The notes under the pieces are model-generated. The model searched no databases, was not told the DNA's origin, and was given only the letters and a program-made list of their open reading frames with translations. DNA of 64,000 bases from Tubulanus polymorphus. Lineage: Eukaryota > Animalia > Nemertea. The DNA is taken from contig NC_134030.1 of NCBI RefSeq assembly GCF_964204645.1, positions 6,428,778 through 6,492,777 on the forward strand. Direction: 5' to 3'. A program made the translations under genes and the position numbers. Below, piece after piece: positions 1 to 64,000 of this stretch (position 1 is its first letter; the number at the start of each line of letters is the position of its first letter).

Positions 1-476
1 CCCCTATCATAAACGGACTTAACACAAGACTAACCAAAATTCAGTTTAAAACCAATCGTTTTTCCACGTATGGACAATAAACGTCGGCGTTCGCGTTTAT
101 ATGTCGTGTAACTGTTATCGTGTTGAGCAAGAACACAAAATACAGGCTATTCAAAAGATGCGACAGGAGAGAACAGAGCCAAGAAACTAAGGGTCTAGGG
201 AGAAATCTGTTGTATATGAAGTAGTTAAAACATATACATATCTCGAATTGAAATATCAGTTCTTTTCTACGTTAGTTTTGACCTCTATATCGATTTCCAG
301 AACACGTGTACATTGATCTATGATCATATAGAGTAATTGTCATAATGACGCAATGTTGAATTATTGACGACCATAAATATATATTCCAATATTGTAATCC
401 TCGGAAAAGACTAATTTCCGTAACACGACACCCACTTGAAAAATTATTTCCCACAAAAAGTTCTACTTCCGATGAA

Positions 477-594
477 TGACACTCGCGACATGGTAATTTA
501 GAAATCATTTCCTGCTGGTATACTTATATACGTATGAATGTATTGACGAAATAATTATCTTTCCGAAATTGACACTCGCGACATGGTAATTTAG
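477..594. repeat. 25-bp exact direct repeat (TGACACTCGCGACATGGTAATTTAG) at 477-501 and 570-594
   Basis: Identical 25-mers 93 bp apart, each preceded by TTCCGA; a local tandem duplication. Confidence 0.85.
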
Positions 595-3500
595 GCCCAG
601 TTGAGAAAGGATTTCCATAACGAAAGGATGTCGCCATGCCCTTTATATATAAGGATCACTCAAGAAAGAAACGTCGATGTCCAAATGATTACAGTACTCT
701 ACATATAGCCTGCAGCAAGAGGTGAAATACATTTACGTATAGGATTGTAATTTCTTATCAACTATAAAATGGAATCTATCAGTTATATATTGACTGAGCG
801 GGAATGCTGTATGCAGCAATGTTATGACTATCAATTTCGCGAGTTGGTGGTTCTAAATCAGGAACTATCTGCGAAGGTGGAGACAAAAAACGAACATACT
901 GTAGGAAGTTCCTTTATTTCTGATCCAAATGACGTCTGAAAGAATTAAAGATTGATTATATTTTTCTTTCTATGATAATGTTTCGATTCGTATTTCCTGG
1001 TCGCTGTATGTAGCGCCTGGTGGGGTGACGTTTTGACGTTTGGGCTAATCCCACGCTAACAGATGAAACGATGTAGTAATGGAGTAGTGAAAACAAAACG
1101 TGTAATTCCCGTGGGAAATTTGCAAGATGCGAATTGCGGCGTCACATCGGTGAATCGAAAAATCCCAGTTTTGCAGGAACATTCTGAATGGACTCTAACC
1201 CATCTTGTAACGTTCAGCATCATTCGGCCATTTTCGACGGCTTGATAAGTTCAATGCCGACCAATCCGCTTATATAAACGATTCATTAACCATTTGATCA
1301 TTTATGTATTATATATCGTATGATATTTAAAAAACGATCATCAATAGCGGCGTTTTTGTAGTGTCGAGTGTACGTTCAGATCATACAGGACTGTAGCCTA
1401 CGTGCTAAACCACCAGTCTTATGAAAACAAGTCAATTTATGAAACGTCATAGACAGACGTCGACCGTCAAATCGATTCGACCCCTGCACAGCGATCTATC
1501 ATACAGAGGGCCGGTCATGGCGTCGCCCCCTGATGAGTTGCTTTTAGTTCAGTCAAAAACTCGAAGCCGTCTAATTTCGAACGCCGTCATTTGCACCGGT
1601 TTTCCGTGCGCATTGTTTTGACGGCTTCCGGCCGCGCGACCGATTGATCGAGAAGCGCGCAGAAAATGAGATCTGTCTCAGCTCACGAGCTGATAGTTCA
1701 CCAGAGGATGAAAGTTTTTGAAATACTTCGTTACGGATCTTTCTACTCCCCGATCACAAGTTCTCTCAAAAAGTAGTCAGTCGGAAGTAGTCATTGGTGC
1801 AGATGGTGGCGCTATTCGTATCCGGAACAATAGCCCAGTAGGAGAAGGCTATTCGGTTATTTCCCGTGGGTTGGAAAACAAACATTAAAAGACCGCGGCA
1901 CCGTCATGCTCAATACATCGTTCATATACTGCTCGAATTCCCCCGTGTATTTTCGTGTTGTAAATATGATAACTGTCAGCGTCCTCCGTCATCCTCTGAG
2001 ACAGATTAACAACACAAAACAGTATCAATTTTCCTGTTATTCTGCGCACCATACACTGACCCGCAAGTCTGTGAAAACCTGTTCCAGTGACATGATTAGA
2101 TACACCGCCGATAGAACAAACTACGCAATGAAAAGTGTAAAAACAATTAAACAATTGTAAATTCAATTTCTTTCAGTCGAAAATTGAATTTCCACTGAAT
2201 ATGAGATGGATTTGTATATTTTAGTGAAGTTTCGATTGTTAAATGAACTTTATTTCAGTTGATAAGAACTGATAAAGCAGAAAACACAGAAAAGGGAAAC
2301 AAACAAACCCTTAACAGAAATTTCTGCTCATAAATCTTTTTTAAGCTGTTAGGCTTGTATTCTCTCTCGACGAGGACGTGATGGCATTGCCACAGCACAA
2401 AAATGGTAGAGAGGATATAAGACTTGTCGAGAGTGAAACCCAAAATGATCGTCGTTTGATCTCTAAAACATGGTATATATGAAATATCGCAGTCTGTGAT
2501 ATAGCAGACAAACACGTTCGATTACTGCGATGATTTTTCAGCAGACGTAAACAAACTCGTGATCATCCGAGCAATGATTTAAACGACGTCGACATCCGCA
2601 GTGAAAATAGGTCGTGCGTAAAGTCATTGGACACGGTTGTTGCGAGCAACTTTTTAAGATTACCCCGTGTAGTTTCATATTGAACTAGTAAACGGTGTTT
2701 GTTTTATGTTCTTGTTAGAAATATGATACGTGGGAGTTATTTAGAAAGGTCAGACAAACAAAGCCGGTTTAATAGATATACTTAGATTGTTTAAATCGGC
2801 CTTTTCTTTCATGGTATTTACCATTTTAGTTTTGTCTCCACTCGAAATTACGACTCTCTCTCTCTCCCTCTTTCTAAGCCAAGTGGATATCCTGGAAATC
2901 TATTTCTGAGTGAAAATCAAAGGCTTCTATTCACTATCGGATAGTATTTAAAGATGATGTCGACTAGGAATATGAGGCTGAAGCATCGAATTCTTCTGAT
3001 GATTAAATCGCCTTTCCAAGAATTTCTTTCGAGAAAGTTAAAAGCTGAATTTTCCAGACGAAATTTGAAAGGTTTTAGTCTAATTTCAAAGTACATCAGA
3101 CGGGGACATTCTTAAATGTCTAGCGGGCAGTGGCAGACTTCAATTCACTCATATTATGTTCGCTGTCGTGGTGTAATTTCATTTCAGAAGTTCTTATAGC
3201 GTCCGTAACTTCTTTATCGTTCTTTTCCGAAAGCCACCCGGGTATATTCAGCGCAATTAATTTCCTTCGGTTAACGAGTATTTGAATTAATTAGAATTTT
3301 TCGAATGATCCCAGCTGTAAAATAAACGAAGGTCTCGTCTGCCCGTAGCCAGTTATTAGTGTCAACCGTTACGATTAATAGCCACGCCATGCTGATTCTC
3401 AATTGTCGCTTCGAGCAGAAAAGAATCATCAGTTATTTCGATCGAGAATTTCTCACATTCAATCATTTACCCGAGAGCTATATAAAAACGATGGATTTTG

Positions 3501-6500
3501 AGTCTATTTGTAATTAGCTAAATCCTATATGGTACAGAATTAACCTCGTTACTCAAGGGCAACAACAATCTCACTGAATGGCATCCATTAATTAGTACTG
3601 ACTAACGAAATCAATAATACGTCCAAATTGAAGATTAGCTTGGACCTGCAACAACGGACTAGGTTCATCGTTAAAAGGAAATAAAATAGAAGGATTGGAT
3701 CAATTTTATTCAGTTCCCAGTTGCTCTTAAGTAAGTTAACGAATTCAGCAATTTGATTTGAACTTATTGTCAAACCCATCGATTACAATGTAATATCCAG
3801 TAACATTACAGGACCTGATGACGTCGTTGCTGCGCGTTTAAGCCTCGGGTCTCGGAACTGCGATAACAGATCGCATGAATATTGACGAACAGTTTGTTCA
3901 TTCCGTATACTGAAAAATCGAGTGCATTGTCTCGTTTACGTATTTCTATTTTCACCATCCTGAAAGTCTCGATATTTTATGCCCGGAAGCGATTATTTCC
4001 AACGTAGATCATGCGGGGAGAGCACCCGGAACGTACGTAATACGACCATACGTGGAATATAATACGCCACGGACGAGTCGCTAAACGACTATTTATGTCC
4101 GATGATAATCAACGTACAACGATGATAAAAATTGAATAGGCCGTCAATTACTTCTTAAATCATCCGTTAGACCATTACATAGTATAATTTCCCTGACGGT
4201 CTGTCATTATCCCCCATCTTGCTGGAAGCTTTTCTTGCGATGATTTATACCGTCTACGACCCTGAAAGTTATCGTCGTCACGGTATAATTAATTATTGAA
4301 CCGATGCAGGACTTTCCGTCGTCATTTCGGTCGTTGTTGTATTTACCGTTTAATTAAACATTTACCAAATCGAGCCATTCTTTGCTTCTCGGCGATGTCG
4401 ACGGTCACGCTAACTACCGCAGATAACGCGTCTACCACAACGTCCGGTGCTTCATAAATAGCGAGTTGCACAATCGCGATAGACGAACTAGACTGCTTTC
4501 CATTGCGCCTGGCTGAAAATTATGTATCCGACATATTTCATATCGGAAATCCCCCTTAATCTAAGGGCAGCGACTCGCCAGACCAAATAAAACCCAACTT
4601 AGGTACGGCACAAGAGTGAAGAAGAAAGACGTGTTGACCGATTCGTACTAGAACTAATGAATTGGCTGTTGGTTGGGAAGGCCATCGGTAGGATACTGGT
4701 ACATGCAGTTAACATCGTCTTCGAAGGATTACTCACGCGACATTTCCATCAATTAATAAAGCATAGTCACCTCTCCGTACGAGACACGCGATAACAGATA
4801 ACGTAATACCCTGTACCGAAAAAAAGGGACGGTGATTCGTTCTAACCTTTAGTCCAATCAGACTGGACTGTTAAAAGAACTTGATTGAGTATGGTCGTAA
4901 TGTCGACGAATACCATTTGTATTATAAATGAATAACTGTGGGCATGCATTTATATCATTTCCCTCGCTAATGATGTAATTTTTTTCTGTTATTGCAATAT
5001 TTATCTATTCCAATCCTCTGAGATACTGAGTGACAACTCGTCGCCACCATTTCATTTACAAATCCATATTTCTTTGTTTATGTGCGCAGTGGGTACAGTG
5101 ATGTGTGCTTCCCACACCTTCTCCGAGGAGACAACCGACATAAGACAACCATAAATCCGATACGCGATTTACGGTTTGCAACTTAGAATTATTGCCATTT
5201 GTAGTGAATGGTTGGCCTAACAGCAGTAATTGGTTGGCTGACTTTCCGTTACGAAGTTTATGTGATTGGCTGTAAAACATCGGCAAGTGCAAGTTTGCAG
5301 TTTGAACGTCGTCATAGAAAAGATGCGTGTTGAATGCCATGTCATTAGCAACATGGCGGCGCACAATAGTTTCAGCCAATAAAACTGCTGCCTTCGAAAA
5401 CTCTCATCCGCTTCAGTATTGTTCGATGCGACGACGAGATTGTTGCGAGTTTGTAGCAGGAAATCGTACTGAGTACACGCCCTTTACTGCGAGAATCCCA
5501 ATCTACAGTTATTGTTGCATCCGATTCCCTTTTATATACACGATGGCAAAATCGCATTAAAAAGGTCGTACGTACTGTCAACTGGAGGATGATATAGAAT
5601 CAACTCAGTAATAAGTCAACTACATACATCCATATCTGTAAAACGACAAAATGTACAGCTTCATCTGTGACCGAAATGTGTTCTTAAAAAGTCGCGAGGA
5701 CAGTGACACTGGAAAGCGAGGCGTGCAAATGCGTAGATCGCTTGATAAATCGTCACCAAAGCCAGCGAATGTGCGTCCATTTATCATTGCCTTTTTCCCT
5801 TTAGCAATCATCGGGGCAGTTGCGGAGGTGGTCTAATTCAATACCAATCTCAATGTGCAACGTGCTCATCTCGGTTAATATCCAACCAGACACTTCTACG
5901 ACGCCACGAAACAAATTACGAGCAGTCCTTTCACTGCGCGGACGGTAAGGTCTCTTGACAGCCGCGTTGAGAGCTAGACACGCAACAAACACGATGAGCT
6001 CGGCGGCCGAATGACTCGTGAAATTAAAAGCGAGAAAAACTAGCCGACAATCACACCAAAGCGTTGCCCAGTACATCGCTGACCACTCGATAAAAACTCA
6101 GATTTATTAGAGGCTGCACAAAAGTATATTTTTCTGCAAACCTCGTTCGGTGTTTTATTCTCACAGAGCAGGGGGTAGTATTAAAGTATATAATGTGATA
6201 TATGCTACAACCTCCGAGTGCAGTAACCTTGACCTGTTAACTCAGACTTATACTGTTGCAGATGTCGTTCGAGTAAATATAGATCTCCACGAATGTCACG
6301 AAGCGCAGCGCACAAGGCCGTTTCTTCTTTATACTCCATTAGATAACTTACGGGAAAAAACCTTCTGTCGGACACAACTTTCACAAATACGTTCAATAAA
6401 GTCGCTTCGTTTGGAGAACGATTCGAACTCACGAAATGCCGCCACTAATGGGTTACCATTGGAAGCAGGATGTTTTCCTGAAGGAAGCAATTTACTCATA

Positions 6501-8328
6501 CTCAAAAAATCAATCGCCATCCATTTTGACAATTGTGGATTAGGCTAATGTGTTTACGCATCCATTGTTTTTTTTTCGGTCACGATATCTCAGTTAGTGT
6601 GTATAGTTAATACCACGGTTTTCGTTAACAAATCAGGAAAATGTCATCGATCGAGTTAATTATATATCAGAGTTTTAAGCACAAGCAAAATACATGGCCA
6701 CATACAGAGTTTCAAAATGATTGAGGGAATTGGGATTTCGATAAAAAAAAGAATAGAAAAGAACGGCGATGTCAATGGGACGGACGAGATTCGATCTAGA
6801 TTTGTATTTTGGACAGTTCTATGAATTGATACATAACGAGCAACGAGCGTGCGTGAAATTATTGCCAATCAGCACCAAAACATAGCTATGCTAGGCTCTG
6901 TATAGACGCCGGGAAGATTTTCTATATAATTCGTTTCTTTCTGAGATTTGTAGCTTTCGCCGCCGACATTTTTCATTAGAAGCATGTAACAAATAGTCCT
7001 AGCACGCAGCCGAACGCCGAGCGCTATTTATCTCGTGGTGCTGTTTCTGGCAGTTGGGTCGTTTATCCGTGAAGATGACGCCACCCGATATTCTCAGAGA
7101 CAGATCGTCTGTGACGGCATTCTTGAATACTAAGCAATATTGCACCAGTGTTAGAAGAAGTTTTCGTTAAAATAATTACAACTTTTGTGAATATCTTTCT
7201 AAATTTCTATAGACGAGTTTATCGTAGATCGCATCCATTGAACGCATGCACGCAAGATAACCTCAGACTAACATGCATCAGTAGCGCTAGGTTTATTCTC
7301 GGCACGAAAACTGCTATCAATTCGGGCGAAATAAGATTCCTTCATAAAACAAACAAAAAAAAACTCGCTGCCTCATCTACACTCGAACACAAAATTGGTA
7401 GCCAATCGGGTTTCCATTTCTTCATCGATTTTTCCAAATGATGCGATATAGATTTCAGCACGATTTAACAATTTCGGTTTTTCGCAGTGAAATCATTATT
7501 CTTCTTAACGACGACAAAAAAATATCCTCGTAAAAACGCTTTACAAGCTAATTAATGGATGAACGCTAGTTTATACAATACAACTGTTATATAATGATTA
7601 AAATCCGGGTATCTTATACGTAATTGCCTTACGCTATTAGTTCGCGTGTTTGGTTTTGATTTCGCGTGTGTGATCTATAGTTGATTATTAAAAGCTAATC
7701 AGAAATAATGAGCCAGTTTCCACCGGGAGATTATCATCGTTCGTACCATCATCTCCATCATCGTCATCATCAACAGCATCGGTAGAAAACTGGAATGCGT
7801 AAGAGACGTGTCCTTATCCGAGCAAAATCAATTTAGGGATGTAGCAGTATTTATGGATAATTCAAATCTTGCAGCTTTGATGAAGTAATCACGAGAATGA
7901 TGCATAAGTTGGATTTATATGTGCGTTGAACACGCGACGGGAATAATAGATAACTGGCACACCTTGTCCCCCGGACGACCCAAGTGACGTCCTTAGGGCA
8001 TCGTTTCGACGAAGGAAATAATTCCCATATCGTGACGATGCGGTTATATTTGACTGTCATCTACTCACGCCCGATTCGGGTCGTTCATTAGATTTTACGA
8101 CTTAAAGGTCACGTTAAGGCGCGTCAATTAAGTTCTAGCTAATTAGTCCGTTATGAGGAAAGTCCCAAAAGAATTTTAGAATAAACGAGAAAGAAATTCT
8201 CATCTTGATCACAGCGAAGTTTCCGAGACACCCTTTTTGTTTTGACGGTAAACATTCCTATCAATGATGATGAGAAGATTCGTAGAGTAGCCGTGTTAAC
8301 CGAGTGTAGAGTGAAATAACGAGACAAT

Positions 8329-8457
8329 TAGTACTTTATAGGTTAACTATTTTATTTGACGCACGAGCTTAGAATAAGGCATTCACCCGATGAAGCTACT
8401 ATACATTTGAAGCAAAAGCTCGTGCGTCAAATAAAATAGTTAACCTATATAGTACTA
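8329..8457. mobile_element. Foldback/MITE-like element with 42-bp inverted arms
   Basis: 8329-8370 and 8416-8457 are reverse complements with 1 mismatch, 45-bp spacer, TA at both ends. Confidence 0.7.
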
Positions 8458-8460
8458 CAA

Positions 8461-8502
8461 AAAAATAGATAAAGAGGATGTGTCTCCTCTTTATCTATTT
8501 TT
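8461..8502. repeat. Perfect 18-bp inverted repeat (hairpin, 6-nt loop)
   Basis: AAAAATAGATAAAGAGGA-tgtgtc-TCCTCTTTATCTATTTTT, immediately after the larger foldback. Confidence 0.85.
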
Positions 8503-9329
8503 GGTACTACTCGTCACGTTATCTATTCTTATCAATGAAAAGGTATTGACATACACGTGACCGAGTACCGTAGCGAGATCAATGGACGTCGTATGCGTTA
8601 TTTTTTCTAGTCTTTGATGTTTTTTGAGTCCTATCGCCTCAACGATCACAAGAGATGACCACCAGAGGTAGGAGCGTTATATGTTTATATGTTCCCTTCA
8701 AACTCATGATATCGGTGCCCTCGAAAAGGAATATATTGTATTGCTCGCTTATAAACACACCCACAAGCTATTGGCACCTGAAATTCGCCCGGTCTTTGTG
8801 TCGAATTTCAACCAGCAATGTGGTATTCAGTAATGACGCGCTTATCAGTACTCTGTATGACACCAAAGGCGACAAAGTCGTCGTGAACGTAATGTTTACT
8901 TAACTGTAAAATTACTTTTTAAAAATGAAGCTCGTGGCGTGTGCGCTCTTTGTGCAGGGTAAAGCCAAGTTAATGAGATTTGAACAAAGCGTCTTTTCGT
9001 TGATGGATGAAAATGTTGGATAAGATTTTCTGGGACGTCGAATTAACCGTAGGTATTAGGTTTTAAAGTCCGAACACAGTAGATGTGTCAGTCGTTACAC
9101 TACGCTCCAAATAGTACAACCTAATCTGTGAAAGAAAAACAATTCTAGACCAACTGAGTGAAAGTTATAACCTAAATCTTTATAGATTGCCCGAAGATAT
9201 GATAAGGGGGATTCCCTTACTAACAATAGATTATTGCAGTGAATGGGTGAATATATGAATAAATGCTTCTTCCTGGAAGTAGATGACATTGATTAACTTC
9301 AACAGATTTTGAAATCAGCACATATATCT

Positions 9330-9412
9330 ACCAGGATGGCCGAGTGGTTAAGGCGTTGGACTTAAGTTCCAATGGACGAATGTCCGCGTGGGTTCGAACC
9401 CCACTCCTGGTA
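9330..9412 (+). tRNA. tRNA-Leu, anticodon UAA
   Basis: 83-nt cloverleaf: acceptor stem ACCAGGA/TCCTGGT, A-box TGGCCGAGTGG, anticodon stem TTGGA/TCCAA with loop CT-TAA-GT, long variable arm GGAC-gaat-GTCC, T-loop GGTTCGAACC. Confidence 0.97.
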
Positions 9413-9418
9413 TCAAAC

Positions 9419-9427
9419 TTTTCTTTT
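9419..9427 (+). terminator. Pol III oligo-T terminator of the tRNA
   Basis: TTTTCTTTT 6 nt downstream of the tRNA discriminator base. Confidence 0.7.
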
Positions 9428-12400
9428 CGAGCAACATTGAAGGCAAGAAGTCAGTTCTAGCTCTATCGAGCTAGCGAACCTTATCCTGATAAGATGAAAA
9501 ATCGCCTCTGTAATGTAGTGTAAACGCTCTGGTAAACGAGACCGGTCAAGATTTACTGCCAGTGAGGATAGAACCAACGAAAATCAATCCTGCCTAATGT
9601 ACGGTGAGCCTCTAATGGAAAAAATGACACCGCAGCCGCGAATATATCCGGTATATTTATACGTCCTTTCGCCAGAAACAAAGCCAATAATGTTGAGGCA
9701 TGATTCCCGGGATTTCTGGTCACTGATACGTGATGAAATTTATGGTTCAACACGGTGCCAGCAAATCAACTGTAAACTCTCTAAAAGTTGACAGTCACTC
9801 GGGCTTTCGTTAGATAGTCGATTGCTGTACTCGACTTCTCCCCCTCCCCCTTACTTGATTTATCGTGTTCTGGTCGTGGTTTAAAACAAGGCACAGTAAA
9901 CAAGACGATTCGTCACCATCATAAATGTTTATGAATGCCACCGGGTTTCACAGCTTCAAGGGAACAACAGAAAGTCTGAAACACAAACATCGGACGTCAT
10001 ATCCGTCCAAATGATCCTTCGTTGTTAGAATTGAGAGGTACAAAGTAGATTTTTATGCGGAATTTACGACGAATTGTATCGGATTCTGTAATCTTGAGTC
10101 TCGATTCGGGGCTTTAATGGAAATAACACAGCCAACATCATCAACGACTAAGATTCGATCTTGTCTCCTCGTCATCTTCGCTTTATACGAGATTTATTTA
10201 CGTATTTAAAGTTTCGAAAATTGCCTTAGTCTAGTTCAATTCGCGGAAGCCACATCCGACGCTATAACGCGAGAAACGCGGTTTGCCTCGGGCTACGCAT
10301 GCGGCCTGGCAGGCAGGAAACTCGTTCGTCACTCTATCGATGATTGCAAGTCTCGAACCATCGATTGTCGTAATTCAAAAAAATGTTTCACTCACTTATG
10401 CCTGTTACGAAGACAAGTTTACATCGTTTAGTTCCCATCAGAACAGATGTGGCGACAATCAATCGAATTTGCTCTTCTGTTGAACACAGATAAGCGGCAA
10501 TATTTATTTAGATCGATAGCGAATAAATTGGCCAAGTTACTTTATGCCTCCAAACGGTGCGTTTCCTGGGTAGAAACGCTTAAATTCGTGCATATACTAC
10601 ATGAGGAAATAGCCACAAACTGAGAATGTTCCGCTAGGAAAGGTTTGATGTTCTTTCGTACAGTTTATAGGCGCGTTAATGACGCTGTTTGTCATTAGTT
10701 TTCCCAGTTAGGTTTAAGGAGCAATGTCCATCGATGCTCCGCGAGGAAATCGCCTCATCTCAACTGAACGATACCACCCTCGGGAGTATTATTCCATGAT
10801 AATCGATATAATGAAGGTCAATGACCAATAGGTTGTTGGTTTTCAGAGAATAGCATGAGTTTCAAACTAGAAGCCGCTTCACTATGGTTGTGGAACTGAC
10901 TCACTGCATGATGATGAAAACTAACGTGTATCATTTCTAATTCTCGCAAAAATTCTTATGTCATTTTTCTTGCTGTTGAATATTGCTGTAGTCACCAAAA
11001 TATAATCTATGATATATATTTCGCTGTATAGCTGAATTTTGATAGCTTTGACCTTTAATGTTCAAAACATCCCAGTGGGTCACAAATTAAATCCCCTATA
11101 CCTGTGGTAACTACAGGAAAAAATCGCATTGCAAAATTAACATTTATTGAAAAATCAATATTTTAGCTCCAGTCGTTGGTCCGGAAGGAGTACGCAGCAT
11201 CTCCTCAAGTAAGGAAACATGGCTTACTAAATACAGTGAACGTGACGATCTATGGTGCGCTGTCACAAGCCACTTCCGGTGTAAATGGATTGTATTCAAT
11301 AATGCGACAAAAAAACGTAAAGCGACTTGTTAGCTGACCTTGACATCAATATATTTCGTGTGCACATCACAATCGACCAAGAATAAGTTACCTTTCAATC
11401 GGATTTGGATCATGTCATCGCAAAAAAAGTATAAACTAAATTGTCGGAATTGTGCGGTTTTTTTAATGCTTCAATCAGAAACCTTTCAGAAATCCTGAAA
11501 TAGCGATGCTTTATATTTTATTGGTTTTTGAAATTCAATCTTTCCCTGCAGGTTGATAGAGTTAACTTCCATCCGAAATTCAGTTGTCTATTATACTCAT
11601 TATAGCCTAATTCATCTCAAGATGACAATTCGGCGCATTCGATATTTCGCGAAAACCATGAGTAACCATCCCGCGTGAAATGAAATGAAATGGCCTCCCT
11701 ACCTTCGTGCGACTAACGAGACGGTCGTAAATTGAATTGAATGTCGAAAGAAATCAATAACGTCGTCTGCAGTTGGCGAATAAACGACTTTCAACAAACG
11801 AAAGAAATCGAAAAGCTCTGAAAAACTAGTGTGGAGAGAGACACAGGGAGGTATTCTAATTAAACAAGTCCGATTTACTGCTTGCTATATCTGCCGATAA
11901 CCAGCGTGTCTCTATACTTGGAGAAATGCGGGTTACTTTCCTTCGATATTTATAAACCACGCATTTATCAACATTATTATCATACAATTAAATCAGAATC
12001 GGCTGGAATGGACGACTGGCATGCGATCTAAACATGTTTCTATGAGTGTAATGAACTAATCACGGTCGTAATTTGTTACCGACTAAGTTGAGTACGGGTA
12101 GTTTCTTCTCGCTGCTGGTTAGAGGGGAAGACGGCAATTCACAGTCTCATTTCATTTCGCCTTGCATAATATGCGATGTATTAAGTACTTACACAACGAG
12201 AGAGATATCGAAAATACAGACGATGTAAACTATGAAACAACCAGGCGACACGCTACAGCACCCGTGGAATAATACTTGAAGAGATGATGGGAGAAGTTTT
12301 CGAAATTCAGTTTAACGTTACCCCCTTTGATCACATACATTTTTTTCACGAAAAAACTCTTCCGCCGTTAGAGTGCATTTGTATATTTACGCTCCCTCGA

Positions 12401-12867
12401 TTCAAATCGTTTGTTTTCTTTCCAACACCTGTAGAGTTATTGTGTTACGGAATAGAAGAAAAACCAAAGTGAGTGAAATTTCCTGAGTATTATTACTCCC
12501 TGAGTGTTCGGCGTATCGAAGCGAGAGATAATTCAAGGCGGATATTAAGGCTGCCGTCTATTTAAAAGCATTTGAGACAAACTCCAGCTGTCAGAATGAG
12601 ATCGATCTGAGACAGTTACATCTCAAAGAACCCGACAAGCAACAGACGTTTTGATTGAAATACCACGCTCAATAAAAAATCAATGCCTAGTCATAATAAG
12701 TATGCTTGATTTACGTGACATACACACTTTGGTAAAAAAGTGAACTCTAAACTTATCGAAACCAATTGACACACAAACTATGCTACATATCATCTCAGTT
12801 TGATCCACTCTTTTTCTCGATGGGTTCATAAATCTACAGCAATCAACATTGATACAAATACAGAAAT

Positions 12868-13144
12868 AGGGGCGGATCATGACTTTGACAGGAGCACAAC
12901 GGAATAAAAAGGGCATATACTGAACATTTGTTTGGAAGTTTCATCGCATTTTCATACAATTTCCAGGTATCGAAGGCCATTTAAGAGAATATAAGCTGAA
13001 TCTTGTGTTGCAGGCTGCTGTCTTCTAGTTGCGAGTAGAAAAAGTGCCCTGAGAAATATTTCCATTGTACTTTCAAAAGGGCACAGTAAAATTGGGACAG
13101 GAGCTCGTGCTCCTTGTACAGCCGTCTGGATCCGCGATCCGCCC
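12868..13144. mobile_element. Degenerate non-autonomous DNA element with GGGCGGATC...GATCCGCCC termini
   Basis: Short terminal inverted repeats and internal AAAAGGGCA/TGCCC motifs; a similar terminus (CAGGGGTGGATCTAGG) starts at 63890. No target-site duplication seen. Confidence 0.45.
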
Positions 13145-15480
13145 AAGGACAAGCCTGCATCAATTAGACGTCCTCAAAAATGGAAGGCGAAAATCGCAAA
13201 CAACAACGGAACGAAATAGACATCTTCAACGATCCTTTATTCGAAGCTGGAGTCCTTCGTAAATATTACATTCCCGTGCAGGTTTACTCTTATAAGCACT
13301 AGAATGTCTAGTGTGTAAATCGAATCTGTGAAAAAACTGTTGCTTGAAGAAAAAACCTGCTGTGACTTGTTCGAGATCATCAGCTTATTGCATTTCATTC
13401 TTTTAGACTAATTGCTTAGTCGGTCTGTCTGTACAATCGAACAATTTTAACGCTTTATCACAATCGGTAATACGTCATAGTATCCTGTCGCCGATGTCGC
13501 AAAATTACAAATGTTTTCCAGCATAATAATCTACTGCGCTATGTATTTCGACCAAACATTAGATTACAATAAAGTAAAAATGCACCAAACACCTGGTGGC
13601 TCGATGCGGTGAAAGTACCGGACATAATAGTTTCATAAACCTATATTCAATGGCTTTTATCAATATATTGGCGGGTTTTCCTCTCCTTAAAAAAAATATT
13701 TCATATCGTTAAAAGCAAATCAATACGCTAAAAACGGCTTCCACAGCGTGTTACACTGTATGATATATAGATATTGAACTATAATCAGTACGTAGCTACT
13801 TTTTTACTCCTTGCTTCATTATCCATTTTACGCATGATGAAATAATGTTACATCTTAAAATCGTAGAATTTATATATACATATTTATATATAATTTATGA
13901 ATTTATTCTTCGCAGTTTTTAACAGTTTTATAGACAAGCTTTTTCATAGGCAGGCGGATAAACAAACGTGGGCTCAATCCGGTAAAATCGAAGTGAACGT
14001 TTCATACTCATTTGCGTTGCATCAGTATCGAAATAAAAGATATTGTAACAAAAAGATTTAGTATCCCAACATCTAACCATTAGAAAAGGTTTTCATTTTT
14101 ATGAGTGTGTGTTTGCGTGTAAAAGGTGGAAACAGTCATTTATGAACATGTCAAAAACACAGTGAAATCGTACGAACCGTGTTCAAACGCCGAACGTTTG
14201 ATGAACAGAAAGTTTCGATATTGGCTGTTAGTTTGGAATTCCACGTTTTCTCCATTGTATTGCGACTGAATAGCGTGTTTCGAGGAAGACAGTGAGATAG
14301 AGACATCACTCGGTGTATAACAAATGGTATATATCGGGTATAGTTACTATTGCCCGGGTAACCAAATAAATCATTGACATTCAGACTCTCGCGATGTTGG
14401 AGAAACCGTTCAAGTGGTCTACGAGAGCAGTGTTCATCATTTCAATAATTGAACTAATTTGAGTTGCTGAGAATCACTTAAACATCAAGTAAAGAGTACA
14501 ATCTGACAGATCTACCACGAATTTTAGGATCTAGTCTTCTATAATAAGATAGAGTCACGCTTATTGATTTAGCTTCTTACAACTATGAATCAGTGATCTT
14601 TTTAAGAAAATTGTTCATGTACTTTATTCTTCACTGCGCGCTCAATTATTAGTTCTTTCTGTGTCTTTCTGCTACCACAACTCAAGTCGATCAAGCTTTT
14701 TTGAAATAGATAATCCGTTATTTACTAGACGTCACATATCCATCACGGAATGAAATATAGGTGCCCAAAGGAAGTCTCTTCGGCTTTAGAAATAATGCAA
14801 TGATAAATAAAGAGTTATTTGTATCGTAAATAAAGACATCACCGGAAGCAATGTGGGCTGAGAAGAGTATATGTTTTGAATTTTCCGAGCTGATGAAAAT
14901 GAACAAGAGAACTGACTTGAAAGTTTATTGACGAGAAATAGCATATATTGCTTAATCATTGTCGACAATGAATATGCAATACAGTAATAATTGAATTAAT
15001 CGGCAACCAGATACATTGATGACGTGTCGCACATCCTCTCAGAAAAATCATTAGAATTTATCAAAAATAAAAGAGAGTTATGAAATATATCTAATTACCA
15101 AAATAAACGATAAAACTCACAACCGTAATTATTATTTTGAAACGCCAATATTGATGACGTAGTGCACAATGACTAACACAGAATCCCTTAAAAAGCATAC
15201 TAGGAGTCAATGCATTATGAACATTATTCGGTTTTGACGGCGTCAAAAAGCGCATGTTCTCTCTCACTTTCACCGCAATTATCAAGTTCTATAAAGCATT
15301 TGATACAATTATCGAGTTTGATAAGATTAACAGATAGCGTCTTTGCGTAATTGGTATTCCACTGAGAGTTTTTCTCCTGCTGACAATTTAATTGAACAAG
15401 TTTCTATATAAATATTCAATTGATTTGACGGTGGCACGTCTTGTCTTGTTCGCTTCCGACGACGTGTAAAGAGCGGAGCG

Positions 15481-15824
<344 letters not shown>

Positions 15825-18800
15825 CGGCCGAATCAACAATATCTCCATATGCATTATTTATTAGTAAGTGTAGTCGCGAATATCAGATGTAGACGTTAGA
15901 ACTGAAATGCCGCATAGTAAAAACAAAAACCATTTTGAAACAGAGGTCGATTCAGTTGTATTTTCCTTTCTTGGTGAATTTCCACGTCAATTGCGTGGCA
16001 TAATTCTGCCCCTTTTCGTGTTGACATTAGATTAATGATGCGTGGAAGAAATATTCTCAGTAACAGTTTTACCACTTTATTGAAAATTATCTTTTGGGAA
16101 ATTAATTTCGGATGAATATCTGCAAAACACGTTCGCAATATCAGATTAATTCTCCTCATTAATTCAAACAGAATATCTGCGATGAGTATAACTTGCGTAT
16201 CCTCATTTCATTTTCCAGATTAAAATTACAAATACAATGAGTTTATTGCTCCACAAAAAATTACATTTGCGTGGTGTACATCGCAATATGATTAATACTT
16301 GATTATATTACGTGCGTGCGTACTTGACGCGTTTGAAAACATAATAGCGAGCGTAAAGAAGTGGCTTTACGTCTGCGTAGGGGATGATAATACAAAATCA
16401 ATATTAAATGACAGATTAACATTAAATGCGATATGTATAATTTTGTTCTTTATTGTACTGTATCTCGCTTGAGACATTCATAGACATATTGAAGTGCGCA
16501 CTTACCGCGTGAATATCAGTAAGTTACACGAAACAACGATCAATTTTTAATTATCCAATACACGTGCATATTTTCTGGCGTGTAATGAGCTATTTGACAG
16601 TGCAAAATTCGTATTATCCATTAACTTGTTACCAGATAATTGCTCTTATCCGATACCGACGAGTAGACGACATTTAAAGTGGTTGCAATCAGTAGTTAGA
16701 ACAAACACACGGCACGATATAATTTTTTTGCGATTTTTATGTAAAACCGAAGTAGCGTCGTCCTCCGTAGAGCTAATTATTTTGGTAATCAATCTATGGG
16801 TTATAGGTTCGAATCTTGGAGGCGGCTAGGTTTCCTGGTCGACGTTTTTGATCGTCTCTAATGCGTTGTTATACATGTCGTATCGATGGTTTCCTGTATG
16901 CTTTCAATACCATACTCATGAATGAAAAAGCGAATGTTTTATTCCAATTTCAGCCAGCAAAATTCGCCAATAATGACGAATTTGAATTTAATAAGACAAG
17001 CATTGAATTTGCAACTGGTGAAGGATGATTTCACGGAAAAGGTTGCTACGACATTGATGGTTTGTTCGGGGGATGGTAAGGGGGGGGGGGTTAAATTATG
17101 ATTAATGTTAGTCATTTTAATCCAAAGTGGAGGCAATCGATCATGTACATTCGTTGACGAAGGGAGAAACTGGTGAAAACTGGCTGTCACGATATCATTG
17201 ACAGCCTCCTCGCTTTTGAACCCCCGGTCTAAATGTCTAAATCCTGATTTGTAAGATCGTATATATACGTAAAATTCCATATGCGCACATATCACTATAA
17301 GTATTCGCCAATCGTAAGAGCCGCCATAAGCATAACTTCGTCCCGTCTGAGAATATGTCTCAAATGTATAAGTTTCTATCTATGCATTGTAATAATTCAA
17401 CTTTATTTTACATATTCTTAACAAATCTCTATACAAAATTAGCGATAGGTTAACAATACATGTTCGAAAATACGTGAATGGTATTACCGGTTAAGCACAT
17501 CGCATCGTGACGACATAGCACACCCTGGAGCCTACTTTCCTACCTGCGATTATGAAACACCTACACTGTACCTACGCGGCGCATTTAGCGTCATAAGAAA
17601 TATATGAATAAAACTTGATTTTATCACTAATCTGGGAACTGTATTTCTCAGTCTTTCTTTCTACGTTTTATATTCAATTAATTGCAGCAATTACGCCAGA
17701 CTGCTCTAATGACAATAATCTAGCTGGAAGGTTTTTTTGTGATATTTGTGCAGCGATTGCGCACGCAACAACAACCACTTTATGCTTGTTTTCGTGCAGC
17801 CGTCGAGACACGCGTCCCGAATAAAATGATGGATTTATGCGACGGAGTGGAACGTATTTCTAACTGTCTACCATATCACTAATAGACGATCGTGAACATA
17901 AAAAAGATGTAACTCATGGAGAAGTTAATGCACGAATTGCATATTTTTTTCGTAAAATAACAACAATAGTACAATAAAACAAAAGAAAAAATAGAACCTG
18001 AATATACGCTATGGGCTAGTTGTGGCGAAATCTATAGTAGTATAGGTTTCTATCTTGAGGAAAATGCGATTGTACCCTAGCAATAGTCGCCATCCGTCTA
18101 GTTCCTTTTTATCGATTGAAAAAAATACGTTCGCAAATGCACAACGAGAACAAAACTTCATAAACAGAGCAAACACTTACCTGCTGTATTTGCGTTTGCT
18201 GTTTAGTTTCGCGTAAATATCAAATATCCATCGGCATCTGAACGTCGGAGTATCTCAGTCACAATACCACCACTGCAGACGTCACGGCTACCGTCATGTA
18301 TCCGAACTGATTCATACACGCGTAAAAATGGGCGGAATCGCATTCAACTTGTTGCAAAGCGGGTGGAATAGTTGAGGCGAATAGATAGAATGGGTATCCC
18401 GCTACGATAGAATTGCATCTGGTGTGATTTTGTATAATCTGATAAAACGTTCGACCGGTGCCACACGTCAGATTGATGATTAGATATATATATATATATT
18501 GAGTACGTTCACGTGTCGCCATCGTGCAAGAACAAGTCGTTTATTACGCAAGTATAGAAAAATGATGAGAAAAGAGAACGAGCCTTTATATCTTATTTAG
18601 TGCGTCCCTCATACACCCACCAAACCTGATGGGGGCGCAGCATAAGACTAGTTCAGATCGCATAAGATTCGACCTGATCTTCCGGCCGTAAGGAATCGGC
18701 AACCAGTCGCCGATTTTTCAATTGGAGAATTTCTGCGAAGTGTGAGTGTACTTAAGGTGTTTAAAATTGATCGCAGACCAGTCGTAAGCCAATCGGACGA

Positions 18801-21799
18801 GTTTTATTTCTTACGATTGGATCGGATCGGGACGGATCTTATGTGGCCGTAAGTGCAGACCGCTCGTTAAGTCGTGCGTAGCCGAATCAACAGCCACGTA
18901 TATGATCGTGGATCTCACGTCACACGAGTCTTGGCTGAATCAGCGACTCGACCTCACAATGTGACATTACGTACGAACCGCAGACGATCGGGTCGCGTCT
19001 GAGTTCAGCCGTTCAAATCGGAAATCGGAGTACAAAACTTTTAATAAACGATCGAACTTTTTCCTCGTGGAATATATATATCACACCTCACCACATTAAC
19101 GTGGTAACCTGGGGTAAAGCAACGTGTTACCCTTTTTGCCCACAGAAAATTTCTGTCACAAAATCGTAACGACAACAATTGGGGATCATTATCGAGACAT
19201 TCTATGAAATGCCTGTTGACAGAGACGCCGCGCCGCCAGCGATATTTTCCCAGTGATGAATAATTCAGAAAATTGAAAGATAATTACAACATTTAATATC
19301 TAACAAACTACACAAACAAAGAACATACTATGATACATTCACCAACCTATCCTCATCAATTATCCTAATAGTAGTTACCCGAGGGATACTTTATTGAAGT
19401 TGATTTAGATGGCGCTCCATTTGAAGAACAGTTGCACCATTAAAAAACCAAAGATCTCAAGGGCCCTTGTAGGGACTATCGATAGATATTTCAAAAAGGA
19501 TGCATTCAGTTTTGAAGTTACAATGGATACTTACAAAAAAAGTAAATTGACGCGCGCACCACAAAAACGAGCGCACCTTTAGGGTAAGATATTCGTTTTC
19601 GAAGATTTAAAGGTCTATAGCTCTCATTTTCAAGATAAAAAAGATATTTTCAATTTTCGTTTGAATGCTCATAACATCCTAACACGATAAAATGCATATC
19701 ACTGAAGGTGTGAATACGAAGAGTGTCGTCCTAAAATGACGCCGGGTATCGTAAAATCGGGTATAAAGTCTAGATATAATCTAACAATCAACTGTGCCAG
19801 TCGACATCCTCTCGGGAAGCCGTTATTTCATGACAAATTTAACAGCCATTCGACTGAAAATGATTTATTGTTTTCTGAGATTCGTTATCGGATCTTCGGT
19901 TGACAAATAGAGCCGGAGATTTATCGAGGTGAAACCGAAAGATTGCAACATACGACATTCATATCGAGCCAATCATAACAAACTAAACACAAAGATTGTC
20001 ACCGGGAAAAAAATTGGTTACTCGTCGCTTCGTCCCTCTGAAGTTGGGAATCGTTTGAATACCACGTTGCTGCAGTTTCGATGATGCGTCTACTGGTTCA
20101 TCAATATGCGATGTTATTTCACGCAGTTTTAACTTCAAAATCGTGTTAAAACGTTTCAAGTCCTTTTCATTTGCGTACCTCGGTATATGTTTTACGGTTA
20201 TAGATACATATTCGACAGACCCCACGAAAAACACGGCCTCAAATGATTCTTAAAACTTATAACTTCGTTAAACTCAAAGTAAATACAGTTGAATATAAAA
20301 ATTGACGTTTTCGTTTTCATCGATTGAAAAGTTTTATAATAGTTTCAAAAGTGCGTTCGTTATTACAAAAGATCCTAATCATGATTTGTGTTAGTTTTAA
20401 TGAGGGCTTTGATCGACAGCCTCATCTCTCGATAACGAATCTAGTCATCATTAAAGAAAGTTATCGAGGTTTTCAAGTTAGCAATTAATTTTTTCTTAAG
20501 CCGGTTCCTGGCGTAAATATTGCCCAACGACGTCTTCTAAAGGTCAAGGATGAGCCGAAACCTGTTAAAGATATAAGCGTCGTAAATATTGCCGATAAGA
20601 AAGAAGTCTGTTGTTGCGATGTGACGTTTTTCTCCTCTAGGTTTTGTCTAATCTGTTGTTGTCGTCGACAAACGCCGAAAGAAGTCCGTTAATGAGGTAA
20701 ACTTGACGAACGTCAGAAAAACTCTTTCGACGCCGCTTTTTCGGCTACAAATAGCTATCTCACGCGATTCGCAATTGTTTGTATAGAACTGCCAAAGACA
20801 CAATCCACGCAGAGAGATGTGCGTGTTTAAAAATTCCGACCCGGGGAAGGTTTCCATTAGCATGAAACATCCTTCCGGATACGTGATGACTGTGCGTTCA
20901 AAAGCATTTTGTCGGAGAAAAAACGCAAGCCAGCGTCCGATTGGGCTCATCTGTCATACGATGACGCTGGTTTCTTGGGAATTGCATTATTGTCGTATAC
21001 AGATTGGTGACATTGTTCCGGCCGGTGACATGATACGTTGGAAGTTTTGGATGTCCTCTCAGTAGCTCGTCCGTAAAAAGTAAGGTTTTTTAACTATAGT
21101 GACGCCAGTCCTAACAATAATGAAATGAGATGAGACCGTCGCTAGTGACCGAAAAAATGCTGCAAAACAACCGACAAACTTTGATAAACTATATACGTTA
21201 TCAAACCTAGTAATACGCCTATATAGAAATGACAGTCTCACGAAAATGTTAAGCTCAATCGTTATCAAGCCTTAGTCGAGTGAAACAATATACGACTCAT
21301 CCGCGGTATATGTTTATATTACCCGATCATAGTTCTCATTGATGTACATGCTTAAGTGGTAGAAATATATCATGAAAGTAGTTTTTCTGGCGAGTTTCCG
21401 ATCGGAAACTGAAAAAAGGCAACTTAACTTCTTCGAAGATCGGTTCAACTGAGGTTGAAGCACTTAAGCGTAATTACTAAAGTCAAGCATTGTCTCGCGT
21501 CCATACAGTACAGTTACATTTACTAATTGATGTTCAGCTACAACGAACACTTACCTAATGAAAAATACCAATCAAGCATACATGGCTAGATTTTCAAGAA
21601 CTATTGAAGCCATCCATTTATTTTTCTTTAAAAGCTTTCATAACACGAAATGAAATTTTCAAATCGAAGGCGAAACACCGAAAAATGATAAAAATATTTT
21701 TGCACAAGGAGGACAATTGAAATGTAAACTGTTGACGTGCGATCTTGAAACATGACAACATTTATCTCGAAAGTTTTCCGGGTAAAAAAACTTGACCCT

Positions 21800-22184
<385 letters not shown>

Positions 22185-25100
22185 ATCAGATATCGTTGTA
22201 CTAGATCACAGAAAGCAAGCGTGCAGTATCCGGAATCGCTAACAAATGGCCAAAAATTCTTCCAAGTTCGTGTGGCATCATGGATGAAGGGTAGATATTG
22301 GTTGCAAGCGAGGATTCGTCACCGAGTGGTTTTTTGGCACAGCAAACACTTCACTACTGATTAAACAAAAAATACCCTCACTCCGATCTTCCCTATCAAT
22401 AACGTCTGATAAAAATCATGATGAATTCAATCGATGGTCACTACACGGATATTCAGAGATTGTTAACTGATCTCTGAGAGACAGGGTGCATAGGGATTCA
22501 GGAAGTTTCTCGTGTCATTTGCCCGCGAAATTCCGCCTGGATTTGTCACTAATGAACGCGTTTATTTCGATAACATTTCATCGACCTATTTCGTGATGAA
22601 AAAAACGAAAATCTCGCGAGAAGTTTGATCTCGTTTGAAAGACTACTTTTTAGATTGATACCGTATTACCCAGCGGGGATTCAGATTGACAAACGGGGGT
22701 TTAGATTCACTGTTAATCTACGATTCGAAAATAACTTCAAAAGTATTGTAATCGTATATCTCAGAAGGGGTTCCTTTGATCGGTCAAAAGTGAATGCACG
22801 GGTGTCTCCGATAAGCCTACAGTTTCGTGTTTCCTATATAAAGCGGATTATGACGATGCCCTTATTCTGACTGCAGGAGTGGTGGCCAGTCAAGGAGCGT
22901 TTGGGTGAAAAAGATACATATGATGTACACAAAATGATTTTGTGCTTGATTACAACGTTGGCTTTCTGGCGAACCATCGAATATTCACTTGCGCTGAAAC
23001 TGAGAAAAATCTATTTAAAATTTTGAACTGTTTTGGTCGCTCTCGTTTCCAATATCACGTTCATTTATCTCGGATATCAAGTGATTGCAAGCTGATTTAG
23101 GTCCCTTATAAGCGTATCGAAAAAGCAAATACCAAAAATGATAGTTACCAATAATTTTGAACTTAAAAAACAGGGTTCCATTCGAAAATCATTTTAGATG
23201 AAGTGACTATATACGACGCAAATTCGAAAAAAGAATATCAGCGATTGTCATGACGGTTTGCCACGAACTGATTCCCCGCACTCGACGAATGATAGTATGC
23301 CTATATCTGGTATTTGGCGGTTCGCCAAAATGGATTTTCTTTAAGTATTATATATGTGTGTATCATATATGATGATCCTCGATAAACGATGTTCAAAAAT
23401 ATACCAAAGTTCTACAAGTTCACAGAGCTCGCGCGGTTTGTAGCTAGTTAACTTCGAATAAGCTGAAGGTCGATGCATTTGTCAAATGTCTAGAAATGAG
23501 CGATTTTATTACTTTAATGCGATCGTATTATTTGCATATACCGCGGTATGGCATATGGCCTTCATCAATTCTCGCATTAAGGCGCTAAAATATCTTACGT
23601 CAATACACGAAAAACGATTTTCTTGCAAATGACGTTGTCTTCGGCTTCTGGTGATAAATGACATCATCGTCAAATATCTAGCTGCACTCCGAGCTCGCAC
23701 TAATGTAACGAATAAAAAATCACCATACATAGTATGAAAGGAATAAATTTGAATTGATTTGAATGTCTTTCGCGGAGTCTATTTCACTCCGTCGGAAATC
23801 AAAATCGGTATTTCCCTAGTTCGCTGAAACGACTTTTTGTGGCGTATAAAATTCCGCGCTTTTAACACCGCGAGTTATCGGAAATTTCTTTTCAGACACT
23901 CAGGGAAACGAATAATGGGTGTCCAGAAATGAAATGAACGACCGCCCGAACGTAATAAATGGAAAATCATTTTTCGTGTTGTCAGTTTTATATAACGCTT
24001 GATAATTTTCGAGGGATGAAACGAGAACAACGAACGGAGTAAAGTGCGTAAAAGGAGACCGAGTTCTAGATTTGTTCGATGAAGATGTGAATTATTATTC
24101 GTTTTTGATTAACCGATATTATACCTCAAGCGGTTTTATTATTATTTATAAGGCAGCCACGCAGCAGCTGTCAAGTCTACTCCTAAACACCGTGCCGTCG
24201 TGGTAGTGGTATGCGTACCATCGAAAAAAATGATAATAAATCGTACACAATTTATCAAGTACAGCAATCATAGCCCGATTCAAAGAGGTTGAACGATATT
24301 TGGCGATGATGGTGTTTATTTGGTGGCTTTTGACTCGAATGAATCGACGGCAATTCTGAAATCGATGAACGACTATACACGCACGTCGTCGGCCAGACAA
24401 ACATCATCAAACTGATCTTTTATTCACGAGTCTGGACGCACCGCACTATTATTTCATATCGGTCGCTGATTCGCGGGATGAGGATGCGAGCGACCGCGAT
24501 TCTCGCTGAACACTCGAGCAGCCTATGTGTCCTGTAAGATAACGATGGTCTGAGAATGGTCTGAGAACATCGTATCTATATAACAAGTGGTTGCAGCTGA
24601 TATAGTAATTTTCAGTGTAAACGAGATTTTAATGGCGTTACCATGTATATTTGTCAGTTAAATGTAACTAAATAATGATTGTGAAAATGGGTCCTGGTTC
24701 CAGTTCCATGAAAAAGTTTAGGCTTAGTTTTTTGAATTTATTCTTGTCCTCATTGACGAAGTAACCAACAACAAATGAACCAGAATTGTTAGTTTAACTG
24801 AACCTTGAAATTCACGTACCATAAAATGAGGTATGATAACAGAGGCTGCATCAAACAAACGTTTAGCAACTGTTCCTACGTGGTAACAACCGTAACTAGC
24901 GGGGTTCGAACCTTCTATACCTAAACGGCCGTTCTATTCCTAAACGGCTGTAAGACAACTATAAACGACCTTGAGCTAGAACGTCTATTGATTTCCGTCG
25001 GTCTGGTTATTAATCATACTGTTCATTATTTCATCTTTCGCTAGCGCGTTCGATGATGTGTGAAGAGAATTAGAGTGTTGTTTTCAGCTCGAACAAAAAA

Positions 25101-27263
25101 AAACACCGATATCTATACATCATTGTGTCACCCGGGACGTACATCCGATTAGTCGAAGACAATTGGACGATGAATATAGCTGTTGAAGACAAGATTATAA
25201 ATCTAATCCTTTGAAAACAATACAACTTTCATCTCCACACTCTTAATAAACCCATCTGTCAGATTTTCTGAGATGAAACTTGTTGGAGGCTGTCTTGGCG
25301 ACGTTGTTGGCGACGGCGATTCGTTAGTTAATTCGCTTGATGTCTCATGCGAATTAACTTAAGAATTGCCGTCATCTTTTTTGAATAAATAGATCATATT
25401 TTTTGTTGACAATGGAAAAGTTACTTTAAATAAACAACAGGAAGTATTTTACAAAGAATGAACGAAAAACATATTCCTATCATCGATATGATTTAAGAAA
25501 GTACTGTTACATCAAAATGCAAAGCGAGTGAAAGAGAAATTGATTGTGTTAATGGCATTTCGAGGTCAAACCGTGCTAAACGAAAACAGTCGAGAAATTT
25601 TAACATTCCCGAGGGCGTCATTCGCGTTGTCGAGTGACTAAATAAACACGATGTGATTTAGAACGGGCTTCCGAGAACTGCTTAAAGAGAATAGCGTGGC
25701 CATTTTGTCACCTGGCAGTCGGGCAGTGGGTGGTATTCGAAAAATCTCCAATGATGACGTCCTCACGGCGGAAGATGGAAGTTACGGAAGCCATCAGTTG
25801 TCTGCAGATATCGGAAAAATGGCAGCTACAGATTTATACGAGCCGAATCGTTCTATGCGAGTACATCATATTGATTAGGATAATGGGTTACCATCTTGTG
25901 CATCCGTCGGCGAAAAAAACGAATAAATAGATAGAAGAGTAGAGGAGGACAGCAGATGTGGAATTGCTATATGTATTAGGGGACCAATTGCACAGATCCC
26001 ATTTACTTATACATAGATAGATAGATTGCTGGTATACATTAGAGCGCGTAAGAAGATTTATCCTGTCTGAGCTGTCAGTATTGACAGAATTAATTTCCGA
26101 CACTCATGCCTTTTGTTGTTAAATGGTCGACTAAACTACGACGATATGTTCTTGCTCGTGTTGTGTCACAAATAATTCATATTTCCACAGGTGATGCGAT
26201 ACCGGTATCTTAAAGCCACACCTCTTCAAGCGGATGCATACCTATCATATTCAGAGAATCCAGCATTTGTCTTACAGTCGTTCGGAAGTAGTGTATTTCT
26301 CATAGCGAACCGGCGAGCAACGGAAAATAACGTTAATCACTTTAGATAGTTTATTCGTCAGTTTCCCAGATTTTAATTCATTAAGAAAGTTAAGAATACA
26401 TAACATTACAAATAAACGGAACGGCGCCGTCAAACATGCTGTATTATACGACATATATCGTATATGTATATAAAATAGGCGCTACTTTGCAATAATAGCT
26501 AGATATATGTATAAAACCCAGTTTGAGCAAAATTGTAATATGTACTCATCAATGAGGTGGTATCTCATTCACTTCTCGAAATATCATATATAATACTTTT
26601 AGTTTTGATATACTGATATGCATTGCTTAACAAATTATCCATCACCCTTCAAAAATAAACCATATAAGTCCCGCCGATCAGAGGATATAGAAGACCCTAA
26701 GCTAAGCTACTCTCTCTGACATAGTCTCATCTTCCCTGTGTCTGATCTAAAAAAGAAACAGGGATTCGTACCTATACACGCTACTCATCCTAGATCCAGC
26801 AAACCTATTGCGAAACTTAGTCACTGAGGCCGAGGATGAGCCCACGGATAAGACGTCGAAAATATATATACCCTAATATTTCAATACTATATGAAGGGCA
26901 AATCTTTATTACTCTATATACTTTAAAACAATAACCATATGAATAGACTTTAAGTAAACAACTTTTACATTTAAAAAAACATCTAAGGCACGCTACCAAT
27001 GGAACAAAATAACAGATATGTTGGTGGTGGCTGGCATGAAACTATAGTCAGATTCAAACCAATTTAAAGCAACCAATTGCAACTACTGACTAGTTATATA
27101 CATAGTTATCACAGATTTGTTTAAAGCTACGAGAGAATAAATCACTATTCTCACTAAGCGAAAGGACTAGGAATAGCTTGAGAAAAACTCTGATAAACAT
27201 ATGCTAATAGTAACAAACACCCATACAATCTCCTACCAGGTATAGATAGATGGCAGTGACTTC

Positions 27264-27347
27264 CATCCTCCCTCGGTGGGGATTCGAACCTGATGGCATT
27301 CGAGCCTCGATAGTTTCCGTATAACGAATCTATGCCAAGGGAGGATG
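27264..27347 (-). other. tRNA-like/Pol III-promoter-like hairpin (degenerate tRNA or SINE head)
   Basis: Minus strand reads CATCCTCCCTTGG...CCGAGGGAGGATG (13-bp terminal stem with one G-U), an A-box-like TGGCATAGATTCG and a B-box GGTTCGAATCC. No canonical cloverleaf. Confidence 0.45.
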
Positions 27348-27777
27348 TTATTTTTCAAGCATATTCGAAAGTGGCTTACAACCGACGCTACAACCAATGA
27401 ATCTATTCACCGTGGAATGTCTAAGGTGTAAGATTTGAAATGTAGTAGAATATGGACTGCCTACAAGACAAGAAGCTTGCGGAATATTACAAATATTAGA
27501 TTGAAATTGATATTATTGCCATAAATTCTAACAAATAGTATACAGACATGCAGCTTGTTTCATTATGATATGAAACTTCAAAATCAGCATTTCAATTCGT
27601 GATGCTATAAGTGACACACTCTGTTCGCATGACATTGAATTAAGCAAATAAACATACATCATTTTAAACGATCTCAAATGAACACTCTGAAAGTCGTTGA
27701 AATTGTCGTCTATTGAAGTGACACAACATTAAGTGGCTAGTGATATGATAACTTAAAATATCTAGAATTGATATGCG

Positions 27778-29355
27778 TTAAATCTTTGGTAGCTGAAGAT
27801 GTTTTGATTGTTCTCTTGACGGTTGTCTGGATGGTCCACGTGATGGCTGCACTCTGGATGGCGCTCGAGACGAAATTTCCACTTCTTCGTCGTAATACTT
27901 CTTCTGAATGTCTTCCCACCATTTTTTCCGTTTGAACCAACCGAGGTTCTCTTTGCCGGCGTATTCTTTCTCTTTAAACACGTAACCGAAACTGGGCTTA
28001 TAACCGATGTTATCCAACGAGTGGATTTGTCCTTCGCTTTCCCAATGAAGTTTCTCGTCTAAGATTCTGACGTCACCGCCGTGAGGTCTGTACCCCACGT
28101 TGTCTAACGAGCGCACTTTAGCGTCGGCTTTCCAATGCAGAGATTCGTTATAAACTTTGACGTCACCACCGTGTGGTTTATAATTACGATTTTCCAGAGA
28201 GCCTACTCGCGATGAGGCATCCCACACCCGTTTTTCGTCCAATATCGCGACGTTACCCCCTTGGGGTACGTAACCGACATTAGCGAAAGAATCAACTTTC
28301 GATTTCGCTCGCCAATTTGGTTTATCATCGAATATTTGTACATTTCCGCCAGTGGGTTTATGATTTTTATTTTCTAAAGAGCCGACACGAGGAGAAGCCA
28401 GCCATTTTGGTTTGTCATCTAGAATGGCTATGTTTCCACCATGCGGTTTATAGTTGATGTTTTCTAAGGAATTAACTTTTGATTTCGGATCCCAGTGTAA
28501 TTTCTCGTCATAAATACTAACGTTACCGCCGGACGGAGTATACATATAGTTTTCTAAAGACCCCACTCTCGGAGTGGCCGTCCATTGCTGCCTTTCATCC
28601 AGGATTCTAACATTTCCACCCTGAGGTTTATGGTGTACGTTATCAAACGAACCGACCTTAGCATTTGCGTTCCATCTGACATCCTCGTCATAGATCTTAA
28701 CGTTTCCGCCTGCCGGTTTATGTCCAACCTTTTCTAAGGACCCGACTTTAGGTTTCGTATTCCATTCTAACTTTTCGTCATAGATTCGCACGTTACCACC
28801 GGTTGGTTTGTGGTTTGCGTTCGCGAGCGATTGAACTTTAGGTCTGGCGTTCCACCTTACATCTTCATCGTAGATTTTCACGTTACCGCCGGCCGGTTTA
28901 TATCTAACGTTATCCAAAGATCGGATTTTCGACGTTGTGTTCCATTGCGGTTTCTCGTCCAGAATATGGACGTTACCGCCACGCGGTGTATACTTAGAAT
29001 TTTCCAAAGAGCCTACTTTCGACTGCGCGTTCCAACGAAGCTTTTCGTCGTAAACGTCGACGTTACCGCCTCGTGGGGTATAGTTAGCATTTTCCAGTGA
29101 ACCGATCTTTGCGCCAGTGTTCCATTGTGGTTTTTCGTCCAGAATTCGTACATCACCTCCACCCGGCTTGTAATGGGCATTATCTAGCGAGCCTACTTTC
29201 GCCCGAGCTCGAAGTCGGTCGCTAAAAAGCGGCACGTAGGCTTGGCCTCCGCTGGGCTTGTGATAGAAATGTTCAGTACTGTCGTCATGTCGAATTTGTC
29301 TACGACTTGTGTTTGGTGATAAAAGTTGGGTGTTCTGGTTGTTCGTTTCAGCCAT
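27778..29355 (-). CDS. Tau/MAP2/MAP4-family microtubule-binding repeat protein, 525 aa, single coding exon, 14 repeats
   Basis: 14 tandem 30-aa units, consensus W-N-A-x-x-K-V-G-S-L-E/D-N-x-x-Y/H-K-P-x-G-G-N-V-x-I-x-D-E-K, matching the tau KxGSxxNxxHxPGGG repeat. Confidence 0.92.
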   Translation of the reverse strand: MAETNNQNTQLLSPNTSRRQIRHDDSTEHFYHKPSGGQAYVPLFSDRLRARAKVGSLDNAHYKPGGGDVRILDEKPQWNTGAKIGSLENANYTPRGGNVDVYDEKLRWNAQSKVGSLENSKYTPRGGNVHILDEKPQWNTTSKIRSLDNVRYKPAGGNVKIYDEDVRWNARPKVQSLANANHKPTGGNVRIYDEKLEWNTKPKVGSLEKVGHKPAGGNVKIYDEDVRWNANAKVGSFDNVHHKPQGGNVRILDERQQWTATPRVGSLENYMYTPSGGNVSIYDEKLHWDPKSKVNSLENINYKPHGGNIAILDDKPKWLASPRVGSLENKNHKPTGGNVQIFDDKPNWRAKSKVDSFANVGYVPQGGNVAILDEKRVWDASSRVGSLENRNYKPHGGDVKVYNESLHWKADAKVRSLDNVGYRPHGGDVRILDEKLHWESEGQIHSLDNIGYKPSFGYVFKEKEYAGKENLGWFKRKKWWEDIQKKYYDEEVEISSRAPSRVQPSRGPSRQPSREQSKHLQLPKI

Positions 29356-31175
29356 TTACACCGGGTATCTCAACAGATTTACGATAAGAAACAATTTTAT
29401 TTTACGGAAACGGTCAAAATGTCTTTGCAAGAAATCCAACGACCTTGAAGGTGGTAAGCGTTTTCGCGCATACGGTGGTTATTGAGATATGATAATTTTC
29501 GAATTTATATTCCAGTAGCTGTCACAAAGGATTTCCTTCAGCAACGAAATGATTTCTAACTAAAAAAGAAAATACAGTTCATTACATGAGCCAATATTTG
29601 AAGATTATCGACACATTAAGGTCGTTTTACTCTAGCAACGTTTTCGAGAATCGTGCCCCTTTTGAAGAGCGAATACAGTTCGGGAATTCAGTTTTTTAAA
29701 CTTATAATCTATCATCCACGTCAGAATGTGGCTATTCTACTAGAGCTTGGGAATTTGATGAAAGCAATATACATGTATTGAGCGGTTTACGACTATAGAG
29801 TCATATTCCACACCACACGCGTATCAACATACTCATAGATTGGTGTTTCATTTCATCAAATCAACTATAATGCATTTAGAGATACCATCTGATTAACAAC
29901 CTATATCAAAGACTACTACTGACCGCAACACTACATACCTTGTCAGGTATAATTTACTTACAAACCATCGTGCGAAGGATTATTCATTTCACGGATTATG
30001 AAATTATTTCATGAATAGTTGTCGTTAAGTAAACGAATCCACTTAATGACTAAATAGAAAATTCGGTGAACGCTAGCTTATATTGGTATTTCAGTAATCC
30101 AGTAGTAGTCCCCTGCGTAACGTAGAAAGCCTGCTGAATAAACGCCAACACGACTTTCATGACAACGAGCGCTAAGCATATTTAAACTGGTATGGCATTA
30201 GATTCGCTCTGTTATCAAAAGCTACCGGTAAATTACATACAATCCGTAGTTTGTTTATATCAGTGAAGTTCTTACACATATGAATGCGGTCACGGCAGAT
30301 CCTACGAGCGAACGATTTCAAAATCTCAGAATTTATTTCTTAATATGATTTCGTGTATACAAATTCATCAAATTGGAAGGCGGTACGATCAAGGGTAACT
30401 GGCTTCTTTTCAAAAGTCTCTTTGGTTTATTTGAGTTATAATCAAAATCATTAAAGTACCTATATCAAAAAGGCTGTTGAATCTTGAATAACAGCTTTAG
30501 ATTTCGGTTCAAATTCTAGATTAATTCCGATTAAAGAACAAAGTTTTGGTTGATTGAAGAGGGTTTTAATGGTTGTTAGCCCTTCTGGAATTCGTATAAT
30601 CTACTCAATTACAAATGAAAGGCCAACAACAAAAGCCCCGGTTCATTGTGGTTCACAAGTTTTAGCGCCCTGTGATTTCTCCAGATACAATACTGTAATT
30701 CCAGTTTTTTTCACTTTACAATATGAATGCACCTGCTTTAGCAGACACATACGCAAATATAACCAATTCAATAACAAACGATATTACGCCGTATTTCTCT
30801 TTCGAATTTCCTATTCGTATCGATTATTCATACGAATATTAAAATCATTGAAATATTCTACTGAATTTTACAATCTAAATACATAACACTTTCTGAAATT
30901 GTAATAGCTCAAAGGACTCGATTTATTTCTAACACGGTAACTGAATTGATTCGGCACGTATCTATGGAACACATCCAGTCTATAGTTAGTCTAAACGGTA
31001 CTTAATCATATGTATATGTATTTATTTCAAAGTCCGTCAAAGATATCTCGGCAAGCAATTTCACACTAGTACCAACCTAAACACTAAGACATAATCTATT
31101 ATCCATTTTATTTTATTCTAACGCATTTATTTAGAAACGTACCTGTTAATAATTGGAAGCAAAGGTGCGGAGAAT

Positions 31176-34100
31176 TTATTCATGCTGTTGTATTTTGTCC
31201 GCGAGGTCGTCGTCAGGGTGCTCAGTAACGCTCTGTTCCCTGCCACTGTCTTCGAAGTTAACCTATACAAAACAAGCGTTAGCTTCCGTCATTAACGGCA
31301 AATATACACACAACAACCCCTATTCACTCATTATTATACAAACACGTCACTAATAATGCCTTTTCATGTCAGAAAGTTCATATTTTTCCGCTTAAGTGGA
31401 GTTTAACATTTCAAGTACATCGAAATAACGCACGTTCTACTTTCAGAAAGACAATATGTTGTAATTATCGGCATGGCAAAAGATCTGGTTTAGAAGATGA
31501 ATTGTCTAGTCATCATGTCAAGAGGTTGTTTCAAATAAGTAGTTTTAATCTTATACTGGTGTTATGAAACGAATGGTTTCATATTATCTTGAATCTCGAA
31601 AATATTGAAATACATTTATTTCCCTGTAAACAAACATGGAATTAGCCAACAACGCACAGCTAAATAACCAGAAACTCCGCACTAAAACATAACAACATGA
31701 CACCACAGGGAGCAAACGAAGCAATAATAGACTTACCAGGAGGAAAATATCAAGTCCTAAAGACTGATTCGATAGAACCAGCAGTGTGTGTAAGAAGATT
31801 AATGTTTTCCGAAAGAATGAAATTGTTGAAATTCTAACGCTGAAACGTGTCTGAATGTCGATTGGAAACGTAGCTCGCTCCGTATTTACTGCATTGATTA
31901 AACAGGGGATAGTAATGGAATGAGCGCCCCGTGGGTTCATATTCATGTATTGATTAGAAAACACAGCACGACTAGGATACATATACACATACGTTAATTA
32001 CATTAGTTACTGATTTTCCTGTAATGAAATTAATTAATTTCTTCCTCGTGTTTATCTAATAGTTTCATCTCGTATAGTTTTAGAAACGTGCCCTTACGAT
32101 CCGACTGATAGTGTTGTAATTGGAAATTCATCATATGGTTGTTCGAATTTGATTTGTCATTTTGAGTATGGTGATCATAACTAACGCACGTAATTCTGAT
32201 GTAAAGGATAATAGCAATTTGAACGAATTCAAGGCTTGTAAACACTGCGTTTTACCTGTTCGTCAGCTGCATCTGCGGTTGTCTCAGTATCTGTAGTTAT
32301 GATTTCGTTTCGTTCCTGGTCTACGTTATCATTAATGTTACCGGTATTTGATGATATCGCATCTTTTGTCGATGTATCGACCGGTGTTACTGCTGCAGAA
32401 CCAGTCTCGCTATCCTTCTTATCAATCGATTGTTCAGTCTTTGTATCATCAATAGCTTGTCCGATATCCTCGGTTACTGCGACATCATTGCTATCTTTCG
32501 TAGCATTAGATCCTTTTCTGCCGTGTGGCCTATTTCCTTTTCCGTTTTTTGGTGCAGAACGGTTCTGATCTTGTTTTGAAGTTGTAGATTTTTGGTCGTC
32601 AGATGGCGTTTCGATAGATCCACCGTTTTCTGCTAATTGACGTTTCTTTTGAGTGTGTTTCATTAACGCCGCTACCTTAGATACGGCATTCCACTTTAAT
32701 CTGTGATGTACTACAAACTGAAAACAAACGACAAACTCTTATGTAAAATCTTTTTAAAAAATGTAGAAATAATAGCTATTGTGCCCCCACCAAGTGGTGT
32801 AATGAAAAGAAGATTCTTTCAAGGAAATCTGAAAATCTTATGCCATATATATTGCACATGATTTGTGTTGGAGACTATATACCTTCTTTTCTTCACGTTT
32901 AGGTTTATATCCAACATTCTGCAGGGAATTCACTCTTGCATCGGATTTCCATTCTACCTTGTGGTTCTCGACGTACTTGTAAAGAGAATACACATGGAAG
33001 GGGGATAAAGCAACACAACGATAAACTGGTATTCAAGCCAACAACATAAAAACAAGATGTGTCAAACTATATCTATAAGCGAAAGAAATTATCGTCTTTG
33101 CGGGAGCAGCAGCTTGCCATCATTCAGATGAAAGTACAAAACTAGGAACGAGTTCCTCAGAGGATGTATAATGGTACCCGCTACCATAATATATATTCAT
33201 CGTACGACCTTTGAGCAACTGGACCTAGGTTGAGGTTGTTAATTCTAAAAGCAAAGCGTAATTGAGCCATTTTAGAAAATATGGTAACCTTTTTATCCTT
33301 CCTTATGGGAACAAAGTCAGCCTTTGCCCACGGTGTACTACGATTATCCAAACTGATCGAAGAACGCTTTAGCACTGGTTTTGGAGCTGCTGTAATAATG
33401 AAAAACAGTTTTACTACTAAACATGTGGAGGGAACACGTGGGAGTGGTACGGTATATACGATAGTAAGTTAAAACAGATCAAGTCAGCATAAAAACTACG
33501 ACGCAGTATATGTATGTATATGAAAATAGAATCGATGTGTCTAATCTGTTTTGCTAATGATATATGATCTGAATAATATATGACCGGTCACAGGTGCATC
33601 AGACTACGTATCATTGCGTGACATTTTGATGACGTTTTTTTTCATTTTATTTCATCTATTTGACAAACTTATATGATCATTTATAATACAAAAACAACAG
33701 GTTATAACGTTATAACATAAGTTTGTCTGGGGATTTTGCTCCGAAAAGCAACACGTGTTCATAGGAAGTGACCCCAGGAAGGGATAAAGTTTATACGTAA
33801 TGAATTCAAATAGATTTATATGCAGCAATACGACAATAAGTCATTCGAGGATTTCATTACTTGTTTTTGTCGAAATTAACGTGATTCATCAGAACGGATT
33901 GTGTGATCCACTCCCTGATTGATTTATTCGACGGAAATTCTAATATTTACATAGTACACATGTACATGTTTGATTGGGTCTATTGATTTGAAAAATAGAA
34001 TAATCATACATTACAAACCGAATACACAGAACAGATGTTAGCATTATTGTTATATTATAGCAATAGTTCGTACAATGAGTAGCGAACGAACTGTTTGTGG

Positions 34101-37100
34101 TTAAATGGATGCTGTGCAAGTTAGGAATTTTGTATGAAACACCATAAGCAAATTCATAGATTGATTGCTAGCTCCGTGACGATGATTTCACACTACATTT
34201 GCTTCTGCAATCGCTTCAGGGTGACTTTAAAACATCCCAAGCTTGACATGAAATATTTGGCGCACAATTCGGACTTTGGATCATATGCGGTTTATTGCAC
34301 TGTAAAGTTCAATTTGAAATCCGATGTATTGCATAATCCAATTGAGACAAAATAATCGATTTACATTGAGTCAGTGAGATCCACATATTCATGATTTGAA
34401 TATTTAGTAAAACAGACCATAAAAACACATTGTATTGCCCCAGCTGGGAAATTAACACATAATATACAATTTATAGTCTGCGAAATATACTACATGGAGT
34501 ATTAGTACATTATATATTTTACTAGCCCTGTTGCATCGTATTATCCTTATCATCAATGAAAGGTCTGATAAGATAACCGCGTTAACAATTATCCAAAACT
34601 AGTATGCGAAAACCTGGTGCTTTCAGCCCATTCGAGCTGACAGTTGGTAACATCGCAGTGCACATTTGTCTTTCATTGTCAATTAAACTGCACCAATGAA
34701 AAGTTATTTCTTGAATTTCTTGAATATTTTCAGTTGCCCGAATCTCCTGTAAAATCCTCCACCAATAACTGTTCAAATATTTATCACTTACCGGATCTTT
34801 TGTTGACAGGTTGTAATCGCTTTGTTGGTGCTGGCGCACTACTTGGCTTATCCTTATGTCTAGGTACTGATCTACTATCATTCGCTTTATCAGCTGATGC
34901 CGTGTTCGTCTTTTGAATGGGAGTTTTGTCTGCTCTTTGAGCGTCGTGGCTCTGAGCTCTGCGAATTGGTGCTGGCTTCGTAGCTCTTACTACATCCATG
35001 GATGATTTTCGGGCCTGAACTTTAGTGGTATCCGCTCTTTTATTTGAGGATGGTTTAAGGGTTTTAGATGGTACCGGAGGCGGTATTACACCTGTAGACG
35101 AATCCTGTCTCCGCCTGATTACCTTAGGAGGGGTATCTTCCTTGGGAGAAGAATCGTGGATTTTACTTGTATCCTTATCATTCTTCGTTGCAGTTTTTGA
35201 TTTTGCAACAACTTTAGCTTTAGTGTCTTTGTTGATTTTATCCTTCGTAGTTTTATTCGTGGTATTGACTTGTTTTGGAGCAACCTGTTTGCCTGCTGGT
35301 CGATTTCTTATGTTACTTGATTTACCACGGTTTTGCGGTGCATCTTTACCATTGGTTTTAGTACCAATGTGCTCAGTTTCTTCTTTTGAGTCTGGAGTAT
35401 CTACCAACTGTTTTAGAAAGTCCAAATTACTCTCTTGTGCATTCTCAATCGTTCCAACGGTAGTTCCATCCCTCCCACAGATTATATCCGATTTTCTACG
35501 CCTTTTCCGTAATGGAATATCGCAAACAATACTGCAACGCTTACTTAGTGTCAGCATTTCTTGTTTTTGATCGACGTACAGCCTTGAATTGCAGTTTTTC
35601 TCTTGTGATATAGGCCTGTTTTCAGCATCCAAACTGTCTTGGTCAAACCTTTCCACAGGGCCTTCCTCGATGGTAGAATTCTCTTTTTCAACAACATTTG
35701 AATTCAAATTATCTTGATTAACATTTTCAGTTGTAGAATTCAAACTATCGTGATCAAACTGCGAGCGTTCCTCTTCATTTTCTGATGGCAATATGGCATT
35801 ACTCTTTTTATCAAAACTGTCCCCATCAAATTCAGTATTCGTTTTCTCAGCAAAGTGGTCTTCAGCATCACTTGATCTAATGTCCTTTTCAATATCGTTA
35901 TTATCATCATCCATTGAAAATTCTTGACGTATATGGTCAAGCGTCATTTCGCAATTAAGATAGAAATCGTAAGTTGCTGGGTTGGCCTCTTCCACAACAG
36001 CGTCCACTTTCAAATCTCTGTTTTCCTCTTTTGTAGCATCTTTGTTATTTGACGGTTTGGGTTTACTTTGTTTGGATATTTTACTGATAGTTTCTGTCTT
36101 TACCTTAGATTTTTCTGTTGCTTTTTTAGTTTTTGCACCGGTGGATTTTGACATATTCGATTCCGATGTCGGCTTTAACGAGGAAGAGCTTTTGGAATTC
36201 GTTTCGGGCTTGCTTTTTTCGACAGACTGGCTTCCCGTTCTTGTACTTGCTAATTTAGTACTAACTGGTGTTGATAGTTTAATTGGATCGGATACTTGTT
36301 TCTTAAGATTCCGGCCCTTTGTTGTAGCATTACCTTTAGGTGCTTCTTCGGCAGTGACTGACTTCTGGTTAGTCTTTCTGGAAATCGGTTCTCCTTTCTT
36401 CGCGAGACTTTCTTTCCTTTCAGGCTTAGCTGGTGGTGTTGTAGTCACCGCACTTGTTACACCAGCTTTACCCTTTGACCTATCAATAGTCGGTTTTGTA
36501 GCACCATTCATTCTTGTCTGTCGTGACGTCTTAGTATCATCTAAAATGCTACCAACACTTGCATTTCTATCCGGTCTTTTCGGTTTAGTATAAACTGGTC
36601 GCTCCTCGGCCGAACGTTGCTTTGATAGGCTCGTTACTTTTTTCGAAATCTCACCTGGTGCAGATTTCTTCACGTGATTTTCCAGTTCTGTGTGCTTTTT
36701 ATCATCTCCCAGATGATCTTTCTTCGGTTTAGACTTTGGTCGGAGATTATCAACGGATTCCAACTTGTCTTTGATGACCTCATCAGGGGCTTTACTCGCG
36801 GAAGACTTTTCATCGTTGGCAGATGTTTCACTTTCATTTATGTTTTCCGAATTCTGTTCCATATGGTTCCCTTCAGACGGACTCATCTTTTTAGCAATAT
36901 GCTCCTCGTATTCATTCAGGTAACTCATAGTGATATCTGTTTGACAGCTAAATTCAACTTTTGAATCACTAGTGTCAGAAGATTTTAAAGTCCCATTAGC
37001 CTGCTTAGAAGGTTGATTCGTTTCTTCGACAATCTTTGCAGCGGGTTTGAGACCATTTTCCTGAATTTGGTTCGTAAGAACAACCTCCCTCAACAGTGAC

Positions 37101-37756
37101 CACTTACGAGCTTTACGAGGGGGAGCAACTGGGGCATTATCTGTCGCTGTTTTTTCATCTGTAGCCTTGACTTCTAGTTCATTTTCTGTATCTTTGTTAT
37201 TCTTCTCATCGTCAACAACGTCTTGACTTTTATTGATATCATCTTCTTTTTTAGTTTCATCTGTCGAAACCTTAAATGCTGCTTTGAATGCAGCCCAGCT
37301 AGATCGACGCCCCATTGACACTGCTGCCGGAGCCTTCTCACCCTCCTCAACTACGTTATCCCCATCAGCATTGATAGCAAGCCCCTTTTTCACTACGTCA
37401 ACATCGGCCGATGGTTTGTCTACTTTACTGTCGTCATCTTTGTCACTTTTCTTTTTCCCATCAGCTGAAATCGCTTTCACTAATTTCGGACTTGCTTTCT
37501 TTTTATTAACTGCGGACGATTTGTTGTCCTTTTTAGACACATTCACAGGTTTTGCAGCCTTTGAATTCGACTTATTCACCGAATCACCTTTTCCTTCCAA
37601 TACCCTTTGAGTTTCAAGCTCATCGATAAACCTTATTACGTCATCCCAATCTATACCTTCAATTTCATCGGTCTGTGTTTCCGCAAAAGGGCGGTAGACT
37701 TTACCTTTAACAGATTTGCTCAAAAGACGGGCAAAAAATCCCAACTTTGCTGCCAT
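31176..37756 (-). CDS. Large MAP2/MAP4-like disordered protein (~1235 aa); predicted exons 37756-34792, 33389-33289, 32975-32883, 32717-32256, 31262-31176
   Basis: A 990-codon K/S/T/D/E-rich ORF ends at a G|GTAAGT donor. Downstream GT-AG exons join in frame. The 93-nt exon encodes a tau-type repeat (YVENHKVEWKSDARVNSLQNVGYKPKREEKK) and the next exon begins with a partial one (FVVHHRLKWNAVSKV). The start codon and last exon are less certain. Confidence 0.75.
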
Positions 37757-39148
37757 GTTCTTATATCATTTGATTTCCGCAGAATTAGTAAAATTTTCAC
37801 ACTGGTGCTACAAATCCTTTGTCTTCTTATTTTCGTCCGATTGCAAACGATCGTCAGTTGTAAGGGAAAGCTGGAGTTGAGCCATTGCGACTATTACCTT
37901 CCAGAACTTGAAATATATACTGTGATAGATATCGGATCGTTGAATTTCAGTAGTCCGTCTGAGCGATGGCATCGCAAAACACCAGCCAAACACGTTCGTG
38001 TTATTTCCGACAGTTATTACTAAAGTATCAAGCGATGGGTATCCAGGCGTTCTACAACTCTTGTTGCATCCAGCTGCTACGTGATGTACTGAACTTTGCA
38101 ACCTGATACGATTATCCCAGAACAATAACGCTTTCACATCAAATTAAATTTTACTAGTGCAATGGATGTGTATGTACGTGATGCATGCATATACGGACGA
38201 AGCGTAGTGCTTACTGCTCTATATTTTTGCTTGATCAGACAGCAGATGTTCTGACTACCACTTCAGTAATACAGAAAAATATTCGTCATACAATTTACAA
38301 TGTAAATTGCAGTGCTGATGTCGACTGAATCAATATAATGCCAGATGAATTTTATATGTTTTGCGATTGTTTGGTGCCTCGGATTTTTATAATCTTCGCA
38401 CATAGCAAAATAAAATTATTCTTTATGTATGCCGTTCTTGAAGCCATCGATAAGAGTCGTTTATTGTTACACCTCGTTAATTAGACTACATGAAAATGCT
38501 CAACAAAACCGCTACAGGAACCAGATGAATGCATAGATGTAGGCTTCTTTATTGCATCCAGGCCAAGATTTTCCAGAAGTAAACATCTAACCACAATGAA
38601 GCAGGTTACGAAAATACTGTACATTTTGTCTTGCGATTGAATATAGCTTGACGAATTATGAATATTTTCCCTTTGCTTTGTATGCATGAACAAAATACAA
38701 CTCAGAAGAATATTTTTAGCCCATTCATTGCAGGTTATCACACAATCGTCGCACAGCGAACTATGATTATCTTCAGTCGGACAAGTAAAATCTCATTACT
38801 ATCGCGACCCATTATATACTGTATGTAGACGAGATATCAGTCTATTTGCTACGATACATATATACATACATGTCGACATATTTTGCTGAGCTCAGGCCAG
38901 AGGTAGGCTAAATCTATAAAATTCTTTTTAAGAGGTTAATATAACCAACGATCAAATTCGTCGTTGATAATTCAGTATTCTAACGCCAAAAAAAATCTAA
39001 ATACATGAATCAACTCAGTTAATTCAGAAGTTATCGCTCTTTAGATTTGTATAGCTAGAGATTGTATTTAATCATGATCATTATCTCTGCTTATTAATTT
39101 TTCTCCCACAAAATTCTTAATATGCAACGTTTGTAATATTTTTTAGAA

Positions 39149-40657
39149 ATGATATTTGCAATTTCAATCACTCTCTTGGTCGCCAGTTTAGAAGTTGTAT
39201 CAGCGGGTAGAGTGTTACTTCTACCTTCAATATGGCCAAGTCACTTAATGGAAATGAAGCCTATTGCTGCTGCATTAACTCGACGAGGTCACCAGCCATT
39301 TATGATAATGCCAAGTACAGCCGTCCTGATTCCAGACTCGCTTAAGAAATCTGGCGTGAAATTTGTAAAGTATCATTCGACGAACGTAGACCCTTTCAAC
39401 GACGAATACATGAAAAATAAGTCAACACAGGCTTATCTTGACTTTAAAATGGGAGAAAATGAGTTGTTACTTGATGTTGGTGGTAGGCAGTGTAACGACG
39501 TGGTTGGCAATATCGATTTATTATCAGATTTGTCGAAGTTAAAATTCGATCTGGTGCTCATCGATCCGTTCTTTCCATCGTTATGTTTGTATAAAGTAGC
39601 CGAGCAAATAGGTAAGCCGGTAGCTGCATTGACGTCACTTCCGTCTTGGCCGTGGTCTCCGGCATTCGCTAGATTGCCGTCTATATCACAGTCGTTTATA
39701 TTCGGTGGAACAAACGACTGGGGTATTGTGAATCGTTTTATCAATGTTGCTGTCTACGTCGGCATTAGCTTCCAACCTTATCTTCACATTCGGAATCTAG
39801 AACTCCCACATCTGGCGACGAAACTTACAGACGTTTGGTTTATAGAAGCCGAGGAATTGTTAGATGCTGCCCGAGTTAGCGCCCCGAATGTTCGCTGGGT
39901 CGGTGGACTTACCGCACAGCCACCAGCGCCGTTACCAGAAAAATTGAATAAATTCGTTGAATCTGCTAGTGCTGGATTCTTACTGGTTGCATTTGGCTCG
40001 AAATTGTCGAATCTTGGAAAATCGATCAACGAAAAAATGGTGAAGGTTTTCGGTAAACTCAACCGAAAAGTGATCTGGAAAGTAAGATCTGGTTACGAAG
40101 GTATCGACAATTTGCCGGACAACGTGATGCCGTTATCGTGGGTTCCTCAGAACGACCTTTTAGGTCACGTAAATTGCCGGGCCGTGCTCCTACATTGCGG
40201 TAATAACGGCATGTACGAAGCCTTGTATCATGGTGTACCGATGATTGGTAATCCGGCTATCGGTGACCAACCATTCAATTGTAAGAGACTGAAAAACAAA
40301 GGATTCGGATTGACGATCGACGTAAGGACTGATGACGTCGACAAAATTTATAATACGATAAAAGAAGTTATCGATAATCCAATCTATCATAGAAATATAG
40401 AAAAAGCATCAGCAATTCGTAAATCGCGAATGGTTTCTCCTGTCGATGAAATAGTTCATACTATGGAACTAATGATGACGTACGGTACAAAACATTTGAA
40501 ATTTCCACCCAGTGACCTAAACATCTTTCAGGTCATTCTTCTCGATGTTTTGTTTGTAGTTGCTTTTATCGTCATCTGCTTGATCTTCATCGTAAAATTT
40601 TTTTGTAAAAGATTGTGTTGCAAGAACAGTAAAATGATGAAGTTGAAGAAGAAATGA
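39149..40657 (+). CDS. UDP-glucuronosyl/glycosyltransferase (GT1), 502 aa, intronless CDS
   Basis: Signal peptide, N-terminal SH catalytic His, UGT signature WVPQNDLLGH...HCGNNGMYEALYHGVPMIGNPAIGDQ, C-terminal TM helix and lysine-rich ER-retention tail. Confidence 0.96.
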   Translation: MIFAISITLLVASLEVVSAGRVLLLPSIWPSHLMEMKPIAAALTRRGHQPFMIMPSTAVLIPDSLKKSGVKFVKYHSTNVDPFNDEYMKNKSTQAYLDFKMGENELLLDVGGRQCNDVVGNIDLLSDLSKLKFDLVLIDPFFPSLCLYKVAEQIGKPVAALTSLPSWPWSPAFARLPSISQSFIFGGTNDWGIVNRFINVAVYVGISFQPYLHIRNLELPHLATKLTDVWFIEAEELLDAARVSAPNVRWVGGLTAQPPAPLPEKLNKFVESASAGFLLVAFGSKLSNLGKSINEKMVKVFGKLNRKVIWKVRSGYEGIDNLPDNVMPLSWVPQNDLLGHVNCRAVLLHCGNNGMYEALYHGVPMIGNPAIGDQPFNCKRLKNKGFGLTIDVRTDDVDKIYNTIKEVIDNPIYHRNIEKASAIRKSRMVSPVDEIVHTMELMMTYGTKHLKFPPSDLNIFQVILLDVLFVVAFIVICLIFIVKFFCKRLCCKNSKMMKLKKK

Positions 40658-40913
40658 ATGAAAATTTTATTAATGTTTTAAGAAAATAGAATATTTTTTC
40701 TCTTTCTCTTTTTATAAATATCAAAACACCAATTCAATTAAATGATGCATGCGCAGTGACGTGGACTAAAATCGGAGAAAATTAGGAATACAATAAAGTT
40801 TCAGAAGTCGGATTAAATCCACGGATGCGATTGGTTCGTGAATCTGATCAAATCCTATTCAGTTATGTTTATTAAACTTCTAACCGCTTTTTAGAAATAT
40901 CAGATAACAAACC

Positions 40914-41852
40914 ATGAATGATTCGGCACAGTATCGACTTCCTTTTTACACAACCATAGTCTTAGACACGCCTAAAGCTATATCCGAGACTATGAGATAT
41001 TTCCAATTGATTGCGTTGCCTATAATAGCGGTAGCCGGAATTTTCGGAAATATTTGCAGTTTCCTAGTGATGGTTAGTCGTAGATTCCGTGTGTTTTCTT
41101 ATTCTCAATACCTCGCTGCACTCGCCGTGTTTGACATGCTTACCTTGTTAGCTTACACGATGCCTTTTATCAACTACGTTACCTATCCCAACATGGTTAT
41201 CACGTATTCTTCTGATTTGGCATGCGCCATTCATGAGTACATCGCGATGGTTAACGATGCTGTCAGCTCTTGGATGGTGATCATCATCACCGCTGAACGT
41301 TTTGCTATAGTCGTTTGGCCGTTCGCTGCCCGGACTATTGCGACGCCATCTTTTTCGCGAAAGGTCATCGTATTTTTCACCGTTGTTTTCTATTGTTATT
41401 ACGCGTATTTATTCAAAGTTATGAAATACAACGTTCAAATGGATACGTGCGTTATGACACGATACGGAGGAGATCTACATTTTCAGTCCGCTACGATCTT
41501 GGTTGTATATCTACCTACCGTATCTATTTTAGCGTTCAACTTTTTTCTAGCTTTGATTTTACGCCGAAGCAACAAATTCGGTGACAGCGGAAGCAAAGCA
41601 GCCTCAACTCGCAAAGCGACGGTTATGGTAATGACAGTTTCAATATTGTTCGTAATTTTCACGTATCCCACGGCATCTTTTCTGATGATTTCGACGTACG
41701 TCCCGATTGATCAAGATATCATAATCATCTTGTCGGCGGTGACCGGTGCCGCGTATGCGATGAACAGTGCCATTAACTTCTACGTGTACTTACTAGCCGG
41801 GGACGAGGTGCGTAATTTCGTCAAAGAACGAATCATGAAATGGTGCAAATGA
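40914..41852 (+). CDS. Class A (rhodopsin-like) GPCR copy 1, peptide-receptor-like (FMRFamide-R/GPR139-type) orphan
   Basis: 312 aa, 7 hydrophobic segments, GN in TM1, LAVFD in TM2, ERF (DRY variant), TM3/ECL2 cysteines, NSAINFYVY in TM7. Confidence 0.93.
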   Translation: MNDSAQYRLPFYTTIVLDTPKAISETMRYFQLIALPIIAVAGIFGNICSFLVMVSRRFRVFSYSQYLAALAVFDMLTLLAYTMPFINYVTYPNMVITYSSDLACAIHEYIAMVNDAVSSWMVIIITAERFAIVVWPFAARTIATPSFSRKVIVFFTVVFYCYYAYLFKVMKYNVQMDTCVMTRYGGDLHFQSATILVVYLPTVSILAFNFFLALILRRSNKFGDSGSKAASTRKATVMVMTVSILFVIFTYPTASFLMISTYVPIDQDIIIILSAVTGAAYAMNSAINFYVYLLAGDEVRNFVKERIMKWCK

Positions 41853-43235
41853 TAAACTGGTCTCGGCTTAAATCTAAAAGTTTCAAATCATACGCGTCGT
41901 TCTGTGTTAAGTATAGTTTATTTCAATTAGATAGTCGAATGATTCATGAAGCAACAGGTTGAACATACTACATTAAGAGATGGACAATCACAAGAATATT
42001 GTGAGATAATTTCGTAGAAACGTTTCATTTTTCTGCGAGACAAAATGATTATTCGTAAAATATCGTTTCATACTACTGACACGCCCCGATCAGACATTCC
42101 TTGACCCTGAGTGGTTTCATCGGTTAATATTGGTGACAAGTAACACAGGTGATTTAGTTAGTCGATTCTTCTGTATCTATCGTCTGCACATAATTGCGAT
42201 CATTGATCGACGTATTTTTCGAATGGCTTTATTATCATCAATTCAAGCATAATACGGTTTTACCATCTGTATAATTCGGTTTCATTGTTTGGTTTTGATG
42301 ATTTTTAGTTTCAATAAATTCCATCGATCTGTCGTCGTATTCGTGTATGATGGAAAGATACGCTACGTATAATCGCTGATATTTCGTTTTTCATAGGACT
42401 AAAATATTCACAAGCTCATTGCTTATACCCCGGTGTCGTGTAAATTCATTCGCCAAAAGTGTTAAGAAGCCTTTCGAATTTTTACCGACAAGATTTATTT
42501 TGTAGTTTTCTTAATATCAAAATCTCAATATTGTTGATTTACGGTAACTGATAACCAAAATAAGAAGAATCTTTCACACGAACATCTCTTACCAACAAAA
42601 GATGTTTCGCACATTAAGCTTGTCAGTCTTGCGCAATTTATATCGGTCTTGAATCAATAAATGTAGAAAATCATACGCCTTTGTAACTATCAACTGAAAC
42701 GTAATACTATTCTTTGAATCGTGGCTTCATTTTGTCTATGTTCTGCTTGAATGAATTCAAATTAAACCCGTCGATATTTCATTATATGTATAAGATTCAC
42801 CCTATGTTTTTCTTTACATAATCATGGGTATCAAATTCTTATCAATTTGTGACAGTTCGAAGAAAGTTATCTTATTCTCCTGATTTCTAATTTCTAATAT
42901 CAAGGATCTTCAAAATAAATCGGAAAATCATTTCTAAGATCAGGACTGGGTGTATTAAACTGGTACGATATTTTTTGAATACTCACTCCAGTTTCCGTAA
43001 CCAAATGAATACATTTTCATCAAGTATAATAAAGATCAATCACGATAAATATTGATTTACAATTTATTTCTCCCCGTCTAATGGAATATATGGGAGTGTG
43101 ACGAGTGATGCGTGAGCAGGATTTGAATCAAATTTGGAGAAAATTGAAAATACACGAAAGTTTCAGCAGTTTGAGTACATCGATGGGTGCAATAACATTG
43201 GGAACTGTCTTAGAAACATCATTGGTTAGAAAACC

Positions 43236-44174
43236 ATGAACGAATCGGCAGTATATCGATTTCCTTTCTATGCAACCATTTTCTTGGACACACCCAAAAC
43301 TATCTCCACAACAATGAGATATTTCCAAATGGTTGCATTGCCTATCATCGCAGTGGCTGGGATATTTGGAAATATTTGTAGTTTTTTAGTGATGGTTAGT
43401 CGTAGATTCCGTGTGTTTTCTTATTCTCAATACCTCGCTGCACTCGCCGTGTTCGACATGCTTACCTTGTTCTTTCACGCGATCCCTTTCGTTAACTACG
43501 TTACCTATCCTGACATGGCTGTGACGTATTCTTCTGATATAGCATGCGCCCTCCACGAATATATCGCGATGGTTAACGATGCAGCCAGTTCCTGGATGGT
43601 GATCATCATCACAGCCGAACGATTTGCTATTGTCGTTTGGCCGTTCGCTGCCCGGACCATCGCGACACCATCTTTTTCGCGGAAAGTTATCGTTATTTTC
43701 ACCGTATTTTTTGCCTGTTATTTCTGTTATCTGTTCAAAGTAATCGCATACAACGTTGAAATGGACGCGTGCGTTATGACGCAATTCGGTGGAGATATGC
43801 ATTTCCAGTCGGCTACGGTGACGGTCGTATATTTGCCTACTGTATTGGTGATAGCGTTAAACATACTTCTTGCTTTGATTCTGCGTCGAAGCAACAAATT
43901 CGGCGATGGTGGCAGCAAAGCGGCCTCCACTCGCAAAGCTACCGTTATGGTAATGACGGTCTCCATATTGTTTTTGATATTCACCTACCCAACGGCATCG
44001 GTTTTGTTAGTTTCAACGTACGTACCGATAAAGCGAAGTATACTTAATATCTTATCGGCGGTAACCGGTGCCGCGTATGCGATGAACAGTGCCATTAACT
44101 TCTACGTGTACTTACTAGCCGGGGACGAGGTGCGTAATTTCGTCAAAGAAAAACTAATGCAATGGTTCAAATAG
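43236..44174 (+). CDS. Class A GPCR copy 2
   Basis: 312 aa, colinear paralogue of copy 1 with all the same motifs. Confidence 0.93.
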   Translation: MNESAVYRFPFYATIFLDTPKTISTTMRYFQMVALPIIAVAGIFGNICSFLVMVSRRFRVFSYSQYLAALAVFDMLTLFFHAIPFVNYVTYPDMAVTYSSDIACALHEYIAMVNDAASSWMVIIITAERFAIVVWPFAARTIATPSFSRKVIVIFTVFFACYFCYLFKVIAYNVEMDACVMTQFGGDMHFQSATVTVVYLPTVLVIALNILLALILRRSNKFGDGGSKAASTRKATVMVMTVSILFLIFTYPTASVLLVSTYVPIKRSILNILSAVTGAAYAMNSAINFYVYLLAGDEVRNFVKEKLMQWFK

Positions 44175-45209
44175 CATTTCTAAAAAAACGTTCCCGTGAC
44201 AGTCGCTTTGACTTATAATGCTATCACACCGATCAAATATTTTCACCGCGGACAACTAAACCATTCTCAAAATAATATTCAGTTATATATACGACAGTAT
44301 TTCGTATCTACACTGCAATGGTACAATGAAGAACGTTACCGGAGATTTTTGGGAAGTTACCAACACTAGTCCAACATGGCTGCTGTTTTTCAATTATATA
44401 AGTTCTATGTAAAAGGTAAGAAGCTTCCATCTTGCGTTCTATATTTGTTCTGTATGTTGTTATTGGTAAAATCGGCAATGTATCTCGGATATGTTAGATA
44501 CTCGCGTGGTTTCTGTGTATTAATGTAAGTTTTTGATATTTCCAGGATTTTTGCATGTATCAGTGTTGCTTTGTGAGCTGGACACCGATACAAGACTAAT
44601 ACAACAAAACCGCTGGAGATCTTTTCAAATAGAAAGTGGCCGTATTGTGTAATGGACTGATTTCAGGGATGATGGGTACGATTCGCCGTATTCACAAAAT
44701 CTAAGTTCCTTACTACATATACTTTAACTACAGAGATAGTAACCAACTGAGTTAGTAAGCTTTTATGAATATGGCTTCAGATGCATAATCCCCAAAAGCA
44801 CATCATTTTTCGTGACTATATCCGCCCGTTAAATTTCCAAATATATCTCTCATGTTTTACACACAGCTCTAGTTAACATAAACAGTACAGATCTGACGTT
44901 TTGTACTATATAACAAAAAAATAATTCTTTCATCTATATATGTTATGTAAAATGCAACGTGTGCATTTTTATCCTTTTAGATCGTAGCATTATATCAAAT
45001 TGTGTAACAAAACCAAGTTTAAGAAAAAAATGCACATGTACCGATAATACGGTTAAGGTTCAGTTGTGAAAATGTGCATATCGATTAAAACAATTGCTGC
45101 ACGAATTGTATCGAAAATCAGAAATACGGTCAGTAAAAAAATACGGTCATTTATCTATTAGGAATAACATTAGATTCCTAACCGTCTCAGAAATATTGGT
45201 TAACAAACC

Positions 45210-45780
45210 ATGAACGACTCGGCCCAGTATCGACTTCCATTTTATACAACTATTTTCTTGGACACGTCCAGAACTATCTCTGAGATGATGAGATATTTCC
45301 AATTGGCCGCATTACCTATCATAGCAGTGGCCGGAGTTTTCGGAAATATCTGTAGTTTTCTAGTGATGGTTAGTCGTAAATTTCGTGTGTTTTCCTATTC
45401 TCAATACCTCGCTGCACTCGCCGTGTTTGACATGCTTACCTTGGTATCTTATACAATGCCATTTATCAACTACGTTACCTATCCTAAAATGGCTATCACC
45501 TATTCGTCTGATATAGCCTGCGCCCTCCACAAATATTATGGACTGGTTAACGATGCTATCAGCTCTTGGTTAGTGATCATCATCACCGCCGAACGATTTG
45601 CTATTGTCGTTTGGCCATTCGCGGCACGGACTATCGCGACGCCATCATTTTCACGAAAAGTCATCGTCTTTTTCACCGCATTTTTCTACTGTTATTACGC
45701 GTATTTGTTTGTAGTAATGAAATATAACGTTCAAATGGATTCGTGCGTCATGGCACAATTAGATGGAGATATACATATTC
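45210..45780 (+). pseudogene. Class A GPCR copy 3, truncated before TM5
   Basis: Homology stops at ECL2 (GDIH), exactly where a MITE starts; TM5-TM7 sequence does not resume after the MITE. Confidence 0.88.
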
Positions 45781-46211
45781 TACGGAAGCGATAAAGGGCC
45801 TCGAGTTGTCGCGTTCAAACTCGACAAGTCGCCATATTTATGTCGATATATCGCGATATATCGCGTCATGTCGACTTGAATATGTCGACATATCGTGACG
45901 TTTTCGCGACAAATTTCGCTTTTTTGCTCATTTTCCACGGGACAAGCCGTCATTTGAAGACATGTCTAAATGTAAGATGAGGACACCAGTAATATGACGA
46001 CTGAGTTGTAAGTCGTCATGAATATGTCGACTTGTCGCGAGGAAAGTGGTCGAGAAAACGAAATATGTCGTCAAAACGTCACGATATATCGACATATTCA
46101 TGTCGACTTGACGCGATATATCGCGGTATGTCGACATAAATATGGCGACTTGTCGAGTTGGAACGCGACATCTCGATGCCCTTTATCGCTTCCGTACTTA
46201 TCGCTTCCGTA
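45781..46211. mobile_element. MITE/foldback element with long TIRs (TACGGAAGCGATAAAGGGC...GCCCTTTATCGCTTCCGTA)
   Basis: Imperfect inverted arms of more than 130 bp at 45781 and ending 46196, internal ATATGTCGAC subrepeats, terminal 14 bp duplicated at 46198-46211. Confidence 0.9.
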
Positions 46212-47060
46212 ATATTTCCATCTTGAATCTTATTTAGTGAAAGGTGGTCTGATGAAAATTTAATCTTTGAGTTGTTCAATTCGATGATCTTTTTAACGAT
46301 ATTTCACTAGATACATTTCACAAATGTATTTCCTTATACAAACTGTAGTAAAAAGAATGTAAATGTCTGTAATCTTTCAGGATGGTACTTTTAGGACGAT
46401 AAATGGCAGCTGGTAACTGTATCAATAGTTGACAACCTCTAGACCGATACCACGTGTATCATCGGGAGCAAAATTAATGAGAGTAATGACGTCACGAAAA
46501 AAGGAAATTTTACCAAGGCCTCTTTCAACCTAATAATCCATTTAGGATTCCCCAAAATCTCTGCGGGTGATTTGAGATAAATGAATGGATTCAAGATTTC
46601 AATTCTTACACCTGTGAATTTCAGATGTTTTGATGTATTTAACGGGAAAAAAAGAAAATATTTACCCGAAAGCTATTCCAAGCAAACCCACAAAGAATCT
46701 CTGGGTGATTTGAGATATCAAGTTTTGTGCCTTTTGATTTTAAGAAGTTTTGATTCAGTTTATGCATTCACAAAATTTCCGGGGGATTCTATATCTCTAA
46801 TCGGGGATGGTGGTTGATTAATAGCAGTTTTCCGAATACAAATCTCCAACAACTGTCAAGAAGAGACCAAAAAGAAAGTAACTCCTGTACAGTGGTTTAA
46901 AATTCTTCATTCAATTTTTTTCATGAACGACGTGTGAGTATCGAAGCGTATCAAAATTGATCGAATGTTATTTTTGCCAGGTTGAATACAACCACTGGAC
47001 GGTCTAACAGAAATGCATTAGATTTCAAACCACTGTCTTAGAAATATTGGTTAACAAACC

Positions 47061-48002
47061 ATGAACGACTCGGCCCAGTATCGACTTCCATTTTATACAA
47101 CCATATTCTTAGACACACCCAAAACTCTCTCACCGATTATGAGATATTTCCAATTGGCTGCGTTACCTTGCATAGCAGTGGCTGGAGTTTTCGGAAATAT
47201 CTGTACTTTTCTAGTGATGGTTAGTCGTAAGTTCCGTGTGTTTTCCTATTCTCAATACCTCGCTGCACTCGCCGTGTTTGACATGCTTACCTTGGTATCT
47301 TACACGCTGCCTTTTATCAACTACGTTACCTATCCGAACATGGTTATCACGTATTCATCTGATATAGCCTGTGGATTGCATGAATATCTAGGACTGGTTA
47401 ACGATGCTATCAGCTCTTGGTTAGTGATCATCATCACCGCCGAACGTTTTGCTATAGTCGTTTGGCCGTTCGCTGCGCGAACTATCGCGACGCCATCATT
47501 TTCGCGAAAGGTCGTCGTCTTTTTCATCATATTTTTTTACTGTTATTTCTGGTATTTATTCAAAGTAATGAAATACAACGTCAAAATGGATATGTGCGTT
47601 ATGACGCGGTACGGAGGAGATTTGCATTATAAGTCAGCTACGATCTTGGTTGTATATGTACCAACCGTATCCATGATAGTGTTAAACTTTCTTTTGGCTT
47701 TGATTTTACGCCAAAGTAATAAATTCGGTGATGGGGGAAGTAAAACAGCCTCAACCCGCAAAGCAACCGTTATGGTAATGACAGTCTCCATACTATTTCT
47801 AATTTTTACATGCCCAACTGCATCTATTTTATTGGTCTCAACGTATGTTGTGATTAATCAGAAACATATGATAATCCTTTTAGCGGTGACCGGTGCTACT
47901 TATGCAATGAACAGTTCAATAAACTTTTACGTTTACCTTTTAGCCGGGGACGAAGTTCGCAACTTTGTCAAAGAGCAACTGCTTAAACGGTGGCGAAAAT
48001 GA
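47061..48002 (+). CDS. Class A GPCR copy 4
   Basis: 313 aa intact paralogue. Confidence 0.93.
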   Translation: MNDSAQYRLPFYTTIFLDTPKTLSPIMRYFQLAALPCIAVAGVFGNICTFLVMVSRKFRVFSYSQYLAALAVFDMLTLVSYTLPFINYVTYPNMVITYSSDIACGLHEYLGLVNDAISSWLVIIITAERFAIVVWPFAARTIATPSFSRKVVVFFIIFFYCYFWYLFKVMKYNVKMDMCVMTRYGGDLHYKSATILVVYVPTVSMIVLNFLLALILRQSNKFGDGGSKTASTRKATVMVMTVSILFLIFTCPTASILLVSTYVVINQKHMIILLAVTGATYAMNSSINFYVYLLAGDEVRNFVKEQLLKRWRK

Positions 48003-48834
48003 TATTAATCCAGAAATACCTTTGTGGCCAGGTCCCTGAAATTAATTACCATGGTAGCTTAAATAATTACTATTGGCCAAGGACTCCTACTTAGCTTTCC
48101 GCAAAACTTCAGTATCTTGGGATTGTTTTAGATCAACTACAAGATGGTGTCATACAGCTGTACCGTCGTTACCGGTGGTGAGAAGGCGCGATTGAAAAGG
48201 TAAGCGTAAGATCGTATGGTTTGTCCTTAAAACTAATGACGTGAGTTTCTGTAATCTATCGGGTTATTTTCAGAGAAGGATGCGAGCTCGTCAACTTAAT
48301 CCATAGGCGATACCCCGAAATGTTAGTGGATACTATTACCTGATGGAGATGTTCCTCAATATGGAAATATATATGGAAGCGGCAATCGTGATAAAAATGG
48401 AGCCAAAATAGATCTATCGAATAAACTACCGTATATTGAATCTAAATTCTGAGTACGGTTTTTAAGAACTTGATTAACTAATCACATTGAAATTGAATGA
48501 AAGCATCCTGTCTAGGGATACCACAAGAGAATTTGTTGCGTGTAATTATTTTTGTGAATCATGAATTGTACAAATACCATCCTTGTGATTGTAACATTGA
48601 TTCTTTGTATATCATTTCCATTTACGAAAAAGATTTTCAATTCAATCTTTGCATTTCCTGAGATGAGATGGTCGGCTTCCTCGAATTAAACTGTAAAGAG
48701 TGCGATGGATGATTTGAGATAAATGAATAGATTTAAGATTTCAATTTTTACACCTGTGAATTTCAGAAGTTTTGATGCATTTTACGACAAAAAAAGTAAA
48801 TATACCCGAAAGATTTTCAAAGCTAACCCAGTTT

Positions 48835-49339
48835 GACCTCAGGACAAATGTAATACGGTTTCGTTGCTCTAATCATAATCTACCGATTGAAACAAGAAGA
48901 TATGAAAATATCCCCCGAAATGAACGACTTTGTACCAAATGTAACCTAGGGCAAATCGGCGACGAATACCATTTTATAATGGAGTGTACTTTTTTCGAAA
49001 GTTTAAGAAGTCGGTACATACCGCAACAAATAGTAACGTTTCCTAATATAAGAAAATTTATGAACCTTTTTACGTCAGAAAACCCAAACGTCCTAAGGAA
49101 TCTTGCAGTTTTTATTAAAAAGGCACATAGCCTCATCTAGCCTCACCTCATCGCTGTTCCTGGTATACACGAACTTTTCAAAATAACTTTTCAATTGTAA
49201 ATATAACTAGTTATTGTATGACTAGCAACTGTTATTGTATAACTGCAAACTGTTTATTTTGTATGTATCCTGTGCTCGCAAAAAATGTACAATTTTCTGG
49301 AGCAATAAATTTAAATCTAATCTAATCTAATCTAATCTG
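48835..49339 (+). mobile_element. 5'-truncated non-LTR retrotransposon (CR1/L2-group-like) 3' end
   Basis: Encodes the C-terminal motif RCSNHNLPIETRRY...RLCTKC...GDEYHFIMEC (stop 49140), then 3'UTR, AATAAA at 49304 and an (ATCTA)n tail. Flanked by AGTTT on both sides and absent from the paralogous spacer before copy 4. Confidence 0.88.
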
Positions 49340-49724
49340 AGTTTCCCCAAAGAATCGCTGGGTGAATGAAGATATCAAGTTTTGTGTCTTTGATTTCCGG
49401 AATTTTGATTCAGTTTACAGGTCGGACAGGTTAATGCATTCACACAAATTCCCGGGGATTCTATATTTCTAGTCGGGGATAATGGTTGATTGATAGCAGA
49501 ATTTCGAAAAATATCTCCAACAACGGTCAAAAAGAGACCAAAAATACAGTAACTCCTGTACAGTGGATTAAAATCGTCAATTCAAATTTTTTTCTGGGCG
49601 ATGTGTGAGTAGTGGACCGTATCAAAATTGATCGAACGTTATTTCTGCCAGTTTAAATACAACCACAGGCTTAGTTAAAATGCATTAAATTTCATACAAA
49701 TGCCTTGTAAATAGTTAACTAACC

Positions 49725-50666
49725 ATGAACGACTCGGCACAGTATCGACTCCCATTTTTCACAACCATAGTCTTAGACACGCCTAAAGCTATCTCCGAGA
49801 CTATGAGATATTTCCAATTGGTTGCGTTGCCTATAATAGCGGTGGCCGGAATTTTCGGAAATATTTGCAGTTTTCTAGTGATGGTTAGTCGTAAATTCCG
49901 TGTGTTTTCGTATTCGCAATACCTCGCTGCACTCGCCGTGTTTGACATGCTTACCTTGTTAGCTTACACGATGCCTTTTATCAACTACGTTACCTATCCC
50001 AATATCGCTATCACCTATTCATCTGATATAGTCTGTGGATTTCATGAATATGTGGGCCTGGCTAACGATGCTATCAGCTCTTGGTTAGTGGTCATCATTA
50101 CCGCCGAACGATTTGCTATTGTCGTTTGGCCGTTCGCGGCACGGACTATCGCGACGCCATCTTTTTCGCGAAAGATCATCGTCATTCTCGTCGTATATTA
50201 CTACTGCTATTTCTGGTATTTATTCAAAGAAATGAGATACAACATCAAAATGGATACGTGCGTTATGACGCGATACGGAGGAGATTTGCATTTCAAGTCC
50301 GCAACGATCTTGAATGTATATGTACCAACCGTATCCATGATAGTGTTAAACTTTCTTTTGGCTTTGATTTTACGCCGAAGCAACCAATTTGGTGACAGTG
50401 GAAGTAAAACAGCCTCAACCCGCAAAGCAACCGTTATGGTAATGACAGTCTCTATACTATTTTTAGTTTTTACATGCCCAACTGCATCTATTTTATTGGT
50501 CTCAACGTATGTTGTGATCAATCAGAAATATACGATTATCCTATTAGCAGTAGCTGGTGCCGCTTATGCAATGAACAGTGCCATAAACTTCTACGTTTAC
50601 CTCTTAGCCGGGGACGAGGTTCGCAACTTTGTCAAAGAACAACTGCTTAAAAGGTGGCGCAAATGA
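49725..50666 (+). CDS. Class A GPCR copy 5
   Basis: 313 aa intact paralogue. Confidence 0.93.
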   Translation: MNDSAQYRLPFFTTIVLDTPKAISETMRYFQLVALPIIAVAGIFGNICSFLVMVSRKFRVFSYSQYLAALAVFDMLTLLAYTMPFINYVTYPNIAITYSSDIVCGFHEYVGLANDAISSWLVVIITAERFAIVVWPFAARTIATPSFSRKIIVILVVYYYCYFWYLFKEMRYNIKMDTCVMTRYGGDLHFKSATILNVYVPTVSMIVLNFLLALILRRSNQFGDSGSKTASTRKATVMVMTVSILFLVFTCPTASILLVSTYVVINQKYTIILLAVAGAAYAMNSAINFYVYLLAGDEVRNFVKEQLLKRWRK

Positions 50667-52028
50667 TATCAATCGAGAAATACCTTTGTGGTCAGCTCCC
50701 AGGAATTACCGTGGTTACTTGAATGATTACTAATCTGGCTAAGGGCTCCTACTGAGTTTTCCGCAAAATATCATTTTCTTAGCATTGTTTTAGATCACCT
50801 GCAAAATCATGCCATACAGCTGTGGCGAGAAGGTGCGATCGAAAAGGTCAGCGTAAAATCGTATGGCTATGTTAGTTAGTTACCTATCGTTGGTGGTAAG
50901 TTTTCATAATCGAATGGGCTTGTACGTGATAATATCCATTCGTGAAATTAAACCACAGACAGAGGTTACTGACTATGGCTATGTAATTTATCAAGTTATC
51001 TTTTCAGTAAAATGGAAGGGTGTGAGCTTGAAAACTTGATCCATAGGCGATGCCCCGAAATGTTAATGGATATTATTAGCTGATGGTGATGTTCCTCAAT
51101 ACGGAAGCTGCAATGATGGAGCCAAAATAGATTTATCGAATAGACTATCACTAATTGAATCTAAATTCTGAGTACGGTTTAAGAGTACTTGATTAACTTA
51201 TCATACTGAAATTGAATGAAGGCATCCTGTCTAGAGATTCAATAAGAGAATTTGTTGCATGTCATTATTTTTGTGAATCATGAATTGTGCAAATACCGTC
51301 CTTGTGATTGTAACATTGATTCCTTGTACAATATTTCCATTTACGAAAAGGATTTTTAATTCTTTGCATTCCCCGAGATTGGATGGTCGCCTTCCTTGAA
51401 TATAACCGTGAAGAGCGTCTCAAGGTTGCTGCAGTTTTAAAGATCCATATTTCACCTTGAAGAAAATCTAACAACTTACTGTGTCATGCTGACGTCGAGC
51501 GTAAGATTGTCTTATCGACTGTAAACTGTTGACGCATCGTTTGAATATCATATTTTTCAATAAATACGAATTATCCCCACTGAATGAATTCACACAAAAC
51601 ACAGCAGTATGAAAATAGATTTTTCATTAGCTCTCTGTGAAACATGTATATACGTACATTATTTTACAGCGATTTCATCTGCTTTTCACTTTTGTTTGTG
51701 AGACCCACCTGCATGTTCTTGTTTGACGATGAAAATTATTATGATACACGTAGCGTGAAAATAACGGCGATGAATTATGTACCGAACTGAACTTCCCTTA
51801 ATGAAAAACAATGCTTTAGCAAACTCTTTATTATTCAGGATATTTCATTAGAACGAATTAAAATTTTGCATTCGAGTATTTTGAATACATTTGTTGACAT
51901 TGGATGAATTTGAGGTTTTCGGATCGGTGGTCAAAAATAGCAATGAATAGTTGTTTCTAATTATCATCACTACAAAGCGTTACCAATGTGTTAGTCCATC
52001 TGCCCTATTGAAATTTACCAGGCGATTG

Positions 52029-52111
52029 TATATAAGGGGTCGTAAGATGATCGGTGTTATCCAGTGGATGTGATTTTTTCAACATAACCACAAGGTTTAG
52101 CTACAGACGAG
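52029..52111 (+). promoter_or_regulatory. Probable TATA box and short non-coding first exon of the astacin gene
   Basis: TATATAAGG at 52029, donor AG|GTTAGT at 52111/52112, acceptor TTTGCAG directly before ATG 52306. Confidence 0.55.
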
Positions 52112-52305
52112 GTTAGTAATTGTAAATAATTTTGTCTGCATGTTTCAATGAATGGAAGAAGTATCAAATACCCGAGCCAAAATGCAGCAGTAGGCCTAGG
52201 AGTAGGAAATAGTGAATAGAAAAGGCACAAATATAAAAAGCAGTTTTTAATTATAATTATCTACTCAAAAACGTACGTATATTTCAATTCTATTGCAATT
52301 TGCAG

Positions 52306-55300
52306 ATGTGGACGATTCGAGCATTAGCCCTCGTGATTTTTATACAGTTTCTAATTCAACCATTCGAAGCTGTAACTACGAGTAAGTGCGAGTGAATTCC
52401 TTCTTCTACTTTTCGTCAACAATTCAACTAACCAATTTTTCTATTCGCAGGTGACATTGACGATGAATTCAATAAAGCAATTCAGAAACAAATGGGTAAG
52501 TTAATTCGTGTTATTCCAATTTATGACATTTCGCATTGAAACGCGCAATTACGATAATTACATACCTCGGTAGAAATGAATCGGTTTTGTAATTCCAATT
52601 TTGGGCATAAAACGTATAGGAATCCGTAAACTACTTCAAATGTTTTCTCTGTAGCGAAACGCGATGCGGATCCCGATATGAATGAACACGATCACATTCT
52701 GGCTATAAACGCAATCCACGCACAGCGACGAGCTAACGCAGATGATTTGATTAACAAAGTCAACGCCAGTAGGTTACTGATTACATAGCATATTCAAACT
52801 CGATTTGACTCCTCGCCTATGCAGGAAGTGTCTCTTACCTCTCCTGGCCTGTACCATAAAGTGTCTTGGTTAGGAACCGATGTTTCCATAATTCCATAGT
52901 TTCATTCCCTTCGAGATGAATATGCTCCTACGATGTTGCGTCGTCCCTAGTACTAATGGGGTAAATTCAAGACTAGCTTGTACGTTCTGTATTCAGAATC
53001 TGGTGTCACTGGTATGAGCGAAGGTGACATTGCTCCAGTTAAACGAAATAACGCAGACGATATCATTAATGAAGTGAACGAACGTAAGTTTTTTCATAAC
53101 AATTACGCAAATTGATGGCCTTGGTAGGTCGATTTCAAATGACTCCAACTCGAAATTGTGGAGATCTGGATCCTAAAACACATTTTCTGAGCTATCACTT
53201 ATATTACGACCATGCCCTATAATTATCAAATGTTTTCAATATTACAGATAAACCCCATCATACTAAATTATCAGAAGGTGATATTGTCACGGAGGAAGAA
53301 CCCTCTACCTTGGAGAGGCGATCATCAGATGCTGACCGACGACGCCTGTGGAAATCACGAGTAGTACCGTATACCTTTGAGTATTCCATTAGCAGTCGTA
53401 AGTTCCTATGACTTTTTTCAAAGACAAAACAAATTGATACGCTTATTGATGTACTGATTACATGCATGATATGGAAACTGTTTTTGCAGAGAAAAGAGAT
53501 GTCATAAAACAAGCGATGGCTGCCATTGAACGAGCTACATGTATTCGATACAGACCAAGACAAGGCAGTGATAAAAATTTCCTTAAGTTTTTCAGTGGAG
53601 ACGGGTAAATCTAGTTTCTGAATCTTAGCTTCAACCTTTAAATGAATTTTTGTCTTAGTTCTTCCGATTTTTCAGGTGTTACTCATCTGTTGGAATGGTT
53701 TTTTGGAAATCGTACGAGGGTCAAAAAGTGTCTATAGGAGAGGGATGTCAGTATGTCGGAACAATCGTGCACGAAATGACACACGCTTTGGGTAAAGTAT
53801 AAGAGTAGAATAAAATATTTGATCGTATTTCTCTTTAAAAGATACCACTTGATGATATCGAAAATTAAGCAATGAAAATATGTTCATTTCTATTGTACTC
53901 TGAATAGAAATTCTTGAATTTCAGGCTTTTACCACGAACAGAGTCGCTCGGATCGTGACAAATACGTCGAGATATTCTGGGAGAACATCGAAAAAAGTAT
54001 CTATACCAAACAATCAATATATGTGCGAAATTCTGAATAGCCTTGTCAAACTTTTAAAGAATTAAATACTGGTAAATGATTTTAAATCGTTGAAATAAAT
54101 TTCAGATGAGTTGATTGTATTTTCAGAACAACAACACAATTTCGACCTACACGCAAAATCTGAGTTACTCGGTTTGAACTATGATTTCGGCAGTGTGATG
54201 CATTACGGCAAAACGGCATTCTCTAAAAATGGCAAAGTGACGATTCAAGCTATCGGCAACCCCAACCAGAAGTTTGGACAACGCGATGGATTGAGCCCAT
54301 TGGATATCGCTGGAATCAACAAACTTTACGATTGTTCGACAAGTAAGATTTGCTTAGTACTAAAAATTCGGAGTATCATTAGTTTTCGATGACTCGAATA
54401 CGATGGTCGTATATACGACAGGATACTGACAATGATTCATTGCAATTTTCTTATCAACAAATAGAAGAATTGCCGCCCAACTTACATGCCTTGTAGAACA
54501 TGTTTTATCTCTTTGAACTTTAATCCGAAGGTAGTAGAAATGGAATATCTCGATGGTCACCGTGGTCCTCATGCGTTGGAGCCGAAAACTGCCAAAAGCA
54601 GAGACAAAGATTCTGTTTCCACAATAGTTGCCCGAATGTCGACCAGTATGGCGTTGAAACCGAAAGAGCACGATGCTCAACAAACCAATGCCGAGGTGAG
54701 AGGCCAAGCCGTAATGAAATGATTATCCCAACTTTTTCCTCGGATAATACACGGATACGGTGGAAATATAAATTTCAGCATCGATCAATGGTCATTGGGG
54801 ACGATGGAGTGGGTTTGGAGCCTGTGACTGCTCTGCCGGTACCAAGTCCAGAACAAGAAAATGTGATGATCCTAAACCTAGTAATGGAGGAGCACAATGT
54901 AGTGGATTAAGCAAGCAGAAAGTGTCGTGCAGGAATGAGTGTGGTGGCGGTAAGTGAAGTAATTCGTTTGGAATTAGAGTGATTCTTTATGGATTTGAAC
55001 TTACAGCGAACTTCATTTTAAATTAAGCAGGAAATAGAGGTAGCGGCAACCGCGGTGGATCATCAGGTAATGATTGAAAATGATTGTTCATCATGTTTCA
55101 GGGGCTGATTTTATAGACCAGCTTACTGGGTTTATCAACCGAATTGATCCTTTGGTTAAGTTGAAATAAAGGTCTATGAAAACGCCCACAGACTTTCTAC
55201 TGTCGTTAGAATCTTCGATGATATTTCATTTTTCAGCAGCAGGTGGTGTTTATGATACAAACTTCGAACGCGGTGTTGGTAAATGGAGAGATGTTGGTAG

Positions 55301-56104
55301 GATTCGCTGGATTCTGCAGCGAGGAGGAACGCCAACCAGCAACACTGGCCCGTCCAGTGACCATACTCTAGGAACGTCTTATGGTAAGCTATCCATAGTC
55401 TTCTACCAGCAGACTAAAGCGTTTTTATCAAAGTTATCGTAATTTGAGTTTTTTGATTTGACTCACCCCAAGTAGACGAACATGATATGACCTTTAGATC
55501 TCAAACACTAACTCGGTATCTCAAATTCTTCAGATTTGTCAAACTTGCGGGGTCTCATTTTCTTGCCCGGTTATACATGTATGTATATCATGCTGGAATA
55601 CGATATTCGTTATTTTATCTTTCGTAGGTCGATACATATATATGGAAGCGTCTGGTAGACGTTACGGTGATCAGGCTATCTTAGAACTTACAAACTATTC
55701 ATCGAGGAGCCAGAAATGTATGAAAGTTTACTTTTATATGTATGGCAGCGAAATGGGAAGTTTAAAGATTGCGTTTGAGAATAATGGCGGTTATAGAAGA
55801 AGACGTCAGGTAGTAATGTCAGTAGCCGGAAACAGGGGCCGTGGATGGCATTCGGTACAGATTGGAGTCCCACCATTACAGAATTATAAGGTAGGCTCTA
55901 TTCTTTATCGAAACAGACTTTTGATTCAAAATAAACTTTATACATTATCCAAATTCAAACCGATATTACATTGATTAACGAACTACACCGACTGTCTCTT
56001 GTTTACAGATTGAATTGATCGCTACTAGAGGTTTCGGCTCAAAATCCGATATCGCTTTGGATGACATCAAATTTATGGAAGGACGTTGCCCTAATAAGAA
56101 ATAG
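52306..56104 (+). CDS. Secreted astacin (M12A) metalloprotease: signal-propeptide-astacin-TSP1-TSP1-Gly linker-MAM, ~622 aa. Exons 52306-52381, 52451-52495, 52655-52768, 52997-53083, 53248-53397, 53490-53604, 53676-53791, 53925-53996, 54127-54342, 54531-54695, 54779-54949, 55031-55066, 55237-55383, 55628-55890, 56009-56104
   Basis: In-frame GT-AG joins give HEMTHALGFYHEQSRSDRD (zinc site), YDFGSVMHY (Met-turn), WSPWSSC and WGRWSGFGAC (TSP1), and TGPSSDHT...YIYMEAS...DIALDDI (MAM). AATAAA follows ~30 bp after the stop. Confidence 0.93.
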
Positions 56105-56227
56105 AATATTCAAATCAAATGTTTATGGGATAAATAAATACGTCTGTGTGGAATGAACAACTTTAGCTGTTTCTTAAGTTTATTTGCCTCAAGCTTTCAT
56201 AACGTATAGTTTCGGTCTATAAACCCA

Positions 56228-56300
56228 TCCACAGACAGCGAGATTGGTTCGTAACTCTTCTTCGCATCCTCCTTCGGCAGGTTCGAATACCGGCCTGGAG
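56228..56300 (+). other. Degenerate tRNA-like sequence with B-box
   Basis: tRNA-sized, TCCA...TGGA ends, A-box-like CAGCGAGATTGG, and GGTTCGAATACC; stems are decayed. Confidence 0.35.
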
Positions 56301-57227
56301 TAACGTTAGAGTAAAAGTAAGCGACGAAAATCTAAAGAGATGCGAGAATTAGATTGAGCAGCATTGAATCAACGATACCATTAATATAGGAAAATACGTA
56401 TTTATTTTCGGATGTAACACAATTATCAATTGGTTTTTTTATAAAAAATATTCTTAGATACATGTATATCATTAAAACCGGTAAATAGTTCAACAACAAC
56501 ACAGCAAATATTAACATGAGGAAATATACGAAGAAAAAGACTCCCGTCAACCAGAGATATCACTGAGAATATTAATCAAGGAGATCGGAATGGCTAGACA
56601 TAGACGAATAACAACATTATGACTATCGTTAGTGTGAAAGCACCACTAGTATAACCATAATATTTACAATCGAAATTTCGAATCAAGTTATAATCGTTTT
56701 TAACAACCATTTCAATCTGAACCCGACACAGCGGTTCAGTTGACGATACATTCTTTACATAAAATGAGTAAGAGTTTCTATTACTAAAACCATTGTCAGT
56801 TCTATGTTTTTAAAGCATGATAAAATACTAATATATTGTAAATACACGTAATTTGAAATACCATAAAGCCATGGAATGATGCAAGAAAATACATACAATA
56901 CTTTCAAGAATATTTTCATGTAAATTCAGCTGCATCTCTCGTACAAAAACGCGATAGAACATCTCCCATGTGAGGAGTAGTGGTAAACAGTTTATAAGTA
57001 TTGAGCAAAACAGGTAAAAAAAGTCCCTCTGTAACAGTTTTTCTCTCTTTGACATCATACCTTTACTACTTACTCTGACTAAAATAAAGTATACTGAAGT
57101 CAGAAAATCTACGGAGAGTTACCAAGGTCAATATCCAAAAATAAAGCTTTAAGGTTAAAACATTAGGTTATGGACCAGAACAATCACAAGCATTTGGTGC
57201 AAAATCGATGTAACGCCTACTTCAAAA

Positions 57228-58079
57228 TTACGATTTTCTCAAGCCTAATTCAGACACTTTTTTCTGAGCTAACGTCATCACCACCATACTCGTACCATTA
57301 GCCATAAAACTTCGAATAGTACCAGGAGCTAGACCACGATACAACGCAAAAAACCCTCCTTTTTCGCGTATTACAAACTTCAATCTCTGAACGACGCTCA
57401 TTTTCGAATCTCCATAATTTCCCTGAATTTGCGACTTCATGTATTCAAGCGGCCAAACCATCCACCAGGCGAGAGTCGCCGATACGCCTGATATCAAGAA
57501 CGGACCGATTAACGGTTTTTTGAACTGTTCCGGGAAATGTCTTCTCCCGCTGTCGACTAGGATGAAATACGTTCCCATTAATCCTATCGTTCTCGCCCAC
57601 GTCACCCCGAACCCAGTATACAGACCTCTCAGATGCCACGTTTGGTTCGTTTGTCGTCGGACCTTCGCGAATTCGAGCGGCGTTTCGATGATAGCCCGCG
57701 ACGTGGCGGCGATAGCGCCACCTATGATTACGCGTAGCTGAAGCCCGAGTGTACCGGGTAATTCGTATTTGCCGAAGTCGTTATCGAGACCGGTGTAAAT
57801 CGCTTCGAATACGGCGAATTGAGTCGATCGAAATATACCTGAACCGAACAGCGGAGGTATACATCCCCTGTATAGCCCGATAACACCCTGAGTACGCAAA
57901 GTCTTTAATAGAGTCTGCATCATTCCACCTTTATCGAAACCAGTTTGCGCTTGCATCTTAGTTTTTAACGTATCAAACGGGTGTCCTACACAAACACTCG
58001 TTGTACCATATAAAACGCCTACACTGAGTCCTATGATGCCTTCACGTATCCAGTGCGCCCGCTCTTCATTGTGCGTCAT
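57228..58079 (-). CDS. Mitochondrial carrier (SLC25 family; carnitine/basic amino acid carrier-like), 283 aa, intronless CDS
   Basis: Three Px[DE]xx[KR] signatures (PFDTLK, PLEFAK, PLEYMK) and GLYRG/GLYTG/ALYRG motifs. Confidence 0.94.
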   Translation of the reverse strand: MTHNEERAHWIREGIIGLSVGVLYGTTSVCVGHPFDTLKTKMQAQTGFDKGGMMQTLLKTLRTQGVIGLYRGCIPPLFGSGIFRSTQFAVFEAIYTGLDNDFGKYELPGTLGLQLRVIIGGAIAATSRAIIETPLEFAKVRRQTNQTWHLRGLYTGFGVTWARTIGLMGTYFILVDSGRRHFPEQFKKPLIGPFLISGVSATLAWWMVWPLEYMKSQIQGNYGDSKMSVVQRLKFVIREKGGFFALYRGLAPGTIRSFMANGTSMVVMTLAQKKVSELGLRKS

Positions 58080-58173
58080 TTTTCAGTAATCACCTAAAAA
58101 TTTCATAAATGAAATGAATTATTTGAATTACACACAATTCATATATAATTCGTCACATTCACAGGGAATCAAC

Positions 58174-58242
58174 CATGGGGCCTGACACCTACTTGTAGTA
58201 CATAGGATACTGGGGAAAAACTTTTTGTCAGTCAGGCCCGTG
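58174..58242. mobile_element. 69-bp hAT-type MITE with 8-bp target-site duplication
   Basis: CATGGGGCCTGAC...GTCAGGCCCGTG inverted termini (CA...TG), flanked by GAATCAAC at 58166-58173 and 58243-58250. Confidence 0.85.
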
Positions 58243-59099
58243 GAATCAACAAGTGAACCCATGATCTCGATAACTCTGGATATCTAAAGCAGTCATTGGC
58301 CTAAATATCATAGGCTTGATTTGTCTGCCCGTTAAGAAAAATTCCATAATTATTTCCTTAACCAGAAAATAATTCATAGAACTTGCCAGAATAAATTAAT
58401 TTGACTTTGTGTTGGGACAGTACCAGTGGTTAATAGAATCAAATCAATTCTTTTCCCTTGGGGGACAAATCTTTAAAAACGTTAAATGTATATTCTCTGG
58501 GGTAAAAACTGTCAGTATTGTATAATGACCTGATCATTTTCAGCCGAAAACAAGCGTAGAAATAGAATTTTGTAAAATTGACTAACCTTAAATGTGCAAT
58601 CAGATATTGACCGTCAAGTGCTGCCCCTATATATAACAATAGCGGTAAATATGTGAACTAATTCCACTGAAATCGATAAGCTACTGTGGCATGCGAGTAA
58701 TAGGTTAGTTCACATATTCGCCGTCAACGATATGTATAGAGGCAGCACTTGACGGTAAAGATTACGCAGGTGCTAGGTATAGCATTACACTCGGAGGTTA
58801 AATCTGTGAAATTTACAAACATGTGAGTATAAATCATGAATATTTGGTTATACAACAAAATTAAAGTTTCCAGGTCATTTATAACCGATATAGACGCGGA
58901 TACCCACAAGCATAGGCCTACATAGTGCATATTGATTAAATTCTTTAAAACAATTCAATTCAATGAATTCAATACGTCCTTTGCTTTGGCTTTATTGATC
59001 CATTAATGATGATTATTACAAGGAAGGAGCAAAAGAAGACATGTATTAATGTAAATAATATGAAGTTGTTCAAATGTTTCATAACATCGTTTCAGAAAT

Positions 59100-60033
59100 A
59101 TGACATCTACGGGTCCGAAATTAAAATTTGTGGTTAAGAATAAGCCGAGAAAACTATTTTGGTCGTGCGGTCCCGGAAGCGGCCCAAAAGGAAGGCTGTT
59201 GAGTTTGCGAAGGGACGTGACAAAATTGTTAAGATATGAAAGACTTGATGATTTACATTATAAGCGAGCGGATGAGGCCCGGCAATATGCAGAACGGGTA
59301 AGTAATTCAAAAATCTTTCATACAGATGAATTTCAGTGAACCTATTTGCAGGACAGATCATACCTAAATCTAACCTACATCTACGTTCTTGCATTTCTAA
59401 AATCGAAACAAATTTTTTTATAGTTGATTAGTTTGGCAGTGAAATATGGCGACCGACACAAGCCAACAATGGAAATGGTTGATCATTGGGTTTTGGTAAG
59501 TTTTATACAATAAAACCTGTTCTTTAATCTATGAAATTAATCCAGTTTGCAGATTTATCATCATTCAGATTGTTCTTCTGTGTCGTTGTAGGAAAAAGAT
59601 CTCATTCACAAGCTATTCAAGGTTTTAGTTCCAAGATACGAAAACTACAGCGAAAGTTTCTGCAACGTTTATTCGCTGCCTCGAGATTTACCGGGAACAC
59701 AAACTCAATGGGCTATTCTAGAATTAAAAGGTATGTTTGAGCGTAGCTATGAAAGCCTCACAATTCACATGGATGATGTTTGGTAAATCTCGATTCTATT
59801 CGCATTCAGGGAATCCATGGCCTCCAGTTTTACCGAAACAACGCAATTTCACTAACTCCCTGACGAATGTGCTTTTAAACGCAGCCAAAAAAGATTATTA
59901 CGAACAAAAAGGGAAAATAGTAACGAGCAGTACTACGAAAAGTGATGACGCTGATGAACTTTCCGAACCGATGGAAAAAGTGACAATCGGGAAAACTATC
60001 GAAATCGATGGCTCGAAGGAAACGCCGCTGTGA
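59100..60033 (+). CDS. MRPL17: Mitochondrial ribosomal protein L17 (bL17m), ~210 aa; exons 59100-59297, 59424-59495, 59592-59730, 59810-60033
   Basis: Spliced product contains LLRYERL...RADEARQYAERLISLAVKYGD...EKDLIHKLFKVLVPRY...AILELKGNPWPP, typical of bL17m. Confidence 0.92.
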
Positions 60034-60167
60034 ATAGGATATTTTCCTAAATCTTCAATAGACGGCTCCACTGTGCTTTCTTTGTTAATATAATACAACA
60101 AATAAAAAATCCAGAACATGTTTATATAGGAAAAATTGCTATTTTATTGTTTATTTTTAGTTGAGTA

Positions 60168-61170
60168 TCAAGATTCTTTAGTCATCAACTCCTGAGGAGA
60201 CTTTCCGATCTGTGATTTAATTTCATCGATTGAGATTTTGCCTTTCCTAAATTGTTCTTTAATCTCTTTTGCGATCGTGGCATCGAAAAGGTTTTTGGCT
60301 GTAAATTCTGATTGGACCACTTCTGGAGCATTGTAAGGGACATACGGCTTCAACTGAAAAAATAAAATAGATTATGTTTACACAGAGACACCCACCAGAA
60401 GTATTAAAATCAACGTTCCTTCATATTTTTGGGGGTATTTGATGTTTCCCCCATGAGCTAAATTATGGTAAATTTACTAACCTTGAAATCTGACAAATCG
60501 GGAACAATGAATTCGGGAACCATTTCTGGCACTTCTTGCCACTTGCCATTATCATCCAGATATCCTGTTGGGTAACTACCACCTTGAGCTATAAAAAAAT
60601 GCAAAATTCAGGAGCCAATTCAACTAATTCCTCAATTATTCAATCTAAAAATGAGTCAGTCAGACTACAGATTAGGTCAATTTCAGCATACAGATTCAAC
60701 GCAAAACCTATATCTTGGGCGGACAGGTTGGTGCTAACCAGTCAACTCAATATATCTAGCTAAATCAGATGCACCCACAGCAAATCTGCCGGTGAAAAAC
60801 AACCCATCTGATTGGCTTTATAGGCTGTTGGCCTCTCAACTCGGCGGAAACCTGTCTGCCCAAGAAATCTTTTGGACAATATAATTGAACCAACGAAGGA
60901 GTTTACAGCCAGGGTAAGTGTCAGCATAAACTTTAGTGGGAGACAATTAAACACTGGCAAGCGAGGATGATACAAACCTTGACCACGTCTTCCCCAATTT
61001 TCTCGAAATTCTCTGTTGCCGCCGGGTTTTCTTTCGTTGATGTGTTTAGCCGTTACTGGAAATCGCTTGTCATACGGAATACGGGCTTTTTTACTGCACA
61101 GGCATACTCCAGTTGAGACACCTCTTTTGCTCAGTTGGATATGTGGCAGCCTACTTCCCAAAAACGCCAT
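60168..61170 (-). CDS. MRPL41: Mitochondrial ribosomal protein L41 (mL41), ~161 aa; exons 61170-60978, 60588-60482, 60353-60168
   Basis: Spliced product contains [24 protein letters not shown] and FTAKNLF, plus a basic N-terminal targeting peptide. Confidence 0.92.
60713..60865. repeat. 17-bp inverted repeat pair in MRPL41 intron 1 (MITE remnant)
   Basis: TCTTGGGCGGACAGGTT / AACCTGTCTGCCCAAGA, 1 mismatch. Confidence 0.6.
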
Positions 61171-61730
<560 letters not shown>

Positions 61731-64000
61731 TAATTAATAGGTCGGTTAGGTCGTTCAGTTCGTTCTTATTTGGTCATATTCGCGGAAATACTTTCCTTAT
61801 AAGATAACCCAATCTACTAAATAATCTATCATTTTTTTTCTTAATCAAACCCTATTTAAAGATTGAAAACTATCTTGTGTGTGAAGTATGTGTGTGTTGT
61901 TTCAATTAAATGTCCACAAAAATGTCAGAGGGAGATGTATTCGACTCGGCGAAAATATTCTTTTTGGATCTTTCCGTTCTGCTTTACCATCAGGTAATGC
62001 CTTAGGCCACTAATGAGCTTCAATGTCTATCAGCAGACACAGTAGTGCAATAATCAAGTATTGTCAGGAGAAAATATTGACAGAGATAGAAATTGATGTG
62101 TCGGAATCTTCTCGCTTAATTAGAAAATTAAACTTCACCATCATCTGAATTTATCTTCGGCAAGTCATCTCCCAGTCCAGGTACCAGTTGCACAGTCATG
62201 TCCCCACAAAATTTCTCAAAACGTGAAACTGGTCTGGAGTTGTCGGATTGACCATAGAACCAAATTGGGAGTTGCTGCTGGCACAATTGATTCGTCAGGT
62301 CTGTTTTTCCCATCTCGGAACTAGATTGTTATGCTTGTCTATTCCACGGAACAATAACTTGACCTGTTGTTCCCGTCAATGTGGTTTCTGAATTTTCTTT
62401 GTCTCGTTCTTGGAATTGTCAGTGACAATCAGCCGAACCTAGCCTGGGAGAGCTGTCTTTTGTCGTACACACTCATTTCCCCTGATTATTCTACGTACAC
62501 ACTGCATCTCGATGCGAGCAATTTTTGCTCAGTTTCTCGTATCGTGCTAACGAAGGCACTAATGAAATGCCGCTGGTGACTTCAGTTGTCACGATTAACA
62601 GTTGACATTTCTGTAGCACTTGTCAGCTAATATTCATTATTACCCATTTCTATCATTTCCACCGTGTTCATCTAAAAAGAGAGCCAATTTTCGGGGAATC
62701 TTTTTTATTTGAGACTACCCTCCACCAATCGCGGGGTTATTGCGGTACATTAGTGTATATTCAGCATACGGGTATAATGGAACCTTATTGCTGTGCAATG
62801 GGGTCCTACCGGCACCACTACCGTGGCAATCTAGGATTCACTATGGCAGGTGAGGATCCGCCAGGTTTTGCTGGTGGTATTTTATTTTCCTACATTCGAT
62901 TCCAGTAAAACGATTGTCATACACTCATCGGCAACGTCAATCTTATATCTACGTGATGACTTGTTTGACAATATTTCCATTTGGAAGCCCACAAGTCCAG
63001 TACAAAGTTCATTAAAAATGAACTAACTTTCACTACATATAACTGAGTGTATTGTTCTGCCATCTGGTATGCGCTGGTGCCCCATTGATAGAAATTTGTT
63101 CCTGAAGTCTAAAAGTTGTCGAGCTAAAACCAAAGTGCCGAAGATAGACTTTTATTCAGTGTTTAGGCATTATTCCTAGCGCATGCATGTATGAATTGAG
63201 CCAGAAATTATTTTCTCTCATTTGGAGCAAAATTACTGTTTATCATGAAAACAAGGTTCCATTACCGCTCGACTTACTACATGCGCTATAAATTGGACTG
63301 TCGATATAACTGAATTTTGCCGACAAGAGTCAATATGCCCATATCATTTTGATTAAAATTCCCGGAAATGATTTTCTATGAATCCCTAGTAATTAAGGCC
63401 TCCACACCTCATGTGGTAATAAATGTAGTTCCATCGGGGTGACCGTTTTTTTTTTTTTTTTTATAATGGAATAATTTTTTTTAGAAGATATTATTTATCT
63501 TTCCTTTTTTTATGTTCGAACACCCGATGCTTTAAAGTGTAAAAAAAGGAACCTTTAACTAGCGGTGGTTGGGAAAACGTAGAAGGAACTTTTCGATATT
63601 GCGAAGCCACTGAAGGACGTTTTTGTGGTGACGAAATCGGCACTCGGCGGAAACGTTGTTTTATACGTGGTAAATGCGTCGTTGGTTTTAAGTCGTTTGA
63701 TTTCGTGTCGTCTGATGAGTTAAATTACGCGTGTATATTTCCAAATGAGTTGTTTTACTGTTCGTAATACAATCATAGTTGCATCGATGCTTCATCGATT
63801 AACGTGACCTTTTTCTCCATCCTGCTTTATATTCGTATTCGAGTCTTACTTTTTTTTTCTTTTTTTTTTCACTTGAAAAGATAGAAATTCAGGGGTGGAT
63901 CTAGGAAAATTGGGTCCAGGCCAGGGTCCTGAAGATAAGAAAAGGCATTTCTAGGGTCTGAAGCAGCCACGTTATTGGCCATTAGTCCTCGGTATTAGAT

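Follow-up and report, generated by a model that had tools for sequence, protein, structure and literature searches.

Introduction

The knowledge of tau biology is almost entirely built on vertebrate proteins with 3–5 repeats, whose high microtubule affinity comes from the flanking proline-rich and R′ regions. In the tau/MAP2/MAP4 family the 3–5 repeats are encoded one per exon, and members of this family, as well as PTL-1 and Drosophila tau, carry repeats of the PF00418 type with a serine anchor. On microtubules every tau repeat is extended along the protofilament and bridges three tubulin monomers, while the KIGS serine, Ser262, makes a bond to Glu434 of alpha-tubulin (PMC6692637). The engineered constructs R1x4 and R2x4 (PDB 6cvj/6cvn) consist of repeats only and lie longitudinally on protofilaments, being artificial proteins of four repeats.

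Another group is represented by many-repeat invertebrate MAPs, which possess 10–13 PF00418 repeats with 30–32-residue spacing within long proteins (690–1,850 aa) having large N-terminal regions. In Lingula and Haliotis the isoform lengths of these proteins vary in 30-aa steps, which suggests cassette exons. An "unexpectedly high" repeat number was reported in 2022 for molluscs, with a 10-repeat MAP of Crassostrea gigas as an example (PMC8985376), and a literature search found no paper on nemertean tau.

The DNA analysed here (the window) is a stretch of 64,000 nucleotides of the palaeonemertean ribbon worm Tubulanus polymorphus (assembly GCF_964204645.1, contig NC_134030.1, positions 6,428,778 to 6,492,777 of the forward strand), and the coordinates below are those of the window. 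A first-pass annotation had proposed in it an intronless tau-like protein of 525 aa built almost entirely of 14 uninterrupted 30-aa repeats, and the structure, transcription, relatives, and probable role of this focal protein are considered below.

Repeat Architecture of the Focal Protein

The focal ORF lies on the minus strand and is composed of the following parts.

27778–29355, minus strand: focal coding sequence (gene B), 525 aa plus TAA stop, PF00418 E-value 4.5e-113
29206–29355, minus strand: first 50 residues, which include a degenerate half repeat; projection domain absent
27946–29205, minus strand: array of 14 tubulin-binding repeats of 30 aa (residues 51–470), tiled with an HMM built from the protein itself
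27910–27987, minus strand: C-terminal tail motif G-Y-[VI]-F-K-E-K...K-R-K-x-W-W-E, common to two Lineus longissimus ORFs

The tau-like identity of the protein was confirmed by the PF00418 profile, which matches it in 13 stretches with 369.2 bits (E-value 4.5e-113), far above the curated cut-off of 27 bits, and in a six-frame scan of the genome 12 of its repeats exceed this cut-off individually. The HMM derived from the focal units finds 14 gap-free copies across 27946–29205, and 15 P-x-G-G-like motifs follow each other at a spacing of exactly 30 residues from residue 33 to residue 453, so the proposed 14 uninterrupted 30-aa repeats are upheld both by the tiling and by the register, with zero indels across the array, a regularity well outside anything due to chance. 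The first of the 15 motifs falls in the degenerate half repeat of the N-terminus (HKPSGG at residues 32–37), and at the other end the second half of the last unit merges into the C-terminal tail motif.

All 14 units have Ser6, Pro14, and Gly17, while Gly16, Asn9, Val19, and Trp28 each occur in 13 of them, the last in agreement with the tryptophan noticed earlier at nearly every repeat junction. The anchor pattern [KR]-[VI]-x-S-[LF] is found in 13 repeats out of 14 and the narrower [KR]-x-G-S in 8, the serine itself being present in each (14/14); P-x-G-G is kept in 13 of 14, its strict form PGGG in repeat 1 only. Cys is absent from the protein. Per 30 aa the repeats have a net charge of about +0.8, whereas tau of fish and of Daphnia has +2.3 to +2.9. 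Neither a projection domain nor a basic or proline-rich region precedes the repeats, since the ORF has only 50 N-terminal residues and an in-frame TAA stands immediately 5′ of the ATG at 29355; the earlier statement that the ORF is without these domains therefore holds.

The tail residues 468–489 are predicted as a helix by single-sequence AlphaFold2 (pLDDT about 82–85, which is weak evidence), weakly suggesting a basic-aromatic helix, and among 364 fetched proteins the tail motif was recognized in only one, the Lineus longissimus protein P0005 described below. A match of the focal protein to PF22532 (WIV_dom) reached 22.8 bits, below the cut-off of that family, and was treated as noise.

Age, Selection, and Copy Number

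Tandem Repeats Finder (TRF) reports only 2.3 copies in this region, because the array is too diverged at the DNA level. The divergence supposed by the first reading was borne out by pairwise comparison of repeats 1–13, where mean DNA identity is 59% (range 50–74%), pS is 0.80 (saturated), pN is 0.30, and pN/pS is 0.37; such values mean that the repeats were duplicated long ago and have been under constraint. Similarity among the repeats has a lag-2 peak, which indicates that the array grew by 60-aa double units. A retrogene origin of the single-exon array is conceivable, the saturated synonymous sites speaking neither for it nor against it.

All eight single-base differences between the assembly and other runs of the same species within the focal ORF are synonymous, which together with the intact frame of 525 codons in a 38% GC genome and the pN/pS of 0.37 shows purifying selection on the protein. 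The focal ORF is single copy in the genome, and it is a genuine, transcribed, and selectively constrained gene.

Transcript Structure of the Locus

Four public runs of T. polymorphus supplied contigs for alignment over 27401–33400. The run X2 gave unspliced DNA in one 11.5-kb piece, and the run X1 gave spliced contigs with five joints, all of GT..AG type on the minus strand; from this splicing we infer that X1, which behaves as cDNA, is of RNA nature, the run type not being on record. The following features were obtained from these alignments.

27338–27777, minus strand: 3′ untranslated part of the terminal exon (X1 record 1, 63 nt beyond 27401; end approximate)
29356–29559, minus strand: 5′ leader within the terminal exon, 204 nt, acceptor at 29559
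29560–31142, minus strand: intron in the focal 5′ leader, 1,583 nt, skipped in X1 record 1
31143–31262, minus strand: 120-nt exon common to gene A transcripts and the focal exon (joints 31143 to 29559 and 32256 to 31262)
31263–31753, minus strand: stretch under an unspliced RNA-like contig (X1 record 2), which runs into the 120-nt exon
32256–37756, minus strand: gene A, exons 37756–34792, 33389–33289, 32975–32883, and 32717–32256

Record 1 of X1 begins near 27338, breaks off at 29559, and after a jump of 1,583 nt continues over 31143–31264; between 29559 and its 3′ end the focal terminal exon is a single contig without branches. The spliced RNA-like contigs cover the focal exon, in agreement with its transcription. 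The skipped intron has a GTACGT donor and an acceptor with polypyrimidine tract and AG, and the 204-nt leader contains two stops in the focal frame and one short upstream ORF. Of the intronless character suggested earlier there remains the uninterrupted coding sequence, in which all 14 repeats share a single exon in place of the one-repeat-per-exon layout; the gene itself is spliced through the 1,583-nt intron to an upstream exon and by way of it to the exons of gene A, hence it does not stand alone.

Record 3 of X1 joins 31262 to 32256, 32717 to 32883, and 32975 to 33289, and its loose end past 33390 maps to 34793, the end of an ORF of 990 codons. Record 2 covers 31235–31753 with a depth of 7.6, and X1 coverage is nil in 31801–32200; the stretch 31263–31753 may be an internal first exon of a B-specific transcript or a partial intron retention seen in one contig. 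The contig depths of 16.4 and 7.6 versus 28.1 fit two inputs to the terminal exon, contig depth being a poor measure.

Just past the 3′ end of the transcript a tRNA-like T-loop string is present, for which ARAGORN and Rfam give no gene. Elsewhere in the window, at 39149–40657, a UDP-glucuronosyltransferase ORF is found, which is 100% identical to a Tubulanus polymorphus protein at NCBI.

The Upstream MAP-Like Gene A

The gene A ORF comprises 1,235 codons, as computed in frame across the X1 joints on the joined model, while the exons were searched individually. It encodes a long disordered N-terminal region rich in K/S/T/E, then 2–3 degenerate Trp-type repeats, one per exon of 93–101 nt, and then an acidic tail. 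The large exon (988 aa) belongs to no Pfam family; a word search with it found no homologue and did not recover its own sequence either, and the look-alikes in the ESM Atlas were sub-threshold, at 0.80 or less. The canonical MAP gene, which this genome also has, contains a repeat exon to which exon 3 of gene A is 53% identical along 30 aa, and this points to gene A as a decayed member of the family, the putative kinship to MAPs coming only from the small repeat exons.

The gene A stop codon (31176–31178) lies inside the 120-nt exon, and the mRNA distance from it to the focal ATG is 237 nt. Both ORFs are in the same frame, and five in-frame stops stand between them, so with the observed joints they are distinct ORFs and give no fusion protein. 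The gene A exons all have phase 0 ends, and the focal ORF frame is the one in which exon 6 begins. In another frame there is an open stretch of 58 codons, which is unremarkable.

As to translation, the focal ORF on transcripts spliced to gene A is a downstream cistron, which would not be reached by ordinary scanning.

Relatives within the Genome and in Other Species

A six-frame PF00418 scan of the whole 268-Mb assembly revealed two loci only, the focal one and a canonical MAP gene on the same contig (C6:5,720,959–5,726,575), roughly 730 kb from it. The canonical gene contains about eight repeats of 40–65 bits each, one per small exon. Five of these exons are also of Trp type (K-L-x-W), hence the tryptophan is not peculiar to the focal protein, and PKGG variants are carried by this gene as well. 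On sequence grounds the focal protein appears to be a divergent tau/MAP2/MAP4 paralogue made up of the microtubule-binding region only.

A word search with the focal protein gave 981 relatives, and an exhaustive search of representatives gave 834 relatives at E ≤0.001, the best with only 305 bits; nothing closely similar to it, and no T. polymorphus protein containing the 14-repeat array, was present in either protein library. When repeats were counted with the same HMM in 244 relatives, the numbers ranged from 3 to 13, with the following upper members.

13 repeats: Lytechinus pictus MAP2-like XP_063952560.1 (1,847 aa)
11 repeats: Lingula anatina tau isoforms
11 repeats: Clavelina protein
11 repeats: ORFs P0001 and P0003
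10 repeats: Nucella protein
10 repeats: Mercenaria tau-like protein

The commonest repeat spacings in these 244 proteins were 30 residues (441 cases) and 31 residues (403). The former view of the relatives as proteins with 3–5 repeats of 31–32 aa is thus too narrow and results from vertebrate and model-organism bias. Homologues with ten and more repeats are present in the databases for sea urchin, brachiopod, tunicate, and molluscs, and one of oyster is the subject of the paper cited above. According to these data the 14 repeats are the upper end of a continuous distribution and no separate class.

The spiralian members of the many-repeat invertebrate MAPs also have Trp-type repeats, whereas the focal protein differs from this group in being repeat-only and single-exon and in having one repeat above its maximum. 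The unusual feature of the focal protein is this repeat-only, single-exon build, and the build recurs elsewhere: P0002, P0003, and P0006, all on genomic contigs, are likewise multi-repeat ORFs without interruption. The contig of the relative P0001 gave no information on gene structure.

The Lineus longissimus Orthologue

On the evidence of sequence comparison, the clearest orthologue of the focal protein is P0005 of Lineus longissimus, which is annotated as "microtubule-associated protein 2-like" (321 aa, a separate protein in the NCBI model) but undescribed. A second repeat-only ORF stands in tandem with it at L013:12203–12868, so that Lineus has one or two orthologous ORFs of this kind. Each Lineus ORF starts with ATG, five codons after an in-frame stop, and both are enclosed in the span of a 1,266-aa MAP gene encoded on their strand; the canonical repeat exons of this gene (L013:507–605 and 5002–5049) are located just upstream.

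P0005 resembles the focal protein in being repeat-only, in the Trp-type repeats, in the preceding in-frame stop, and in the same tail; the alignment of the Tubulanus and Lineus tails has 25 invariant columns, and the focal protein likewise is a repeat-only ORF ending in the WWE tail motif. The differences concern the array: the two tandem ORFs of Lineus have about 8 repeats and about 5, among which longer 35-aa units are interspersed, while in Tubulanus a single ORF has 14 uniform units. In addition, the Lineus ORF has an extra 3′ intron after WWE, and the Lineus host gene retains good canonical repeats, in contrast to the degenerate repeats of Tubulanus gene A. In both species a larger MAP-type gene of the same strand contains the repeat-only ORF or immediately precedes it. 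This combination of large MAP gene and repeat-only ORF is therefore older than the palaeonemertean–pilidiophoran split.

Proposed Mode of Action and Alternatives

The focal repeats align in register with the R1–R4 chains of human tau, including 6cvn/6cvj, with E about 1e-21 (phmmer), and opposite the focal tryptophan stands the Phe of the KLDF motif, at the junction of tau R3 and R4. The Ser anchor of the PF00418 repeats is shared with tau/MAP2/MAP4, PTL-1, and Drosophila tau, and the P-x-G-G turn and the hydrophobic residue at the repeat end are also common to the focal protein and tau. The differences are the 14 repeats in one exon versus 3–5 repeats with one per exon in the tau/MAP2/MAP4 family, the absence of projection domain, proline-rich region, R′ flank, and Cys, and the lower positive charge. 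Compared with R1x4 and R2x4, the focal protein is natural and has 14 repeats, its microtubule binding being predicted by homology.

The reading that we consider probable, though with some reserve, is that the focal protein is a repeat-only paralogue of the tau/MAP2/MAP4 family which acts as a multivalent lattice binder and is translated from its own ATG within a shared transcription unit. By homology with tau, each repeat would run extended along the crest of a protofilament, contacting the tubulin interface with the invariant Ser of its K-V-G-S-L-[ED]-N anchor and reaching over to the next site with its P-x-G-G and hydrophobic/Trp segments, so that one molecule could cover up to about 14 consecutive tubulin dimers (14 × 8 nm). 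The fixed unit length over 14 old, diverged repeats fits a partner with a fixed period. Due to the low charge of the repeats and the missing tau flanks the affinity of a single site may be low, and the protein would then behave as a multivalent staple whose single contacts are weak. Translation would probably begin at the focal ATG, on transcripts that either start inside the last intron of gene A or are longer and shared with it.

Three alternatives have to be weighed against this reading. It is improbable that gene A uses the 14-repeat exon as an alternative coding end, joined by an unobserved splice (through an internal acceptor, a microexon, or a change of frame) so that its long N-terminal region and the repeats make up a conventional tau-like protein with projection domain. 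Such a fusion would agree with the common strand of the two ORFs and their splicing together in RNA-like contigs, with the phase 0 ends of the gene A exons and the start of exon 6 in the focal frame, and with the degenerate repeats of gene A, which otherwise lacks a good binding region; however, five in-frame stops separate the gene A stop from the ATG, which is directly preceded by TAA, no internal acceptor is seen in the focal exon contig (contigs drop rare forms), a 20-nt microexon is absent from the contigs, and in Lineus the orthologue is a separate 321-aa protein at NCBI, with an in-frame stop five codons ahead of it. It is very improbable that the ORF is a relic without function, such as a processed MAP-repeat copy lying untranslated in the gene A 3′ UTR. 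Such a relic is suggested by the placement of all repeats in one exon versus one per exon in the canonical gene and by the position of the ORF downstream of another ORF's stop on the same transcript, but it is contradicted by the intact 525-codon frame, by the eight synonymous polymorphisms out of eight and the pN/pS of 0.37, by the orthologues that share the conserved tail in Lineus, on the other side of the deepest nemertean split, and by the similar uninterrupted multi-repeat ORFs on other genomic contigs.

The third alternative accepts that the protein is made and gives it a main partner other than the microtubule lattice, such as actin, soluble tubulin, membranes bound via the tail helix, or a condensate for which it would be a scaffold. 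The low net charge per repeat, the lineage-specific conserved tail with its predicted helix, and the lack of the flanking regions that provide tau with high affinity are in favour of it; against these stand the tubulin-anchoring residues of tau, which are the most conserved focal columns (Ser in 14/14, N and P-x-G-G in 13/14), and the strictly constant unit length, which suits a periodic lattice, and this alternative is judged unlikely. The lattice-binding paralogue translated from its own ATG accordingly stays as the preferred reading. A speculative reading, which also seems unlikely at the moment, would see here a "split tau" kept across Nemertea, in which one transcription unit gives a projection-type MAP with decayed repeats and, from a downstream cistron or an internal promoter, a repeat-only polypeptide whose 14 indel-free units of 30 residues would measure off about 115 nm of the protofilament, as a staple or ruler of fixed length.

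Conclusions

In summary, the focal protein is best filed as a new architectural variant of the PF00418 family, to which it belongs by its repeats, being without projection domain and without the one-repeat-per-exon arrangement. Nothing is overturned by it, as many-repeat tau relatives are already in databases and are the subject of one mollusc paper. A natural all-repeat protein of 14 equal units would be a reagent for the effects of repeat number and valency on microtubule affinity, spacing, and stabilisation, and it would also allow the dispensability of the projection domain to be tested. The transcription unit shared with a projection-type paralogue in two distant nemerteans bears on how the halves of a MAP get expressed separately.

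Sequence Variation and the Upstream ORF

When X2, a public same-species run represented by an unspliced DNA-like contig, was compared with the assembly over window 27401-33400, 8 differing sites were found in the 1,578-nt focal ORF; these sites span window 27790-28873, all 8 being synonymous and 5 of them lying in 28045-28258, while the remaining 4,422 nt contained only 6 sites and 3 indels. According to these counts the synonymous diversity of the array looks several-fold above the diversity of the flanking introns, an excess that might stem from repeats converting one another or from an old haplotype.

Upstream of the focal exon lies another MAP-related reading frame:

Window 32256-37756, minus strand: large MAP-like ORF, 1,235 codons, five exons

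It includes a K/S/T/E-rich disordered region and 2-3 degenerate tau-type repeats, where PGGG is gone and P-W-A-K and K-P-K-R-E-E are found instead. Its stop codon falls inside exon 31143-31262 (120 nt), and splicing joins that exon to the focal one.

Other Features of the Window

Window 9330-9412, plus strand: tRNA gene (Rfam RF00005, 62.7 bits)
Window 15484-15824: (GAGG)n microsatellite, ~85 copies
Window 39149-40657, plus strand: UDP-glucuronosyltransferase, single ORF (PF00201)
Window 40914-41852, plus strand: rhodopsin-type GPCR (PF00001)

The microsatellite accounts for the GC-skew spike at 14-16 kb of the window. The UDP-glucuronosyltransferase ORF is spanned by the NCBI model over just 64%.

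Canonical and Many-Repeat MAPs

The T. polymorphus genome also carries a canonical tau/MAP gene on the contig of the focal ORF, ~730 kb off:

G000:C6:5720959-5726575: canonical tau/MAP gene (loci L001-L008, L015, L016)

It has ~8 repeats, each in its own small exon, with Trp-type (K-L-x-W) and Phe-type (K-L-D-F) units mixed. In Lineus longissimus two repeat-only ORFs, each with the WWE tail of the focal protein, are arranged in tandem within the span of a 1,266-aa MAP gene:

L013:10001-10996 and L013:12203-12868 (OU343004.1): repeat-only ORFs

In these ORFs 30-aa Trp-type units are interspersed with ~35-aa Y-H-D-Y...R-A-Q-P-K-V-G-S units.

The annotated isoform lengths of the canonical many-repeat MAPs of Lingula (P0242, P0365-P0369; 1,060, 1,090, 1,120, 1,150, and further residues) and Haliotis (P0247, P0379-P0389; 1,469, 1,499, and so on to 1,619) differ in steps that are exact multiples of 30 residues, which suggests alternative splicing of single-repeat cassette exons.

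The search for focal-ORF relatives also returned annotated multi-repeat PF00418 proteins from early-diverging fungi, namely Mucoromycota, Glomeromycota, and a chytrid (P0018, P0022, P0038, P0041, P0065, P0071, P0090, and P0092), the chytrid protein additionally possessing ankyrin repeats. Thus, the PF00418 repeat family is not confined to animals.
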